This document shows positions 1 through 61,092 of a stretch of 61,092 bases of DNA, piece after piece (the first letter of the stretch is position 1; every line of letters begins with the position of its first letter). The notes beneath the pieces are model-generated. The model ran no database searches and was not told where the DNA came from. It saw only the letters and a list, made by a program, of their open reading frames with translations. Source of the DNA: Gemmatimonadota bacterium. GTDB taxonomy: Bacteria > Gemmatimonadota > Gemmatimonadetes > Gemmatimonadales > GWC2-71-9. Where the stretch lies: contig JBDHFY010000001.1 in the NCBI GenBank assembly GCA_039590195.1, forward strand, positions 1-61,092. The letters run 5' to 3'. The translations under genes and the position numbers were made by a program.

Positions 1-1
1 G

Positions 2-103
2 GCCGGGTCGCAGTTCGATCCGGACTGTGTCCAGGTGTTCCTTTCCCTGGTTCGCAATATCACAGCGCTTCCAGCGACCACGGCGACCGGTACCTGCGCT
101 TAA
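2..103 (+). CDS. 3' end of a probable HD-GYP/HD-domain phosphohydrolase (partial, runs off the window start)
   Basis: Frame 2 reads AGSQFDPDCVQVFLSLVRNITALPATTATGTCA*; GxQFDPxxVxxF is the typical C-terminal motif of HD-GYP domains. Not in the ORF track. Confidence 0.6.
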   Translation, partial: AGSQFDPDCVQVFLSLVRNITALPATTATGTCA

Positions 104-187
104 ATTGACTTGCGCGTCGCGGCTCGGCCTGTCACCCGCTGACACCTGAGAATCCACTATCCGAAAGTTCGTCGCCCTTTGCGTTAA

Positions 188-274
188 CGGAGAGGGTGGG
201 ATTCGAACCCACGAGACCCCAAGGGGCCTACCGGTTTTCGAGACCGGCTCCTTCAACCACTCGGACACCTCTCC
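188..274 (-). tRNA. tRNA-Ser (anticodon CGA), CCA end not encoded
   Basis: Reverse complement GGAGAGGTGTCCGAGTGGTTGAAGGAGCCGGTCTCGAAAACCGGTAGGCCCCTTGGGGTCTCGTGGGTTCGAATCCCACCCTCTCCG: 7-bp acceptor stem, CCGGT/ACCGG anticodon stem with CT-CGA-AA loop, long variable arm, GTTCGAATC T-loop, discriminator G. Confidence 0.97.
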
Positions 275-327
275 CAAAAGAAGTCCATGCATAATAGAGT
301 GGAACTGAGCCTCTTTCCAGACCTGCG

Positions 328-1266
328 ATGACTGGTGATATCCTGATTGCCGAGGAACTCAAAGACCTGTTGGAACTTCACGTTCTGACGGGCCACGACG
401 TCGAGTGGATCGCTGCAGGCGAGCCTACTCCTTCGGGGTCGTTTCGTGCGCTGATCCCGCTGCTGTCTCGCAAGATCGGCGCTGCGGAGTTGGATGGACT
501 CCCCAAACTCGCTATCGTTGCCAACTGTGCCGTCGGCTTCGACAACATCGATCTCGCAGCGGCCGCGACGCGAGGTGTGTTTGTTACCAACACTCCCCAC
601 GTACTTACGGAATCGACCGCCGATCTCACGTGGACGCTCATTTTGGCTGCAGCACGTCGCACGAAAGAAGGTCAGCGACTGCTGGAGGAAGGGGAATGGG
701 GTGGCTGGGATCCCACGCAGCTTCTTGGCTTGGAGTTGCACGGGCGAACAGTCGGCATCATCGGTGCTGGGCAGATCGGTCAGGCCGTAGGCCGGCGTGC
801 CGTGGGCTTTGGGATGCGTATCCTTTATATGGACGAGTTCCCAAGACCGGAGTTCGAGAGCGAGACGCGGGCACAGCGAGTCGAGCTACACACGCTGTTG
901 TCTCAGGCCGACGTCGTGACCATTCACGTGCCGCTCACGACGGCGACAGAGGGGATGATCGGACGCGCGCAGTTGCTGCAGATGAAGCAGGAAGCCGTTC
1001 TGGTCAACACGGCCAGGGGTGGCATCGTAGACGAGTCGGCTCTGTTGGAGGCGCTCGACAGAGGAGGTCTGATGGCGGCCGGATTGGACGTCTTCGTGGG
1101 AGAACCGGCTGTCAATCCGGTCTTGGTGAGGCACCCCCGGGTCACCTGCCTGCCCCATCTTGGCAGCGCCACGTGGGACACGCGCCGCGCCATGGCCAAT
1201 CTGGCGGCGCAGAACGTCCAGGCGGTCCTGGCGGGGGACCCACCTCTGACCCCTGTGAGTCGTTGA
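328..1266 (+). CDS. D-isomer-specific 2-hydroxyacid dehydrogenase (glyoxylate/hydroxypyruvate reductase-like)
   Basis: VGFDNID, GIIGAGQIG NAD-binding motif, NTARGGIVDE, GLDVF..EP, LPHLGSAT. Confidence 0.92.
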   Translation: MTGDILIAEELKDLLELHVLTGHDVEWIAAGEPTPSGSFRALIPLLSRKIGAAELDGLPKLAIVANCAVGFDNIDLAAAATRGVFVTNTPHVLTESTADLTWTLILAAARRTKEGQRLLEEGEWGGWDPTQLLGLELHGRTVGIIGAGQIGQAVGRRAVGFGMRILYMDEFPRPEFESETRAQRVELHTLLSQADVVTIHVPLTTATEGMIGRAQLLQMKQEAVLVNTARGGIVDESALLEALDRGGLMAAGLDVFVGEPAVNPVLVRHPRVTCLPHLGSATWDTRRAMANLAAQNVQAVLAGDPPLTPVSR

Positions 1267-1301
1267 CGCCAACTTCCAGGTTGCCTAACTTCCTGCACGA
1301 C

Positions 1302-1886
1302 ATGAACTTCCCTGGCGATCGCGTGGCTCTGCTCGACGCTCGTGACATCTCGCGGGCGCTTCAGCGACTTGCCCAAGACATCGTCGAGTTCGCTCACGGC
1401 AAAGACCGTCTGGTGCTGGTGGGCATCCAGCGCAGGGGCGTCCAGTTGGCGGAACGCTTGGGGACCATCATTGGGGAACGGGAGGGCCTCGAAGTACCAC
1501 GGGGCGCCCTCGATATCACCCTCTACCGGGACGATCTCCAGACCATAGGGCCCCGACCCGTCGTGCGGGCCACCCACCTGCCGGTTGATTTGACCGACCG
1601 GTACGTGGTCATCGTGGACGACGTCTTGTACACGGGCCGCACGATCCGGGCGGCGCTCCATGAGCTTCTCGACTTTGGCCGGCCGAGCCGGATCGGACTC
1701 TGCGTTCTCGTTGACCGCGGAGGCAGGGAGCTTCCCATCCAGGCAGACATCGTGGCAGAGCACGTGGAGGCTGAAAAAGGCGATCGTGTGGACGTTCTCC
1801 TCGAGGAGGTGGATGGTCGCGACGCGGTCGAACTGGCCAGGAGGCGAGACTCCGGAGAAGGCCAAGGAGGTGGCGAGTGGGAGTGA
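1302..1886 (+). CDS. pyrR: Bifunctional pyr operon regulator / uracil phosphoribosyltransferase PyrR
   Basis: C-terminal part of ORF 405..1886: [40 protein letters not shown]; ATG at 1302; directly upstream of pyrB. Confidence 0.95.
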
Positions 1887-2884
1887 GCAACCTTTCCCTG
1901 GGGAAGGATCTCCTCGGCCTCGAACGCCTCACCCGCGACCAGATCTGGATGATTCTCGACACCGCGGAACCATTCAAGGAAGTGAGTGAGCGAGCCATCA
2001 AGAAAGTGCCGGTCCTGCGGGGAAAGACGATCGTCAACCTCTTCTTCGAGGCATCGACGCGCACCAAGATCTCCTTCGAGTTCGCCGAGAAACGACTTTC
2101 AGCCGACACGGTCAACGTGACGGCCGCCGGGTCGTCGGTGGAGAAGGGGGAGAATCTGGTGGACACAGCAAGGAATCTGGAGGCGATGCGAATCGACATG
2201 GTGGTTATCCGCCATCCCTCCTCAGGCGCCGCCCAATTTCTTGCCGATCGGATTCCTTCGAACGTCATCAACGCGGGCGACGGATGGCACGAGCACCCAA
2301 CGCAGGCCCTGCTCGACCTGCTGACCATCCGTGACAATCTCGGGAAAGTGGAGGGAGCACGGGTGTGCATCTGCGGGGACATCCTCCACAGTCGTGTCGC
2401 CCGCAGCAACATCTGGGGACTCCTCAAGCTCGGAGCTGAGGTCGCCGTGTGCGGTCCACGCTCGCTGATGCCGCGTGGGATCGAGGAGCTGGGGGTCCGC
2501 GTCTTCGGCCATGTGGAAGACGCCATCGAGTGGGCCGATGTGCTCAACGTGCTTCGGCTTCAATTGGAGCGGATGCGTGCGGGTTACATCCCCTCCGTCG
2601 GTGAATTCAACCGTGTCTTCGGGGTTACCCAAGAGCGCCTCGACCGCGCTCCGAAGGAGCTTCTGATCCTTCACCCGGGGCCCATGAATCGGGGTGTGGA
2701 GATCGATTCCAGGGTGGCCGACGGACCCCACAGTGTGATCCTCCAGCAGGTGACCAATGGCATCGCCGTGCGGATGGCCGTGTTGTACCTCCTCGCCGGT
2801 GGGCGAGCGGAACTTGCCGCCTCGGCCAAGGAGAAACCCTCGCCCGCCGAGGAGCGGGTCGCAGCCGGGCGGGTGAGAGAATGA
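1877..2884 (+). CDS. pyrB: Aspartate carbamoyltransferase catalytic subunit
   Basis: [36 protein letters not shown]. Start may be GTG 1883. Confidence 0.97.
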
Positions 2885-4194
2885 GGCCTCTCTTGCTCCA
2901 GGGCGGGCGGGTCGTCGATCCATCCCAGGACCTCGACCAGATCTGTGACCTGTTGATCCAAGACGGCAAGGTGGTTGCCACTGACCGGGGCCTGGGGGTC
3001 CCGGATGGAGCCGATGTGGAAGACGTGGGAGGGAAGATCGTGGCGCCAGGACTCATCGATGTGCACGTGCACTTTCGTGAGCCGGGGAGGGAGGAGGCGG
3101 AGACCGTGGCTACGGGAGCCCGAGCGGCGGCGGCCGGCGGGTTTACCGGGGTTTGCATGATGCCGAACACGGACCCCGTGACGGACAACCGGGCTGCGGT
3201 TGGGTTCATTGTCAAACAGGGCGCCGCCGCTCAGAGCGCACGGGTCTACCCCATCGGGGCCGTTTCCCTTGGACAGCGGGGAGAACAGCTTGCTGAGTTC
3301 GGGGAGCTGGTGTCGGCGGGAGCGGTGGCCGTGAGCGACGACGGGCACCCGGTGGCATCCAGCCATCTGATGAGAACTGCCCTCGAATACGCGCAGACGT
3401 TCGGGATCCCGGTTGCCGATCACTGTGAAGACCCTTCATTGGCCAGAGGTGTCATGCATGAGGGGGTCGTCTCCACCAGGCTGGGCCTCAAGGGAATACC
3501 CGCCGCGGCAGAGGAAGTCATGGTGGCTCGGGACATCATATTGGCGGAGCTGACGGGAGGGCACGTGCACCTGTGCCACATGTCCACCGCCGGCTCTGTA
3601 GACCTCATCCGTCGCGGGAAGGAACGTGGGGTCAACGTCACTGCGGAAGTCACACCCCATCATCTGACCCTCACTCACGACGCCTGTGACGGCTACGATA
3701 CGAACGCGAAGATGAATCCTCCGCTGCGTGAGGCCAGCGATGTCGGGGCGCTCCGTCAGGGCCTCAAGGACGGCACGATCGACGTGATCGCCACGGACCA
3801 CGCTCCCCACCACTACGAGTCCAAGGAACGCGATTTCGATGATGCCCCATTCGGGATCATCGGTCTCGAGACGGCACTGCCCCTCGGTCTGACCGACCTC
3901 GTTGGTGTGGCGGCCGGCAACGGGGGCGGAGCGAACGGCTTGCTCAGCTTGCCCCAGCTCATCCGTCGCATGAGCACGGAGCCCGCTCGCATCTTTCATC
4001 TGGAGGGAGGGAGCCTGGCGAAGGGTAAGGTCGCCGATGTGGTCGTGATCGATCCTGAGAGCGCGTGGATCGTCGATCCGACGTCCTTTGTTTCGAAGAG
4101 CCGGAACATGCCCTTCGCCGACCGCGAACTCTTCGGCGCCGTGGACCGGACCGTTGTCGGGGGAAGAACGGTATTTCGGCGTGGAGCCGGATGA
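2881..4194 (+). CDS. pyrC: Dihydroorotase
   Basis: [47 protein letters not shown]. Confidence 0.96.
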
Positions 4195-4868
4195 TGCAGC
4201 GCGAAGCCGCCCGACGCATCGCCCATTACTGCAAACGACTAGCTGATCTCGGGTTGAGCGCCGGGGCCGATGGCAACATTGCCGTGCGCGTGGCACCGGA
4301 GAGGGCTTTGGTGACCCCGGCCGGCTTGCTCAAGGCCGAGCTCACCGCGGATGACATCGTCGAGGTGGACCTGAGCGGCCGTCGTCTCAGAGGTGGCCGG
4401 AAGCCCTCGTCAGAGCTCGACATGCACCTACGTATCCTTCGCGCCCGTCAGGATGTTGGAGCCGTAGTACACGCCCACCCACCGGTGGCCACCGGATTCA
4501 GCGTTGCCGGGGAGGCCTTTGACGACTGCGTGCTACCCGAGCTGATTTTCCAGGTCGGCTGGGTCCCTGTCGTCCCTTATGGCACACCGGGTACTCCGGA
4601 GCTGGGTGAGCGGATCGAGCCCTATCTGAGCAACCACGACGCCCTGCTCCTGGAAAACCACGGGGCGGTCACCATGGGCCCCACCCTGGAGGACGCCGTG
4701 ATTCGGATGGAGAGCTTCGAGCACGCTGCCAAGATTCTCCTCACGGCGCGTCTCCTGGGCCGCGTGAACCCGCTGACGGGTGCTGACGTCGCACGGTTGG
4801 AGGAGCTGCGCCGATCCCGTGATCTTCCGGGGGCTTACCCCGGGTGTCCTGTGCCGGGCCAGGAGTGA
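4191..4868 (+). CDS. Class II aldolase/adducin family protein
   Basis: DGNIAVR, TPAG, KPSSELDMH, VVHAHPP, LLENHG metal ligands; ATG overlaps the pyrC stop. Confidence 0.9.
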   Translation: MMQREAARRIAHYCKRLADLGLSAGADGNIAVRVAPERALVTPAGLLKAELTADDIVEVDLSGRRLRGGRKPSSELDMHLRILRARQDVGAVVHAHPPVATGFSVAGEAFDDCVLPELIFQVGWVPVVPYGTPGTPELGERIEPYLSNHDALLLENHGAVTMGPTLEDAVIRMESFEHAAKILLTARLLGRVNPLTGADVARLEELRRSRDLPGAYPGCPVPGQE

Positions 4869-5737
4869 TGGTGGCAAAGCGTTCGTCCAAGTCGACCGAC
4901 GCCATCCAGCGCCTGCTGGATGAGCGGGCCCAGATCGTGGATTGGCTGGACCGCCTGGCGAGTGGGTCGGATAGCACGCCGGCGCACATTCGGGAGAAGG
5001 TGCGCGGCGACTATCAGGTCCGACTGGACGAGATCCTGGAGAACCTCAGGGAACACAGCTCCAAACTGCAGGAGGCGCTGGAGACTCAGGAGGACCAGTT
5101 GGAGGCGCTGGCCGCCAAAGTCAGTGCCGAGGAGGAGCGATTGGCCGAGGCCGAGCTGCGACACTCGGTGGGCGAGTACGACAAAGAGAAATGGTCCGAG
5201 ATCCGGTCTGAGATTCGAGGGACTCTGGCCAAGAACAAGGCGAAGATGAAGGTGGCCGAGAAGGAGATCGCGCGTCTCGAGGAGGCGCGGGCGCTAATGG
5301 AGGGGTCGGAGGAAGCCGAGGAGTACGAGGAGGAGTCCCCGGAGGAGCTGGAGCCGGTGGACTCTTACTCCGAGGAGGACGAGCCGGAGGAGGGCGAGGA
5401 CGTCGCCCCCGAGGATCTGGCACCGGAAGAGGAATCTGCGGAGCGTGGGGAGCCCCAGCTATCCAACAAGCAGGAGAAGGTCGATGAGCTGGCCTTTCTC
5501 AAATCCGTGACGGAGGACGAATCACACGGTCCACAGGCGTCGAGGGCCAGCGCCGGTTTTCTGTCACCGGAGGCGGAATCCCCAAGCCCGCCGTCGCCAG
5601 GCAATGCCAAAAGCGAGACAAAGGCCCGAGGCCGGTCCAGCGGCGAAAAGACCCTGAAGTGCGAGGAATGCGAGACGTTGAACAAGCCAACGGAGTGGTA
5701 TTGCGAGCGATGCGGCGCCGAACTCACGTCGCTCTAG
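4868..5737 (+). CDS. Coiled-coil / acidic protein with C-terminal C4 zinc ribbon
   Basis: Heptad-rich N-terminal half, Glu-rich linker, terminal CEECETLNKPTEWYCERCG. Confidence 0.8.
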   Translation: MVAKRSSKSTDAIQRLLDERAQIVDWLDRLASGSDSTPAHIREKVRGDYQVRLDEILENLREHSSKLQEALETQEDQLEALAAKVSAEEERLAEAELRHSVGEYDKEKWSEIRSEIRGTLAKNKAKMKVAEKEIARLEEARALMEGSEEAEEYEEESPEELEPVDSYSEEDEPEEGEDVAPEDLAPEEESAERGEPQLSNKQEKVDELAFLKSVTEDESHGPQASRASAGFLSPEAESPSPPSPGNAKSETKARGRSSGEKTLKCEECETLNKPTEWYCERCGAELTSL

Positions 5738-5741
5738 GGAA

Positions 5742-5996
5742 CTAGCTCTTGGCTTGGATGACCTTCTGAAGGCGAGATTTGGCCCGCGCGGCGAGGTTCG
5801 GGTGGATGAGGTGATTCCGGGCCGCGCGATCCAACAGCTGCTCGACGGCTCGATACGCTTCGCGCGCCTGCTCGGGGGTCTCGGCGCCTCGAACGTTCTT
5901 GATGGCCGTGCGGAGCGCGGATCGCTTTCCCCGGTTCAGAGTGCGTCGCCTTTCTGCCTGGCGGTTGCGTTTTTTCGCAGTTGCGGTGTTGGGCAC
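5742..5996 (-). CDS. rpsT: 30S ribosomal protein S20
   Basis: MPNTATAKKRNRQAERRRTLNRGKRSALRTAIK...LIHPNLAARAKSRL; GAGGAG RBS before GTG. Confidence 0.96.
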   Translation of the reverse strand: MPNTATAKKRNRQAERRRTLNRGKRSALRTAIKNVRGAETPEQAREAYRAVEQLLDRAARNHLIHPNLAARAKSRLQKVIQAKS

Positions 5997-6045
5997 GCAG
6001 ACTCCTCAATGGCCCCGCGAAAGGCCGTGAAAAAATTAGCCCCGA

Positions 6046-6074
6046 AGTGTATCCCGTAAGTGCTGGTGGGTCAA
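6046..6074 (-). promoter_or_regulatory. Sigma70-type promoter for rpsT
   Basis: Minus strand TTGACC (6074-6069) - 17 nt - TACACT (6051-6046). Confidence 0.6.
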
Positions 6075-6087
6075 GGCAATGCCTTCT

Positions 6088-6116
6088 TTGACACGGTTTC
6101 GGACCACCGTTACCTT
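6088..6116 (+). promoter_or_regulatory. Sigma70-type promoter for the protease-scpAB-rluB run
   Basis: TTGACA (6088-6093) - 17 nt - TACCTT (6111-6116), divergent from the rpsT promoter. Confidence 0.6.
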
Positions 6117-6154
6117 TCCGCCTCGTTTCGGCCGGTTTCGACTACATTTCCAAC

Positions 6155-6825
6155 GTGCAGATCGCGGAATTCCTTCTCGCACTCCCGGTGCTCCTTTTCT
6201 CTATGGTGGCGCACGAGTACGCTCACGGCTAGGGGATAACACGGCGCTGATGCTGGGTCGACTGACGCTCAATCCCGTCAAGCACATCGATCCATGGCTC
6301 AGTATAGTCTTCCCGCTGATGCTTTGGTTCGGGACGGCGGGGCGCTTCGTTTTCGGTGGGGCAAAGCCCGTTCCCGTGAACCCCCGCAACTACCGTAACT
6401 ACCGGCGGGGAGACATCATTGTGTCGTCGGCCGGTGTGGTGGTGAATATGGGTCTGTTCGTGGCGTGCACAGTGCTTGCCGTTGCCACGGGCATCGTGGG
6501 ACAGTCGCTGCCCTTGACCGCACCAGTCATGGGGTTGCTGCAGCGGATGATGGTCTGGGGAGTGTGGCTCAATCTCCTGCTGGCGAACTTCAACCTCATC
6601 CCGATCCCGCCGCTGGATGGGTCTCACATTCTCTACCATATGCTGCCGCGCCACATTGGAGCTCGGTTTCGGGAGTTATCGCGCTACGGCTTTCTCATTC
6701 TGCTGGCGTTGCTCATTTTCGTTCAGTCGCTGTTTGTGTTGCTTCTCTTGCCGGCGATCCTTCTGTTTCGGCTAGCGGCGTCCCTGATTTCACCGTTCGC
6801 GCTGCAACCGCTGTTGTTCTCCTGA
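6155..6825 (+). pseudogene. Site-2 protease (M50 family), frameshifted just after HExxH; pseudogene or assembly error
   Basis: GTG 6155 frame gives MQIAEFLLALPVLLFSMVAHEYAHG then TAG 6230-6232; the rest (GDNTALMLGRLTLNP...NLIPIPPLDGSH) is in the frame of ORF 6079..6825. Confidence 0.85.
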
Positions 6826-6826
6826 G

Positions 6827-7594
6827 ATGACCCAGCCTCCGCTTCAATCGTTCCCTGCGTCCGCCGATGCGCAAAGCGCGCTGGCCGATGCGGCATTCGT
6901 GGTGGAGCTGGAGTCGTTCTCCGGTCCTCTGGACCTGCTGCTGCACCTCATTCGGGAGCAGGAGATCGACATCGCCGATATTCCCATTGCCCGGATCGCC
7001 GACCAGTTCTTGCAGGTCATCGAGGAACTTGGTCTCAATCAGGCCGCTGAGTACTTGGAGATGGCGGCGCGCCTGTTGCGTATCAAAATCCAGATGCTGC
7101 TGCCCCGATCGGCGGATGGGGACGAATGGGAAGATCCAAGGGCGGAGCTGGTCCGGAGGCTCTTGGAGTACGAGCAGATTCGTGAAGTCGCCCAGTGGCT
7201 GGTGGAAAGGGCGTCGGACCGCGCGGCCCGGTTCCACCGGGGTTGGGTACCGGAGCCCGCCGAACGGCCACCACCCGAGGTCGTGATAGACCTGGATTCG
7301 ATCCTCGAGGCGGCAGAGCGTGTGGTCGAGGGTATGCCACAGCCGATCATCCACCGGGCGGTCCCGCGACCGCTCGACGTGGAAGGGGCCACGCGGCGCA
7401 TCGAAGCCCTGCTGGTCGAACATGACCGTATCGATTTTCGGCTGATTGTGGGGGAACGAGCCCATGTCGCCGATATCATTTCGGCCCTGATCGCTGTTCT
7501 GGAGATGGCGCGGTTGGGGATGATCGCACTCATTCAAACAAGGCCATTTGGCTCTTTCACGGTTGCCAATGAATCAGCTGACCGGACTGCTTGA
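6827..7594 (+). CDS. scpA: Segregation/condensation protein A
   Basis: FSGPLDLLLHLI, AAEYLEMAARLLRIK, DPRAELVRRLLEY. Confidence 0.95.
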   Translation: MTQPPLQSFPASADAQSALADAAFVVELESFSGPLDLLLHLIREQEIDIADIPIARIADQFLQVIEELGLNQAAEYLEMAARLLRIKIQMLLPRSADGDEWEDPRAELVRRLLEYEQIREVAQWLVERASDRAARFHRGWVPEPAERPPPEVVIDLDSILEAAERVVEGMPQPIIHRAVPRPLDVEGATRRIEALLVEHDRIDFRLIVGERAHVADIISALIAVLEMARLGMIALIQTRPFGSFTVANESADRTA

Positions 7595-8117
7595 GGCGGC
7601 CTTCTTTTCGGCGCCCCGTCCCCTGAGTTTGGGTGAGCTGCGCGTGCTCGAGCCGGAGGCAAGTGACGAGGACCTCCGCCGGGCCCTTGACGAGTTGCGT
7701 GATTTCTACGACTCCGGGGGTCGGGGAGTGCAGCTGGTGGAGCTAGCGGACGGATTCCAAGTGCTTACGCGAAGAGAGTACGCGGAGGCGATTGCGGAGG
7801 CGAGGATCGTTCACCGCCCACGGAAGCTCTCCGCGGCGGCGATCGAGACGCTAGCTATCATTGCGTACCGCCAGCCCGTAGGTCGAGCAGAGATCGAAGA
7901 AATCCGTGGCGTTTCCGCCGATGGTGTTGTTCGCTCTCTTCAGGACCGCGGTTTCATCGATGTAGTTGGTCGTGGGGAGGGATTAGGCCGGCCCCTGTTG
8001 TACGGCACGACGCCGTACTTACTCGAGATGTTGGGTCTGAAGGGCCTTTCGGAGCTTCCCAGGCTCGACGAACTCTCCGTTGCCCTCCGGCCCCTTGCGG
8101 ACCTACCGGAAGGGTGA
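7569..8117 (+). CDS. scpB: SMC-Scp complex subunit ScpB
   Basis: LSAAAIETLAIIAYRQPV, IEEIRGV, GRPLLYGTT. Confidence 0.95.
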   Translation: MNQLTGLLEAAFFSAPRPLSLGELRVLEPEASDEDLRRALDELRDFYDSGGRGVQLVELADGFQVLTRREYAEAIAEARIVHRPRKLSAAAIETLAIIAYRQPVGRAEIEEIRGVSADGVVRSLQDRGFIDVVGRGEGLGRPLLYGTTPYLLEMLGLKGLSELPRLDELSVALRPLADLPEG

Positions 8118-8833
8118 CGTCGATGCGGCTGCAGCGGGCGCTGGCGCGGGCCGGTGTGGCGTCCCGCCGCCGCGCAGAGGACATGATTCGGGCGGGGCGC
8201 GTCCGGGTCAACGGTGAGGTGGCCGAACTTGGGCTGACGGTTGATCCCGAGTGCGATGCCATCACGGTGGGTCGGAGGCGGGTTCGAATCTCCGATGCGG
8301 TGTGGCTCGCGCTCAACAAGCCGGTGGGTTATGTGGTGTCACGCCGGGACGAGAAAAAACGGTCCACGGTTTTCGAACTCGTCCCAGACATACCGGGTCT
8401 TACGTATGTGGGTCGGCTGGACATGATGACGGCCGGCCTTCTCCTCTTGACCACCGACGGTGTCGCCGCTCACCGGCTGACCCATCCGAGTTTCGCGGTC
8501 GAGCGGACGTACCGGGCCATCGTGCACGGGCGGCCGGCCCGGGACATTCGGCGGGCGTTGTCGCAGCCCATCGTCATCGACCGGCGCCCCGTGAAGATCC
8601 CGCAATACCGAGTTCGCGAACGGCCCGGTGGGAGTAGCGATCTCACGCTGGTGCTCACGGAGGGCCGGTATCGGATCGTGCGGCGGGTTTGCGACGTACT
8701 GCGGGTGAAGGTAGAGCAGCTCGTGCGCTTGAGCCACGGACCGGTGCGCCTCGACCGGCTTGCTCCGGGTCGCTGGCGGCATCTCACGGCGTCCGAAAAA
8801 CGCTCCCTGAACCGGGCGTGTGTCGGACAGTGA
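8114..8833 (+). CDS. rluB: rRNA pseudouridine synthase (RluB/RsuA family)
   Basis: S4 domain RLQRALARAGVASRR, LNKPVG, VGRLD catalytic Asp, LTEGR; follows scpAB. Confidence 0.85.
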   Translation: MTSMRLQRALARAGVASRRRAEDMIRAGRVRVNGEVAELGLTVDPECDAITVGRRRVRISDAVWLALNKPVGYVVSRRDEKKRSTVFELVPDIPGLTYVGRLDMMTAGLLLLTTDGVAAHRLTHPSFAVERTYRAIVHGRPARDIRRALSQPIVIDRRPVKIPQYRVRERPGGSSDLTLVLTEGRYRIVRRVCDVLRVKVEQLVRLSHGPVRLDRLAPGRWRHLTASEKRSLNRACVGQ

Positions 8834-8839
8834 CCATCA

Positions 8840-10498
8840 TTGCGGAAGAACAAAGTGGATCTTCGGGATAAAACGATATTGATTCTGGGCACCGGTCTGG
8901 TGGGACGGGCCGTTGCTTGCCAGTTATTGGCGCTCAGGCCCTCCAAGATCGTGCTAGTTGCGCTTTCGGAGAAGGAGGTACGTGAGGCTGCAGAGTACCT
9001 CGACCCCGAGCGTGGAGACACGGTGGTGGAGACGGCTTGGGGCAACGTGTTCATGCCAGCAGCCATCGCCCGGCGTTCTCGGGAGGAGGTCCTCGCCGAT
9101 CAGGAATTACGCGGGTTGGTGATCGACGATCTCTTCGGGGATCTGAGTGATGAGGTGCTCGAACGCAACTTCCTTTTTCAGCTGCTCCAGCGATCTCGCC
9201 CAGAAGCCGTCGTAGATTGCATCAACACCGCGACGGCCTTTGCATATCAGGACGTTTTTCACAGCGCCCGCGACCTGCTCGAGGCGGTGCGGGGTGGAGA
9301 CGTTCCCCGAGAGCTGGTCGAGCGGCACACGCTGACCTTGACCATGCCTCAGCTCACTCGGCACGTGCAGATCGTCGTCGAGGGTCTACGGCGTGCCGGC
9401 ACCGAGGCCTACGTCAAGATCGGAACGAGCGGCACCGGAGGTATGGGATTCAACATTCCCTATACCCACTCCGAGGAGCGCCCTTCCCGGATGCTCCTCA
9501 CCAAATCCGCTGTCGCCGGCGCGCATTCGTTGCTCCTCTTCTTAATATCCCGCACTCCTGGGGCTCCGTCGGCGATTGAGATCAAACCGACTGCGGCCAT
9601 TGCGTGGCGCAGCATCGCCTACGGTCCCATATGGCGGGGCGGAAAGGCGATCGGTCGGTGCGACTGCTCGGAGCCGGTATCGGTGGATGAAGCGTTTGCA
9701 CCCGGGTCGGCGGTTTGGCAGGACCTCGGACGACCTCTGGAATCGGTGTTCATTGACGTGGGTGAGAACGGTGTCTTCGCGAAAGAGGAGTTCCAGACCG
9801 TCACGTCGCTCGGGCAGATGGAGTTCATTACTCCCGAGGAGGTCGCGGAGTATGTGGTGATGGAGTTGTCGGGTCGCCCGACGGGCCGGGACGTGGTTGC
9901 CGCACTGGACGCCGCGACCGCCGGGCCGACATACCGTGCTGGCATTCTGCGGGGACCGGCGCTCGAGCGGCTCGAGCGATTGGAGCAGGAGCACGGGGTG
10001 CGCTCGGTGGCGTTCGAGATGCTGGGCCCACCCCGGCTCAGCAAGATGCTCTACGAGACGGACATCCTGTCACGCCTGCGAAGTAGCGTGAGAGACTTGG
10101 CGGAGAGCGATCCCACGGAACTCTCCAGCGAGGCCGTAGCACTGGTCGCGTGCGACCAAGAGGTTCGCTCGGTCATCATCTCGGTTGGGCTTCCCATTCT
10201 GGTTCCCGGTGGAAAGGTTTATAGAGGCGAAAACGTGATCGTGACTCCGGGCGGCGGAGTCGACCTCGACAGGATCGCCGCCCGTGGCTGGGTTGACTTG
10301 CGGCCGTCCACCTGTGAAGCCTGGATCGATCGGGCTCGTCGGATGGTGGTACAGGCCGATCAGCGGCGGGCGGTCGACGCCGGTTCCGGGAGTGACGTGG
10401 CCTGGAGCGCGATTGAACCCGAGGATGCCATCGCGCCGGCCCGGTTCATCCAATGGGTATTTCGCTTTGAGGACGGTGGTGAGCGAATCAAGCGTTAA
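8840..10498 (+). CDS. Uncharacterised Rossmann-fold (SDR-like) protein, 552 aa
   Basis: N-terminal ILILGTGLVG dinucleotide-binding motif, DCINTAT, YVKIGTSGTGGMG; fills the gap between rluB and moxR; start codon uncertain. Confidence 0.7.
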   Translation: MRKNKVDLRDKTILILGTGLVGRAVACQLLALRPSKIVLVALSEKEVREAAEYLDPERGDTVVETAWGNVFMPAAIARRSREEVLADQELRGLVIDDLFGDLSDEVLERNFLFQLLQRSRPEAVVDCINTATAFAYQDVFHSARDLLEAVRGGDVPRELVERHTLTLTMPQLTRHVQIVVEGLRRAGTEAYVKIGTSGTGGMGFNIPYTHSEERPSRMLLTKSAVAGAHSLLLFLISRTPGAPSAIEIKPTAAIAWRSIAYGPIWRGGKAIGRCDCSEPVSVDEAFAPGSAVWQDLGRPLESVFIDVGENGVFAKEEFQTVTSLGQMEFITPEEVAEYVVMELSGRPTGRDVVAALDAATAGPTYRAGILRGPALERLERLEQEHGVRSVAFEMLGPPRLSKMLYETDILSRLRSSVRDLAESDPTELSSEAVALVACDQEVRSVIISVGLPILVPGGKVYRGENVIVTPGGGVDLDRIAARGWVDLRPSTCEAWIDRARRMVVQADQRRAVDAGSGSDVAWSAIEPEDAIAPARFIQWVFRFEDGGERIKR

Positions 10499-10613
10499 CT
10501 GACGCCGCGGGTGCGTCCTAAGGTATGCGGTTCATGTGCCGACCCAGCGTCCGGCGGGTTCGTTGGGAACAGACTCAGCACAGCCGCCCGAACGGCGGCG
10601 ATGGAGGTAACGA

Positions 10614-11588
10614 GTGACATCGGGAGCCCTCAAGTCGAGCGATTCTTCGGTTACCGCCGCCGTCGTTCAAGAGGTTGCCAAGCGGGTTGTTGGTCAGGAG
10701 CCCATGGTCGAGCGACTGCTGATCGGCCTGCTGACGGGAGGCCATATCCTCCTCGAGGGCGTGCCCGGATTGGCGAAAACCCTTGCCGTCAGTACGCTGG
10801 CCGAGACGATCCACACACTCTTTCAACGCATCCAGTTCACTCCGGACCTCCTGCCCGCTGATATCATCGGGACCATGGTCTTCGATCAGAAGACCGGCGA
10901 GTTCCATCCCAAGCGCGGTCCGCTGTTCGCGAACATCATCCTTGCTGATGAGATCAACCGCGCTCCCCCGAAGGTGCAATCCGCGTTGCTCGAAGCCATG
11001 CAGGAAAAGCAGGTGACGATCGGCGGGGAGACCTACCGGTTGGAAGAGCCGTTCCTGGTGCTCGCGACTCAGAACCCCATCGAGCAGGAGGGAACCTACG
11101 CGCTCCCGGAGGCACAGCTCGACCGATTCATGTTGAAGGTCCATGTCGGCTACCCATCGCGTGAAGAAGAGAAGGAAATCTTGTGGCGCATGGCCGGCGG
11201 TCGCCCGATCTCGGTATCCGCCGTCGGAGACCCCGCTGACATCCTTGCTCTACGACAGTCCATCGGTGAGCTGTACATGGATCAAAAGATCGTGGACTAC
11301 ATCGTTGATGTGGTTCGAGCGACGCGAGAACCGCACCTCGTTGGATTGCACGACCTGAAACCCCTCATTGCCTTTGGTGCCAGCCCGCGGGCCTCGATCT
11401 ATCTCGCACAGGCGGCCCGCGCCCATGCGTTCCTGCGGGGGCGCGCATACGTCATTCCGGAAGACGTCAAGGCGATGGCCCCCGATGTCCTGCGTCATCG
11501 AGTACTCCTCACTTTCGAGGCCGAGGCAGAGGACATGAACTCCGACGGCGTCATCGTAAAACTCCTGGAGGCAGTGCACGTTCCGTGA
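10614..11588 (+). CDS. moxR: MoxR family AAA+ ATPase
   Basis: LEGVPGLAKT, RIQFTPDLLPAD, LADEINRAPPKVQSALLEAM, ATQNPIEQEGTY. Confidence 0.95.
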   Translation: MTSGALKSSDSSVTAAVVQEVAKRVVGQEPMVERLLIGLLTGGHILLEGVPGLAKTLAVSTLAETIHTLFQRIQFTPDLLPADIIGTMVFDQKTGEFHPKRGPLFANIILADEINRAPPKVQSALLEAMQEKQVTIGGETYRLEEPFLVLATQNPIEQEGTYALPEAQLDRFMLKVHVGYPSREEEKEILWRMAGGRPISVSAVGDPADILALRQSIGELYMDQKIVDYIVDVVRATREPHLVGLHDLKPLIAFGASPRASIYLAQAARAHAFLRGRAYVIPEDVKAMAPDVLRHRVLLTFEAEAEDMNSDGVIVKLLEAVHVP

Positions 11589-12490
11589 GTGGGACCTTGA
11601 GTGGTGCCTTCCCTGTCGGGGCGGATGTACTGCGGCAGGTCAAACAGATCGAGCTGCGCACCCGCTACCTGGTCTCGTCTCTCTTCACCGGAGAATACCG
11701 TTCTGTCTTTCGCGGACAAGGCATGGAGTTCGCCGAGGTCCAGGAGTATCACTACGGCGACGACTTCCGTGTAATCGACTGGAACGTCACGGCTCGGATG
11801 GGACACCCGTATGTCAAGACGTTCGAGGAAGAACGGGAAGTGTCGCTGCTGCTGGTGGTGGATCGTTCCGGGTCAGTGGAGTTCGGCGATCCCGTCAGCA
11901 AGGCTGCCCGTGCGGTAGAGGTGGCTGCCGTACTCGCGCTGGCGGCGGCGCGGCACAACGATCGGGTGGGGGCGTTGCTTTTCTCGGAGGGCATCGAGCA
12001 CGTCGTACCTCCTGGAAAAGGGCGGCGGCATGCGTTGAGGGTGATCAGAGATCTGCTGGGATTCAAACCTCAGGGTCAAGGCACAAACCTGGGCCTGGCA
12101 CTGACGTATGTAGCCAAACTCGTGCGACACCACTCCATCATCGTGGTCCTGTCGGATTTCCGCGCGGCGGATTGGGAGGAGCAGCTCCGCCAACTCACCC
12201 TCAAGCATGAGGTGGTTGCCATTACGGTGGATGATCCCCGGGAACGCGATCTCCCCGACGTGGGGTGGCTCGAGCTCGAAGATGCCGAGTCCGGCGCGCG
12301 GATCCTCGCCGACACGTCGGGGAAAGATTCCCGTCTCCAGTTGCAGATTGCAGCCGAGGACGCACGCCTCGCACGGACACGTGCACTTTCGCGAGCCCGC
12401 GTCGATCACATCGGGCTTCGGACGGACCGTCCTTACGCCCACACGCTTCTGGCCGCGTTCGCCAAGCGGGCCCGTAGGCTGCGACGGTGA
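11585..12490 (+). CDS. DUF58 family protein (MoxR-associated, VWA-like)
   Basis: FRGQGMEFAEVQEY..GDDFRVIDWNVTAR, VDRSGS, VLSDF. Confidence 0.92.
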   Translation: MSGTLSGAFPVGADVLRQVKQIELRTRYLVSSLFTGEYRSVFRGQGMEFAEVQEYHYGDDFRVIDWNVTARMGHPYVKTFEEEREVSLLLVVDRSGSVEFGDPVSKAARAVEVAAVLALAAARHNDRVGALLFSEGIEHVVPPGKGRRHALRVIRDLLGFKPQGQGTNLGLALTYVAKLVRHHSIIVVLSDFRAADWEEQLRQLTLKHEVVAITVDDPRERDLPDVGWLELEDAESGARILADTSGKDSRLQLQIAAEDARLARTRALSRARVDHIGLRTDRPYAHTLLAAFAKRARRLRR

Positions 12491-13353
12491 GTTGGCTGAC
12501 AGGTGCGCTCGCACTTTTCCAGGCCTCGTCCGGCTGGGTGGTGTCGCCGGCCACGCCGGCGGTGGGAGACACAATTCGCCTCACACGGGAGTTTGTGGTC
12601 GCCAACGCGCAAGCCCGAGTCCAACTGCAACCGCTGCAGGAGTCTCCGTTTCTCCAACCGCTTCGAGATCCCGAGGTTGTGGACGATCCAGAGGGTTTCT
12701 CCCTCAGATATGCGGTGGCGCTGTTCCGCGCCGGAGAGCAAACGATCGAGATTCCCGAGATCGAGCTGGTCTTGCCGGACGGTAGCACCGAGGCCGTTGC
12801 GGGAGGGATCGTGGTGGTACGGGTCGCGTCCGTTTTGCCGGTGGGGGATTCGCTGCCGCCGCCGTACCCGGCACAAGACCCCGTGGCTCGGACCGCAATG
12901 CATGTTGAGCCGGCGGTGCTGCTCGGTGCGGCCGTGCTGATGATCATGGCCGTGTGGGGATACTACAGGCGCCGACCCTCGCCGCGGCCCGTTTGGGGCA
13001 AGGCAGGTGGCACGGGGGCGCCGGTGGAAGATGAGCAGAATCCGGTACTCCGATGGGTCGTCGCCGGAGAACCCCGGGCGGTGGCTGCATTGACCATGCA
13101 TCGACTCCGAGACCGCTTTGCCGAATTGGTCCCTAAGGCGACGCGATCTTTGAGCACGGAAGAGTGTCTCCGCGTTGTCGCGAAGAAACAACCTGATTGG
13201 CCCATTCGCGCGATCACAGACGTCGTGCAATCCCTCGAACGGGCCAGTTTTGCACCGGCGGTGCCTAGCGATGTGATGGCGCTTTCGGACGAGGCCGATG
13301 AGCTCCTGCGTTCGTTGGAAAATGGCGAGCCCGAGAACGAGGAGACCGCGTGA
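12487..13353 (+). CDS. Single-pass membrane protein of the Bat cluster
   Basis: Ig-like N-terminal part, one TM segment followed by RRR, position between DUF58 and batA, overlapping start/stop codons. Confidence 0.7.
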   Translation: MSWLTGALALFQASSGWVVSPATPAVGDTIRLTREFVVANAQARVQLQPLQESPFLQPLRDPEVVDDPEGFSLRYAVALFRAGEQTIEIPEIELVLPDGSTEAVAGGIVVVRVASVLPVGDSLPPPYPAQDPVARTAMHVEPAVLLGAAVLMIMAVWGYYRRRPSPRPVWGKAGGTGAPVEDEQNPVLRWVVAGEPRAVAALTMHRLRDRFAELVPKATRSLSTEECLRVVAKKQPDWPIRAITDVVQSLERASFAPAVPSDVMALSDEADELLRSLENGEPENEETA

Positions 13354-14330
13354 TTTTTGCTCGCCCGCTCCTGCTATTGCTGTTGCTGGCGCTGCCCCTG
13401 TGGTGGTGGAGGCGGCGACGGGGGTATCGACCGGCGGCTACTTACAGTGATTTGCGACAGGTCTCGCGAGCAGCCCCGAGACGCCGGTGGATCGGCGAGG
13501 TGCCCGCGACGATGAGAAGCATTGCCCTCATGGGCTGGATCGTTGCCGCCGCGGGCCCGCTTCGTTCCGTCGCGCCCAACGAGATCATGAGGGAAGGGAT
13601 CGCCATCGTCCTGGCCGTCGATGTCTCCAGCAGCATGTTGGCCGAGGACTTTGCGCCATCAAACCGGCTCGATGTCGCCAAAGAGCAATCCATTGCGTTC
13701 ATCAGAGCTCGGCGCTTCGATCGGATTGGATTCGTGGCATTCGCTGGCGAGGCCCTGACGAAAGTGCCGTTGACCGTGGATTATCCGGTGCTAGAGCAGG
13801 CGGTGCTCGATCTTCAAGTGGGCGAATTGGATGACGGAACGGCGATCGGCACTTCGATTGCCACCGCGGCGAACCGTCTGCGGCGTGCCCCTGGCGAGAG
13901 CAAGGTGATCGTTCTGCTGACCGACGGGGAGAACAATCGGGGTCGGATTGACCCGAGAACGGCGGCCGAGGCGGCAAAGCAAGTTGGTATCCGGATCTAC
14001 ACGATCGGCGTTGGGACAGAGGGGGAGGCCCGGACGCCGATTGGGCGGGGAATCGGGGGCCAGCTGCGGTATCAGACACTTCCAGTCCGCATCGACGAAC
14101 AATTGCTTCAGGATGTCGCCGGCATGACAGGCGGGCGGTACTTCCGCGCAACGGATGCCGAGGCACTGAGCCGCATCTTCCAGCAAATCGATCAGCTGGA
14201 GAAGACGCCGGTCGAGATCACGCGCTTCACGCAGTTTGATGAAGCCTATCAAATACCACTGCTCATCGGGCTCGCTGCGCTTGCGCTGGAGTTGGTGATC
14301 GGTGCTACCCTCGTCGTGCGTGTCCCGTGA
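13350..14330 (+). CDS. batA: VWA-domain protein, BatA type
   Basis: N-terminal TM, MIDAS DVSSSM, GTAIG, LLTDGENN, C-terminal TM. Confidence 0.88.
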   Translation: MIFARPLLLLLLLALPLWWWRRRRGYRPAATYSDLRQVSRAAPRRRWIGEVPATMRSIALMGWIVAAAGPLRSVAPNEIMREGIAIVLAVDVSSSMLAEDFAPSNRLDVAKEQSIAFIRARRFDRIGFVAFAGEALTKVPLTVDYPVLEQAVLDLQVGELDDGTAIGTSIATAANRLRRAPGESKVIVLLTDGENNRGRIDPRTAAEAAKQVGIRIYTIGVGTEGEARTPIGRGIGGQLRYQTLPVRIDEQLLQDVAGMTGGRYFRATDAEALSRIFQQIDQLEKTPVEITRFTQFDEAYQIPLLIGLAALALELVIGATLVVRVP

Positions 14331-15952
14331 TTGCCTTTGACCTTCCCGTGATCTTGTATGTGGCGCCCGTGATCGCGGGTCTCGGTATGTTGTTGGCCCT
14401 GTGGGCGCGGCAGACCCGGGTGCGCCATGCAACGCGGTGGTCAGTGCCGTTGGGATCTGTGGCGGCGAGGACGGGCCGGTGGGGGCCGCTTGTCCTCGGA
14501 GCCTCGGTGCTCGCGGCGGCCACGGCGCTCGCAGGCCCCCGCTTTGGTCGGCGAGTGGTGACCACGGAATCCCGCGCGCTGAATCTCGTCATCGCCGTTG
14601 ACATCTCGCGCTCGATGCTTGCTGAGGACGTAGAGCCTTCACGACTTGGACGCGCGCAGCGAGAGGCCCAGCGGTTGATTCAAGATCTGCGGGGCGACCG
14701 CATCGGGTTGATCGCGTTCGCCGGCCGAAGTTTCATCCTGTCGCCTCTGACCGTGGACGCCGGTGCGCTTCAGCTTCTCGTGGACGGACTCGATCCCGAC
14801 ATGACGAGCGCCGGCGGCACCGAGCTCGCCCTCGCCCTCAATCAGGGACGCGACCTGCTCCTTGCCGGGAGTGGTGTGGCGGATCGGGTGCTCGTGGTGT
14901 TCGGTGATGGTGAAGCGCACGATTCGGTGCCGGGCATTCAAAGAGCGGCGGAACGAGTGCGGCGAGACGGGATACACTTGATCCTTGTTGCGGAGGGCAG
15001 GCCGGAACCGGCAAGGATTCCGGTGCGCGATCCCGATGGTGTGCTGATTGGATTCCAACGAGATCCCGACGACCAGGTTGTCGAGACCGCTCGGCGCGAT
15101 GACATCCTCGAGTCCGCAGCGGATGCCAGCCGTGGCGTGGTGGTCTCGGCGTTGCTGAGCGACCAGGCAGGCGCGGTGCGGGATCTGGTAAGCGGGTACA
15201 AGCGATCCCCGGAGACCACGAGCACCGCCGCCCAAGACGTCTCCCGAGCCTGGATCCCGCTATTGGGTGCCGTGGCGATCTTGCTCTTCCATACGTTCAC
15301 TCGCCGGACAGCCGCGTTGGCGGTGATCGCGCTGTTGCTGGCCGTGCCGAGGCCGGCTTCGGCACAAGGTTTGGCCAACCCGGGCGATGAGGCGTGGCGC
15401 GCGGGCGACTTTCGCCGCGCGGCCCAGCTATACCTGCGGCAGGCACAGGCCGGTGACGGTGGAGATACCGTGTTACTCAACTTGGGAACGGCGGCCCTGG
15501 CGTTCGGAGACACCATTGTGATCCGGCAGGCCCTCACCCGTGCCGCACAGTCCATCGATCCCGAAATCAGATTCCGCGCCCTGTACAATCTCGGATTGCA
15601 CCATCTTCGGCTGGCTGAGGCCGACTCAGCGAATCGCGAAGCTCATCTCGCCGCAGCCCAAACGCAGTATCGGGAGGCTTTACTGCTCAAACCCGGACAC
15701 GCCGAGACCAAGTGGAACTATGAACTCACGCTGCGGCCGACCCCACCGCAGGACGTAGGAGGGCAGCAACAGCAACCTCAAGGTGGAAGTGGTTCGGGAG
15801 ATGATCAGGAGCCACCGCCGGCGGGTGAACTCAGCCTCGCACAAGCCCTGCAGATACTGGACTCGATGCTCGAGGAAGAACGGCGTACCAGGGCGCAGAT
15901 GAACCGCCGGCAAAAGCGCGCCAGGGACCGCAGAGGGAGGCGCGACTGGTGA
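14327..15952 (+). CDS. batB: VWA-domain protein BatB fused to a BatC-like TPR region
   Basis: DISRSM MIDAS, GDGE, then TMs and TPR-like ALYNLG...AETKWNYEL with a Gln-rich tail ending RDW. Confidence 0.8.
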   Translation: MIAFDLPVILYVAPVIAGLGMLLALWARQTRVRHATRWSVPLGSVAARTGRWGPLVLGASVLAAATALAGPRFGRRVVTTESRALNLVIAVDISRSMLAEDVEPSRLGRAQREAQRLIQDLRGDRIGLIAFAGRSFILSPLTVDAGALQLLVDGLDPDMTSAGGTELALALNQGRDLLLAGSGVADRVLVVFGDGEAHDSVPGIQRAAERVRRDGIHLILVAEGRPEPARIPVRDPDGVLIGFQRDPDDQVVETARRDDILESAADASRGVVVSALLSDQAGAVRDLVSGYKRSPETTSTAAQDVSRAWIPLLGAVAILLFHTFTRRTAALAVIALLLAVPRPASAQGLANPGDEAWRAGDFRRAAQLYLRQAQAGDGGDTVLLNLGTAALAFGDTIVIRQALTRAAQSIDPEIRFRALYNLGLHHLRLAEADSANREAHLAAAQTQYREALLLKPGHAETKWNYELTLRPTPPQDVGGQQQQPQGGSGSGDDQEPPPAGELSLAQALQILDSMLEEERRTRAQMNRRQKRARDRRGRRDW

Positions 15953-18285
15953 CACTCTTCCTCGCAATGATGCTGACCCTGCAACAGCCAGAGGTGGTCG
16001 CCACTGTCGATCGGAGTGAAGTGGAGCTGGGTGATGACGTCGTGTTGATCGTCAGGACAGATGCCCCCGGCAGCGCACCGACGGAAATCGAAGAGCCCGA
16101 GTTGATCGGGTTTGAGGTCCGAGATGTGAATCTCGCCTCGACCTTCAGTGCGACTGGGGGAGCCGGAACGAGGATTGTCACCTGGGAGTACCGGCTGCGG
16201 GCTACCTCCCGCGGGCAGGGGCGCATCGGCCCGATTCGTGTCAGAGTGGGGGAGGTGGAGGTGGAGGCGCCGATGATCACAGTGGATGTGAGAGCCGCAG
16301 ATGCCCGCGCGGGGGCGGCATTCACACCTCGCGTTAGGCAGATCGTTGCTCGCGCGCCAGGACCGGATGGGTCTGATGAAGTCATTGTTGCGGTTGTGCC
16401 CTCGGCGGACACGATTGTCCTCGGGGCACAGCTCGACCTGGTCGTCGTGGCTTGGTTTCCGCGGGATGTGCGGGCGAGATTGCGAACCAGACCTACGCTT
16501 ACACCGCCGGAGCTCCAGGGGGCTTGGACGTACTCTCAGTCGTCCGCTTTAGATGCAGTGTCGAGCCGCGAAGTGTGGGGCCGTCTCTATGACCTCTTTG
16601 TGCACCGCCAAGTGGTCTTTCCTCTTACCGCGGGCCCATTGGAGGTGGGGCCGGCGACCGTCTCGTTTAGCCTTCCCCTCCGCACGTCGATACTCAGTCG
16701 CGAGATACCCCAGGAGGTTCAGAGCGAAAGCCGGTGGGTCGAGGTCGTGCCTCAACCCGAGGCAGGTCGCCCGGAAGGCTTCACCGGAGTTGCCGCCAGC
16801 GGGTTGAGTTTCGAGGTGTTGGTGGACAGCCAAGCGTTGGCGCTGGGGGGAGGCGTCACGATCAGGTCCACGGTGCAGGGTCATGGCAATATCGCACTCT
16901 GGCCGGAACCCCAGTTCCGGTGGCCGCGGGGCGTTCGGGTGTATCCAGGCGGAACTGATCTCCAGCTCGCTCCGGAAAACGATCTGATCGCGGGCACCAA
17001 GACGTTTACGTACTTGGTTGTTCCCGACTCGGCGGGCACCTTTGCAATCAGAAACCCAGTGTTTCCCTACTTCGATCTGGACACGCGGCGTTACCGGGAG
17101 GCGCGAGCGGGTTCGGTCGAGTTCGTCGCCAGGGCAGGTCGCCCATCGGTGGCGTTGCGGGTACCTCCTCCGCTCTTGATGGACGCGGGTGGTGAGCCGG
17201 TGCTCCGAGGCTTGATGTCTCGTATTCCGCTATGGGGCTGGTTGCTGCTCGTGGCATCGCCCGCAGGATTGGCCCTGATCGGTCGCCTGGTGAGCCGCTC
17301 ATCCGTGCGGCGAACTGAGCGAGCGGCCCCGACTCCCGCCAGCACGCTCGAGAGACTCGACCGACAATTTCGAGGTGCCCTCGAACGCCTGGTGCCCGAC
17401 GCGACTGTGCGCGAGGGGCATGCGCTGGCTGAGGCCTTGCGGGCGGCCGGTGTAGAAACGCCGGTGGCGGCGCATGCATCTCGGCTACGAGACCGGCTCG
17501 GCCAGGCGGTGTACGGCCCCGATGGGGCCAGCGATCCCGAGGAGCTGGGCGCCGAAGTACAGGAAGTGTTGAATGCGCTGCCCGGTGCGCGAGTCCTCGA
17601 CCGGCCGGTGCGCGGTGTTGCTGCTGCCGTCGCCGTCGTCTTGGTGCTGGGCGCGGCTAGCGCGTCGGCGCAGGAGCCAACCGCCGAGCAACTCTTTGAC
17701 GCTAGGCTATTCGGTGCGGCTGCGGACAGCTTCGCGTTGCGCGGCGCTGTGCAGCCGGGTGAGGCGGCGCATTGGTTCAATCTGGGGAGTGCCCTCTTTG
17801 CCCTCGGTGAGGAAGACCGGGCCCGCCTTGCTTGGGTGCGCGCCGCGCGAATTTTACCCCGGCGGAGCGAAATCCGAGATGCCCTGAGCCTGATCGGACC
17901 ACCGGACGCCAACTCGAGCGGCCTGTTGTGGATCGCGCCGGTCACTGCGTGGGAGGCCGGCGCGGTGGCCGTCGTTGCGTGGGTGATAGCGTGGCTGCTC
18001 ATGGCTCTGGGCGCGCGCTACACTCGTGTGGTCTTGCTGCTGACCCTGAGCACGGCGACCGTCGCCTATGCCGCGTACGTGAGCCGGCGATACCGGACGC
18101 CGGTTGCGGTGGCAATCGCACCTGAAACACCACTGCGCTCGGCTCCGTACGGTGGCGCGACCGCCGCAGTGTTCCTGGACGAAGGTATGGCTGTGCGCGT
18201 CAACGACACAGCAGGGGTTTGGTTGTTGGTCACTCGCGGAATGTCGCAGGGTTGGGTGCTTGGGGAGGAGGTCGAGAGACTGTAG
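15949..18285 (+). CDS. batD: BatD family protein fused to a BatE-like TPR/SH3 region
   Basis: Repeated Ig-like BatD segments, PYFDLDTRRY, HWFNLGSA TPR, C-terminal SH3b-like W...GWV. Confidence 0.78.
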   Translation: MTLFLAMMLTLQQPEVVATVDRSEVELGDDVVLIVRTDAPGSAPTEIEEPELIGFEVRDVNLASTFSATGGAGTRIVTWEYRLRATSRGQGRIGPIRVRVGEVEVEAPMITVDVRAADARAGAAFTPRVRQIVARAPGPDGSDEVIVAVVPSADTIVLGAQLDLVVVAWFPRDVRARLRTRPTLTPPELQGAWTYSQSSALDAVSSREVWGRLYDLFVHRQVVFPLTAGPLEVGPATVSFSLPLRTSILSREIPQEVQSESRWVEVVPQPEAGRPEGFTGVAASGLSFEVLVDSQALALGGGVTIRSTVQGHGNIALWPEPQFRWPRGVRVYPGGTDLQLAPENDLIAGTKTFTYLVVPDSAGTFAIRNPVFPYFDLDTRRYREARAGSVEFVARAGRPSVALRVPPPLLMDAGGEPVLRGLMSRIPLWGWLLLVASPAGLALIGRLVSRSSVRRTERAAPTPASTLERLDRQFRGALERLVPDATVREGHALAEALRAAGVETPVAAHASRLRDRLGQAVYGPDGASDPEELGAEVQEVLNALPGARVLDRPVRGVAAAVAVVLVLGAASASAQEPTAEQLFDARLFGAAADSFALRGAVQPGEAAHWFNLGSALFALGEEDRARLAWVRAARILPRRSEIRDALSLIGPPDANSSGLLWIAPVTAWEAGAVAVVAWVIAWLLMALGARYTRVVLLLTLSTATVAYAAYVSRRYRTPVAVAIAPETPLRSAPYGGATAAVFLDEGMAVRVNDTAGVWLLVTRGMSQGWVLGEEVERL

Positions 18286-20030
18286 TGGGGCGGATCGCCA
18301 TCCTGCCTGCCCCCGTTGCGGATCAGATCGCCGCCGGTGAGGTAATCGAGCGCCCTGCGTCGGTAGTGAAGGAACTCGTGGAAAACGCGTTGGACGCCGG
18401 TGCGACCGAGATTACCATCGAACTCCAAGGCGGTGGACGGACCTGCATTGCCGTGAGCGACGACGGAGTCGGTATGGATTCCGACGACGCGAGACTTGCC
18501 ATCGACCGCCATGCGACGAGCAAAATTCGCCGGGTGGCGGACCTGATTGGTGTTCCCACGTACGGATTTCGCGGCGAGGCTCTTGCGGCCATCGCGTCCG
18601 TCTCGAAATTCGCGATCGAGACGGCGCTGGCGGAGAACAATGACGGGTCCGGCGAAGCAACACGGGTTGTCGTCGATGGCGGAAAGTCGGGCGGTGTCGA
18701 AGTCACAGCGAGACAACGGGGCACCACGGTGACGGTGGAGCGGCTCTTCTACAATACTCCAGCCCGCCGGAAATTTCTCAGGAGCCAGGCGAGCGAGACA
18801 CGGGCCGTCGTGCAGGCGGTGACGGTGCTTGCACTGGCGAGACTCGATGTCGCCTTCAAGCTCCTGAGCGACAAGCGCACGCTGATCGACGTTCCCCGAA
18901 CGTCCGACACGGTAGAGCGCATCGAGGCACTGTTTGGACGGAGAATGGCCGAGAGCCTCGTGCCGGTGGACTATCACTCGGGACCATTGTCGGTGCGTGG
19001 GTTCGTGCAACGACCGGCTGATGCCAAGCCCACGGGTCGCAAGGCGTTTCTGTTCGTCAACGGTCGCCCTTTCCGGGATCCGTTTCTCGTTCGAGCCGCC
19101 GAAGCCGGTTACCGAGCAACCATCAACCCCGGATGTCGCCCCACGATGTTTCTTTCACTTGGCTTGCCGGGCGACGCCGTGGACGTCAATGTGCATCCAA
19201 CTAAGCTCGAAGTGCGATTTCGGGACCGTCGCTTCGTGGAGGGGAGTGTGGAGGAGGGGGTGCGCGTCGCACTGGGAGGCTTTGGATCTGCGGCGGTAGT
19301 GTGGGGCGGTGGCGAGGGCAGTTTGCAGGGGGCGCCGTCGGCCAGGTCGAATTTCCCCTCAGCCGACGAGCGAGCGGCGACCGTGGGATGGACCGGGTCC
19401 ATGTTCGACACCGCCGAGGTTGGGACCACGGGCGCTGCCGCGCAAGCGCCGATCGGCGATCAGCTGAGAGAGCTGCTGCAGGTCTTCCGAACGTACATCG
19501 TCCTCGAGACCCCCGAGGGCGTGGCGTTCGTCGATCAGCACTCGGCGCACGAGCGCATTCTGTACGAAGAAGCCCTGACGCAACTCAAGGGAGAGGGCGC
19601 CGCCGCTCAGCGGTTGCTACTGCCGCTCACCATTGACCTCGACGCTAGAGAGTTTGAAGCGGTGGAAGCCAACCGCGATCTCCTCAGAGCCATTGGATAC
19701 GAGATCGACGAGTTTGGAGGACGTTCCGTAGTGGTGCACGCGGTTCCCAACCCCCACCCCCGTTTCGACGCGAAGCGATGCTGTGAGGAGCTGGCAGCCG
19801 ACATGGCGCGTGGAAGATTCGGAGGGTGGGCGAATCGTCTCGAGCGCTTTGCCGCCACGTATGCGTGCCGTGCCGCGATCAAAGCGGGGCACGTGCTCGA
19901 GGCAGGTGAGCGGCGACATTTGCTCAACCGCCTGTTTGCGTGTGAGCTTCCGCCCCACGACGTACACGGTCGACCAACAATCGTGCAGCTCCCCCGGGAC
20001 GAGTTGGAGAAACGCTTTGGGCGAAGCTAA
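18285..20030 (+). CDS. mutL: DNA mismatch repair endonuclease MutL
   Basis: IAAGEVIERPASVVKELVENALDAGA, GFRGEAL, DVNVHPTK, DQHSAHER, CRAAIKAG. Confidence 0.97.
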   Translation: MGRIAILPAPVADQIAAGEVIERPASVVKELVENALDAGATEITIELQGGGRTCIAVSDDGVGMDSDDARLAIDRHATSKIRRVADLIGVPTYGFRGEALAAIASVSKFAIETALAENNDGSGEATRVVVDGGKSGGVEVTARQRGTTVTVERLFYNTPARRKFLRSQASETRAVVQAVTVLALARLDVAFKLLSDKRTLIDVPRTSDTVERIEALFGRRMAESLVPVDYHSGPLSVRGFVQRPADAKPTGRKAFLFVNGRPFRDPFLVRAAEAGYRATINPGCRPTMFLSLGLPGDAVDVNVHPTKLEVRFRDRRFVEGSVEEGVRVALGGFGSAAVVWGGGEGSLQGAPSARSNFPSADERAATVGWTGSMFDTAEVGTTGAAAQAPIGDQLRELLQVFRTYIVLETPEGVAFVDQHSAHERILYEEALTQLKGEGAAAQRLLLPLTIDLDAREFEAVEANRDLLRAIGYEIDEFGGRSVVVHAVPNPHPRFDAKRCCEELAADMARGRFGGWANRLERFAATYACRAAIKAGHVLEAGERRHLLNRLFACELPPHDVHGRPTIVQLPRDELEKRFGRS

Positions 20031-20937
20031 GCCCGTTATCCCCGTCATTGTCGGTCCAACGGCGGTGGGGAAGACCGCAGTTGTTGCTGCGCTCGCTCGT
20101 CACTGGTGCATTACTGTCATCTCAGCAGACTCCCGGCAGGTCTACAGGGGCTTGGACATTGGCACGGCAAAACCGAGTTCCGACCTGTTGGAGCGGGTAC
20201 CACATCTGGGGTTAGACCTCATCGAGCCGGGCCAGCGCTACAGCGCCGGACGGTTTGCCCGCGACGCGACACGCTGGACGCATGAACTGAACGGCGATCG
20301 CCAGGCACTGGTGGTGGGCGGGACCGGCTTTTACATCCGTGCCTTCGCCGACGGGCTGTTTAAGGAGCCCCCGATGGATGTGGGGACACGGGAACGTTTT
20401 CGGATCTGGGCGGCGCGCGCCAGCGGATTGGGCCGTTGGGCCGCCCGCCTCGACCCCGACTATCACGGGGGAGGACGGCAGCGGGCCGCGCGAACGGTGG
20501 AGGTGGCGCTGCTGACGGGTCGTCCGTTGTCGTGGTGGCAGCGGCTGGCGAAGAGAGAGGGGGCCATGCATCCGTGGTACGTGCGGCTTACGGTGCCCAG
20601 GGCGTATCTGCATGCACGAATCTCCCAGCGCGTTCATCAAATGCTCGAAGCGGGGCTAGTCGCTGAGGTCGAGGGCCTGCTCAGCCGTGGGGTGGATGCT
20701 GGAGCAGCGGGGCTCGACGGCGTCGGCTATCGAGAGGTCGTGCGCCACCTCCGAGGCGATCTCTCGTTTGCCGAGCTTGCCGAGGCGATCGCCGCGAGCA
20801 CACGTCAGTATGCGAAGCGACAGGAGACGTGGCTCCGGCACCAGTTGACTGGCGACGCGGTTGTCAATTTGGATGCGACGACTTCTCCTGAAGATCTGGC
20901 AGAACAGATCGTAGAACGGTGGGAAGGGAGAACCTGA
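20017..20937 (+). CDS. miaA: tRNA dimethylallyltransferase
   Basis: GPTAVGKT, SADSRQVYRGLDIGTAKP, VGGTGFY, TRQYAKRQETW; probable TTG start at 20017. Confidence 0.96.
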   Translation: MGEAKPVIPVIVGPTAVGKTAVVAALARHWCITVISADSRQVYRGLDIGTAKPSSDLLERVPHLGLDLIEPGQRYSAGRFARDATRWTHELNGDRQALVVGGTGFYIRAFADGLFKEPPMDVGTRERFRIWAARASGLGRWAARLDPDYHGGGRQRAARTVEVALLTGRPLSWWQRLAKREGAMHPWYVRLTVPRAYLHARISQRVHQMLEAGLVAEVEGLLSRGVDAGAAGLDGVGYREVVRHLRGDLSFAELAEAIAASTRQYAKRQETWLRHQLTGDAVVNLDATTSPEDLAEQIVERWEGRT

Positions 20938-22064
20938 TGCGGATCGGCATTACCTGCTATCCAACATATGGTGGTTCCGGGGTGGTTGCCACTGAGTTGG
21001 GACTGGAGCTGGCCAAGCGCGGTCACGAGATCCACATAATCTCCTATGCGTCACCATTCCGGCTCCCCGGGTTTGCGGAAAATGTCTACTTTCACGGCGT
21101 GGATCTGAGCGGCACCTACCCGCTGCTGGAATACTTCCCCTATTCGTTGGCGCTTGCCGTGAAGCAACATGAGGTGGCACTGCGCGAGCAGCTGGATGTG
21201 CTACATGTCCATTACGCCGTTCCCCACGCGACGGCCGCCTTTCTGGCCCGGGAGATGATCCAACCGGATCACCCACTCAAAGTGGTAACGACGTTGCACG
21301 GCACCGATATCACGCTGGTTGGCCAGGAGAAGTCGTTCTTTACAGTGACGAAGTTCTCCATTGAGCAATCCGATGCCGTCACGACCGTGTCCGATTATCT
21401 CCGGGACGAGACGTACCGGGCGTTCGGCTGCGAAAAGTGTGGCATCGAGGTGATTCCCAACTTTGTAGATCTCGCCGAGCACTACCCTGAGAACGATTGC
21501 ACGTCTCGGAGCGCGTTGGCGCCGCCCGAGGCCAAAATGATAGTGCACGTTTCCAATTTCCGACCGGTCAAGCGGGTGCCCGAGGTCGTGCGCGTGTTTG
21601 CGGGGATCCGGAAGAAGATTCCCGCGGTGTTGGTGTTGGTGGGAGATGGGCCGGACCGCCCACAGGCAGAGACTATGGTCGAGGAGCTGAAGCTCCACGA
21701 CGATGTCCGTTTTCTGGGAAAGCTGAGTCCCGTGGCGGACATTCTCAGAGCGGCGGACTTGTTTCTTTTGCCCAGTGCCTCCGAGTCCTTCGGCTTGAGT
21801 GCGTTGGAAGCGATGGCGTGTGGCGTGCCCGTGATTGCCAGCGACGTTGGAGGGTTAGGGGAAGTCATGACCAATGGCCAGACCGGGATCCTCCGGCCAC
21901 CGGATGACCTGGACGGAATGGTGGACGAGGCCCTCGAGCTCTTGACCGACCGCGACAAATGGTGTCGCATTCGTGAGGCCGCGGTCGAAAGGGCGGCGTG
22001 TTTCACCCCGGACCGAATCGTTCCCAAGTACGAGGCTGTTTATCGGAAGGTTTTGGAACGGTGA
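20937..22064 (+). CDS. bshA: N-acetyl-alpha-D-glucosaminyl L-malate synthase (GT4)
   Basis: MRIGITCYPTYGGSGVVATELG, HVHYAVPHA, TTLHGTDIT, HVSNFRPVKR, ESFGLSALEAM. Confidence 0.93.
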   Translation: MRIGITCYPTYGGSGVVATELGLELAKRGHEIHIISYASPFRLPGFAENVYFHGVDLSGTYPLLEYFPYSLALAVKQHEVALREQLDVLHVHYAVPHATAAFLAREMIQPDHPLKVVTTLHGTDITLVGQEKSFFTVTKFSIEQSDAVTTVSDYLRDETYRAFGCEKCGIEVIPNFVDLAEHYPENDCTSRSALAPPEAKMIVHVSNFRPVKRVPEVVRVFAGIRKKIPAVLVLVGDGPDRPQAETMVEELKLHDDVRFLGKLSPVADILRAADLFLLPSASESFGLSALEAMACGVPVIASDVGGLGEVMTNGQTGILRPPDDLDGMVDEALELLTDRDKWCRIREAAVERAACFTPDRIVPKYEAVYRKVLER

Positions 22065-22849
22065 CGTGGTGGGAAGGTGTGGTGCTGGGAGTGGTGCAGG
22101 GTGTGACCGAGTTTCTCCCCGTGTCGAGCTCCGGTCACCTCGTCGTCGCGGAAGCGGCAATCGGACTTTCCACTCCGGGCGTGTTGGTCGAAGTCATTCT
22201 CCATGTGGCGACGCTCCTAGCGGTAGTCATTGTGTACCGAGATGCTCTGTGGAGACTGGTGCGGGGATCCTTCGTGGGCGACCGGAGCGCCCAGCGTTAC
22301 GTTGCGCTTCTGGCGGTGGGAACGGTGCCCGCTGCAGTAGCCGGTCTTTTCCTCAAGGATTTCTTCGAGCGGGCCTTTGACTCTCTGCTGTTGGTCGGCT
22401 GCAACTTTCTGGTGACCGGGATCGTGCTGTGGAGCACGCGGCGAAGGGGCGGCTCGGCAAATGCGACGTCAGCTACTCTTGCGGGGGCCGGCGCCATCGG
22501 AGCCGCCCAGGCCCTCGCGATCCTGCCTGGCATCTCCCGGTCGGGAATGACTGTGGGCATGGCGATCTGGCTCGGCATGGAACCGGTGCAGGCGGCCGAG
22601 TTCTCGTTCCTCCTGGCGATCCCCGCCATCCTTGGCGCCGCCGTGCTGCAGATTCCGGAACTCACGAACGAGGTCCACGCCGTGGGAACAGTGCCACTCG
22701 TGGTGAGTTTTGTGGTTGCCCTCGTCGCCGGAGTGGCGGCGATTCGCTTGCTCATTACACTTCTTCGGCAGAGAGCCTTTCACCGCTTCGCCCCGTATTG
22801 TTGGGGCATTGGGGGAGTCACCATCGCATGGGCGCTCTTGCGCAGATGA
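22061..22849 (+). CDS. uppP: Undecaprenyl-diphosphate phosphatase
   Basis: QGVTEFLPVSSSGHL, PGISRSG, AAEFSFLLAIP. Confidence 0.95.
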   Translation: MTWWEGVVLGVVQGVTEFLPVSSSGHLVVAEAAIGLSTPGVLVEVILHVATLLAVVIVYRDALWRLVRGSFVGDRSAQRYVALLAVGTVPAAVAGLFLKDFFERAFDSLLLVGCNFLVTGIVLWSTRRRGGSANATSATLAGAGAIGAAQALAILPGISRSGMTVGMAIWLGMEPVQAAEFSFLLAIPAILGAAVLQIPELTNEVHAVGTVPLVVSFVVALVAGVAAIRLLITLLRQRAFHRFAPYCWGIGGVTIAWALLRR

Positions 22850-23586
22850 AATACGACGGTCTCGACCCAGCCGCTGTGGCTGCACGTCTCAGGACGCCTC
22901 GGTGCCTCTGCCTCCCACAGGTAGTCAGCACGCTCAACATCGTTCAGGACCTGGCGGAAGAGGGCGGACCGGAGGGACTCCTGGTTCTTGCGGATGAGCA
23001 GGTGGCAGGGCGAGGGCGGATGGGGCGGCGCTGGCACAGCCCGCGGGGGGCGGGTATATGGTTGGGATACCTCATGCGGCCTCGGCAAGCGACCGGCGGT
23101 GGGGTCCTGGCGCTCCGCGTCGGCCTGGCGGTCCTCGAAGCGATCAGGAACTTGGGTGCTGAGGCGATGCTCAAGTGGCCCAACGACGTTGTCGTGAATG
23201 ACCGCAAACTGGCCGGCGTTCTGTGTGAGGCCAAATGGGCACAGGACAAGCTCCGGTGGGTGGCCATTGGCATCGGGGTGAACATCCACGGGCCGCTTCC
23301 CGCCGAGATCGCTCCCCGGGCAATCGCGCTGGAAGAAGTGCTACCAGCGGTGACCCGTCTCAGGGTTCTCGACGAGCTCATCCCGCTTCTGCATGGCTTG
23401 TCGCATCATCCGTCGTTGGCGGCGCTCGAACGGGCCACATACGCGCGATACGATTGGCTTGCGAACCGAAGAGTGGTTGAGCCCGTTGCCGGTACCGTGT
23501 GTGGGATCGACGGGGATGGTGCTCTCTTAGTCCAGACCGAAGGCGGAATGGAACGGGTGCTGGGAGGCAGCGTTGTCGCCGCGTGA
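22846..23586 (+). CDS. birA: Biotin-protein ligase, no N-terminal HTH
   Basis: ADEQVAGRGRMGRRWHSP, LKWPNDV, RKLAGVL, IGIGVN. Confidence 0.93.
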   Translation: MKYDGLDPAAVAARLRTPRCLCLPQVVSTLNIVQDLAEEGGPEGLLVLADEQVAGRGRMGRRWHSPRGAGIWLGYLMRPRQATGGGVLALRVGLAVLEAIRNLGAEAMLKWPNDVVVNDRKLAGVLCEAKWAQDKLRWVAIGIGVNIHGPLPAEIAPRAIALEEVLPAVTRLRVLDELIPLLHGLSHHPSLAALERATYARYDWLANRRVVEPVAGTVCGIDGDGALLVQTEGGMERVLGGSVVAA

Positions 23587-24547
23587 CCTTCCGGTCTGGG
23601 CTCGGGGCGCCACAGGACTGTTGGTACTGGCGGCCGGCTGGTTTGCGGGGCGATCGGAAAACTTGAGCGCGGCTCTCGGCTACTCAGTCGTGCAGGTCAG
23701 CGCCGGGGTTGTGGCCGTGTCCATCCTCTTGGGCATGCGTCTGCCCCTCGATCTTTGGCCGCGGGCTCCCAAGAGGCAGCAGGTTTCGATCCCCGCGGCA
23801 CTCGCCGTGGCGATCGTGATGGGTGGACTCATCCTCGTCTCCAGGCCGATCGGCCTGTCGAGCGTTCTTCTGGAGACGGACCTGCTGGGGATCTTAGCGA
23901 TCATCGCCGGGGGAACCGCTTGGGCGTTGGCGTGGGGCGTCACCAACCAGTCGCCATTCCTGCGGTGGTATGGCACGGCGGTCCTGGTGGCAGCGGCCCC
24001 GACGGTGCTGGCCGTCCTGGTGATGGTAACGCGGTATGGAGATCTGCCGACCGTGCGGGTATGGCCCCTCCTTCAGGTCGCGTCCTTCTTTCTGGTGGCG
24101 GGGGCAGCGGGCTCGCTGGTCACACAGGAGTTGGCATTCCGGCGCCTCCTCATCGGGCAGTCCGGGGATGCCGGTTTGCTGATGGTCATGGTCTCGGCGG
24201 TCCTGTTTGGACTGTGGCGCGCCGTCATTCCGGAGACCTCGGGAGGTTTTGGTCGCACGGTCTTGGTGATGTCCCTCAGCGGCTTCGTCATGGGCTCGCT
24301 GTACCTGCTCTCGCGTTCGCTGCTTGTTCCGGCGTTGTATCAGGGAGTGCAGAGTGGGATCACGCGAGGACTGCAGCTGAGCACCGTAGACGAGAGAGGC
24401 ACCGAGGCCTACACGGAAGGGCTCTGGCTCGTGGCCGCCGTTACCACCACCGCCATTGCGACGGTGATGGGGTACCACGTGCTGCGCCGCGCGGGCTTGC
24501 TAGGCTCTCTCAAACCTCATCGAGAAGCTGATGCTGCTGGCGGTTGA
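23573..24547 (+). CDS. Multi-pass membrane protein, degenerate CPBP/Abi family
   Basis: About 9-10 hydrophobic segments; QELAFRRLL resembles the CPBP EExxxR motif. Confidence 0.6.
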   Translation: MSPRDLPVWARGATGLLVLAAGWFAGRSENLSAALGYSVVQVSAGVVAVSILLGMRLPLDLWPRAPKRQQVSIPAALAVAIVMGGLILVSRPIGLSSVLLETDLLGILAIIAGGTAWALAWGVTNQSPFLRWYGTAVLVAAAPTVLAVLVMVTRYGDLPTVRVWPLLQVASFFLVAGAAGSLVTQELAFRRLLIGQSGDAGLLMVMVSAVLFGLWRAVIPETSGGFGRTVLVMSLSGFVMGSLYLLSRSLLVPALYQGVQSGITRGLQLSTVDERGTEAYTEGLWLVAAVTTTAIATVMGYHVLRRAGLLGSLKPHREADAAGG

Positions 24548-25310
24548 CATAGGGAACACCGAGATCACCCTCGGTCTGTTTACCGGTGACCGGCTCACGG
24601 CCCACTGGCGGCTCACCACTGTTACCAAGCGGACATCCGACGAATGGACCGCCACTTTCACGTCGTTTCTCGCGCAGGCGGGGCACTCGACCCACGAGGT
24701 TCGCAGCATCGTGTATGCGTCTGTTGCCCCGACCGTGACGGGGCCGCTCGCCGAGGGTGTGCGGCAAGCGGTGGGGACCGCTCCGACGGCGGTGGGCCCC
24801 GAGTCGAGCCTGCCGATCACACTGGACGTGGAGGATCCCCTGAGTGTCGGGGCTGACCGCGTCGTGAATACCCTCGCGGCAGCGGAGTTGTACCGCCGGG
24901 ACACTATCATCGTCGATTTCGGGACGGCCACTACTTTCGATTGTATCACCGGTAGTGGGAGATTCGTGGGCGGTGTGATTGCCCCCGGGCTCCAGACGGC
25001 GGCGGAGTATCTGACGCGGAAGACGGCGAAGTTGCCGGCGACGGAACTGGTGCCGCCGGAGCGGGTGATCGGAAAGCGGACGGAGGATTGCATCCGATCG
25101 GGCGTCCTCTTCGGCTCGGCCGACGCCGCTGACGGCATTGTGAGGCGGATCAAGGCCGAGTGGTCGGGAGAAGCGACGCCGTTCGTGGTGGCGACGGGGG
25201 GCCTCGCAGCCCACGTTGCCCCGTTGTCCCAAGAGGTGGAGAAAGTGGAGCCCAACCTGACATTGGTGGGTCTCATGTTTGCGGCCCGCCACCTGGGGCT
25301 CGAGTGGTGA
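24531..25310 (+). CDS. coaX: Type III pantothenate kinase
   Basis: LLAVDIGNT, VGADR, IVDFGTATTFD, GGVIAPG, VATGG. Confidence 0.96.
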   Translation: MLLAVDIGNTEITLGLFTGDRLTAHWRLTTVTKRTSDEWTATFTSFLAQAGHSTHEVRSIVYASVAPTVTGPLAEGVRQAVGTAPTAVGPESSLPITLDVEDPLSVGADRVVNTLAAAELYRRDTIIVDFGTATTFDCITGSGRFVGGVIAPGLQTAAEYLTRKTAKLPATELVPPERVIGKRTEDCIRSGVLFGSADAADGIVRRIKAEWSGEATPFVVATGGLAAHVAPLSQEVEKVEPNLTLVGLMFAARHLGLEW

Positions 25311-25375
25311 CGGCGGACCGTTGAACTGAGCACGGTCTGTAACTAACTTCCGGCGGCCGTTTCACGGAGAGTGAG

Positions 25376-25990
25376 ATGACATCTGCTGCAGAGATGACCG
25401 AAACGACCAACGCAGGCGTCCGGACGATCGTGGGAGGCGGCATCAAACTCGGTGTCGGCACGGTGGTGAGCGTTGTGATCTTCGCTCTCGTTACCCGCTG
25501 GTTGTCCGGCACGGCGGAAACGGTGGTGCAGTCGATTCTCATCATCCTCGCTGGATTGGTGTTCAGCTATCTCCCGTCGGTCTTGCTGCCGCCAAAGGAC
25601 GTGGATAGTGTGGCGTGGGCTTCGATGATCGGGCTGCTCGGTGCTCTCGCGTTTACCGTCATCGACACCATTCTGCTGCGCCCCATCCATCTGTATGACT
25701 GGAAGTGGGATGCCATCGGGGGCGGCAGCGGGTTCTGGTACGTCCCCGTGTGGTGGATGGGTGCGGCATTCCTCGCGTGGCTCGGCGCGTGGATCGTCGC
25801 CAACGGTTCGGAGAAGAGTGATGGAAACGTTGTCCAGGCAGCAGCCACCACGGCGGGCATCGCACTCGGAGTCGCGGTCGTGCTCATGCTCGTTCGCGTC
25901 GTACCCTTTCACGGTGCGAGCGTCGCCCTCGCGTTCACAATCGGCTTGATTCTTCACGTTCCCTTGTCGGCGGTAGTCAATCGAGAGTGA
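25376..25990 (+). CDS. Hypothetical integral membrane protein
   Basis: Six hydrophobic segments, aromatic loop YDWKWDAIGGGSGFWYVPVWW, GGAG RBS. Confidence 0.75.
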   Translation: MTSAAEMTETTNAGVRTIVGGGIKLGVGTVVSVVIFALVTRWLSGTAETVVQSILIILAGLVFSYLPSVLLPPKDVDSVAWASMIGLLGALAFTVIDTILLRPIHLYDWKWDAIGGGSGFWYVPVWWMGAAFLAWLGAWIVANGSEKSDGNVVQAAATTAGIALGVAVVLMLVRVVPFHGASVALAFTIGLILHVPLSAVVNRE

Positions 25991-26238
25991 CCCCGGTGCC
26001 GGCTCGCCGGCTTCTCATTGTCATTGGTTGGCTCGTTACTCCCCTTGTGGCGTGGGCAGCCGCCTTTCTGGGTGGATGGATAGGCGCGCGCTTTGGGGGA
26101 CTCATGGAATCCGCGAAATTGGGATTTGCCTTACTCGTGGGTGGGGCAGCTGTTGGGGCTTTGCTGACGACGACTGTTTGGGTGTGGGTACTGCGAAGAA
26201 GCCAGCCGGGTCGACAGGAGCGGGCTGGAGAGGAATGA
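25987..26238 (+). CDS. Small two-TM hypothetical protein
   Basis: GTGA overlap with the upstream gene; two hydrophobic helices. Confidence 0.6.
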   Translation: MTPVPARRLLIVIGWLVTPLVAWAAAFLGGWIGARFGGLMESAKLGFALLVGGAAVGALLTTTVWVWVLRRSQPGRQERAGEE

Positions 26239-26307
26239 AGAAGGCCCTCCCGGCCGGAAACTCACGCCGGCCCTCGGCCGACTCAACCGTGACGGAGGTC
26301 AATAATC

Positions 26308-27195
26308 ATGCGCGGACTGCTGACCATTGGCGCACTCAGCGTGGTTTTGTTCTCACCGACGGCGGCTGCTCAGGCGCCTGAGTCTGAGACCACCCGCATC
26401 GGAGACGGGGTCTATCAATTCCGGTTCCGCAGCCACAACAACGTCTTCGTGGTGACCTCCGAGGGGGTGGTGGCCTTCGATCCCATTTCCAGCGAAGCCG
26501 CCCGGCTGTACGCACGCGAGATTCGTCGCGTGGCACCTGACAGTCCACTGCTCGCCATCGTCTACAGCCACGATCATGCCGACCACACCACGGGAGCCGA
26601 CGTGCTGCGCACGGAACTTGGAGTCCAGCACGACGTTCCCATTATCGCGCACGAGGCCGCTCGCGCGAAAATCGAAGCAGCGGGGAATGCCGATCAGCCA
26701 CCCCCCGACGTGACCTTCTCCGGCTTGATGACGCTGTGGTTTGGTGGGCGACGCCTGGAGTTGCACTACCTCGGCAAGAGTCACAGCGACAATATGATCG
26801 TGGCGCTGCTTCCCGAGGAACGGATCGCCTTCGCGGTGGATTTCGTCTCCAACGACCGCGTGGGATTCCAGAGTCTCCCCGACTATCATTTTCCCGACTT
26901 CTTCGAGGCCCTCGAGCGATTGCGAGGACTCGACTTCGATACCATCGTGTTCGGGCACGGCCCGTCCGGTGATCGCGCCGCGATCGATAGGCAGATCCAG
27001 TACTACGCCGACGTGCGCAACGCCGTGACAGCCGCTCATCGGCGCGGTCTTACGGAGGACGAAGCGGCGGCTCAGATTCGGCTTCCGGCATACCAAGCGT
27101 GGGGGGCATACGAGGACTGGTTTGAACTCAATGTGCGGGCGATCTATCGCTGGGTCGCCGGGGGTGGGGGGGGTGGAGGGGGTGGGGGGGGCTGA
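26308..27195 (+). CDS. Secreted metallo-beta-lactamase-fold hydrolase
   Basis: Signal peptide ending AAA-Q, YSHDHADH, HSD, FGHG; GGAGG RBS; poly-Gly tail. Confidence 0.88.
   Translation: MRGLLTIGALSVVLFSPTAAAQAPESETTRIGDGVYQFRFRSHNNVFVVTSEGVVAFDPISSEAARLYAREIRRVAPDSPLLAIVYSHDHADHTTGADVLRTELGVQHDVPIIAHEAARAKIEAAGNADQPPPDVTFSGLMTLWFGGRRLELHYLGKSHSDNMIVALLPEERIAFAVDFVSNDRVGFQSLPDYHFPDFFEALERLRGLDFDTIVFGHGPSGDRAAIDRQIQYYADVRNAVTAAHRRGLTEDEAAAQIRLPAYQAWGAYEDWFELNVRAIYRWVAGGGGGGGGGGG
27160..27191 (+). repeat. G-rich low-complexity tract encoding poly-Gly
   Basis: GGGGGTGGGGGGGGTGGAGGGGGTGGGGGGGG immediately before the stop codon. Confidence 0.9.
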
Positions 27196-27355
27196 CGTGG
27201 GACGCTCGACGTCAACAATCGCCGTGCACGAGTCGTAGACTTCGTAGGACTATTGCTCAACAGCAAGGGTGGTTCCGGGGCCGCCCGCCCGGGAAGCCGA
27301 TGAGCGGACTCCGGGTCGCCGGACACTCGGTGGCACGCCTGGTTATATTCATGCC

Positions 27356-29650
27356 ATGTACCAAATAACCATACAATCACTGCATCGCACGGTCCTGTTC
27401 CTCGCGGGGATGGCCGCGCTCTCGTTGGCCCCAGGATTGCGCGCCCAGACGGCGGCAAGTGCCGGAGAATCGGCGCCGGCCGCGGAGAGTGCCTTGCTCA
27501 CGGGTGCGCCGCCCGTGATCGACGGGCGCCTGAACGAGGAATCGTGGCGTACCGCCGCGGCGATCACGGACTTCGTGCAGCACGAGCCGTTCGAGGGCAT
27601 GGAGGCATCCGAGCAATCCGAGCTTCGGATTCTGCACGACGCCGAGGCCGTGTACGTCGGGGCCTGGATGTTTGACCGGGACCCGACAGGTATCATCGTG
27701 GGGGAGACGCGCCGGGACGCGAGCCTCGACGACACGGACGCGCTGCTGCTCGTGCTGGATACCTATCTCGATCGCCAAAATGCCTTCGTGTTCGGCACGA
27801 CTCCTGCCGGCATTGAGTATGACGGGCAGGTGACGAGGGAAGGGCAAGGGGGCTTCGGCGGCGGCGGCCGGCCTGGTCAGCGGCAGCAGCGGGGATCCGG
27901 CGGTGGTCTCAACCTGAACTGGGACGGCAGCTGGGACGTGGCCACCTCCGTCGACGAGCGGGGCTGGTACGCCGAGTTCCGTATTCCGTTTGCGACACTG
28001 CGGTATGGGCGTGGTGGGCCACAGGAGTGGGGGATGAACATCGCCCGGCACGTCCGCCGCCGCAACGAGCAATCCTTCTGGGCTCCGATCCCCCGGCAGC
28101 ACGATCTGTACCGCATCTCGCTGGCCGGCACGCTCTCGGGGATCGAGGCGCCGACGCGCCAAACGCTGGACATGACTCCGTACATGCTCAGCTCGGCGCA
28201 CCGGGATTTTGATACAATGACGAAGGCCGATGTCACCGGGGATATCGGCGGTGACGCCAAAATCGGCCTTGCGCCGAGCGTGACCCTGGATCTCACCTAC
28301 AACACCGATTTTGCCCAGGTCGAGGTCGATGACGAGCAGATCAATCTCACGCGCTTCCGGCTGTTCTTCCCGGAGAAGCGACCGTTCTTTCTCGAGAATG
28401 CCGGGACGTTTTCCGTAGGCACGCCGCGAGACACGGAGTTGTTCTTCAGCCGGCGGATTGGCATCGAGAGCGAAACTGGTAGCGAAGTCCCCATTCTTGG
28501 CGGCGCGCGCCTCAGCGGGAAGGTCGGGGGTGTGACCGTCGGCTTGTTGAACATCCAGACCGAGCGGATCGAGGAAATCGATGTCGGCACGGGTCTGTCC
28601 AGCGAGTTGGCACCGCCCAACAACTTCTCGGTCGCGCGTGTGCTGCACGAATTACCGAACCGCTCACGCGTGGGTGCGATATTTGTGAGCCGCTTGAACA
28701 CCGGGGACACCGACGACTACAATCTGACCTATGCCGTCGATGGCCGCATGGGCATCGGGGATGCCGTAACGCTCAACGGGTATGCCGCGCGAACCGAGAC
28801 ACCGGGTATCACAGGCAGTGAGCACGCGGTGAACTTCGACGGGAGCTACGCGACGCGCAACTGGAGTGGCGGGTTTTCGTTTCGAGAGGTAGGGGAGAAC
28901 TTCAATCCTGAGGTCGGATTTCTCACCCGGTCCTCCTACCGATTTCTGAGTGGCCGCATCCTTCGCCACATCCGGGTTCCGTCCGTGTCCTGGTTCCGGG
29001 AACTTCGACCCCACATCAGTTACCGTGAGTTCCTCGATCTGGATTGGTTCTCCGAGACCCGTGTGATTCACATCGACAGCCACTTCGAGTTCTTCAACGG
29101 GGCCTTTTTTCAGCTGCCAGCCATCAACCTCACACGCGAGGGTTTGCAGGATCCTTTCGAGATCGCCGAAGGTGTCGTCGTTCCACCGGGGACGTACGAC
29201 AACGTGGAGTGGGGCTTTGCGTTCAACACGGACGAAAGTGCGCCGCTTTCGATCAACAGCCGCATCACCATTGGTGGTTTTTATTCTGGCCACCGCAAGG
29301 GAGCCACCGGAACGATTAACGCACGGCTCGGCACCACACTCGCTGCTGGCCTGCGCTTCGGTTACGATGATGTCGATCTCCGGGAAGGCAGTTTCGAGAC
29401 GGCGGTGATAAGCCTCCGCGTGGCCTATTCGTTCACCCCGCGGATCTATCTGCAATCACTGATCCAGTACAACAACCAGACCGACAACTTCTCGAGCAAT
29501 GTGCGGTTCGGCTGGCTGAATACCGCCGGAACAGGGCTATTTCTCGTGTACAATGACGTCGAGCTCGTGCAGCCACGTGGTACCCGTTTGGAGCCCGTCA
29601 ATCGGGCGTTCATCCTGAAATTCACGCGGCAGTTCAATCTGATCCGGTGA
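27356..29650 (+). CDS. CBM9-like plus DUF5916-like outer-membrane beta-barrel protein
   Basis: Signal peptide, PVIDGRLNE..W, GWYAEFRIPF, NTDFAQVEVD, LFFPEKRPFFLE, LFFSRRIG, beta-strand-like C-terminus. Confidence 0.8.
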   Translation: MYQITIQSLHRTVLFLAGMAALSLAPGLRAQTAASAGESAPAAESALLTGAPPVIDGRLNEESWRTAAAITDFVQHEPFEGMEASEQSELRILHDAEAVYVGAWMFDRDPTGIIVGETRRDASLDDTDALLLVLDTYLDRQNAFVFGTTPAGIEYDGQVTREGQGGFGGGGRPGQRQQRGSGGGLNLNWDGSWDVATSVDERGWYAEFRIPFATLRYGRGGPQEWGMNIARHVRRRNEQSFWAPIPRQHDLYRISLAGTLSGIEAPTRQTLDMTPYMLSSAHRDFDTMTKADVTGDIGGDAKIGLAPSVTLDLTYNTDFAQVEVDDEQINLTRFRLFFPEKRPFFLENAGTFSVGTPRDTELFFSRRIGIESETGSEVPILGGARLSGKVGGVTVGLLNIQTERIEEIDVGTGLSSELAPPNNFSVARVLHELPNRSRVGAIFVSRLNTGDTDDYNLTYAVDGRMGIGDAVTLNGYAARTETPGITGSEHAVNFDGSYATRNWSGGFSFREVGENFNPEVGFLTRSSYRFLSGRILRHIRVPSVSWFRELRPHISYREFLDLDWFSETRVIHIDSHFEFFNGAFFQLPAINLTREGLQDPFEIAEGVVVPPGTYDNVEWGFAFNTDESAPLSINSRITIGGFYSGHRKGATGTINARLGTTLAAGLRFGYDDVDLREGSFETAVISLRVAYSFTPRIYLQSLIQYNNQTDNFSSNVRFGWLNTAGTGLFLVYNDVELVQPRGTRLEPVNRAFILKFTRQFNLIR

Positions 29651-29732
29651 CGCGGCGAGGGCGGTATCTGGACAGAAGCCGTCATTGGACGCCCGGGAGG
29701 ATGCCGGGCGTCGTGCCGTTGGTGAGTATGCC

Positions 29733-30668
29733 ATGAAGGCCTTCTACTGCGATCACTTCGCCCTTCCTCTGCCGCAGGGACACCGTTTTCCGATCACAAA
29801 GTACGCGCGACTGCGGGAGAGCATCGCACTCGATGGACGGGCCGACGCGATCACGCTCCAAGTACCGCACGCGGCGACCGATGATGAGCTCGAGCGGGCC
29901 CACCGGCACGAGTATGTGTGGCGAGTGGTGACGGGCGGGCTGTCGGAGGCCGAGACTCGACGCATCGGCTTTCCATGGTCCCCCGAGTTGGTCGAGCGCT
30001 CTCGCCGATCGGCCGGCGGTACCATCGCCGCGTGTCGCGCAGCGCTCGAAGAGGGGGTCTCGGTCAATCTGGCCGGGGGGACGCATCACGCCTTCGTGGA
30101 CCGTGGTGAGGGTTTCTGCATGTTCAACGACAGCGCTGTTGCCGCAAAGGCCATGCAGGCGGAGGGCCGCGTGACGAGCGTTGCGGTGGTCGACTGCGAT
30201 GTGCATCAGGGGAACGGCACGGCGGCGATCTTCGCAGGTGACCCCACGGTGTTCACGTTCTCGATCCACGGGGCGAACAACTTCCCGTTCCGGAAAGCGC
30301 GGAGCGACCTCGATGTCGAACTTCCGGACGGGTCCGGTGATGCGACCTATCTGGAGGCGCTGGGCTGGGGGCTCCAGCAGGTGCTCGAGGCCGGCCGGCC
30401 GGAGCTGGTGATCTATGTGTCGGGTGCCGATCCGTTTCACGGTGACATGCTCGGTCGATTGGGCCTGAGCAAAGCCGGTCTCGCTGAGCGAGACCGGCGG
30501 GTAGTCGAGACGTTCGCGGGAAACGGGTCCGCGCTCGCGGTGGTGATGGCCGGTGGCTACGCCGCCGACGTGGAAGACACGGTCGCCATCCATCGGCAGA
30601 CGGTCCGCGAGGCCGCGGACGCGTGGTGTCGGCTGACCGGGGCGGCCGTGTCACGACAGGTCCCCTGA
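29733..30668 (+). CDS. Histone deacetylase family protein
   Basis: HRFP, GGTHHA, GFC.FND, DCDVHQGNGT, GAD, GGY. Confidence 0.93.
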   Translation: MKAFYCDHFALPLPQGHRFPITKYARLRESIALDGRADAITLQVPHAATDDELERAHRHEYVWRVVTGGLSEAETRRIGFPWSPELVERSRRSAGGTIAACRAALEEGVSVNLAGGTHHAFVDRGEGFCMFNDSAVAAKAMQAEGRVTSVAVVDCDVHQGNGTAAIFAGDPTVFTFSIHGANNFPFRKARSDLDVELPDGSGDATYLEALGWGLQQVLEAGRPELVIYVSGADPFHGDMLGRLGLSKAGLAERDRRVVETFAGNGSALAVVMAGGYAADVEDTVAIHRQTVREAADAWCRLTGAAVSRQVP

Positions 30669-30814
30669 CCTCCCTGAGGCTCGCTACGACCTACGGGCCG
30701 ATGTGGATCGACCGTCTGAAGGGCGCAGGCGTCTCTTGGCCCTTGCCACGGTCGCCCGATTAGTGATAAATGAATCGGAAGACCAGCGAGCAACGTCCAT
30801 CGGAGGATCCTCAC

Positions 30815-31336
30815 ATGAAGCTTGGCGCCTTGAACCTCAAAGCCTGGGTTGACGAGCACCGGGAGCTGCTCAAACCGCCTGTCGGCAACAAGATGGTGTG
30901 GCAAGACAGCGAGTTCCTCGTGATGGTCGTCGGCGGGCCGAATCAGCGGAAGGACTTCCACGTCGAGGAAGGGGAGGAGTTCTTCTACCAGATCGAGGGC
31001 GACATCACGGTTCGTATTATCGAGGAGGGCGAGCCGCGGGACATAGCGATCAAGGAAGGCGAGATGTACCTTCTGCCGGCTCGTGTTCCCCACTCGCCCC
31101 AGCGTCCGGCGGGAACGATCGGGATGGTCATCGAGCGCCAGCGGAAACCGGGGGAGCTGGATCATCTCAGGTGGTACTGCGAGGAGTGCGGAGACGTTCT
31201 TCATGACGCGTCGTTCCAGTTGGAGGATCTCGGCACGCAGCTCAAGCCGATTATCGAGAGTTTCTATTCCGACGAGGGGATGCGCGCCTGCAAGAAGTGC
31301 GGCGCCGTGATGGAAGTCCCCGCGCCGGCGAAATAG
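30815..31336 (+). CDS. nbaC: 3-hydroxyanthranilate 3,4-dioxygenase
   Basis: [31 protein letters not shown], rubredoxin-like CEEC...CKKC; GGAGG RBS. Confidence 0.96.
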
Positions 31337-31368
31337 CGACAGACCGGGATCCGGCGGAGGCTCCGGAA

Positions 31369-32382
31369 CTGAAGATCGATCTCCACACCCACATTCTTCC
31401 CAAGACGTGGCCGGATCTGCGCGAGCGTTACGGCTACGGCGGCTTCATCAGATTGGAACACCACGCACCGGGTTGTGCCAAGATGATGATGGATGGTAAC
31501 CCGTTTCGGGAGGTGGGGGAGAATTGTTGGAATCCGGAGTGCCGCATCGACGAGTGCGACCGGCACGGCGTCGAGGTGCAGGTGCTTTCCACCGTGCCGG
31601 TCATGTTCTCCTATTGGGCCAAACCCGAGCACGCTCTCGATCTCTCCCAATTACTGAACGACCACATCGCAGGCATCGTACGAGACTATCCGAATCGATT
31701 CGTCGGGCTCGGGACCGTGCCAATGCAGGCACCGGACCTGGCCGCGAGGGAAGTCGAACGATGTGTAAGAGAACTGCGACTCGCCGGCATTCAGATCGGA
31801 ACGCACGTCAATGGGCGCAACCTCGATGACACCGGTGTCGTGGCCGTGCTGGAGTGCGCGCGGGATTTGGGGGCGGCGGTCTTCGTCCACCCGTGGGACA
31901 TGATGGCGAGGGAACGTCTGGTCAAGTACTGGCTCAGTTGGCTGGTGGGAATGCCGACCGAGACCGCAGTGGCAATCTGCTCGGTGATATTTGGTGGCGT
32001 GTTGGACCGACTACCGGACCTGCGGCTCTGCTTCGCCCATGGTGGAGGCGCCTTTCCCGGAATCCTCGGGAGAATCGAGCACGGGTTCAATGTCCGCCCA
32101 GATCTTTGCGCGGTGGCCAACGCGTCGAGTCCTCGGAGTTACTTGGGAAAGTTCTACGTCGATTCGCTGGTACACGATGGAGATGCCCTACGTCGACTGA
32201 TTGAGCAGATAGGTATCGATCGCGTGGCGTTGGGTTCGGATTACCCATTTCCTCTCGGCGAGCAGGTTCCCGGCACGCTGATCGAATCTCTCGACGATCT
32301 GTCGCCGGATCACCGTGATCGATTGCTGTCCGGAACCAGCCTGGAATTTCTGGGTCTCGAGCGCGAGGCGTTTGAACGGTGA
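31369..32382 (+). CDS. nbaD: 2-amino-3-carboxymuconate-6-semialdehyde decarboxylase (ACMSD)
   Basis: [54 protein letters not shown]. Start either CTG 31369 or GTG 31297. Confidence 0.92.
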
Positions 32383-33707
32383 GCAGCGTTCAGCGTGCCG
32401 CGACGGGATCCGGGGACCACGATGCCCTGCGACTGGATCGGAAGTACGCCGAAGAATTGGATGCGGGGGATCGACTTGCTCCCTACCGTGAACGTTTCGC
32501 ATTGCCCAGGGGCCCGCATGGCGGGAGTGTGGTGTACCTCTGTGGCAATTCCCTGGGATTGATGCCGAAGCGTGCGCGGGATCTCGTGGAGCGAGAACTC
32601 GACGACTGGTCCACGCTGGGAGTCCAGGCGCACTTCCGGGGTCGGGCGCCGTGGTACTCCTATCACAAGCGGTTCCAGGAGACGGGGGCACGACTCGTTG
32701 GAGCGATCGAAGGCGAAGTCGTGATGATGAACAGTCTGACCGTCAACCTCCACCTCATGATGGTGTCGTTCTACCGGCCGCAAGGAACGCGAACCAAAAT
32801 TCTGATGGAGGACCACGCGTTCCCATCCGACCAATATGCCGTGAAATCTCAGGTTGCGCTGCACGGCCTGGACCCCGCTGAGGCCATCGTCGTCGCTCGC
32901 TCTCGCGCCGGAGAGACGGCGCTCCGCACAGACGATATCGTCGAGCTCCTGAAGGCAAGAGGTGACGAAATCGCGCTGGTACTGCTGGGAGGAGTGAACT
33001 ACTTCACGGGACAGCAATTTGAGATGGACCGTATCGTGGAGGCCGCGAGACGTGAGGGATGTCTGGTAGGGCTCGATCTCGCTCACGCAGTGGGAAACGT
33101 ACCTCTCGACCTGCATGACTGGGAGGTGGATTTCGCGGTCTGGTGCTCCTACAAGTACTTGAACGGTGGTCCCGGAGCCGTCGCGGGCTGCTTTGTGCAC
33201 GAGCGACATGCGAAGTCTGCGGAGGTGCTGCGCCTCGCCGGCTGGTGGGGCAATGACCCCGCGACTCGGTTTTGCATGAGCAGTGATTTTGAGCCGGCGG
33301 TCGGCGCGGACGGTTGGCAGCTCAGCAACCCTCCCATTCTGGCGATGGCTCCACTCGAAGCCTCTCTCGAGTTATTCGACGAGGTGGGCATGAGTGCCTT
33401 GCGGGCTAAATCCGTCCGATTGACAGGATACTTGGAAGGTCTGCTGCGCAATCTCGGGAGTGAAAGCCTCGAGATCGTCACGCCGTCGGATCCCGGGGCT
33501 CGGGGGTGCCAACTCTCCCTCCGGGTTCTCGGGAGTCTCGAAGCAACGCTCGACGGGCTGACGGAACGCGGGATCGTCGTCGATTCTCGCGAGCCCGACA
33601 TCATTCGGGTGGCCCCGGTGCCTTTCTACAACACATTCCAGGACGCTTGGGTGTTTGCCGCCGCCTTGGGCGAATTAATGGGTTCCGCCATGTTGCGAAG
33701 GTTATGA
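32379..33707 (+). CDS. kynU: Kynureninase
   Basis: [44 protein letters not shown] (PLP lysine). Confidence 0.96.
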
Positions 33708-35035
33708 GCGACGATGCCACGCGATTCACGGTGATCGGCGCGGGATTAGGTGGCGCGTTGATGGCCATCTATCTCGGCCGTGCCGGTCACGAGGTTGAGG
33801 TGTATGAGCGACGGGCCGACCCGCGACGAGCCCAACGCCAAGAGGTTCGCTCGATCAACCTCGCCATTTCGACGCGGGGACTCGAGGCCCTTGCCAAAGT
33901 CGGCCTGGCTGGGCCGGTGCTGGACATGGCGGTGCCAATGAGAGGCAGAATGGTGCATTCGCCGACGGGAAAATGCGCCTTTCAGCCCTACGGTGCAGAT
34001 GCGCATCAGGCCATCAACTCGGTGTCACGGGCCGGGCTCAACATGCTCCTGCTCGATGCGGCCGAGCAGCTACCGAGTGTTCGGGTCAAGTTCGCGCAGC
34101 GCCTGACGGGCATCGATCTCGAGGCAGGTGTTCTGGCGCTCGAAGACGAAAGCACCGGTGAGGTGCGGGAGGTATCAGGAGGTGTCATTGTCGGGGCTGA
34201 TGGGGCATTCTCCGCCGTGCGAGGCCAGCTGCGGCGACTCGACCGATTCGATTTTCGACAGTCCTACCTCCAGCACGGCTACAAGGAGCTGACAATTCCG
34301 GCGACGAGCGATGCCGGATTCCGCCTGGAGAAACACGCATTACACATCTGGCCCCGCGGGGGCTACATGATGATCGCGCTGCCGAATCGCGACGGGTCGT
34401 TCACCTGCACACTCTTCTGGCCCTTTGAGGGGCCGAACAGCTTCGATGTTCTCAAGACCGATGCGGACGTACAGCGCTTCTTCGCCGCGCAATTTTCGGA
34501 TGCTGTGCCGCACATGCCGACGCTCATCCACGAGTATTTCACCAATCCCACGAGTTCGCTGGTGACGATCCGTTGCGGCCCGTGGTACTTCCAGGACCGG
34601 GTCGTGTTGTTGGGTGACGCCTGCCACGCGGTCGTTCCCTTCTACGGGCAGGGGGCAAACGCCGCATTCGCTGATTGCACCGTTTTGAGTGAAGCGATCA
34701 GACGGCATGCACCGAACTGGCAGGCTGCATTCGGGGAATACTACGAGCTTCGCAAGGAACACACGGACGCCCTGGCGGATCTTGCCATCGACAATTTCGT
34801 AGAGATGAGAGATCGCGTGGCGTCCGAAGGATTTCGCGCCAAGAAGAAGATCGAGAAGGTCCTCCATCGCCTTTTCCCCCGCTGGTTCACGCCGCTCTAC
34901 AGCATGATAACATTCTCGCTGATGCCGTATGCCGAAGCGGTCCGTAAGGCTGAGCGGCAGGAGGCGGCCGTCAGGAACGTGGCCGTGTTTTTGTTGTTTC
35001 TCTTGTTGATCGGAGTAGTATGGCTATGGAGCTGA
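33704..35035 (+). CDS. kmo: Kynurenine 3-monooxygenase
   Basis: GAGLGG, RSINLAIS.RG, GADGAFSAVR, YKELTIP, LHIWPRG, GDACHAVVPFYGQG.N. Confidence 0.94.
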   Translation: MSDDATRFTVIGAGLGGALMAIYLGRAGHEVEVYERRADPRRAQRQEVRSINLAISTRGLEALAKVGLAGPVLDMAVPMRGRMVHSPTGKCAFQPYGADAHQAINSVSRAGLNMLLLDAAEQLPSVRVKFAQRLTGIDLEAGVLALEDESTGEVREVSGGVIVGADGAFSAVRGQLRRLDRFDFRQSYLQHGYKELTIPATSDAGFRLEKHALHIWPRGGYMMIALPNRDGSFTCTLFWPFEGPNSFDVLKTDADVQRFFAAQFSDAVPHMPTLIHEYFTNPTSSLVTIRCGPWYFQDRVVLLGDACHAVVPFYGQGANAAFADCTVLSEAIRRHAPNWQAAFGEYYELRKEHTDALADLAIDNFVEMRDRVASEGFRAKKKIEKVLHRLFPRWFTPLYSMITFSLMPYAEAVRKAERQEAAVRNVAVFLLFLLLIGVVWLWS

Positions 35036-35808
35036 CTTATGCGTCTTATTTGCAGTTGGAGGAACTGCTCGAGCTCCAGCGGCCACGCTCGAGCCCACCG
35101 GAACACGATGAGATGTTGTTCATCGTGATCCATCAGGTGTATGAGCTGTGGTTCAAATTGCTGCTCCACGAGTTCGAGAAGATCAAGAGCGATTTTTCCA
35201 ATAATGATCTATTCGGTGCCATCCACACGTTCAAGCGGGTGCGAACCGTGATGAAGACGCTGGTAGGGCAGCTGGACATCCTGGAGACGATGACGCCAAT
35301 GTCGTTCCTGGCGTTTCGTGACCGACTCGAGCGTGCGTCGGGCTTTCAGTCGATGCAGTTTCGAGAATGCGAGTTCATGTTGGGGCTCAAGAAGCAAGAG
35401 GTGCTTCAGCACTACGGCCGGGAGACGCCCGGATACGAGGCGGTGGTGCGACGCCTAGGTGAACGGACGCTCGTCGATCACTTCTACGATTTCCTGGAGC
35501 AGAATGGTGCGGAGATCCCGACCGATGTGCGAGAGCGGGACATTCGACTTCCCGCTGCTCCCAACCATCGAGTGCAAGAAGAGCTGTTGCGCGTGTACAC
35601 CAGCCGGCCGGAGCTGGCAATTCTCTTCGAGCTCATGACGGACTTTGACGAGGGGCAGCAAGAGTGGCGGTATCGCCATGTGAAGTTGGTGGAGCGGACC
35701 ATCGGAAACAAACGCGGCACCGGGGGTTCGCTGGGCGTGGACTTCCTCAAGCAGACGCTGTTTCAACCTGTCTTTCCCGACCTCTGGGCAATTCGAGTCC
35801 GCATGTAA
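35020..35808 (+). CDS. kynA: Tryptophan 2,3-dioxygenase
   Basis: TYASYLQL, HDEMLFIVIHQVYELWFK, ASGFQS, WRYRH, RTIG.K.GTGGS. Confidence 0.96.
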   Translation: MAMELTYASYLQLEELLELQRPRSSPPEHDEMLFIVIHQVYELWFKLLLHEFEKIKSDFSNNDLFGAIHTFKRVRTVMKTLVGQLDILETMTPMSFLAFRDRLERASGFQSMQFRECEFMLGLKKQEVLQHYGRETPGYEAVVRRLGERTLVDHFYDFLEQNGAEIPTDVRERDIRLPAAPNHRVQEELLRVYTSRPELAILFELMTDFDEGQQEWRYRHVKLVERTIGNKRGTGGSLGVDFLKQTLFQPVFPDLWAIRVRM

Positions 35809-35832
35809 TACTCTACGATCCGACATAGTGGG

Positions 35833-36450
35833 ATGATCTACGATATCACGCCGCCAATTTCGCCAAAGCTTGCCGTGTGGCCGGGCGACACTCCGCCAAC
35901 CCGCGAGGTGTTGCTGGACATGCGGACGGGAGCCAATCTCACATTGTCCACCCTGCATGCGACGGTGCACTTAGGCGCGCACGCGGATGCGCCTTCCCAT
36001 TACGGCATGGATGCGGCATCGATGGAGGTAATATCGCTCGAGCGTTACGTGGGCCCGTGCCAAGTCGTAAAGGTCGACGTGATGCGTGGCCAGCGGTTGA
36101 CGCCCGACGCGGTCTCGGGCCCGCTATCTGCGGAGCGGGTGCTCTTCGCCACGAATACGTTTCCAGATCCCACGGTGTTCAACGAAGATTTCGCTGCACT
36201 TTCCCCAGAGCTAGTGCGACACTTGGCAGGCGAAGGTGTCCGTCTGGTTGGCATCGATACACCGAGCGTTGACCTGTTCATTTCAAAGCACCTTGAGGCC
36301 CACAAGGCCTGCCTGCACCACGATGTCGCGATTTTGGAGGGCATTGTTCTCGAGGGGGTCCCGGAGGGCGTCTACGAGCTCCTCGCGCTGCCGCTCAAGC
36401 TGGTGGGCTTCGACGCCAGTCCGGTGCGGGCGGTTCTTAGGGAGACGTAG
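35833..36450 (+). CDS. kynB: Kynurenine formamidase (cyclase family)
   Basis: HLGAHADAPSH, GIDTPSVD, ILE, DASPVRAVL. Confidence 0.92.
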   Translation: MIYDITPPISPKLAVWPGDTPPTREVLLDMRTGANLTLSTLHATVHLGAHADAPSHYGMDAASMEVISLERYVGPCQVVKVDVMRGQRLTPDAVSGPLSAERVLFATNTFPDPTVFNEDFAALSPELVRHLAGEGVRLVGIDTPSVDLFISKHLEAHKACLHHDVAILEGIVLEGVPEGVYELLALPLKLVGFDASPVRAVLRET

Positions 36451-36454
36451 CGGC

Positions 36455-36486
36455 GTTGCGTGCAACGAAAGGGCGTTGTATGCAAC
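36455..36486. terminator. Hairpin between convergent kynB and ridA, possible bidirectional terminator
   Basis: GTTGCGTGCAACG-AAAGGG-CGTTGTATGCAAC, 13-bp stem with two G-U pairs on the + strand; no U-tract. Confidence 0.5.
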
Positions 36487-36490
36487 TCCC

Positions 36491-36919
36491 CTACGAGCCA
36501 ATCGTTGCCACCACCTTGAGCTCGATGGCGATGGGCGTTGGAAGCCTGGGGACCTCAACGGTCGTTCGGGCCGGGCGATTTGATGGAAAGTACTCGGCGT
36601 AGACCTGGTTGAACGTCGCAAAATCGTCCTTCAGGTTCGTGAGAAATGCCGTGATGTCCACGATGCGATCCCACGATGATCCAGCATCTTCGAGAACAAT
36701 TCGAACGTTGTCGAGCACCGTGCGACATTGTCGCGCGAAGTCGTACGACACGATCTTCCCGAAAGCGTCCGTCAGAACACCAGGCACCTCTTTTTCACCA
36801 CGGACACGCGGGCCGATGCCCGAGAGGAACAACAGATTCCCAACGCGCCGTGCGTGAGGATAGGGGCCGACGGGGTCGGGAGCCCGCGGGCTCACGAATT
36901 CATCTTGGCTTCTCGTCAT
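36491..36919 (-). CDS. RidA family protein, probable 2-aminomuconate deaminase
   Basis: PVGPYPHARRVGNLLFLSGIGP, FN.VY.EYF, PARTTVE, IELK; located in the kynurenine cluster. Confidence 0.85.
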   Translation of the reverse strand: MTRSQDEFVSPRAPDPVGPYPHARRVGNLLFLSGIGPRVRGEKEVPGVLTDAFGKIVSYDFARQCRTVLDNVRIVLEDAGSSWDRIVDITAFLTNLKDDFATFNQVYAEYFPSNRPARTTVEVPRLPTPIAIELKVVATIGS

Positions 36920-36986
36920 GGTGACGTGGAGTCCTCGGTAGATGTCGCCGACGACAAGTGCGCGCTGGTTCCGTGCCGATGTGCCG

Positions 36987-38432
36987 TTACAGCCGCACAC
37001 ATACGTTCTTGGCTTCGGTGAAGAACCGCAGAGCTTCTTCTCCCCCCTCTCGTCCGACGCCACTCTGCTTCATCCCACCAAATGGTACGCGGAGGTCGCG
37101 GAGCATCCAGCAGTTGATCCAGATGGTCCCGCATGCCGTGTGATCCGCAAGGCGATGGGCTCGCGCCAGATTCTCAGTCCAGATGCTGGCAGCAAGGCCG
37201 TACGGCGTGCGGTTTGCGTACGAGACGACCTCCTCCTCGCTCCTGAACGGTGTGATAGTGACTACGGGGCCAAAGATCTCTTCCTGATTGACGCGGCAGT
37301 CGACGCTCAGGTCGGTGATCACAGTTGGTCTGATGAAGTAGCCGTCCTTGCACCGCTCGGCGATGTCGTCAGGCGGACCGCCTCCACAGCGTATCTGGCC
37401 GCCTTCTGTCCTGGCCAACTCGATATAGCCGATGATCTTCTGTTGGTGAGCCTCGGAAATCACGGCCCCCTGATCCGTTTCGGGCTCCAGCGGGTCGCCG
37501 ACCCTGAGCGCCTTCGCCGCGGCCACGAAACGGTCGACGAACGACTCGTAGGCGGCCTCTTCAATGAAGATCCTGGAACCGCACAGGCAGATTTGACCCT
37601 GGTTCGAGAACGAAGACCTGAGCGCCCCGTCCATCACCTGGTCCATGTTGGCGTCTGCGAAGATGATGTTCGGATTCTTCCCGCCCAACTCGAGAGCCAC
37701 CTTCTTGAATGTCGGCGCGGCATTCCCAGCGATCTCTGCCCCTGTGGCGGTGCCTCCCGTGAATGAGATGGTGTTGACGTGCGGGTGCCTTGTGATCGCT
37801 GCTCCCACCGTGGGTCCGAGCCCATGGACGATGTTCAAGACCCCCGGTGGCAGGCCTGCTTCCTCACACAATCCGCCGAGCAGCGATGCGGTCATCGGCG
37901 TCATCTCAGACGGTTTGGCCACAGCGGTGTTTCCGACGGCCACCGCAGGTCCGATCTTCCACGTCAAGAGGTAGAGGGGAAGGTTCCAGGGCGAGATCAA
38001 CCCGGCAACACCGCGCGGACGCCGTAACGTGTAGTTGATCGCCACGTGATCCGTTGCGTGGGCCTCCGTACTGAAGTGCAGAATGGCGGTGGCAAAAAAC
38101 CGGAGATTCTGGATAGCTCTTGGAATGTCCACCGTTTGAGCGAGTGCCAGGGGCTTGCCGGTGTCGACACTTTCAGCCCTGGCAAATTCATCGCAACGGG
38201 CCTCCAAGAGGTCCGCAAGGCGGAGCATGATTCGCGAGCGCTGCTCCGCCGGGGTCTGAGACCACTCGGGGAACGCCGCAGTTGCCGCTTCAACGGCCCG
38301 ATCGACGTCCTCGCTACTGCCATCGGCCACGAGGGAATACACCGTCCCGGTTGCGGGATCAACGTTTTCGAGATAGTTGCCCGAACCCGGCGGGACGGTT
38401 TCTCCCCCGATGTAGTGGTTGAGTCGCTCCAT
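36987..38432 (-). CDS. Aldehyde dehydrogenase, probable 2-aminomuconate 6-semialdehyde dehydrogenase
   Basis: ISPWNLPLYLLTWKI, FTGGT, LELGGKNP, NQGQICLCGSR, EEIFGPV, W.NCWM.RDLRVPFGG; cluster context. Confidence 0.9.
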   Translation of the reverse strand: MERLNHYIGGETVPPGSGNYLENVDPATGTVYSLVADGSSEDVDRAVEAATAAFPEWSQTPAEQRSRIMLRLADLLEARCDEFARAESVDTGKPLALAQTVDIPRAIQNLRFFATAILHFSTEAHATDHVAINYTLRRPRGVAGLISPWNLPLYLLTWKIGPAVAVGNTAVAKPSEMTPMTASLLGGLCEEAGLPPGVLNIVHGLGPTVGAAITRHPHVNTISFTGGTATGAEIAGNAAPTFKKVALELGGKNPNIIFADANMDQVMDGALRSSFSNQGQICLCGSRIFIEEAAYESFVDRFVAAAKALRVGDPLEPETDQGAVISEAHQQKIIGYIELARTEGGQIRCGGGPPDDIAERCKDGYFIRPTVITDLSVDCRVNQEEIFGPVVTITPFRSEEEVVSYANRTPYGLAASIWTENLARAHRLADHTACGTIWINCWMLRDLRVPFGGMKQSGVGREGGEEALRFFTEAKNVCVRL

Positions 38433-38435
38433 TGC

Positions 38436-39239
38436 TCAGAGACATCCCGTCCGGCCGCCGTCTACCGGCAGGCTTGTGCCGGTGATATACCCGGCGGTTG
38501 GGGTCGCGAGAAACCCAGCCGCGGCAGCGATCTCTTCAGGTTCGGCAAAACGGCCAGCAGGAATGTCAGCGCGCATCCCTTGCTCGACTGTCGCTTCGGG
38601 TGTTCCACTGGAGGTCGCTCGGCTCCGGATGATCTCCCGCAACCGATCGGTCATCGTGGCCCCCGGAAGGATGTTGTTCACCGTGATGCCCAAGGGCGCG
38701 AGTTCACCGGCGAGGGTCTTGGCCCAACTCGCCACCGCCCCCCGAACGGTGTTTGAAACGCCCAGGCCTTTGATGGGTTGCTTCACGGAGGTGGAGATGA
38801 TGTTGATCACCCGTCCATAGCCCGAGCCCTTCATGCCGGGGAGGACGGCCTGCACCAGGAGATGGTTACACACGAGATGCCGGGAGAAAGTTCCCATAAA
38901 AGCTTCGGGATCGGCGTCCACGATGGCTCCGGCCGGCGGTCCACCCGTGTTGTTCAAGAGGATATGAGCCGGTCCGTGTCCAGCAAGATGCTCACGAACG
39001 ATGCGTTGGAGGGTTTCCGGGTCGTCAAAGTCGGCCGAGAGCCACTGGTGCTGGTGCGGCGAGGAAGTGTCTCCTGCGGGAAGGGCTTTCGCGACGTGCT
39101 CCAGCGTGCTGGCGTCGCGGGCAACTAGCGTCACTTCAGCCCCGAGTCGCGCGAATTCGATGGCACAAGCCTTGCCAATACCGCGACTGCCCCCGCACAC
39201 GAGCGCTCTCCGTCCTCCAAGGGGGAATGCCGTCGTCAT
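38436..39239 (-). CDS. SDR family oxidoreductase
   Basis: GGSRGIG, NNTGGP, IISTS, SNTVR in place of YxxxK, NNILPG, VDGG. Confidence 0.9.
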   Translation of the reverse strand: MTTAFPLGGRRALVCGGSRGIGKACAIEFARLGAEVTLVARDASTLEHVAKALPAGDTSSPHQHQWLSADFDDPETLQRIVREHLAGHGPAHILLNNTGGPPAGAIVDADPEAFMGTFSRHLVCNHLLVQAVLPGMKGSGYGRVINIISTSVKQPIKGLGVSNTVRGAVASWAKTLAGELAPLGITVNNILPGATMTDRLREIIRSRATSSGTPEATVEQGMRADIPAGRFAEPEEIAAAAGFLATPTAGYITGTSLPVDGGRTGCL

Positions 39240-39511
39240 GGCGTCACCGGGGCCCTTCGTCAGTCAACCGAATGAAAATTCTGAGGGGGAGCTACGCGAC
39301 CGAATGTCGCCCGTCAACCCCTCCCCAATTCTACCGGTCCGCGCGCGCTGGCACGAGGCATGGAAACGGTACTCTTGACGAACTGGGATCGGGAGGGCAA
39401 CGTCCCCACGCGCCGGAGCCCATGCCGGTCGAACTCTGACGGCGCCACCGTCATCTCGACACGGCCGCTCCCCCCAGCGGCTCCCCGAAAATCTCACGCT
39501 GGAGGCTGGAC

Positions 39512-41137
39512 ATGTCCGCACGCCGACCCTGGGATACGACCTTGTTGACTCTGGTTGCCCTGGTCCTCTCGTCGTTCGGCGCCAGCGCTCAGCAGCGTCC
39601 GACGGTCGAACACTCCCCGGGCCGGGGACCGGGTCAGGGAGAGGGGCCGTTCGAGCGGCTGATCATCCGCGGCGCCATTGTGATTGACGGCACCGGCGCT
39701 CCGGGACAGGGCCCCATGGACATCGTGGTTGAGGGGAATCGCATCGCGTCGATCCAGCGCGTCGGCGCGCCTGGTGTTCCCATCCGCGAAAGCCGGCGGC
39801 CGCAAGATGCGACCCGTGAGATCGACGCACACGGCATGTACGTATTGCCGGGCCTCGTCGATCTCCACGCGCACGAGGGTGGAGTGGCGCAAGGGACCCC
39901 CGCCGAGTACGTGCACAAACTGTGGATGGCCCATGGAGTCACGACGATCCGAGATCCTGGCTCCGGGAATGGAGTGGATTGGACACTCGAGGAGCGGTCC
40001 CGCAGCGCGCGCAATGAGATCGTTGCGCCCAGGATATTCGTGTACGTGCGACCGGGATCTGGTTGGGATCGTGGTCAGATCACGAATCCCGAACTCGCCC
40101 GTGAGTATGTGCGGTGGGCGGCTGAACAGGGAGTCGACGGGTTCAAGCTCGGGTCGTACGACCCCGAGATCATGGCGGCGCTGATCGACGAGGCCAAGAA
40201 ACACGGCCTCGGGACCCAAGCCCACCTGGGACAAATGGGCGTCGTACGCATGAACGTCTTGGACGCCGCCCGCCTCGGCCTCGGCTCAATGGAGCATTGG
40301 TATGGCTTGCCCGAGGCGCTGTTCGCGGACCGGACGGTTCAAGACTTTCCCTATGATTACAACTACAACGACGAATATCACCGCTTTGGAGAGGCTGGAC
40401 GTTTGTGGAAACAAGCCGCCGCCCCGGGGAGTGAGAAGTGGAACGCGGTCATGAACGAGCTGCTGGAGTTGAAGTTCGTACTCGACCCGACCATGACGAT
40501 CTACGAAGCGAGCAGGGACATTATGCGCGCCCGCGAGGCGGAATGGCACGACACTTACACTCTCCCGTCTCTCCAGCGGTTCTACAACCCCAGTCGGGAG
40601 AGTCACGGCTCGTACTGGTTCAGCTGGACGACTCAGGACGAGATCGAATGGAAACAGAATTTTCGGCTTTGGATGACGTTCTTGAACGAGTACAAGAATC
40701 GTGGCGGCAGGGTGTGCACCGGATCGGACTCGGGTTTCATCTACAAGTTGTACGGGTTCGACTACATCCGTGAGCTCGAGTTGTTACAGGAGGCAGGGTT
40801 TCACCCGTTGGAGGTGATTCGGTCGGCCACCCTGTGTGGCGCCGAGACGCTGCACGAGCCCAGAAGCCAGGCTGCGGAGTTCGGGCTTTTGCGCGCAGGG
40901 AGACTGGCCGATCTCATCATCGTCGAAGAGAATCCTGTCAACAACCTCAAGGTGCTCTACGGCACCGGAGCGATCTTTCTCAACGACAGCACGGGTGAGG
41001 TCGAGCGACGCGGCGGCGTCAAGTACACCATCAAGGACGGTATCATGTACGATGCGAAGCAACTTCTCGACGATGTCGCTCGCATGGTCGAGGAGGCAAA
41101 ACGGCGGGAGGCCATTGCCAGCGGAGGGACGCGATAG
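39512..41137 (+). CDS. Secreted amidohydrolase family protein
   Basis: Signal peptide, VIDGTG, PGLVDLHAH, GVTTIRD, GSDSG, GRLADLII; GGAGG RBS. Confidence 0.88.
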   Translation: MSARRPWDTTLLTLVALVLSSFGASAQQRPTVEHSPGRGPGQGEGPFERLIIRGAIVIDGTGAPGQGPMDIVVEGNRIASIQRVGAPGVPIRESRRPQDATREIDAHGMYVLPGLVDLHAHEGGVAQGTPAEYVHKLWMAHGVTTIRDPGSGNGVDWTLEERSRSARNEIVAPRIFVYVRPGSGWDRGQITNPELAREYVRWAAEQGVDGFKLGSYDPEIMAALIDEAKKHGLGTQAHLGQMGVVRMNVLDAARLGLGSMEHWYGLPEALFADRTVQDFPYDYNYNDEYHRFGEAGRLWKQAAAPGSEKWNAVMNELLELKFVLDPTMTIYEASRDIMRAREAEWHDTYTLPSLQRFYNPSRESHGSYWFSWTTQDEIEWKQNFRLWMTFLNEYKNRGGRVCTGSDSGFIYKLYGFDYIRELELLQEAGFHPLEVIRSATLCGAETLHEPRSQAAEFGLLRAGRLADLIIVEENPVNNLKVLYGTGAIFLNDSTGEVERRGGVKYTIKDGIMYDAKQLLDDVARMVEEAKRREAIASGGTR

Positions 41138-41341
41138 GCGTTGGATCGCTTCGGTGGGCGGGCCGCGTCCAGGGAAGGGACCCTCGAGCGCCGTGCGATC
41201 CCTCCTGCGCGAAAGTGGTCCAAGCGCAACACCATGATGGCGGTGAAGGCCCGGTCGCTCTAGCCGGCGCCGCTCGCATCAACTGCCAACGAATCAAACG
41301 GTTGCACCGGGTTTGTGGGACGGAACGCCGACGTCGATGCT

Positions 41342-41357
41342 CGGCGCGGTTCTTGCG
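41342..41357 (+). promoter_or_regulatory. Possible sigma54 (-24/-12) promoter of the hybrid kinase
   Basis: CGGCGCGGTTCTTGCG has GG-N10-GC and resembles TGGCACG-N4-TTGC; could be chance in GC-rich DNA. Confidence 0.3.
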
Positions 41358-41399
41358 ATCCCTCCATACACTGGCATTTTCGTGAAGCTGCTCGGGGAG

Positions 41400-43634
41400 A
41401 TGAGGGATATGTCGGACAGATCCGAGCGCCGTTGCGGAGACCGACGCATCGCTTCCGATCGGCGCCGACTCGATAAAAGAACGCGCACCGTCCCGATCAC
41501 GTTCTCCGATCGACGGAGCGGACGGGACCGGCGTGTCCTCGGTCGACGGGGAAGTCTGGACCGAAGACGAGCAGCGATGCGCACGCCGCCGCCGTCGAGC
41601 CGGATGAGCGCGAGCGGATTAGTCATTCGGGAGCTAGTCGCGCTGCGTGCGCGCGTGGTCCAGCTGGAACGCCAACTCGGTGACCGTACCCGGATGGTTC
41701 AGGCGGTACGTGAGAGTGAGGAGGGGCTCCGTCAGATGATGGAGCACATCCCGGGTGCGCTGTGGGTCTACGACTGCCTGACTGAGCAAAGAGTGTACGT
41801 GAGTCGGGGCTACGAGAAGATATGGGGTCGCTCGCTCGAGACCCTTCGCAACAAGCCCACGGAGTGGCTCGATGCCATCCACCCGGAGGACCGGGCAAAA
41901 TTCGGCGAGGTAGTCTCGGCCCTTCCGGGGAGCTCGTCGCTCGACGAAACCTACCGAATCTTGCGCCCCGACGGGGCGATCCGCTGGATTCACGACCGAG
42001 GTTATCCCATCCAGGAGGAATCGGGTGAATCCCAGCGTGTGGCTGGCACTTCCGAAGACATTACCGAGCACCGAGCGCGAGAGCAGAGGCGCGTCGAGTC
42101 AGATCGAAGATTGCGTGATCTCGTGGCAAGCACACCGGATTCCGTGGCTGAATTGGATCTCGCTGGACGGGTCATGTTTGCCAGTCGAACCACCGCGGGC
42201 TTCGAGGTCGGAACCCGGTTGGGGTCAACGCTGAACGAGTTCTTGCCGCCAGAGCAACACGATTCGTTCAGCCGGGCTGTGGAGGAGGCCGTGCGCACCG
42301 GTGAGCCGCTGTCTTTCGAGACGCGGCTGGCGTTGCCTGCAGGCAACAGGTGGTGGCTCACACGCATCACTCCCCTCAGGCGCAGCGGACGAGTGGTCAG
42401 TCTGCTAGCCATTGCCTCAGACATCACTCACCGCAAGGAGCAGCAGGAGGCTGCCGCACAGCTGCGGAAGCTCGAGAGCTTGGACGTGCTGGCCGGAAGA
42501 GCCGCACACAGTTTTAACAATCTCTTCACGGTGATTCTTGGTAACAGCGACCTGGCTCTCACAGATTTGCCGCCAGGATCGCCCGGCAGGGAGCGGGTAG
42601 TTGAGGTGGCAAAGGCCGCGGAACGAGCCGCCGCGCTCGCGGATCAGTTGGCAACCTGCACGGGTGCCCGCAAAGGCGACCGTCGGCCGGTCAACCCGAG
42701 CGAACTGATTCAGGGTATGGCCTCTTCTCTCAGCAACACCGTGCCGGCGAACGTGGAGCTCGAGCTGGCATTGAGTGCCGATGCGGATGTCGTCGAGGCG
42801 AACGCCGCGCAGATACGGCAAGTCGTGATGAACCTCGTGAGTAACGCAGTAGATGCCTTTGGAAGCGGGCAAGGGGAAATAACCGTACGAACGGGTCTGA
42901 TGCTCGTGGATCGCGCTTATCTCGTCACGGCCCACGCCGACGAAAGGTTGTCTGAAGGCGTATACGGCTGTGTCACTGTGTCCGACACGGGATCCGGGAT
43001 GGACGGCGCGACCGTCAGCAGGGCCTGCGATCCCTTCTTCACGACCAAACCGAATCGGCCCGGCATGGGTCTGGCGATCGTGTTGGGACTTGTTCGGGGT
43101 CACAAGGGCGCGCTCAAGATCGACAGTCAGCCTGGGCGCGGCACGACGGTCAATGTGTTGTTGCCACTCGCCGAATGGCCTTCGGCGGGAATCGACCCGC
43201 AGCAAGAGAAGCCGGATTCTCTGCCTGTCTCCGAGACCGCTCCTCCCCGTGGAACCGTGTTGATCGCGGAGGACGATGAGACGGTGCGTTCGGTCGCCAA
43301 GTGGGCGTTGGAACAAGCGGGATTTGAGGTCTTGGCGGCACCGGACGGCAGGCAGGCAGTCTCTATCTTCCGCGAGCACGCCAGCGAGATAGATCTAGTG
43401 TTGCTCGACCTAGCCATGCCTCGCATGCGGGGGGAAGAGGCACTGCGCGAGATCCGGTCAGTGCGTTCAGACGCGCGTATCGTGATCACCAGTGGGTACA
43501 GCCAGCGCGAGATAAGCAAGCGGTTCATGGGTCACGGGCTCGTTGGCTTTCTGCAGAAGCCCTATCGCCACGCGTCCCTGCTTCGAGAAGTGCACCGGGC
43601 AATCAGCGGCAAGGGCGACGATCCCCCGCGCTGA
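41400..43634 (+). CDS. PAS-PAS hybrid sensor histidine kinase / response regulator
   Basis: PAS (IHPEDR, RPDGAIRWI), H-box AAHSFNN, N-box NLVSNA, DTGSGM, PFFTTK, receiver AEDD...LLD...QKP. Start 41400 or 41409. Confidence 0.92.
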   Translation: MRDMSDRSERRCGDRRIASDRRRLDKRTRTVPITFSDRRSGRDRRVLGRRGSLDRRRAAMRTPPPSSRMSASGLVIRELVALRARVVQLERQLGDRTRMVQAVRESEEGLRQMMEHIPGALWVYDCLTEQRVYVSRGYEKIWGRSLETLRNKPTEWLDAIHPEDRAKFGEVVSALPGSSSLDETYRILRPDGAIRWIHDRGYPIQEESGESQRVAGTSEDITEHRAREQRRVESDRRLRDLVASTPDSVAELDLAGRVMFASRTTAGFEVGTRLGSTLNEFLPPEQHDSFSRAVEEAVRTGEPLSFETRLALPAGNRWWLTRITPLRRSGRVVSLLAIASDITHRKEQQEAAAQLRKLESLDVLAGRAAHSFNNLFTVILGNSDLALTDLPPGSPGRERVVEVAKAAERAAALADQLATCTGARKGDRRPVNPSELIQGMASSLSNTVPANVELELALSADADVVEANAAQIRQVVMNLVSNAVDAFGSGQGEITVRTGLMLVDRAYLVTAHADERLSEGVYGCVTVSDTGSGMDGATVSRACDPFFTTKPNRPGMGLAIVLGLVRGHKGALKIDSQPGRGTTVNVLLPLAEWPSAGIDPQQEKPDSLPVSETAPPRGTVLIAEDDETVRSVAKWALEQAGFEVLAAPDGRQAVSIFREHASEIDLVLLDLAMPRMRGEEALREIRSVRSDARIVITSGYSQREISKRFMGHGLVGFLQKPYRHASLLREVHRAISGKGDDPPR

Positions 43635-43719
43635 CGGCCGAACTCAACAAGGTCATCAGTCGGCCTGGCCGCAGACGTGGATTGTGGGCACCTCGGTTAC
43701 CCTGTTGAACGATGCACCG

Positions 43720-44589
43720 TCACTCCGCATCAGATTCCCTGGCGGTGGGCGGCACCAGCAGGTAGACACAGCGATCCGAGGTCTCGTCGCGAAGGAAACG
43801 AGTGACTGTGTAGCCCTGGCCGAGATAGGTGTGGAAGGCTTCCCTCGTGCCGGCGCGCCACGCAGCGGCGGCGCCAACGTCAGCAACCTTCAGCGCGTCG
43901 ATCTCCGGCGGTATCTCGATGTACACGGGAGTAGCGGGTCCGGTGTGGTTTCGGCGAAGGGTCCGCACTGCGCCGCGGTCATGAGGTGGGTTGACGATGG
44001 CGGAGTCCCGCGGAAATGAAGATCCCCCACCGGGGCGGGCATCATGACGGCCCCGTTCATCGTGCCTTTCCTCATCCAGCCTCCACTGCACGACGAACCG
44101 GTCTGTTCCAATGACGCCGTCAAGCAGGCTTGCATCGCCGGCCCCGTACATGTCGGGGACATATTCCATCACGCGCGCACCGAGCTTCTCGATATTCAGA
44201 TGTGCATTTCGAGCTACGAGCGGGTCGTAGCTCCAGTACATGACCGGCACTCGACGCTCCAAGAGCCACGCCCGTTGGAATGTCTTTAGGCGCCGGCCGA
44301 TACCGCGGTCCCGAAACTCGGGTCTTACCGCCAACATGTCCGACCAGTGGCAGAGCTCGCCGTCTCTCCATCCGGTGATTCCAAAGACAAAGCCAACCAT
44401 GTGGCCAGATGGGTCGAATGCTCCAGCGGCGACACCTCCGATCTCTTGGCTGACCTTGAGGACGGCCGGGGGTACACACTCGCCCGGAGTGTTCCAGGTC
44501 TCGAGTTGCAGGCGCACGCACTCTCGATACTCGGCGAGGGTTTGGAGAGAGCGGATCTCAATGTCAGGCGGTGGGGTGGAGCGGGGCAT
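43720..44589 (-). CDS. GNAT family N-acyltransferase
   Basis: HWSDMLAVRPEFRDRGIGRRLK, WSYDPL.ARNAHLN..KLGA, Y..DMYG, TDRF, WR...R.AF. Confidence 0.85.
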   Translation of the reverse strand: MPRSTPPPDIEIRSLQTLAEYRECVRLQLETWNTPGECVPPAVLKVSQEIGGVAAGAFDPSGHMVGFVFGITGWRDGELCHWSDMLAVRPEFRDRGIGRRLKTFQRAWLLERRVPVMYWSYDPLVARNAHLNIEKLGARVMEYVPDMYGAGDASLLDGVIGTDRFVVQWRLDEERHDERGRHDARPGGGSSFPRDSAIVNPPHDRGAVRTLRRNHTGPATPVYIEIPPEIDALKVADVGAAAAWRAGTREAFHTYLGQGYTVTRFLRDETSDRCVYLLVPPTARESDAE

Positions 44590-44679
44590 TGACCTTTTCG
44601 GGCGGCCATTTGGGTCGCCTCACGTTAGGGAATGGACGTCGACGCGACAAGGTCCTGCCCGGACGAAAGGCCATCATGG

Positions 44680-44742
44680 CTACTAGTTGTATAGTTGACA
44701 CGCCGGGTGGCATCCGTAGTTTCTACTAATAATCTAGTAGAA
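44680..44742 (+). promoter_or_regulatory. blaI-like promoter flanked by two palindromic operators
   Basis: TTGACA (44695-44700) - 16 nt - TAGTTT; CTACTA-GTTGTA-TAGTTG (44680-44697) and TTCTACTA-ATAATC-TAGTAGAA (44721-44742). Confidence 0.75.
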
Positions 44743-44771
44743 CGTTGGACGTTCGCGTTGAGACGTATTCG

Positions 44772-45146
44772 ATGGAGATTTCCTTCAGTAATCGTGAGCT
44801 CGATGTCATGGCCGTTCTGTGGAGCCGCGGTTCCGCCACGGTTGCAGAGGTCCGCGATCAGCTCCGGGATGACCTGGCGTACACGACGGTGCTCACCGTG
44901 CTCCAGACATTGGAGCGGAAGGGCCACGTGAGGCACGAGGAGCAGGGCAAGGCGTACCGATACTTCAGCCTGGTCGGCCGAGATGTGGCCGCCCGGTGTG
45001 CCCTCACGGAAATTGTGGCAAAGCTGTTCGGAGGATCGTCCGAACTCCTGCTCATGCAGCTAGTGGCAGACCGGCACCTCTCGGACGAAGCGCTGATCCG
45101 CGCGCAAGAGTTGCTCGACGACCGCCTGCAGGCATCCCGGGAATGA
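44772..45146 (+). CDS. BlaI/MecI/CopY family transcriptional repressor
   Basis: RELDVMAVLW, ATVAEV, LAYTTVLTVLQTLERKGHV, GKAYRY, LFGGS. Confidence 0.94.
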   Translation: MEISFSNRELDVMAVLWSRGSATVAEVRDQLRDDLAYTTVLTVLQTLERKGHVRHEEQGKAYRYFSLVGRDVAARCALTEIVAKLFGGSSELLLMQLVADRHLSDEALIRAQELLDDRLQASRE

Positions 45147-45232
45147 TGGGTGTGGCGCTGGTGTAACGGGCGGGCGTCCCTCTTGGAAGGTGATGACGAA
45201 GCAGGGGCACCGCGAGAACTTCCCGCCGAATA

Positions 45233-45342
45233 GAAAAAGAGAACCTCGGTCGGTTGGGCGACCTGCCGTATGGCTAGGTCCTCGCTGGAGGGGACGAAGC
45301 GGGTCCACGCACTGCCCGGCTCAACCGACCGAAGTCCTCTAG
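45233..45342 (-). ncRNA. Candidate structured small RNA, family not recognised
   Basis: 22-bp closing stem (45319-45340 with 45238-45259), three internal hairpins, 3' U-run, upstream promoter. Confidence 0.6.
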
Positions 45343-45348
45343 GACCAC

Positions 45349-45377
45349 ATAATAAGGCCTTTTTCCGCTGATGGCGA
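45349..45377 (-). promoter_or_regulatory. Sigma70-type promoter for the candidate sRNA
   Basis: Minus strand TCGCCA (45377-45372) - 17 nt - TATTAT (45354-45349). Confidence 0.55.
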
Positions 45378-45664
45378 GGCCTGGAGCCGGGCGGGCGGGC
45401 CGCCGGGCGGGATGTCTTCCTTCTGCTTCCCACTTTACGGTTCCGGCCCGGGCCAGTGCGCCGCGCCGCGTCCTCCGGAAACGGACCATAGCGGGGGTAC
45501 CGGGTCGGGTTGTTTCCCCTCAATTTGTTCAGATTAGGTCCGGGCGACACGTCTGCCCCGTCGATGAGGTTAGCTCGCTCGAGCCAACCCGTTTCACGGG
45601 GCCCTCGAGCCAGGTGGATTGCTTATTGTGGGGCAGTCTGCCCATGCGCGGGAAAGGAACAGCG

Positions 45665-46429
45665 ATGAGATCCACGGTTTGTTGTGCTGTTGTGGCAGGT
45701 CTGCTGGTGGTTTCCCAGCTCGCGGATGCCCAGACCAAGACGCGGATCAACGTACGTGTCGTGTCGCACGATGCCAAGATCATTGGGAGCGGCGTCGGGG
45801 GGGCTCGGGTCATCGTCCGGGATCCCGCAACCGGCAGGATACTGGCCGAGGAGCTGCAAGAGGGCGGCACGGGAGATACCCAGGCCATCGTCGTCACTCC
45901 GGTGACGCGGGGGAAGAGCATCTATGCGACGCCGGGCGCGGCGGCGGTAACCGTTGCCCTCGACCTCGATCGGCCCAAGGTGCTCGAGTTCATCGGTGAG
46001 GGCCCTTTGGGATACGGGCACGCCGTTCAACGTGCTGTCAAACGTATGCTCATTCTCCCCGGAGAGGACATCCTGGGGGATGGTGTGGTGCTCGAGCTTC
46101 ACGGATTCATTGTGGAGTTGCTCGAGCCGGCGGCCCCTCCCGCGGCGGGCAGCGGCCCCGTGGAGGTGCTTGCCAGGGTGCGGATGATGTGCGGATGTCC
46201 CCACACCCCGGGCGGGTTGTGGGATGCGGATCGGGTGCAGGTCATGGCTCGCCTGTACCGGGAAGGTGAGGTGCTGCTGAGCCGGCGGCTGCGCTACGCC
46301 GGAGAGCCCAATCTGTTTCGTGGGTCGATATCGCTGGCGGGCGTTCCCGGCGGGAGCCGGCTCGTGGTGGTGGCCAGCGATCCGGACCGCGTGAACTTCG
46401 GGATGAGCACCTCGCATCCTATTCAATAA
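45665..46429 (+). CDS. Secreted hypothetical protein with MMCGCP motif
   Basis: AAAGGA RBS, signal peptide ending ADA-Q, VRVVSHDAKIIG, RMMCGCPHTPGGLW. Confidence 0.78.
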   Translation: MRSTVCCAVVAGLLVVSQLADAQTKTRINVRVVSHDAKIIGSGVGGARVIVRDPATGRILAEELQEGGTGDTQAIVVTPVTRGKSIYATPGAAAVTVALDLDRPKVLEFIGEGPLGYGHAVQRAVKRMLILPGEDILGDGVVLELHGFIVELLEPAAPPAAGSGPVEVLARVRMMCGCPHTPGGLWDADRVQVMARLYREGEVLLSRRLRYAGEPNLFRGSISLAGVPGGSRLVVVASDPDRVNFGMSTSHPIQ

Positions 46430-46552
46430 GGCGCGCCAACGTCGAACGGCGAGAGACTGACCGGAACACCCGCAGCTGGGGCGGAACCGGCGGGGACCGC
46501 AAGTTCCGGTTTGCGAAGACTGCAATTCCCTTGCGGTTCGGCAGGTCTGGCT

Positions 46553-47287
46553 CTAAGGCGATACCGTAACAGCCGGTGCAGCCCACATCCACAACGCCGT
46601 CAATCCTACCTTGAAGATCACCCACAGTCCTGCCACAATGGCCAACGGACCTGCGAGGCCCTCGCTCTTGAGTTTGATCTTGTTTCCGAGGGCGACCAGG
46701 CAGACGGTCCAGGCCCCGAAGACCGTGAGCCCGTTTGCCAATCGGAAGAAGAACGGGTGTGCGTCGCGGTCAAAGAGGAATCCCAACGAACTGCTTGTCG
46801 TCGACGAGGTGAGTATTACTACACCAAGGGTCACGAGGCTACCCAATGCCTGAACCATGAACGAATGGGCGACAATGGCGAGCTCGTCCTTGAACCGGAG
46901 CGGCGTTGGCGCCGCGGTGGAGTAGACCACCTGCAGGACGACGGTGATGGTGAGAAGGGTGATGATGCCGGCCCCGGCGTTCATGGCGAAGACGAGCATC
47001 CGGTTGGTCGGGCCCGCCGCTTCGGCTAGGGCCTCGGCCCGGTCATCGGGCGAGAGGCGTTCGTCCGTTCTCTGTTCGATGGCGGCGATTACCCTCTGGG
47101 CGCCGGCCGAGAGCACATCGTCGGGTGTGAGGAAGGCAGTCATGAAGGCGACGGCCACGGTCATGAGAATGGGCACGGCCGCCCGCGGCCGCTCGGCCAG
47201 TTGGGAGAAGACGCGTCCTGGCTCGTCGAACACCCGAAACGCGAGCCATACGGGACCCTTCATGTCGGAGCTCAATGAGCGAGCCAT
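46553..47287 (-). CDS. Yip1-like multi-pass membrane protein
   Basis: P.RVF..L.ERP N-terminal motif and about five TM segments; start 47287 or 47263. Confidence 0.65.
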   Translation of the reverse strand: MARSLSSDMKGPVWLAFRVFDEPGRVFSQLAERPRAAVPILMTVAVAFMTAFLTPDDVLSAGAQRVIAAIEQRTDERLSPDDRAEALAEAAGPTNRMLVFAMNAGAGIITLLTITVVLQVVYSTAAPTPLRFKDELAIVAHSFMVQALGSLVTLGVVILTSSTTSSSLGFLFDRDAHPFFFRLANGLTVFGAWTVCLVALGNKIKLKSEGLAGPLAIVAGLWVIFKVGLTALWMWAAPAVTVSP

Positions 47288-47408
47288 CTTGGGGTAAGGG
47301 GCTGTGGCCGGGTGGACCGCACAGCGGCATCGGCCCCCCGGTGCTCTGGTGGGTTGGCTGGGCCGGTACTCCGCCCGCATCCAGCGGTTGCTCGGCGCTG
47401 CCTCAAGG

Positions 47409-47969
47409 TTAGAGCCTGGGCAGCGTCACCCCCTGCTGGGCCTGGTACTTCCCCTTTTTGTCCGCGTATGAAGTCTCGCAGACATCGTCGGGGTCCGCTT
47501 CGAAGAAGAGAACCTGGGCGATTCCTTCATTGGCGTAGATCTTGGCCGGCAGAGGGGTGGTGTTGGAGATCTCCAGCGTCACGTATCCCTCCCACTCCGG
47601 TTCGAAGGGTGTGACGTTCGTGATAATGCCGCACCGGGCGTAAGTGCTCTTGCCGACGCAGATGGTCAACACATTGCGGGGGATCCGGAAGTACTCTACG
47701 GAGCGGGCCAGCACGAAAGAGTTCGGGGGCACGATGCAAACGTCCCCCTTGAACTCCACGAAGGATTTGTCATCGAATTCCTTCGGATCGACGACAGGCG
47801 AGTGGACGTTGGTGAAGATCCGAAACTCGTCCGCGACCCGCATGTCATACCCGTAGGACGATAAACCGTAACTGATGGCGCCGGAGCGGACCTGGGAGTG
47901 CTCGAAGGGCTCGATCATTCCTTGTTCGAGAGCCTGTTGGCGGATCCAGCGGTCTGACTTGATCGACAT
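47409..47969 (-). CDS. dcd: dCTP deaminase
   Basis: [50 protein letters not shown]. Confidence 0.97.
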
Positions 47970-48122
47970 AGTGCCTGTGTGTGTCCCTTCTGGTGCGCCC
48001 GGCGGGGCCATTCAGATGTCCGATGGCGGTTGGAGATAGCGCGCGAAATCGCATCCCTCGCCTGGGGACGCGGTGCGGACGTAAAGATACGTATCGTGGG
48101 TGGTTACGCCACTGGTGTTTGC

Positions 48123-48152
48123 TTGACACTGGGTCGACACCCTAGGTAAGTT
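48123..48152 (+). promoter_or_regulatory. Sigma70-type promoter of the nuo operon
   Basis: TTGACA (48123-48128) - 18 nt - TAAGTT (48147-48152). Confidence 0.5.
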
Positions 48153-48167
48153 CAATCCCCGAGAGTA

Positions 48168-48183
48168 CGTGAAATTTTTCACG
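48168..48183. promoter_or_regulatory. Palindromic operator, Rex-like
   Basis: CGTGAAA-TT-TTTCACG, between the promoter and the nuoA start. Confidence 0.65.
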
Positions 48184-48197
48184 AGCGCATCGAGGCA

Positions 48198-48554
48198 ATG
48201 CTCTTTCAATACGTCCCGCTCCTCCTGCTCATCGGGTTCGTCGTTGCCGCGGCGATCGGCATGTTGGTGTTGTCGCATCTGGTATCACCCTACCGGCCGA
48301 CTTCCATCAAAGGGATCCCCTACGAATCTGGGATGCCCCCCCTCGGGAGCACCACGGAGCGGTTCAGTGTGAAGTTCTACCTCGTGGCTATGCTCTTCAT
48401 CGTGTTCGACATCGAAACCGTGTTTATGATCCCTTGGGGCGTGGCGTTCCGGAAGCTGGGCCTCTTCGGGTTGGTTGAGATGGTCGTGTTCATACTCATC
48501 CTCCTCGTGGGTTACATCTACGCTTGGAAGAGAGGGGCACTCGAATGGGACTAG
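48198..48554 (+). CDS. nuoA: NADH-quinone oxidoreductase subunit A
   Basis: [29 protein letters not shown]. Confidence 0.97.
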
Positions 48555-49177
48555 ACCACAGAGACGACGCCAAGGGTGCAGCAGGCGGCCTGTCCCTCGT
48601 CTCCCAGGTCTCACCGAACTGGGTGACCACAAGCCTGGATTTCATGGTCAATTGGGCACGGTCGAATTCGCTGTGGCCGATGCCCTTCGGCACTGCTTGC
48701 TGTGCCATCGAGTTCATGGCCACGGCGGCGAGCCGGTTTGACCTGGCGCGGTTCGGTATGGAGCGCTTGAGCTTCTCCCCGCGGCAGGCTGACGTGCTCC
48801 TTTGTGCCGGTCGGTTGCCGTTCAAGCTTGCGCCCGTGATCCGGCGGATCTACGACCAGATGCCCCAGCCCAAGTGGGTGATCTCGATGGGGGCGTGTGC
48901 GTCCAGCGGCGGCATTTTTGACACGTACGCCATGGTCCAGGGCATCGATACGGTCCTCCCGGTTGATGTGTATGTGCCGGGGTGTCCCCCCCGTCCAGAG
49001 GGCTTGTTGTACGGCATCTTGATGCTTCAGAAGAAGGTGCGCGGTGAGAAGCTCGCCGACACTTCGTTGCGGCAGGAGCAACTCTTGGACGACCGAGGGC
49101 TGCGGATGTCCCCTCAATTAGTGGACGAGTTGTCGGAACCGTTCGGCAATTCCGTTCACCAGACCCGCTCAGCGTAG
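48545..49177 (+). CDS. nuoB: NADH-quinone oxidoreductase subunit B
   Basis: [32 protein letters not shown]. Confidence 0.97.
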
Positions 49178-49187
49178 CGGCTCCCCA

Positions 49188-49811
49188 GTGAACCCGTCTG
49201 TCGATGTGCTCCGGCGCCAATTCGGCGGTGCGGTTCATCGAGCCCTCGTTACCTGTGGCGACACCATTGTGTACGTCGACGTCCAACGGCTCCGTGATAT
49301 CCTCGGATTTCTCAAGGACACCGCTGGCGAGGAATACGACTACCTCGTCGATGTCACGGCGGTGGAGTATCGGGATATGGAGCGGCCGCTCGAGGTCGTG
49401 TACGAGCTCTATTCCCTGAGTCGTCACGCCCAGCTGCGAGTGAAGGCGGAACTCGACAAGAACGCCGACTTGGCGGTGGATTCGGTTGTCTCGTTGTGGC
49501 AGGGGGCCAATTGGCTGGAGCGTGAAGTGTACGACATGTTCGGGATCACGTTCCGTGACCATCCCGATCTGCGGCGGATTCTGATGTGGGAGACCTACGC
49601 TGAGGGACATCCGCTCCGGAAGGATTTTCCGCTCCGAGGGCGGTTTTCGCGCGCCGAGCAGGTGCGCCAGGCGCTCAACGCCAGTCCGGAGTCGCACTAC
49701 TCGATGGAGGAGCTTTCCGTCGCTGATGCCTACTACGAACTGCCGGCCGACATGCGGGAGCGCCTCTTGAGAGGCAAGCGCGCTGAAATTCCTGACCCCG
49801 AGGCCCCGTAG
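49188..49811 (+). CDS. nuoC: NADH-quinone oxidoreductase subunit C
   Basis: ANWLEREVYDMFGITF..HPDLRRIL, GHPLRKDFP. Confidence 0.96.
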   Translation: MNPSVDVLRRQFGGAVHRALVTCGDTIVYVDVQRLRDILGFLKDTAGEEYDYLVDVTAVEYRDMERPLEVVYELYSLSRHAQLRVKAELDKNADLAVDSVVSLWQGANWLEREVYDMFGITFRDHPDLRRILMWETYAEGHPLRKDFPLRGRFSRAEQVRQALNASPESHYSMEELSVADAYYELPADMRERLLRGKRAEIPDPEAP

Positions 49812-49816
49812 CGGCT

Positions 49817-51124
49817 ATGGATGCGAAGCGCACGGTTGAGCTCGACCTTGCCACACCGGGCGTGGACCACGCCGGCGAGGTTGTACGGTTCCCCGTCGGC
49901 GTGACTGAGTCCGGCGCGAGTGGGATCCTCGCCCCGGCCGACAAGGAGCCGGATCTCGGCGGCGATCACATGCTCGTCAACATGGGGCCACAGCATCCCG
50001 CCACGCACGGAGTGCTCCGGCTCGTGGTGGAGTTGGACGGCGAGGTGGTCCTCCGCGTCATCCCTCATGTCGGCTATCTCCACACGGGATTTGAGAAGCT
50101 TGGCGAGTATCGGCACTACAACCAGATCGTGCCGTTGACCGATCGCATGGACTACCTCGCACCGATGTCAAACAATGTTTTATTGGCGCTTGCTGCAGAG
50201 AAGTTGATGGGGATCGAGATCACGGAGCGGTGTAAGGTGTTGCGCGTGATCGCGTGCGAGATGAGCCGCATCATTTCCCACCTGGTGTGGGTTGGTACTA
50301 CGGGAGTCGATATTGGCGCGTTCACGCCGTTTCTGTGGTCGTTTCAGCAACGCGAGCTCGTGTACAATCTTCAGGAGATGTGGACGGGTGCGCGGTTGAC
50401 GACCAGTCTTACGCGTGTCGGTGGCCTGATGGCGGATATCCCGGATGGGTTTGAAGAGGGACTCCGGGACTTCTGCAAGACCTTCCCCGATACCCTGGAC
50501 GAGGTCGACCGGATGCTCACGCACAACGGCATCTGGTGCGGTCGCACGCAAGACATCGGGGTGCTGAGTGCCGAGGAAGCGATCAACTACTCCCTTTCGG
50601 GTCCGATGTTGCGCGCGAGCGGCGTGTCGTATGACGTCAGGAAAGACCGGCCGTATCTCGACTACGAGACGTATGACTTCGAGATACCGGTCGGCGAGCA
50701 TGGGGACGTGTATGACCGCTACATCTGCCGGATGGAGGAGATTCGACAATCGGTACGGATACTCGAGCAAGCCTTGGATCGCCTCCCTGATGGTCCAATC
50801 AACGTCGACGATCCGCGGGTCGTGCTTCCTCCGAAGGAAGCGGCGATGAGCGACATGGAGGCCATGATCTTCCATTTCAAGCAGGTCATGGAAGGTGTTC
50901 GGGCGCCGATCGGTGAGGTCTACATGCCCATCGAGTCTCCGAAGGGTGAGCTCGGGTATTACTTCGTATCCGATGGAACGGCGAAGCCAGTGCGCTTCAG
51001 AGTGCGGCCCCCGGCATTCATTAACCTCTCCGCCCTGCCGAAGATGGCCGAGGGGCATCTCTTGTCCGACTTGATTGCTATCAACGCGAGCATGGACATT
51101 GTGATGGGCGAGGTCGACCGCTGA
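49817..51124 (+). CDS. nuoD: NADH-quinone oxidoreductase subunit D
   Basis: NMGPQHPATHGVLR, GYLH, DRMDY, ESPKGELG, DIVMGEVDR. Confidence 0.97.
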   Translation: MDAKRTVELDLATPGVDHAGEVVRFPVGVTESGASGILAPADKEPDLGGDHMLVNMGPQHPATHGVLRLVVELDGEVVLRVIPHVGYLHTGFEKLGEYRHYNQIVPLTDRMDYLAPMSNNVLLALAAEKLMGIEITERCKVLRVIACEMSRIISHLVWVGTTGVDIGAFTPFLWSFQQRELVYNLQEMWTGARLTTSLTRVGGLMADIPDGFEEGLRDFCKTFPDTLDEVDRMLTHNGIWCGRTQDIGVLSAEEAINYSLSGPMLRASGVSYDVRKDRPYLDYETYDFEIPVGEHGDVYDRYICRMEEIRQSVRILEQALDRLPDGPINVDDPRVVLPPKEAAMSDMEAMIFHFKQVMEGVRAPIGEVYMPIESPKGELGYYFVSDGTAKPVRFRVRPPAFINLSALPKMAEGHLLSDLIAINASMDIVMGEVDR

Positions 51125-51169
51125 GCATTGCGGCGCCTTGGAACATCGGGTCGACGGGTTGGAGGACTA

Positions 51170-51664
51170 ATGCAACACACCACTGAATACACGCCGGTCT
51201 TTACTGGAGAACACCGCAAGCGGCTCGATGAGATACTCCAGCGGTATCCCACGAAACGCGCTGCGCTGCTGCCCGCCATTTGGATCGTGCAGGAGACGAA
51301 CGGCTGGGTTTCAGATGAAGCGATGGCGGAGGTCGCCGAGGTTCTTGCCCTGACGCCGGCCTATGTGAAGGGCGTGGTGACGTTCTATACGATGTACCAC
51401 CAACATCCGGTGGGCAAGACGTTTGTACAAATATGCACGACCACACCGTGTAACCTGTGCGGGGCGGAGGATGTGGTCGCCGCATTTCTTCAACACGCCG
51501 GATGTGAGGAGCTGGGGGCCACGTCACCGGATGGCAAATTCACGGTGATCGAGGTGGAGTGCCTTGGCGCCTGCGGTTTCGCCACCCCGGTCATGATGAA
51601 CGATGATTTCATCGAGGACGTGACTGCAGAGAAAGTACCAGATCTCGTGAAGCAGTATTCCTGA
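51170..51664 (+). CDS. nuoE: NADH-quinone oxidoreductase subunit E
   Basis: VVTFYTMY, CTTTPC, ECLGAC; GGAGG RBS before ATG 51170. Confidence 0.96.
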   Translation: MQHTTEYTPVFTGEHRKRLDEILQRYPTKRAALLPAIWIVQETNGWVSDEAMAEVAEVLALTPAYVKGVVTFYTMYHQHPVGKTFVQICTTTPCNLCGAEDVVAAFLQHAGCEELGATSPDGKFTVIEVECLGACGFATPVMMNDDFIEDVTAEKVPDLVKQYS

Positions 51665-51697
51665 CTTCGCCGTGAGCACGAAATAGCAGGGACGCCT

Positions 51698-53005
51698 ATG
51701 GGTTATCCGCACAAGTCGCACGGCAAGGAAACGGTGGTCTTGAGCCAGTACTTCGGCGATCCCGAGGCCCGTTCACACGCTGGATGGGTCAAGCGGGGAG
51801 GCTACAAGGCGCTCGAGAATGCGCTGTCGATGGAACCGGCTGAGATCATTGACGTCGTCAAGGCATCAGGTTTGCGAGGCCGTGGTGGGGCGGGTTTTCC
51901 TGCGGGGTTGAAATGGTCTTTCATGCCGAAGGAGAAGAAAAAACCGCATTATCTGTGCTGTAACGCAGACGAGTCCGAGCCGGGCACATTCAAAGATCGC
52001 GAGATCATGCGATGGACCCCACATGCCCTGATCGAGGGATGTGCCATCGCCCAGTACGCCATTCAGGCGGAAATCACTTACATCTATATTCGTGGTGAAT
52101 TCACCGAACCACTGCGCATCATGCAAGCGGCCATCGACGAGGCGTACGATCAGGGCGTGCTGGGTCCGAATGCCATGGGATCGGGCAAGCGGTTGGACAT
52201 GTACATTCATCGCGGAGCGGGTGCCTACATCTGCGGCGAAGAAACTGCGTTGATGAACTCCATCGAGGGGCGCCGGGGCAATCCTCGAATCCGTCCTCCG
52301 TTTCCAGCCGCCTCCGGCGTGTTTGGAAATCCCACGACCATCAACAACGTCGAGACACTTACGGCGGTGTCCCATATTCTCAACCGGGGTGCCGGCTGGT
52401 ACAAAGATCTCTCCCTCTCAAACCCGAAGAGCACGGGCACGAAACTGCTCAGCGTGTGCGGCCACGTGCAGAAGCCCGGCAATTATGAGGTCACAATGGG
52501 TTTTCCTCTTGGAGAACTGCTTCACGACCTCGCTGGGGGCATGCGGCCGGGCCGAATGCTCAAGGCTTGTGCGCCCGGTGGCTCATCGGTGCCGTTGTTG
52601 AACAAGGAAGAAACCGAAGAATGTCTGCTCGACTATGAGGGTTGCGTGGAGAAAGGAACCATGCTGGGGTCGGGTGGCGTGATCGTGTACGACGACAGCG
52701 CGGACATGGTGTACCAGGCCATGCGGCTTGCCAAATTCTATGCCCATGAATCCTGTGCTCAATGCACCCAATGCAGAGAGGGAACGGCGTGGACCGTGCG
52801 GATCTTGGAGCGCATTTTGGCAGGGGAGGGGACGGTGAAGGACTTGGATCTGCTCTTGGACCTGAGTAGGGAGATGACCGGACGGACGATCTGCGTCCTG
52901 AGCGATTCCTGTGCTGCCGTGGTGGTGAGCAGCATCGAGAAATTCCATGACGAGTTTGAAGCGTATATCAATGGCAAGAAGGCGCCGGCGATCGCGAAGG
53001 TGTGA
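51698..53005 (+). CDS. nuoF: NADH-quinone oxidoreductase subunit F
   Basis: GLRGRGGAGFP, NADESEPGTFKDR, GAGAYICGEETAL, ESCAQCTQCREG. Confidence 0.97.
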   Translation: MGYPHKSHGKETVVLSQYFGDPEARSHAGWVKRGGYKALENALSMEPAEIIDVVKASGLRGRGGAGFPAGLKWSFMPKEKKKPHYLCCNADESEPGTFKDREIMRWTPHALIEGCAIAQYAIQAEITYIYIRGEFTEPLRIMQAAIDEAYDQGVLGPNAMGSGKRLDMYIHRGAGAYICGEETALMNSIEGRRGNPRIRPPFPAASGVFGNPTTINNVETLTAVSHILNRGAGWYKDLSLSNPKSTGTKLLSVCGHVQKPGNYEVTMGFPLGELLHDLAGGMRPGRMLKACAPGGSSVPLLNKEETEECLLDYEGCVEKGTMLGSGGVIVYDDSADMVYQAMRLAKFYAHESCAQCTQCREGTAWTVRILERILAGEGTVKDLDLLLDLSREMTGRTICVLSDSCAAVVVSSIEKFHDEFEAYINGKKAPAIAKV

Positions 53006-53010
53006 GGCGG

Positions 53011-54591
53011 ATGGCTGATCAAGCACTTGTCACGCTGACAATTGATGGGGTGGAGGTGAGCGTTCCGAAAGGAACGAGCATTCTCGAAGCGGCAAAGAGG
53101 GCAGGCGTGGTGATCCCCCATTACTGCTACCATCCGGGCCTTCCCGTAGCTGGCGTGTGCCGGATGTGTCTCGTCGAGGTCGAGAAGGCGCCGAAGCTCC
53201 AGATCGCCTGCGCGACGCCGGTGGCCGAAGATCAGGTCGTACACGTCTTCAGTGAGGAGGCGCTCAAAGCTCGCAAGGGCGTGCTCGAATTCCTGCTGAT
53301 CAACCACCCGCTCGACTGCCCGATCTGCGATCAGGCCGGCGAATGCGAGCTGCAAGATTACGTCTTCCAAGAGGGTCAGGCCCGGACCAGGTACGGAGAG
53401 TTCGCCAAGCGTTTCAATCCCGTAGAAGATTTTGGCGAAGACGTGCTGTACGTGCCGAACCGATGCATCCTGTGCACCAGGTGCGTGCGATTCATGGATC
53501 ACCTGGCGGACGATGCAGTCCTGAACGTGAGCGAGCGGGGCGACCGTGCCTTCATCGGGGTGCACCCGGATCGCAAGCTGGACCACTCGTGGGCAGGCAA
53601 TGTGGTGGACCTCTGTCCGGTCGGATCCCTGATTTCCAAAGATTTCCTGCACAGAGCACGGGCGTGGGAGATCGACAAGGCGGCAAGCATCTGCACCGGC
53701 TGCTCGCAGGGCTGCAACATCAACATCGACACGCGGACGGATATCGTCGTGCGCGTGCGGCCGCGAGCCAACCTGGAAGTAAACCGCTTTTTCATTTGCG
53801 ATCACGGGCGGCGGCATTATCGGTGGATGAACCGCGGCGACCGCATCGAGGCGCCGCTGCTGCCCACCGACGGCGGGTTGGCGGCTACCGATTGGGATCA
53901 TGCGTTGCACGAAGCGGCGAGGGTCGTCCGAGGTTCGGGCGGTCGGGCCGTAGTGCTGGTGTCCCCGAATACCTCGAATGAGGCGCTTTACCTGGCGAAA
54001 CGCCTGCTGGAGGGTTTCGACACTCAAAGTGCTTTCCGGGTCGAGCGCACGGAAAACGAAACTCCCCTTCCGGGCGTGGAGAACTTGGCCCTGCGAACTG
54101 AGCGGGCGGCCAACGTGGCAGGTGCGCTGGCGTTGGGTTACGCGGAGGAGTTCGAGGCGGCCGTCGCCACGCTGGCCGACGCCTCACTGGTACTGGTGGT
54201 GGACGAGCCGCTGGACGGCGTGGCGCTGTCTGCGCTCGAGCATACGAATGTCATTTACCTGGGTACCGCGCTGCCTGAGAGCGCTCGCGGAGCCAAGGTC
54301 GTGCTGCCCATCGCCAATGTAGCGGAGGGAGACGGCTCCTTCGTGAATCGTGACCGACGGATCCAGCGGTATGCACAGGCAAAAACATCCCCCGGGATGG
54401 CGCGTCCTGCATGGTGGGTTCTCGGGGAGTTATTGCGTGAACTTGATCGAGGTGAACCATTGTTCAGCGCGGGGGAGGCGTTCGACCTGCTCGCCAGCGC
54501 CGAGGCTGTGTTCAGCGGCATGTCGTACGAAAACCTCGGTGCAACCGGCCGAGTGATGGTTGAGGCCGGGGAGGTCGGAGCGAAGGCATGA
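53011..54591 (+). CDS. nuoG: NADH-quinone oxidoreductase subunit G (short form)
   Basis: CYH..L...G.CRMC, HPLDCPICDQAGEC, CILCTRC, CTGCSQGC...C. Confidence 0.93.
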   Translation: MADQALVTLTIDGVEVSVPKGTSILEAAKRAGVVIPHYCYHPGLPVAGVCRMCLVEVEKAPKLQIACATPVAEDQVVHVFSEEALKARKGVLEFLLINHPLDCPICDQAGECELQDYVFQEGQARTRYGEFAKRFNPVEDFGEDVLYVPNRCILCTRCVRFMDHLADDAVLNVSERGDRAFIGVHPDRKLDHSWAGNVVDLCPVGSLISKDFLHRARAWEIDKAASICTGCSQGCNINIDTRTDIVVRVRPRANLEVNRFFICDHGRRHYRWMNRGDRIEAPLLPTDGGLAATDWDHALHEAARVVRGSGGRAVVLVSPNTSNEALYLAKRLLEGFDTQSAFRVERTENETPLPGVENLALRTERAANVAGALALGYAEEFEAAVATLADASLVLVVDEPLDGVALSALEHTNVIYLGTALPESARGAKVVLPIANVAEGDGSFVNRDRRIQRYAQAKTSPGMARPAWWVLGELLRELDRGEPLFSAGEAFDLLASAEAVFSGMSYENLGATGRVMVEAGEVGAKA

Positions 54592-55805
54592 CGCCGGAGA
54601 TCAAAGGACTCCTCCTGCTCGCGGTCATCAAGATCGCGGTGGTCTTCGGGGTCATCATGCTCGGTGTGGCGCTGGAGACCTGGGCGGAGCGACGCGTCGC
54701 GGCGTGGAAACAGGACCGGCTCGGCCCCAACCGCGTGGGGCCAGAGGGGTTGCTGCAGCCCGTAGCAGACGGGCTCAAGAACCTCGTGAAGGAGGAGACG
54801 GCGCCGCCGCAGGCGAGTCGACTGCTTTTTTTGCTCGCGCCGGCGATGTCGTTTGTCCCGGCGATGATAGCGTTTGCCGTCGTTCCGTTTGCCGCACCGC
54901 TGCCGGTCGACTTCGATTTCAGCCTGCCGCTCCTAGGCCGGTTTGTCCATGTGGGACCGATGCCCATGATCGTTGCCGATCTGCCGGTGGGCTTTCTGTT
55001 CATTCTCGCCATCACGAGCGTCAGCGTCTATGGCATCGTGCTCGCGGGCTGGTCGTCGGGGAGCAAGTACTCGCTGCTCGGCGGCCTGCGGGCCAGCGCG
55101 CAGATGATCAGCTATGAAATCCCGATGGGGCTGAGCATCGTCGTCGTGCTCATTCTGGTGGGCAACGTCACGCTCTCTCAGGTGGTGACAGTCCAGCAGG
55201 AGTCGGTGTGGTTCGTCTTCGCCATTACGCTCAGCTTCCTGTTTTTCATGGTGAGCGCGCTTGCCGAGACGAACCGCCTACCGTTTGATTTGCCGGAGAC
55301 GGAGTCTGAGCTCGTAGCGGGCTATCACACTGAATACAGCTCGATGAAATTCGCGATGTTCTTCATGGCGGAGTACGCGAACATTATCACCGGGGCGGCG
55401 CTCATCGTGACGCTGTTTTTCGGTGGCTGGGATATCCCGTTCACGGCGTGGGACGAGGGCGACCCAACAGTGCTCAAGTCCCTGGCCACCCTGCTGACCT
55501 TCGTCGTCAAGACCGCGTTCTTCATCTACGTGTACATATGGATTCGCTGGACGCTGCCGCGGTTCCGGTTCGATCAACTCATGCAACTTGGCTGGAAGTT
55601 CATGCTGCCCACGATGCTCGGATACATCGTGGCCATTGCGACGATGGTCTGGATCCTCGGCCTCGACACGCAGACGAGTTTCACGGCCGGCCACGGCCTG
55701 ATCATGTTCGCCGTCAATCTGGTGTTCCTATATGGGGTGTTCTGGATACTCGACCGGGGGCGGCTGCTCACCGGGTCGGCGGCACACCGCAGGGTGAGGA
55801 CCTGA
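54588..55805 (+). CDS. nuoH: NADH-quinone oxidoreductase subunit H
   Basis: ERR..A..QDRLGPNRVG, ADGLK, KYSLLGGLR, AETNRLPFDLPE, RWTLPRFRFDQ. Confidence 0.97.
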   Translation: MTPEIKGLLLLAVIKIAVVFGVIMLGVALETWAERRVAAWKQDRLGPNRVGPEGLLQPVADGLKNLVKEETAPPQASRLLFLLAPAMSFVPAMIAFAVVPFAAPLPVDFDFSLPLLGRFVHVGPMPMIVADLPVGFLFILAITSVSVYGIVLAGWSSGSKYSLLGGLRASAQMISYEIPMGLSIVVVLILVGNVTLSQVVTVQQESVWFVFAITLSFLFFMVSALAETNRLPFDLPETESELVAGYHTEYSSMKFAMFFMAEYANIITGAALIVTLFFGGWDIPFTAWDEGDPTVLKSLATLLTFVVKTAFFIYVYIWIRWTLPRFRFDQLMQLGWKFMLPTMLGYIVAIATMVWILGLDTQTSFTAGHGLIMFAVNLVFLYGVFWILDRGRLLTGSAAHRRVRT

Positions 55806-56311
55806 TGGCTATCACTGTCAAGACGATGAAGCGCGCGGACCGCGAAGTGAGTTATCTCCGGGCGGCGTTGAAGGGGATGGCGCTTACGTTCCAACACCTC
55901 CTGCGACCGAAAGTCACGATGAAGTACCCGGAGCAGAAATCCACTTCGGATTGGCATATCTCTGACCGTTGGCGTGGCACTCACCGAATGCTGACTGACG
56001 AAGGAGGACGCGCGAAATGTGTCGCGTGTGGTCTGTGTCCACAGATCTGCCCTGCCAACTGCATCAAGCTGGTTCCGGGCGAGGACGAGGAAGGGAATCG
56101 GTATCCCCTCATTTACGAGATCGATGAGTTTCGCTGCATCTTCTGTGGATACTGTCAAGAGGTTTGCCCGGAAGAGGCGATTCACGTGGGTGTGCATTAC
56201 GAGAACGCAGAGTATCAACGCGAACGCTTCGTGTACGATCTCGAGCGGTTGTGTTCACAGACACACCCGGTGTCCACCCTGTGGGACCCGTCGGATCCCA
56301 AGGGACAGTAG
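55805..56311 (+). CDS. nuoI: NADH-quinone oxidoreductase subunit I
   Basis: CVACGLCPQICP and CIFCGYCQEVCP. Confidence 0.96.
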   Translation: MAITVKTMKRADREVSYLRAALKGMALTFQHLLRPKVTMKYPEQKSTSDWHISDRWRGTHRMLTDEGGRAKCVACGLCPQICPANCIKLVPGEDEEGNRYPLIYEIDEFRCIFCGYCQEVCPEEAIHVGVHYENAEYQRERFVYDLERLCSQTHPVSTLWDPSDPKGQ

Positions 56312-56314
56312 ACC

Positions 56315-56830
56315 ATGACCGAAATGTTCTTTTGGCTGTGCTCGGGGGCCGCGATCGCATCAGCCGTGTTGTGCGTGACGCGGCGGAGTCCGGTAGCGAG
56401 CGCACTCTGGCTCGTCATGACGCTGGTATCCATTGCGGCGATCTATGTGCTGCTCGACGCGCATTTTATCGCCGCGATGCAGGTGCTCGTATACGCGGGT
56501 GCCATCATGGTGTTGTTCCTTTTCGTCATCATGCTGCTGAATCTCGGGAGGACCCAGGCGACGGACATGCGGGGATGGCCGGGACGGCTCGTGGCCCTGT
56601 CGCTTGCCTTAGTCCTCGTGGTGGAATTGTGGGCCGTGAGGAACATCCTGCCGAGCGTTGACCTGCGGCTTCCGGCCGGTGAGATGGATCGCCTGACATC
56701 TGAACAGGGTGCCATTGCGATGGTGGCAGAGCCGCTGTTCCGAACGTACCTCGTACCGTTCGAGATCACGTCGGTGCTTCTGCTTGCCGCAATGGTGGGT
56801 GCAGTGGTGCTCGCCAAGAGGAGGCTCTGA
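56315..56830 (+). CDS. nuoJ: NADH-quinone oxidoreductase subunit J
   Basis: [33 protein letters not shown]. Confidence 0.96.
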
Positions 56831-57126
56831 TGTTGCTTGGCCCTGCGCTGGGTGTGTCGGCCATCCTGTTCAGCATTGGCGTATTGGGTGTGCTGCTGCG
56901 CCGGAATGCGATCATTATCTTCATGTGTGTTGAGCTGATGCTCAACGCCGTCAATCTCACCTTCGTGGCGCTGGCGCAGCAACTTGGCCCTGACGGACAG
57001 GTGTTTGTCTTCTTCGTGATGGCGGTGGCGGCGGCGGAGGCGACGGTGGGGTTAGCTATCGTGCTAGCCATCTACCGTCACAAAGAAACGGTGAATCTGC
57101 AAACACTCAACCTGCTACGTGGATGA
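56830..57126 (+). CDS. nuoK: NADH-quinone oxidoreductase subunit K
   Basis: RRN....[21 protein letters not shown]. Confidence 0.96.
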
Positions 57127-59102
57127 TGCCGGATTCCGTAGCCCTGGTGTGGCTCGTCGTGCTCCTGCCGTTCGTCGGCTTCCTGGCGAATGGGTGGTTG
57201 AGCTTCTTCCAGCCGAACGCGAAACGTGCCGTTAGTGCGATTGGCGTAGGCACGGTGACGGCTGCGTTTGCCGTGGCCGTGGTGGTAGTGACCGGATTGG
57301 CCGGCGCCGCAGATGGGGCGCCGTTTTTACTCCAGTTGTGGTCGTGGATCCCGGCCGGCAGTCTGCAGATCGATCTCGGGTTCCAGGTCGACGCCCTGTC
57401 CGCGGTGATGCTCATGGTCGTCACGGGCGTGGGCGCGCTGATTCACATCTTCAGCGTTGGTTACATGGGAGCTGACCGATCCTACGCCCGGTACTTCGCC
57501 TTTCTGAACCTATTCGTCTTCTTCATGCTGGTGCTGGTGCTGGGGTCAAGCTTCCCGGTGATGTTCATTGGGTGGGAGGGCGTTGGGCTGTGCAGTTACC
57601 TGCTGATCGGCTTCTGGTTCAGCGACGAAGCCAAGGCTCGAGCGGGCAACAAGGCGTTCATCATGAACCGCATTGGGGACTTTGGGTTCTTGGTCGCCAT
57701 GTTCATGATCTTCGGAGCGACGGGAACGCTGTCCTTCACGGGGGTCGCGGAAGCGGCCCCCCGCATCTTCGAGCTGAATGGACCGCTCATCACCGGTATC
57801 ACGCTGTTGCTCTTTCTGGGCTGCGCCGGCAAATCTGCGCAGATCCCGTTGTACACATGGCTTCCGGATGCCATGGCAGGACCGACCCCAGTATCCGCTC
57901 TGATCCACGCGGCCACCATGGTCACCGCCGGCGTGTACCTCGTGGCGCGAACCAACGTGCTCTTCGCCATGGCGCCGACTTCCAGTGCGGTGGTCGCGGG
58001 CGTTGGGGCAATGACGGCGCTCTTCGCCGCGACCATTGCCCTGAAGCAGTGGGACATCAAGAAGGTCCTCGCGTACTCAACGGTTTCACAACTGGGCTAC
58101 ATGTTTCTCGGTGTCGGTGTGGGAGCATACACGGCCGGGATGTTTCACCTCGTCACGCATGCTTTTTTCAAGGCCCTGCTTTTCCTCGGATCCGGTAGTG
58201 TCATCCACGTCATGCACCACGCGTATCATCACACGCACAATGACGATGATCCGCAGGATATGCGGAACATGGGCGGCCTGCGCAGATACATGCCTTGGAC
58301 GGCGGCCGTGATGTGGATCGCCACCTTGGCGATTGCGGGTGTCCCAGGGTTCTCAGGTTTCTTCTCAAAGGATGAAATCCTTGCATCCACGTTTGCCCGC
58401 GGGCAAGACAGCGCCTTCTTCTATGTGCTGTGGGTCGTTGGCGCCCTGGCGGCACTGCTGACGGCGTTCTACATGACGCGGCTCATGCTCTACACGTTCC
58501 ATGGGCCGAATCGCACGGGCACCAAAGAAGAGGGACAACTCCATGAAGCCCCGTGGGTGATGACGGGTCCGTTGGTAGTACTAGCGGGTGGAAGCATCCT
58601 TGCCGGTGTGTTGAACTTACCGCATGTCCTCCCGGGCGCTGGATGGCTGGAACATTGGCTGGAGCCCGTGACCGAAGGCGCCAGCGAGTATCTGGCAGAA
58701 GTTCACCTTGCGGTGCCGGTGGAATGGGCACTTCTGGGAGGCGCTACCCTAATCGCGGCGCTGGGCATCGCGGTGGCGTGGACAATGCTCAAGCCGGCGG
58801 CCTTGACGACCGCGCGGGACGCGCCGGCCGAAGTTGGTGTGCAGCGGATTCTGCTTAACAAGTATTACATCGATGAGATCTACAACTGGCTCGTGGTTCG
58901 GCCGATCATCTGGATATCACGCAGCATCTTGTGGCGAGCCATTGATGATGGTGTGATCGATGGCGGTGGGGTGAACGGTTGGGCCAGGATTACCCGTCTC
59001 TTAGGGTGGATCGGCACCCGACTGCAGACGGGTCAAGTAACGACATACATCGTGCTGTTCGTGTTGGGGGCGTTGGTACTGTTCCAGGCCATGACACAAT
59101 AA
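57123..59102 (+). CDS. nuoL: NADH-quinone oxidoreductase subunit L
   Basis: [56 protein letters not shown]. Confidence 0.97.
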
Positions 59103-59108
59103 GCCGCT

Positions 59109-60665
59109 ATGAGCGATTTTCTCGTAGATATTGGGTACCGCAGCTGGGCGCTGGAGATGCTGATGGTTCTGCCCCTGGCAGCGGCTGTGGTCGTCCTGCT
59201 GTCTAGCACTGAACACGCAAAGTGGATCGCCCTCTGGGCGACGCTCGCGGAATTCGTCGTATCGGCTGGACTCTGGTGGGCCTTCGAGCCCGGTACGGCC
59301 GCCATGCAGTTCGAGGTGCGGCATGCCTGGATGCCCGGTTGGGGGATCACATATCACCTCGGTGTGGACGGCATCTCGCTCTTCATGGTGCTGCTTACCA
59401 CTTTTACGATGCCGCTCGCAGTGCTGGGGAGCTTTAACTACATCAAGCAACGCGAACGACCGTACTACGCCCTTATGCTGGCGCTCACCACGGGGATGCT
59501 CGGCGTATTCGTCGCGCTCGATTTGTTCGTCTTTTACGTGTTCTGGGAGATCATGCTGATCCCGATGTATTTCATCATTGGGGTCTGGGGAGGAGGCCGG
59601 CGGCTCTACGCGGCCATCAAGTTCTTCCTTTATACGTTTGTCGGGTCGCTGCTCATGTTGGTGGCCATCCTGACGATCTATTATGTCGTGGGCCGGGAGA
59701 CGGGCGTGTTCTCCTTTGCGTATGTCCACCTGCTGCAAAACATCGGGTTGCTCCAGCCATGGGCTTTGTGGTTGTTTGGTGCGTTCGCCCTGGCGTTCGC
59801 CATCAAGGTCCCGATGTTCCCGTTTCACACCTGGCTGCCAGACGCGCATGTCGAGGCCCCCACGGCGGGTTCGGTGATCCTGGCAGGTATTCTCCTCAAG
59901 ATGGGAACGTACGGATTTCTGAGATTCGCCGTACCCTTCTTTCCACAGGTCGTCCTCGATCCGACGGTCGTGGCGGTTATTGTCTCCCTGGCCGTGATCA
60001 GCATCATCTACGGTGCGCTTGTGGCACTCGTGCAGCCGGACTTCAAGAAACTCGTGGCATACTCCTCTGTGAGCCACCTCGGGTTCGTCATGCTCGGGAT
60101 CTGGGCCCTGAACCTGCAAAGCGTTGAGGGTGCGATCATCATCATGATCAACCACGGGATCTCGACAGGAGCGCTCTTCTTCCTGGCCGGCATGCTGTAC
60201 GAGAGGCGTCACACGCGAGAGATTGCGGAGTTTGGAGGCATCGCGCGGGCGGTGCCGGCACTCGCGACCGTGTTGACAGTCGTAGCGCTGTCGTCGATCG
60301 GGCTGCCGGGGACAAACGGTTTCGTCGGTGAGTTCCTAGTCCTTGTGGGCTCGTTCGGCGAGTTCCCACTGGCCACGGTGATCGCGACTACGGGCGTTGT
60401 CTTCGCTGCAGGGTATCTCCTGTGGGCCTTGCAACGTCTGCTCTACGGTAAGCTCGAGAAGCCGGAAAACGAGAAGATGCCGGATCTGTCGGCGAGGGAA
60501 CTCCTGGTTCTCAGCCCACTCGTCGCGTGCATCATCTGGATAGGAGTCTACCCCGCGCCGTTCCTGCGGCGCGTCGAAGCGTCGGCGCAAGCGTTGGTCG
60601 TCCAGGTGCGTGAAGCGATGCCCGGACCCGTGAGCGTCGAGCTTCCTATCGGAGACGACGAGTAA
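59109..60665 (+). CDS. nuoM: NADH-quinone oxidoreductase subunit M
   Basis: FYVFWE, KVPMFPFHTWLPDAHVEAPT, LKMGTYG, AYSSVSH, GLPGTNGFVGEF. Confidence 0.97.
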   Translation: MSDFLVDIGYRSWALEMLMVLPLAAAVVVLLSSTEHAKWIALWATLAEFVVSAGLWWAFEPGTAAMQFEVRHAWMPGWGITYHLGVDGISLFMVLLTTFTMPLAVLGSFNYIKQRERPYYALMLALTTGMLGVFVALDLFVFYVFWEIMLIPMYFIIGVWGGGRRLYAAIKFFLYTFVGSLLMLVAILTIYYVVGRETGVFSFAYVHLLQNIGLLQPWALWLFGAFALAFAIKVPMFPFHTWLPDAHVEAPTAGSVILAGILLKMGTYGFLRFAVPFFPQVVLDPTVVAVIVSLAVISIIYGALVALVQPDFKKLVAYSSVSHLGFVMLGIWALNLQSVEGAIIIMINHGISTGALFFLAGMLYERRHTREIAEFGGIARAVPALATVLTVVALSSIGLPGTNGFVGEFLVLVGSFGEFPLATVIATTGVVFAAGYLLWALQRLLYGKLEKPENEKMPDLSARELLVLSPLVACIIWIGVYPAPFLRRVEASAQALVVQVREAMPGPVSVELPIGDDE

Positions 60666-61092
60666 TGGGTATGGTGATCGACCTGACCACGCCGGCCGGG
60701 ATTTCCTTGGCTTTGCTCCCGGAGCTCTTCCTCACGGTCTCCGCGTTGGTGCTCATGCTCGTCGTTGGTTGGCGCCACAAAGGTGCTGACGAGCAGCGAC
60801 TCATCGGGCACCTGACGCTCACGGGGCTCGGGGGCACCCTCTTGCTGGTGGTATGGCTGTGGGCCCAGGGCGCACGCCCTGAAGGCGTCGCTCACATGAT
60901 TGCGCTCGACGGATTCCGGTTCGCCACCGCCGTCGTATTCCTTGGCGGGGCGATCTTCGTGGTCATGCTCTCGCTGGGGTACCTGGGCCGCGAGCGCATT
61001 CTGGCGCCGGAGTACTATGTCCTTCTGGTGCTCGCCACCATCGGGATGATGCTGATGGGTGGAGCCTCGGATCTCATCGTGCTCTTCCTCGG
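60665..61092 (+). CDS. nuoN: NADH-quinone oxidoreductase subunit N (5' part, truncated by the window end)
   Basis: ATG 60665 overlaps the nuoM stop; MGMVIDLTTPAGISLALLPEL...PEYYVLLVLATIGMMLMGGASDLIVLFL; position after nuoM. Confidence 0.9.
   Translation, partial: MGMVIDLTTPAGISLALLPELFLTVSALVLMLVVGWRHKGADEQRLIGHLTLTGLGGTLLLVVWLWAQGARPEGVAHMIALDGFRFATAVVFLGGAIFVVMLSLGYLGRERILAPEYYVLLVLATIGMMLMGGASDLIVLFL

Follow-up and report, generated by a model that had tools for sequence, protein, structure and literature searches.

Introduction

The Qrr1-5 small RNAs (sRNAs) of Vibrio are sigma54-dependent and multi-copy, and MicA, RybB and MicL are envelope-stress sRNAs that depend on ECF/sigmaE. RsaE/RoxS, CcsR1-4, 6C and alpha-r14/NfeR1 are C-rich-loop, anti-Shine-Dalgarno sRNAs. 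Sponges or anti-sRNAs have also been described, among them RosA/RoxS, SroC/GcvB, AsxR and AgvB; the known sponges are usually fragments of mRNAs or tRNA spacers, or unrelated sRNAs, and not whole inverted paralogues that have kept their fold. The anti-repeat of tracrRNA is an inverted copy of the CRISPR repeat.

Gemmatimonadota is one of the most abundant phyla in soil. To our knowledge, almost nothing is known about RNA regulators in this phylum, and our literature search found no description of an sRNA in Gemmatimonadota. Here we analyse a window of 61,092 nucleotides (the whole stretch of DNA under study, contig JBDHFY010000001.1 of the Gemmatimonadota assembly GCA_039590195.1). Comparative sequence analysis indicates that an element in this window is a stand-alone gene for a predicted, conserved structured small RNA, the family of which is absent from Rfam.

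Results

An intergenic element with the parts of a small RNA gene

The element lies between a blaI-like repressor gene (44745-45146, Pfam Penicillinase_R) and an ORF without a Pfam match. Both neighbouring genes are on the plus strand, and the next start is near 45650, about 300 nt away. A first-pass annotation, made by reading the sequence, had described a promoter, an outer stem, three hairpins and a U-tail on the minus strand, and every one of these features was recovered where it had been placed (Table 1). The promoter-like site at 45377-45349 was the sole sigma70-like site that the promoter scan found in 44900-45750, where shuffled sequences lead to an expectation of 0.1. On the minus strand, the outer stem is 22 positions long, of which one is an A·C mismatch and two are G·U pairs. 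The tract on the 3' side of the stem is T at six of seven positions on the minus strand vs three of seven on the other strand, and no matching U-tract was found after the stem when the plus strand of this copy was searched for one. A terminator scan found no terminator at the element. An end-to-end stem around a 60-nt multiloop is not a textbook intrinsic terminator.

The minimum free energy (MFE) of the minus strand was -58.8 kcal/mol, compared with -38.2 ± 3.7 in 200 shuffles (z = -5.56; none of the 200 folded as well). Hairpins 1 and 2 are paired otherwise in the single-sequence MFE structure than in the three-hairpin scheme of the first-pass annotation; the latter is backed by the consensus fold of seven homologues and by pair counts over 77 homologues. 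The covariance model described below (R1) matched the window copy at 45236-45340 with 109.1 bits. Between the window copy and its orthologue in the same genus, the element is 92% identical and the flanking DNA 68-78%. The attributes by which a stand-alone, trans-acting sRNA gene would be recognised in sequence were all found, namely a promoter-like site, a stem with a U-tail, an intergenic position and covariation.

Table 1. Features of the element and its surroundings, in window coordinates
Feature	Position	Strand	Basis
-35-like hexamer TCGCCA	45372..45377	-	Promoter scan; 9 of 12 matches together with the -10, spacer of 17 nt
-10-like hexamer TATTAT	45349..45354	-	Promoter scan; 8 nt ahead of the outer stem
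Predicted small RNA (C-form), about 105-109 nt, four-way junction	45233..45341	-	Fold z; R1 model match
Outer stem, 5' arm AGAGGACUUCGGUCGGUUGAGC	45319..45340	-	Read from sequence; model pairs on 77 homologues
Hairpin 1, CGGG / CAGUGCGUGGA / CCCG; loop core UGCGUGG conserved	45300..45318	-	Helix 2: 93.5% of cells paired
Hairpin 2, CUUCG / UCCCCUCCAG / CGAGG; loop 45285-45294 near-invariant family-wide	45280..45299	-	Helix 3: 96.8% of cells paired
Hairpin 3, ACCU-A-GCC / AUAC / GGC-AGGU	45261..45279	-	Helix 5: 88.3% of cells paired
Outer stem, 3' arm GCCCAACCGACCGAGGUUCUCU	45238..45259	-	Sequence, fold and pair counts
U-tail UUUUU, immediately 3' of the outer stem	45233..45237	-	Sequence; tract count
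Mis-spaced sigma54-type remnant GGGCAC, 8 nt, TTCC, pointing into the element	45204..45224	+	Compared with the motif of recQ-nfeD paralogues

Searches for known RNA classes

The RNA had been judged in the first pass to belong to no recognised family and not to be a tRNA, and our searches agree with both judgements. Rfam 15 at the gathering score returned only a tRNA-Ser at 188-274 in the whole window and nothing at the element; at E ≤ 10, there were no matches in 44900-45700. ARAGORN over the window also gave only the tRNA-Ser at 188-274. A tRNA or tmRNA is marked by a cloverleaf with a T-loop and an anticodon arm.

The cloverleaf-like four-way junction and the long stem formed by the two ends could suggest an RNA similar to tRNAs or Y RNAs that acts together with Ro or another protein. 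Bacterial Y RNA and YrlA need the Ro60 (TROVE) protein in the genome and carry a T-arm within a tRNA-like domain. In this genome (94% complete), we found no gene for TROVE/Ro, the element has no T-loop sequence, and neither tRNA, Y RNA nor YrlA was matched there at E ≤ 10. We therefore rejected Y RNA/YrlA as an identity and consider a tRNA-like or Y-RNA-like role extremely improbable.

Sponges of the CsrB/RsmZ type occur where a CsrA/RsmA protein is present and carry many GGA motifs in hairpin loops. This identity was rejected because no CsrA was found in the 94% complete genome and each RNA would have one G-rich loop, on the opposite strand only. An Hfq-dependent reading was rejected because Hfq was likewise not found in this genome at the same completeness.

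A multi-copy family with a covarying fold

BLAST identified a second core in the same genome (76% identical) as well as orthologues in relatives. An alignment of seven copies reproduced the structure proposed in the first pass, with compensatory changes in 12 of 34 pairs, and the covariance model R1 was built from these seven aligned copies. Searching the same GTDB family with R1 (E ≤ 0.01), we obtained 88 matches in 35 of 151 genomes and 19 of 78 genera, with one to five matches per genome. In an even sample of the phylum searched with R1 under stricter filters, matches were present in 11 of the 71 genomes of the family itself and in none of 79 genomes from 11 other Gemmatimonadota families.

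A pattern scan of the genomes of 185,579 species gave at least 120 stretches. Among the 80 matches listed, 15 fit the full model (52-80 bits), and all 15 are titled Gemmatimonadota, Gemmatimonadales, Gemmatimonadaceae or Gemmatimonadetes. Most of the remaining matches listed, mainly from Solirubrobacterales, fall inside a long conserved block that by look is apparently coding, and matches of this type look like chance matches. For 12 pattern-scan loci (three with the RNA and nine chance matches), the only Rfam match at E ≤ 1 was a 19.3-bit match to whalefall-1 in a chance locus; this locus belongs to an actinobacterial (Thermoleophilaceae) MAG.

The first-pass annotation had called for homologues and covariation, and both were found in quantity. 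Scored on 77 of the copies, pairing extends to 88.5% of cells, and 33 of the 34 pairs vary on both sides, a result reached by none of 500 shuffles. In a slid-register control on the same 77 copies, no register came near the observed pairing. All 18 outer-stem pairs of the model have changes on both sides. Hairpins 1 and 2 have loops that hardly change within the family, and the outer arms diverge between paralogues.

Pfam scans of the surrounding genes showed that 18 genomes have a copy in the intergenic region that separates nfeD from a recQ-like helicase gene. Further copies lie 3' of argH, facing an HNH-endonuclease gene, 3' of a penicillin-binding-protein (PBP) gene, or between hlyD and a MacB-type ABC ATPase gene; the window copy and that of its congener lie between the blaI-like repressor gene and the ORF without a Pfam match. 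Across genera, copies occupy orthologous loci (recQ-nfeD, argH, PBP and hlyD/ABC). Four copies are listed for this genome. The contig of one of them measures 2.3 kb and shares 99.7% identity with a contig from a genome of another genus. That copy may have been mis-binned, which would leave this organism with three. Taken together, the model searches define a predicted new small RNA family that is confined, among the genomes searched, to one GTDB family of Gemmatimonadota.

Many dispersed copies had been named in the first pass as a sign of a MITE/REP-like repeat. The element is indeed multi-copy, yet its copies sit at orthologous loci and have diverged, covarying outer stems around a conserved centre. 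MITE and REP elements have many near-identical copies, conserved terminal inverted repeats and non-orthologous sites. We rejected this identity because there are three or four copies per genome, the second-best core is only 76% identical, and the terminal arms vary and covary. An integron attC site has its conserved R''/R' core sites at the outside and varies in the centre, and it lies next to an integrase or cassette array. It was rejected on the pattern of conservation, as an invariant centre with variable ends is the reverse of attC; the GTTRRRY/RYYYAAC-like words of the window copy are not conserved across the family. The conserved centre, the covarying arms and the orthologous loci thus make the element the opposite of a MITE or an attC site.

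Most paralogues appear to be read from the opposite strand

We refer to the strand with CCCCUCC, which is the minus strand of the window, as the given strand. In 41 of the 88 copies, an ECF-type motif (23 copies) or a sigma54-type motif (18 copies) lies on the opposite strand and reads into the element. On the given strand, neither the ECF-type nor the sigma54-type motif was found in any of the 88 copies.

The sigma54-type motif, TGGCAC-N5-TTYC, always belongs to the recQ-nfeD copy and lies 7-20 nt from the element. The canonical sigma54 promoter has GG at -24 and GC at -12 (TGGCAC-N5-TTGC). Because the -12 element here is TTCC in 14 copies, TTTC in four and TTGC in none of the 18, thus never carrying the canonical GC, we call the motif sigma54-type and do not treat it as a proven sigma54 promoter. 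A half-palindrome, TGTCC-N8-GRRCA, lies 90-129 nt further upstream in 16 of the 18 copies, at a distance where enhancer-binding proteins are usually bound. An rpoN gene is present in this genome. A sigma54 promoter as a feature of the whole family was rejected because the motif is confined to one orthologous locus (18/88 copies).

Of the 88 copies, 23 have the ECF-type motif, GAAAC-N15-19-CGTA, and a slightly looser pattern brings the number to 26; the distance to the element is 7-21 nt except for one copy at 54 nt. We take the word pair TGAAAC...CGTA to be an ECF-type consensus. The strict form, TGAAAC-N16/17-CGTA, occurs at 24 sites in this genome, and the 21 downstream ORFs that were scanned include eight PadR regulators, four MacB/FtsX-type permeases and one outer-membrane efflux protein. 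Because this set has an efflux/envelope flavour, GAAAC...CGTA behaves like a real promoter of such a regulon.

Wobble pairs also differ between the strands. Over all copies, the given strand has 172 A·C vs 74 G·U oppositions, counts that are drawn from related, non-independent sequences, as are those of the groups that follow. In the ECF-type group, there are 66 A·C vs 18 G·U on the given strand, and the opposite strand folds better in 22 of 25 copies, by a mean of 8.8 kcal/mol. The group with no recognised motif behaves in the same way (83 A·C vs 27 G·U; opposite strand better in 33 of 37, mean 7.4 kcal/mol). Symmetric counts mark the sigma54-type group (16 G·U vs 17 A·C), which has fewer non-Watson-Crick pairs. 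Because an A·C on the given strand is a G·U on the other, these counts suggest that the opposite strand is the functional one in most of the family. It is therefore from that strand that most paralogues, among them the other copies of this genome, seem to be read, and they would expose GGAGGGGA and CCACGCA rather than CCCCUCC, which changes the likely most specific partner of the loop.

Both sides of the element carry A- and U-tracts in 14 of 88 copies, including 10 of the 18 sigma54-type copies, and 50 of 88 copies have a U-tract on neither side. By eye, about 10 of the 18 sigma54-type copies carry TTGCSG-N17-(C/T)AnnnT on the given strand, and none of the 18 passes the strict 9-of-12 sigma70 criterion on that strand. 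The two-sided tracts, the symmetric wobbles and these weak promoter-like words would be consistent with transcription of the recQ-nfeD locus from both sides, an idea that is speculative because the sigma70-like words of the given strand fail the strict criterion.

The same features bear on whether the element acts as RNA at all. If it were instead a DNA-level repeat (MITE/REP-like or a recombination site), or worked as an insulator or a bidirectional terminator, this would fit the two-sided tracts of the 14 copies, the symmetry of the sigma54-type group and the presence of three or four copies in this genome. We regard this as very unlikely. Under DNA-level selection, the three-fold asymmetry between A·C and G·U in two groups would be unexpected, and the 50 of 88 copies that lack U-tracts at both flanks also speak against this view. 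The centre is conserved, with a near-invariant loop 8-mer, and the ends are not; the outer arms diverge and covary, unlike conserved terminal repeats, and the recQ-nfeD locus in 18 genomes as well as argH, PBP and hlyD/ABC are shared across genera.

The opposite-strand form twice lies between a motif and a co-directional gene, in the orders sigma54-element-nfeD and ECF-element-ABC ATPase. This arrangement could point to a cis-acting, riboswitch- or attenuator-like leader, which in the window would belong to the plus-strand gene that starts near 45650. However, the argH and PBP copies are convergent with their neighbour and have no gene downstream, and nfeD has retained a conserved CTAACTT-type block of its own close to the start and is element-free upstream in this genus. 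The downstream genes are mutually unrelated, the window element is about 300 nt away from the next start, and we saw no pairing that could serve as an alternative antiterminator, all of which makes a cis-acting leader highly improbable.

The window copy belongs to a subgroup with signals on the other strand

The window copy departs from this pattern together with five relatives. This window-type subgroup is small, with six sequences in four lineages: besides the window copy and its congener (G001), it takes in a pair of copies from a second genus and two relatives from metagenomes. All six carry the block CTCGCSA/CTCGCC-N17/18-TAT(T/C)(A/T)T on the given strand in otherwise differing flanks; in the five sequences other than the window copy, the -10 position reads TATTTT or TATCTT, and spacers and flanks differ. 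In all six, the stem is followed by a U-rich tract or a terminator hairpin, and this holds for the given strand only. Both the promoter and the U-tail claimed on the minus strand of the window copy thus recur throughout the subgroup. The strict sigma70 criterion is passed by the window copy only, and the relatives reach about 7 of 12 by hand count.

The four aligned window-type copies have 13 G·U vs 6 A·C on the given strand, four of the A·C being at one conserved position, and the outer stems of the two metagenome relatives have four G·U and no A·C by hand count. A U·G pair in hairpin 2 is present in all six sequences; read from the other strand, it would become a C·A mismatch. The loop of hairpin 3, which is NGGC in other copies, varies in the subgroup. 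The given strand folds better in four of the six sequences; the window copy is a tie (-52.2 vs -52.3 kcal/mol), and the other strand has an advantage of 3.3 kcal/mol in the G001 orthologue. No ECF-type and no correctly spaced sigma54-type motif was found on the opposite strand of window-type copies.

The sigma54-type remnant beside the window copy (Table 1) has both its spacing and its -24 element off, is missing from the G001 orthologue and is probably non-functional. FastTree sets the subgroup beside a sigma54-type copy in a tree read without regard to support values. The remnant and this tree suggest that the subgroup descends from the sigma54-type class after loss of the opposite-strand promoter. 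None of the four genomes with a window-type copy has a sigma54-type copy, and no element was found upstream of nfeD in G000 (this genome), G001 or G002. All four genomes also carry copies of the opposite-strand type.

These observations are best read as a move of the transcription signals and the wobble pattern to the CCCCUCC strand in the window-type subgroup. The minus-strand reading of the first-pass annotation is thus probably right for the window copy, where the promoter motif and the U-tail bear it out, and it does not carry over to the family, most of which appears to be read from the other strand.

Alternatively, the window copy may work on the plus strand like the rest of the family, presenting the loop GGAGGGGA, and be transcribed either from a promoter that we do not recognise or by read-through of the blaI-like gene. 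In that case, the promoter-like motif and the U-tract of the minus strand would be incidental, or serve only as a terminator for neighbouring transcription. The motif, wobble and fold evidence across the family favours the opposite strand, the window copy folds equally on both strands, both neighbours are plus-strand genes so that blaI-like read-through could transcribe that strand, and both the remnant and the position of the subgroup in the tree, support values aside, link it to the sigma54-type class. We nevertheless consider this alternative unlikely, though far from negligible. The plus strand has no correctly spaced ECF-type or sigma54-type motif, since the remnant is mis-spaced and missing from the orthologue, and no U-tract after the stem. 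On the minus strand, the -35/-10 block is kept in four lineages with different flanks, G·U exceeds A·C (including the hairpin-2 U·G in 6/6 sequences), and the hairpin-3 loop, NGGC elsewhere, has been free to vary.

Possible partners of the minus-strand RNA

We favour, with modest confidence, a minus-strand sRNA that would use its conserved loops to pair with GGAGGGG-bearing RNAs, either the ribosome-binding sites of mRNAs or the opposite-strand paralogues. The sigma70-type promoter TCGCCA-N17-TATTAT would start the RNA a few bases ahead of the 22-position end-to-end stem, and this stem together with the U-tail would terminate it. The two near-invariant hairpin loops, UGCGUGG and UCCCCUCC, would be presented to partners, with base pairing to GGAGGGG-bearing RNAs initiated at the loops. 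An mRNA partner would be paired at its Shine-Dalgarno region, leading to translational repression; an sRNA partner, in the form of the opposite-strand paralogues, would be titrated by the window RNA acting as an anti-sRNA. We give the two kinds of physiological partner about the same chance.

The UCCCCUCC loop is complementary to GGAGGGG, which is present before nfeD in this genus as an example of a strong ribosome-binding site. Because any GGAGG ribosome-binding site fits the loop, complementarity alone identifies no target. GGAGGGG is also invariant in the hairpin-2 loop of the opposite-strand paralogues, the CCACGCA of which complements UGCGUGG. Predicted duplexes of the window RNA with the three paralogues listed for this genome reach -125 to -134 kcal/mol, compared with -68 to -75 for shuffles. 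Very stable duplexes are expected for inverted paralogues. Our failure to find Hfq or CsrA in this 94% complete genome fits chaperone-independent kissing-loop pairing and makes it less likely that the G-rich form is a CsrA sponge.

A further, tentative possibility is that one fold is used from both strands, with stress-induced G-forms neutralised by inverted C-forms through two kissing loops. The G-forms, under ECF-type or sigma54-type promoters, would present GGAGGGGA and CCACGCA. The C-forms, such as the window copy, would present UCCCCUCC and UGCGUGG and would be inverted paralogues that keep the four-way junction. At the recQ-nfeD locus, convergent promoters and two-sided tracts might yield both forms from a single gene. 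Such a circuit would be a paralogue-encoded sRNA/anti-sRNA pair that arose by a switch of the transcribed strand.

Discussion

Because the family is multi-copy and structured and is accompanied by clear motifs of alternative-sigma type, it offers a ready entry point into stress regulation (envelope/efflux and sigma54) in Gemmatimonadota. The family context adds interest to the window copy, as most paralogues appear to be read from the strand opposite to it, and the window copy may be a natural antisense partner of its sister copies. If paralogues are indeed read from opposite strands, selection would be acting on both strands of a single conserved fold, and an inverted copy of a target's gene would have given rise to an anti-sRNA against that target; either would be rare in nature.

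We compared the family with Qrr and with the GlmY/GlmZ sRNAs of Enterobacteriaceae (PMC3045617). As in these systems, a genome can carry several sRNA paralogues, each encoded by a gene of about 100 nt. The recQ-nfeD class has TGGCAC-N5-TTYC, mostly together with the upstream half-palindrome, and rpoN is present. However, there is no relation in sequence or in Rfam, and the fold is a four-way junction rather than a row of hairpins. The family also differs in that its -12 element reads CC or TC (18/18), no Hfq was found in this genome, and the window copy is without the motif.

The likeness to MicA, RybB and MicL lies in the GAAAC-N15-19-CGTA motif that reads into the RNA in 23-26 of 88 paralogues, and in the envelope/efflux flavour of the motif set. 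In contrast, sequence and fold are unrelated, and the window copy has a sigma70-like promoter.

The C-rich-loop sRNAs are approached by the window copy, the hairpin loop UCCCCUCC of which complements GGAGG(GG), and by the multi-copy nature of the family. None of these sRNAs was matched through Rfam, there is a single C-rich loop per RNA here, and most family members show the G-rich complement, so that the C-rich reading applies to a minority subgroup only.

The window RNA resembles the sponges in that its most specific complementary partner, as judged from sequence and strand signals, would be another small RNA. It resembles tracrRNA in that this complementarity would stem from an inverted copy of the partner's own gene.

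Sequence motifs and genes around copies of the RNA

The BlaI/MecI-type repressor gene near the window copy of the RNA has no recognisable BlaR1-type sensor beside it. The ORF that follows, whose real start is probably near 45650, found no match in a Pfam search. Over the window, Rfam and ARAGORN returned nothing beyond a single tRNA.

Paralogues of the element at recQ-nfeD loci carry a sigma54-type motif (a class in which the -12 is never the canonical GC), and a TGTCC-N8-GRRCA half-palindrome lies 90-129 nt upstream of this motif at 16 of the 18 loci. At these loci, nfeD retains a conserved CTAACTT-like block of its own near its start. The window look-alike of the motif is missing in the orthologous locus of a same-genus genome.

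Features in the window, in its genome (G000) and at recQ-nfeD loci
Feature	Position	Strand or direction	Remarks
tRNA-Ser (CGA)	window 188-274	-	Rfam and ARAGORN
TGAAAC-N16/17-CGTA sites (examples)	window 18123; G000 contigs C3, C19, C41, C56, C257	+ (window site)	
BlaI/MecI-type repressor gene	window 44745-45146	+	Pfam Penicillinase_R, 93.6 bits
Sigma54-type look-alike (GGGCAC, 8 nt, TTCC)	window 45204-45224	+	degenerate and mis-spaced relative to the recQ-nfeD paralogue motif
ORF after the repressor gene	window 45371-46429	+	signal-peptide-like N-terminus
Sigma54-type motif, TGGCAC-N5-TT(C/T)C	recQ-nfeD loci L021-L046 and L182, outside the window	into the element	18 genomes

At six argH loci (L173, L189, L194, L202, L204 and L214), an additional GC-rich hairpin separates the argH stop codon from the element. 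This hairpin could be a bidirectional terminator, ending both argH and an RNA read from the strand opposite to the CCCCUCC loop.

Assignment of individual copies

Four RNA copies are listed for G000; one of them is on contig C523, which over its whole length (2278 nt) is 99.7% identical to contig C204 of G118, a genome of a different genus. This contig may be mis-binned or recently transferred. Among the matches listed from the contig pattern scan (L047-L126), many Solirubrobacterales MAGs also show the 23-nt core pattern, each at a single site within a long conserved block. This block is apparently protein-coding. We took these loci as chance matches rather than RNA copies, and they caution against finding the RNA by pattern alone.

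A candidate ECF-type regulon

Genome-wide, G000 contains 24 TGAAAC-N16/17-CGTA sites, with ORFs beginning 0-243 nt downstream. Among the 21 of these ORFs that were scanned, eight encode PadR regulators and four encode MacB/FtsX-type permeases; an outer-membrane efflux protein, an M48 peptidase and a TetR regulator are among the other products. The window site precedes mutL and may be a chance occurrence. As a set, the sites suggest a candidate ECF-type efflux/envelope regulon, with opposite-strand copies of the RNA among its putative members.
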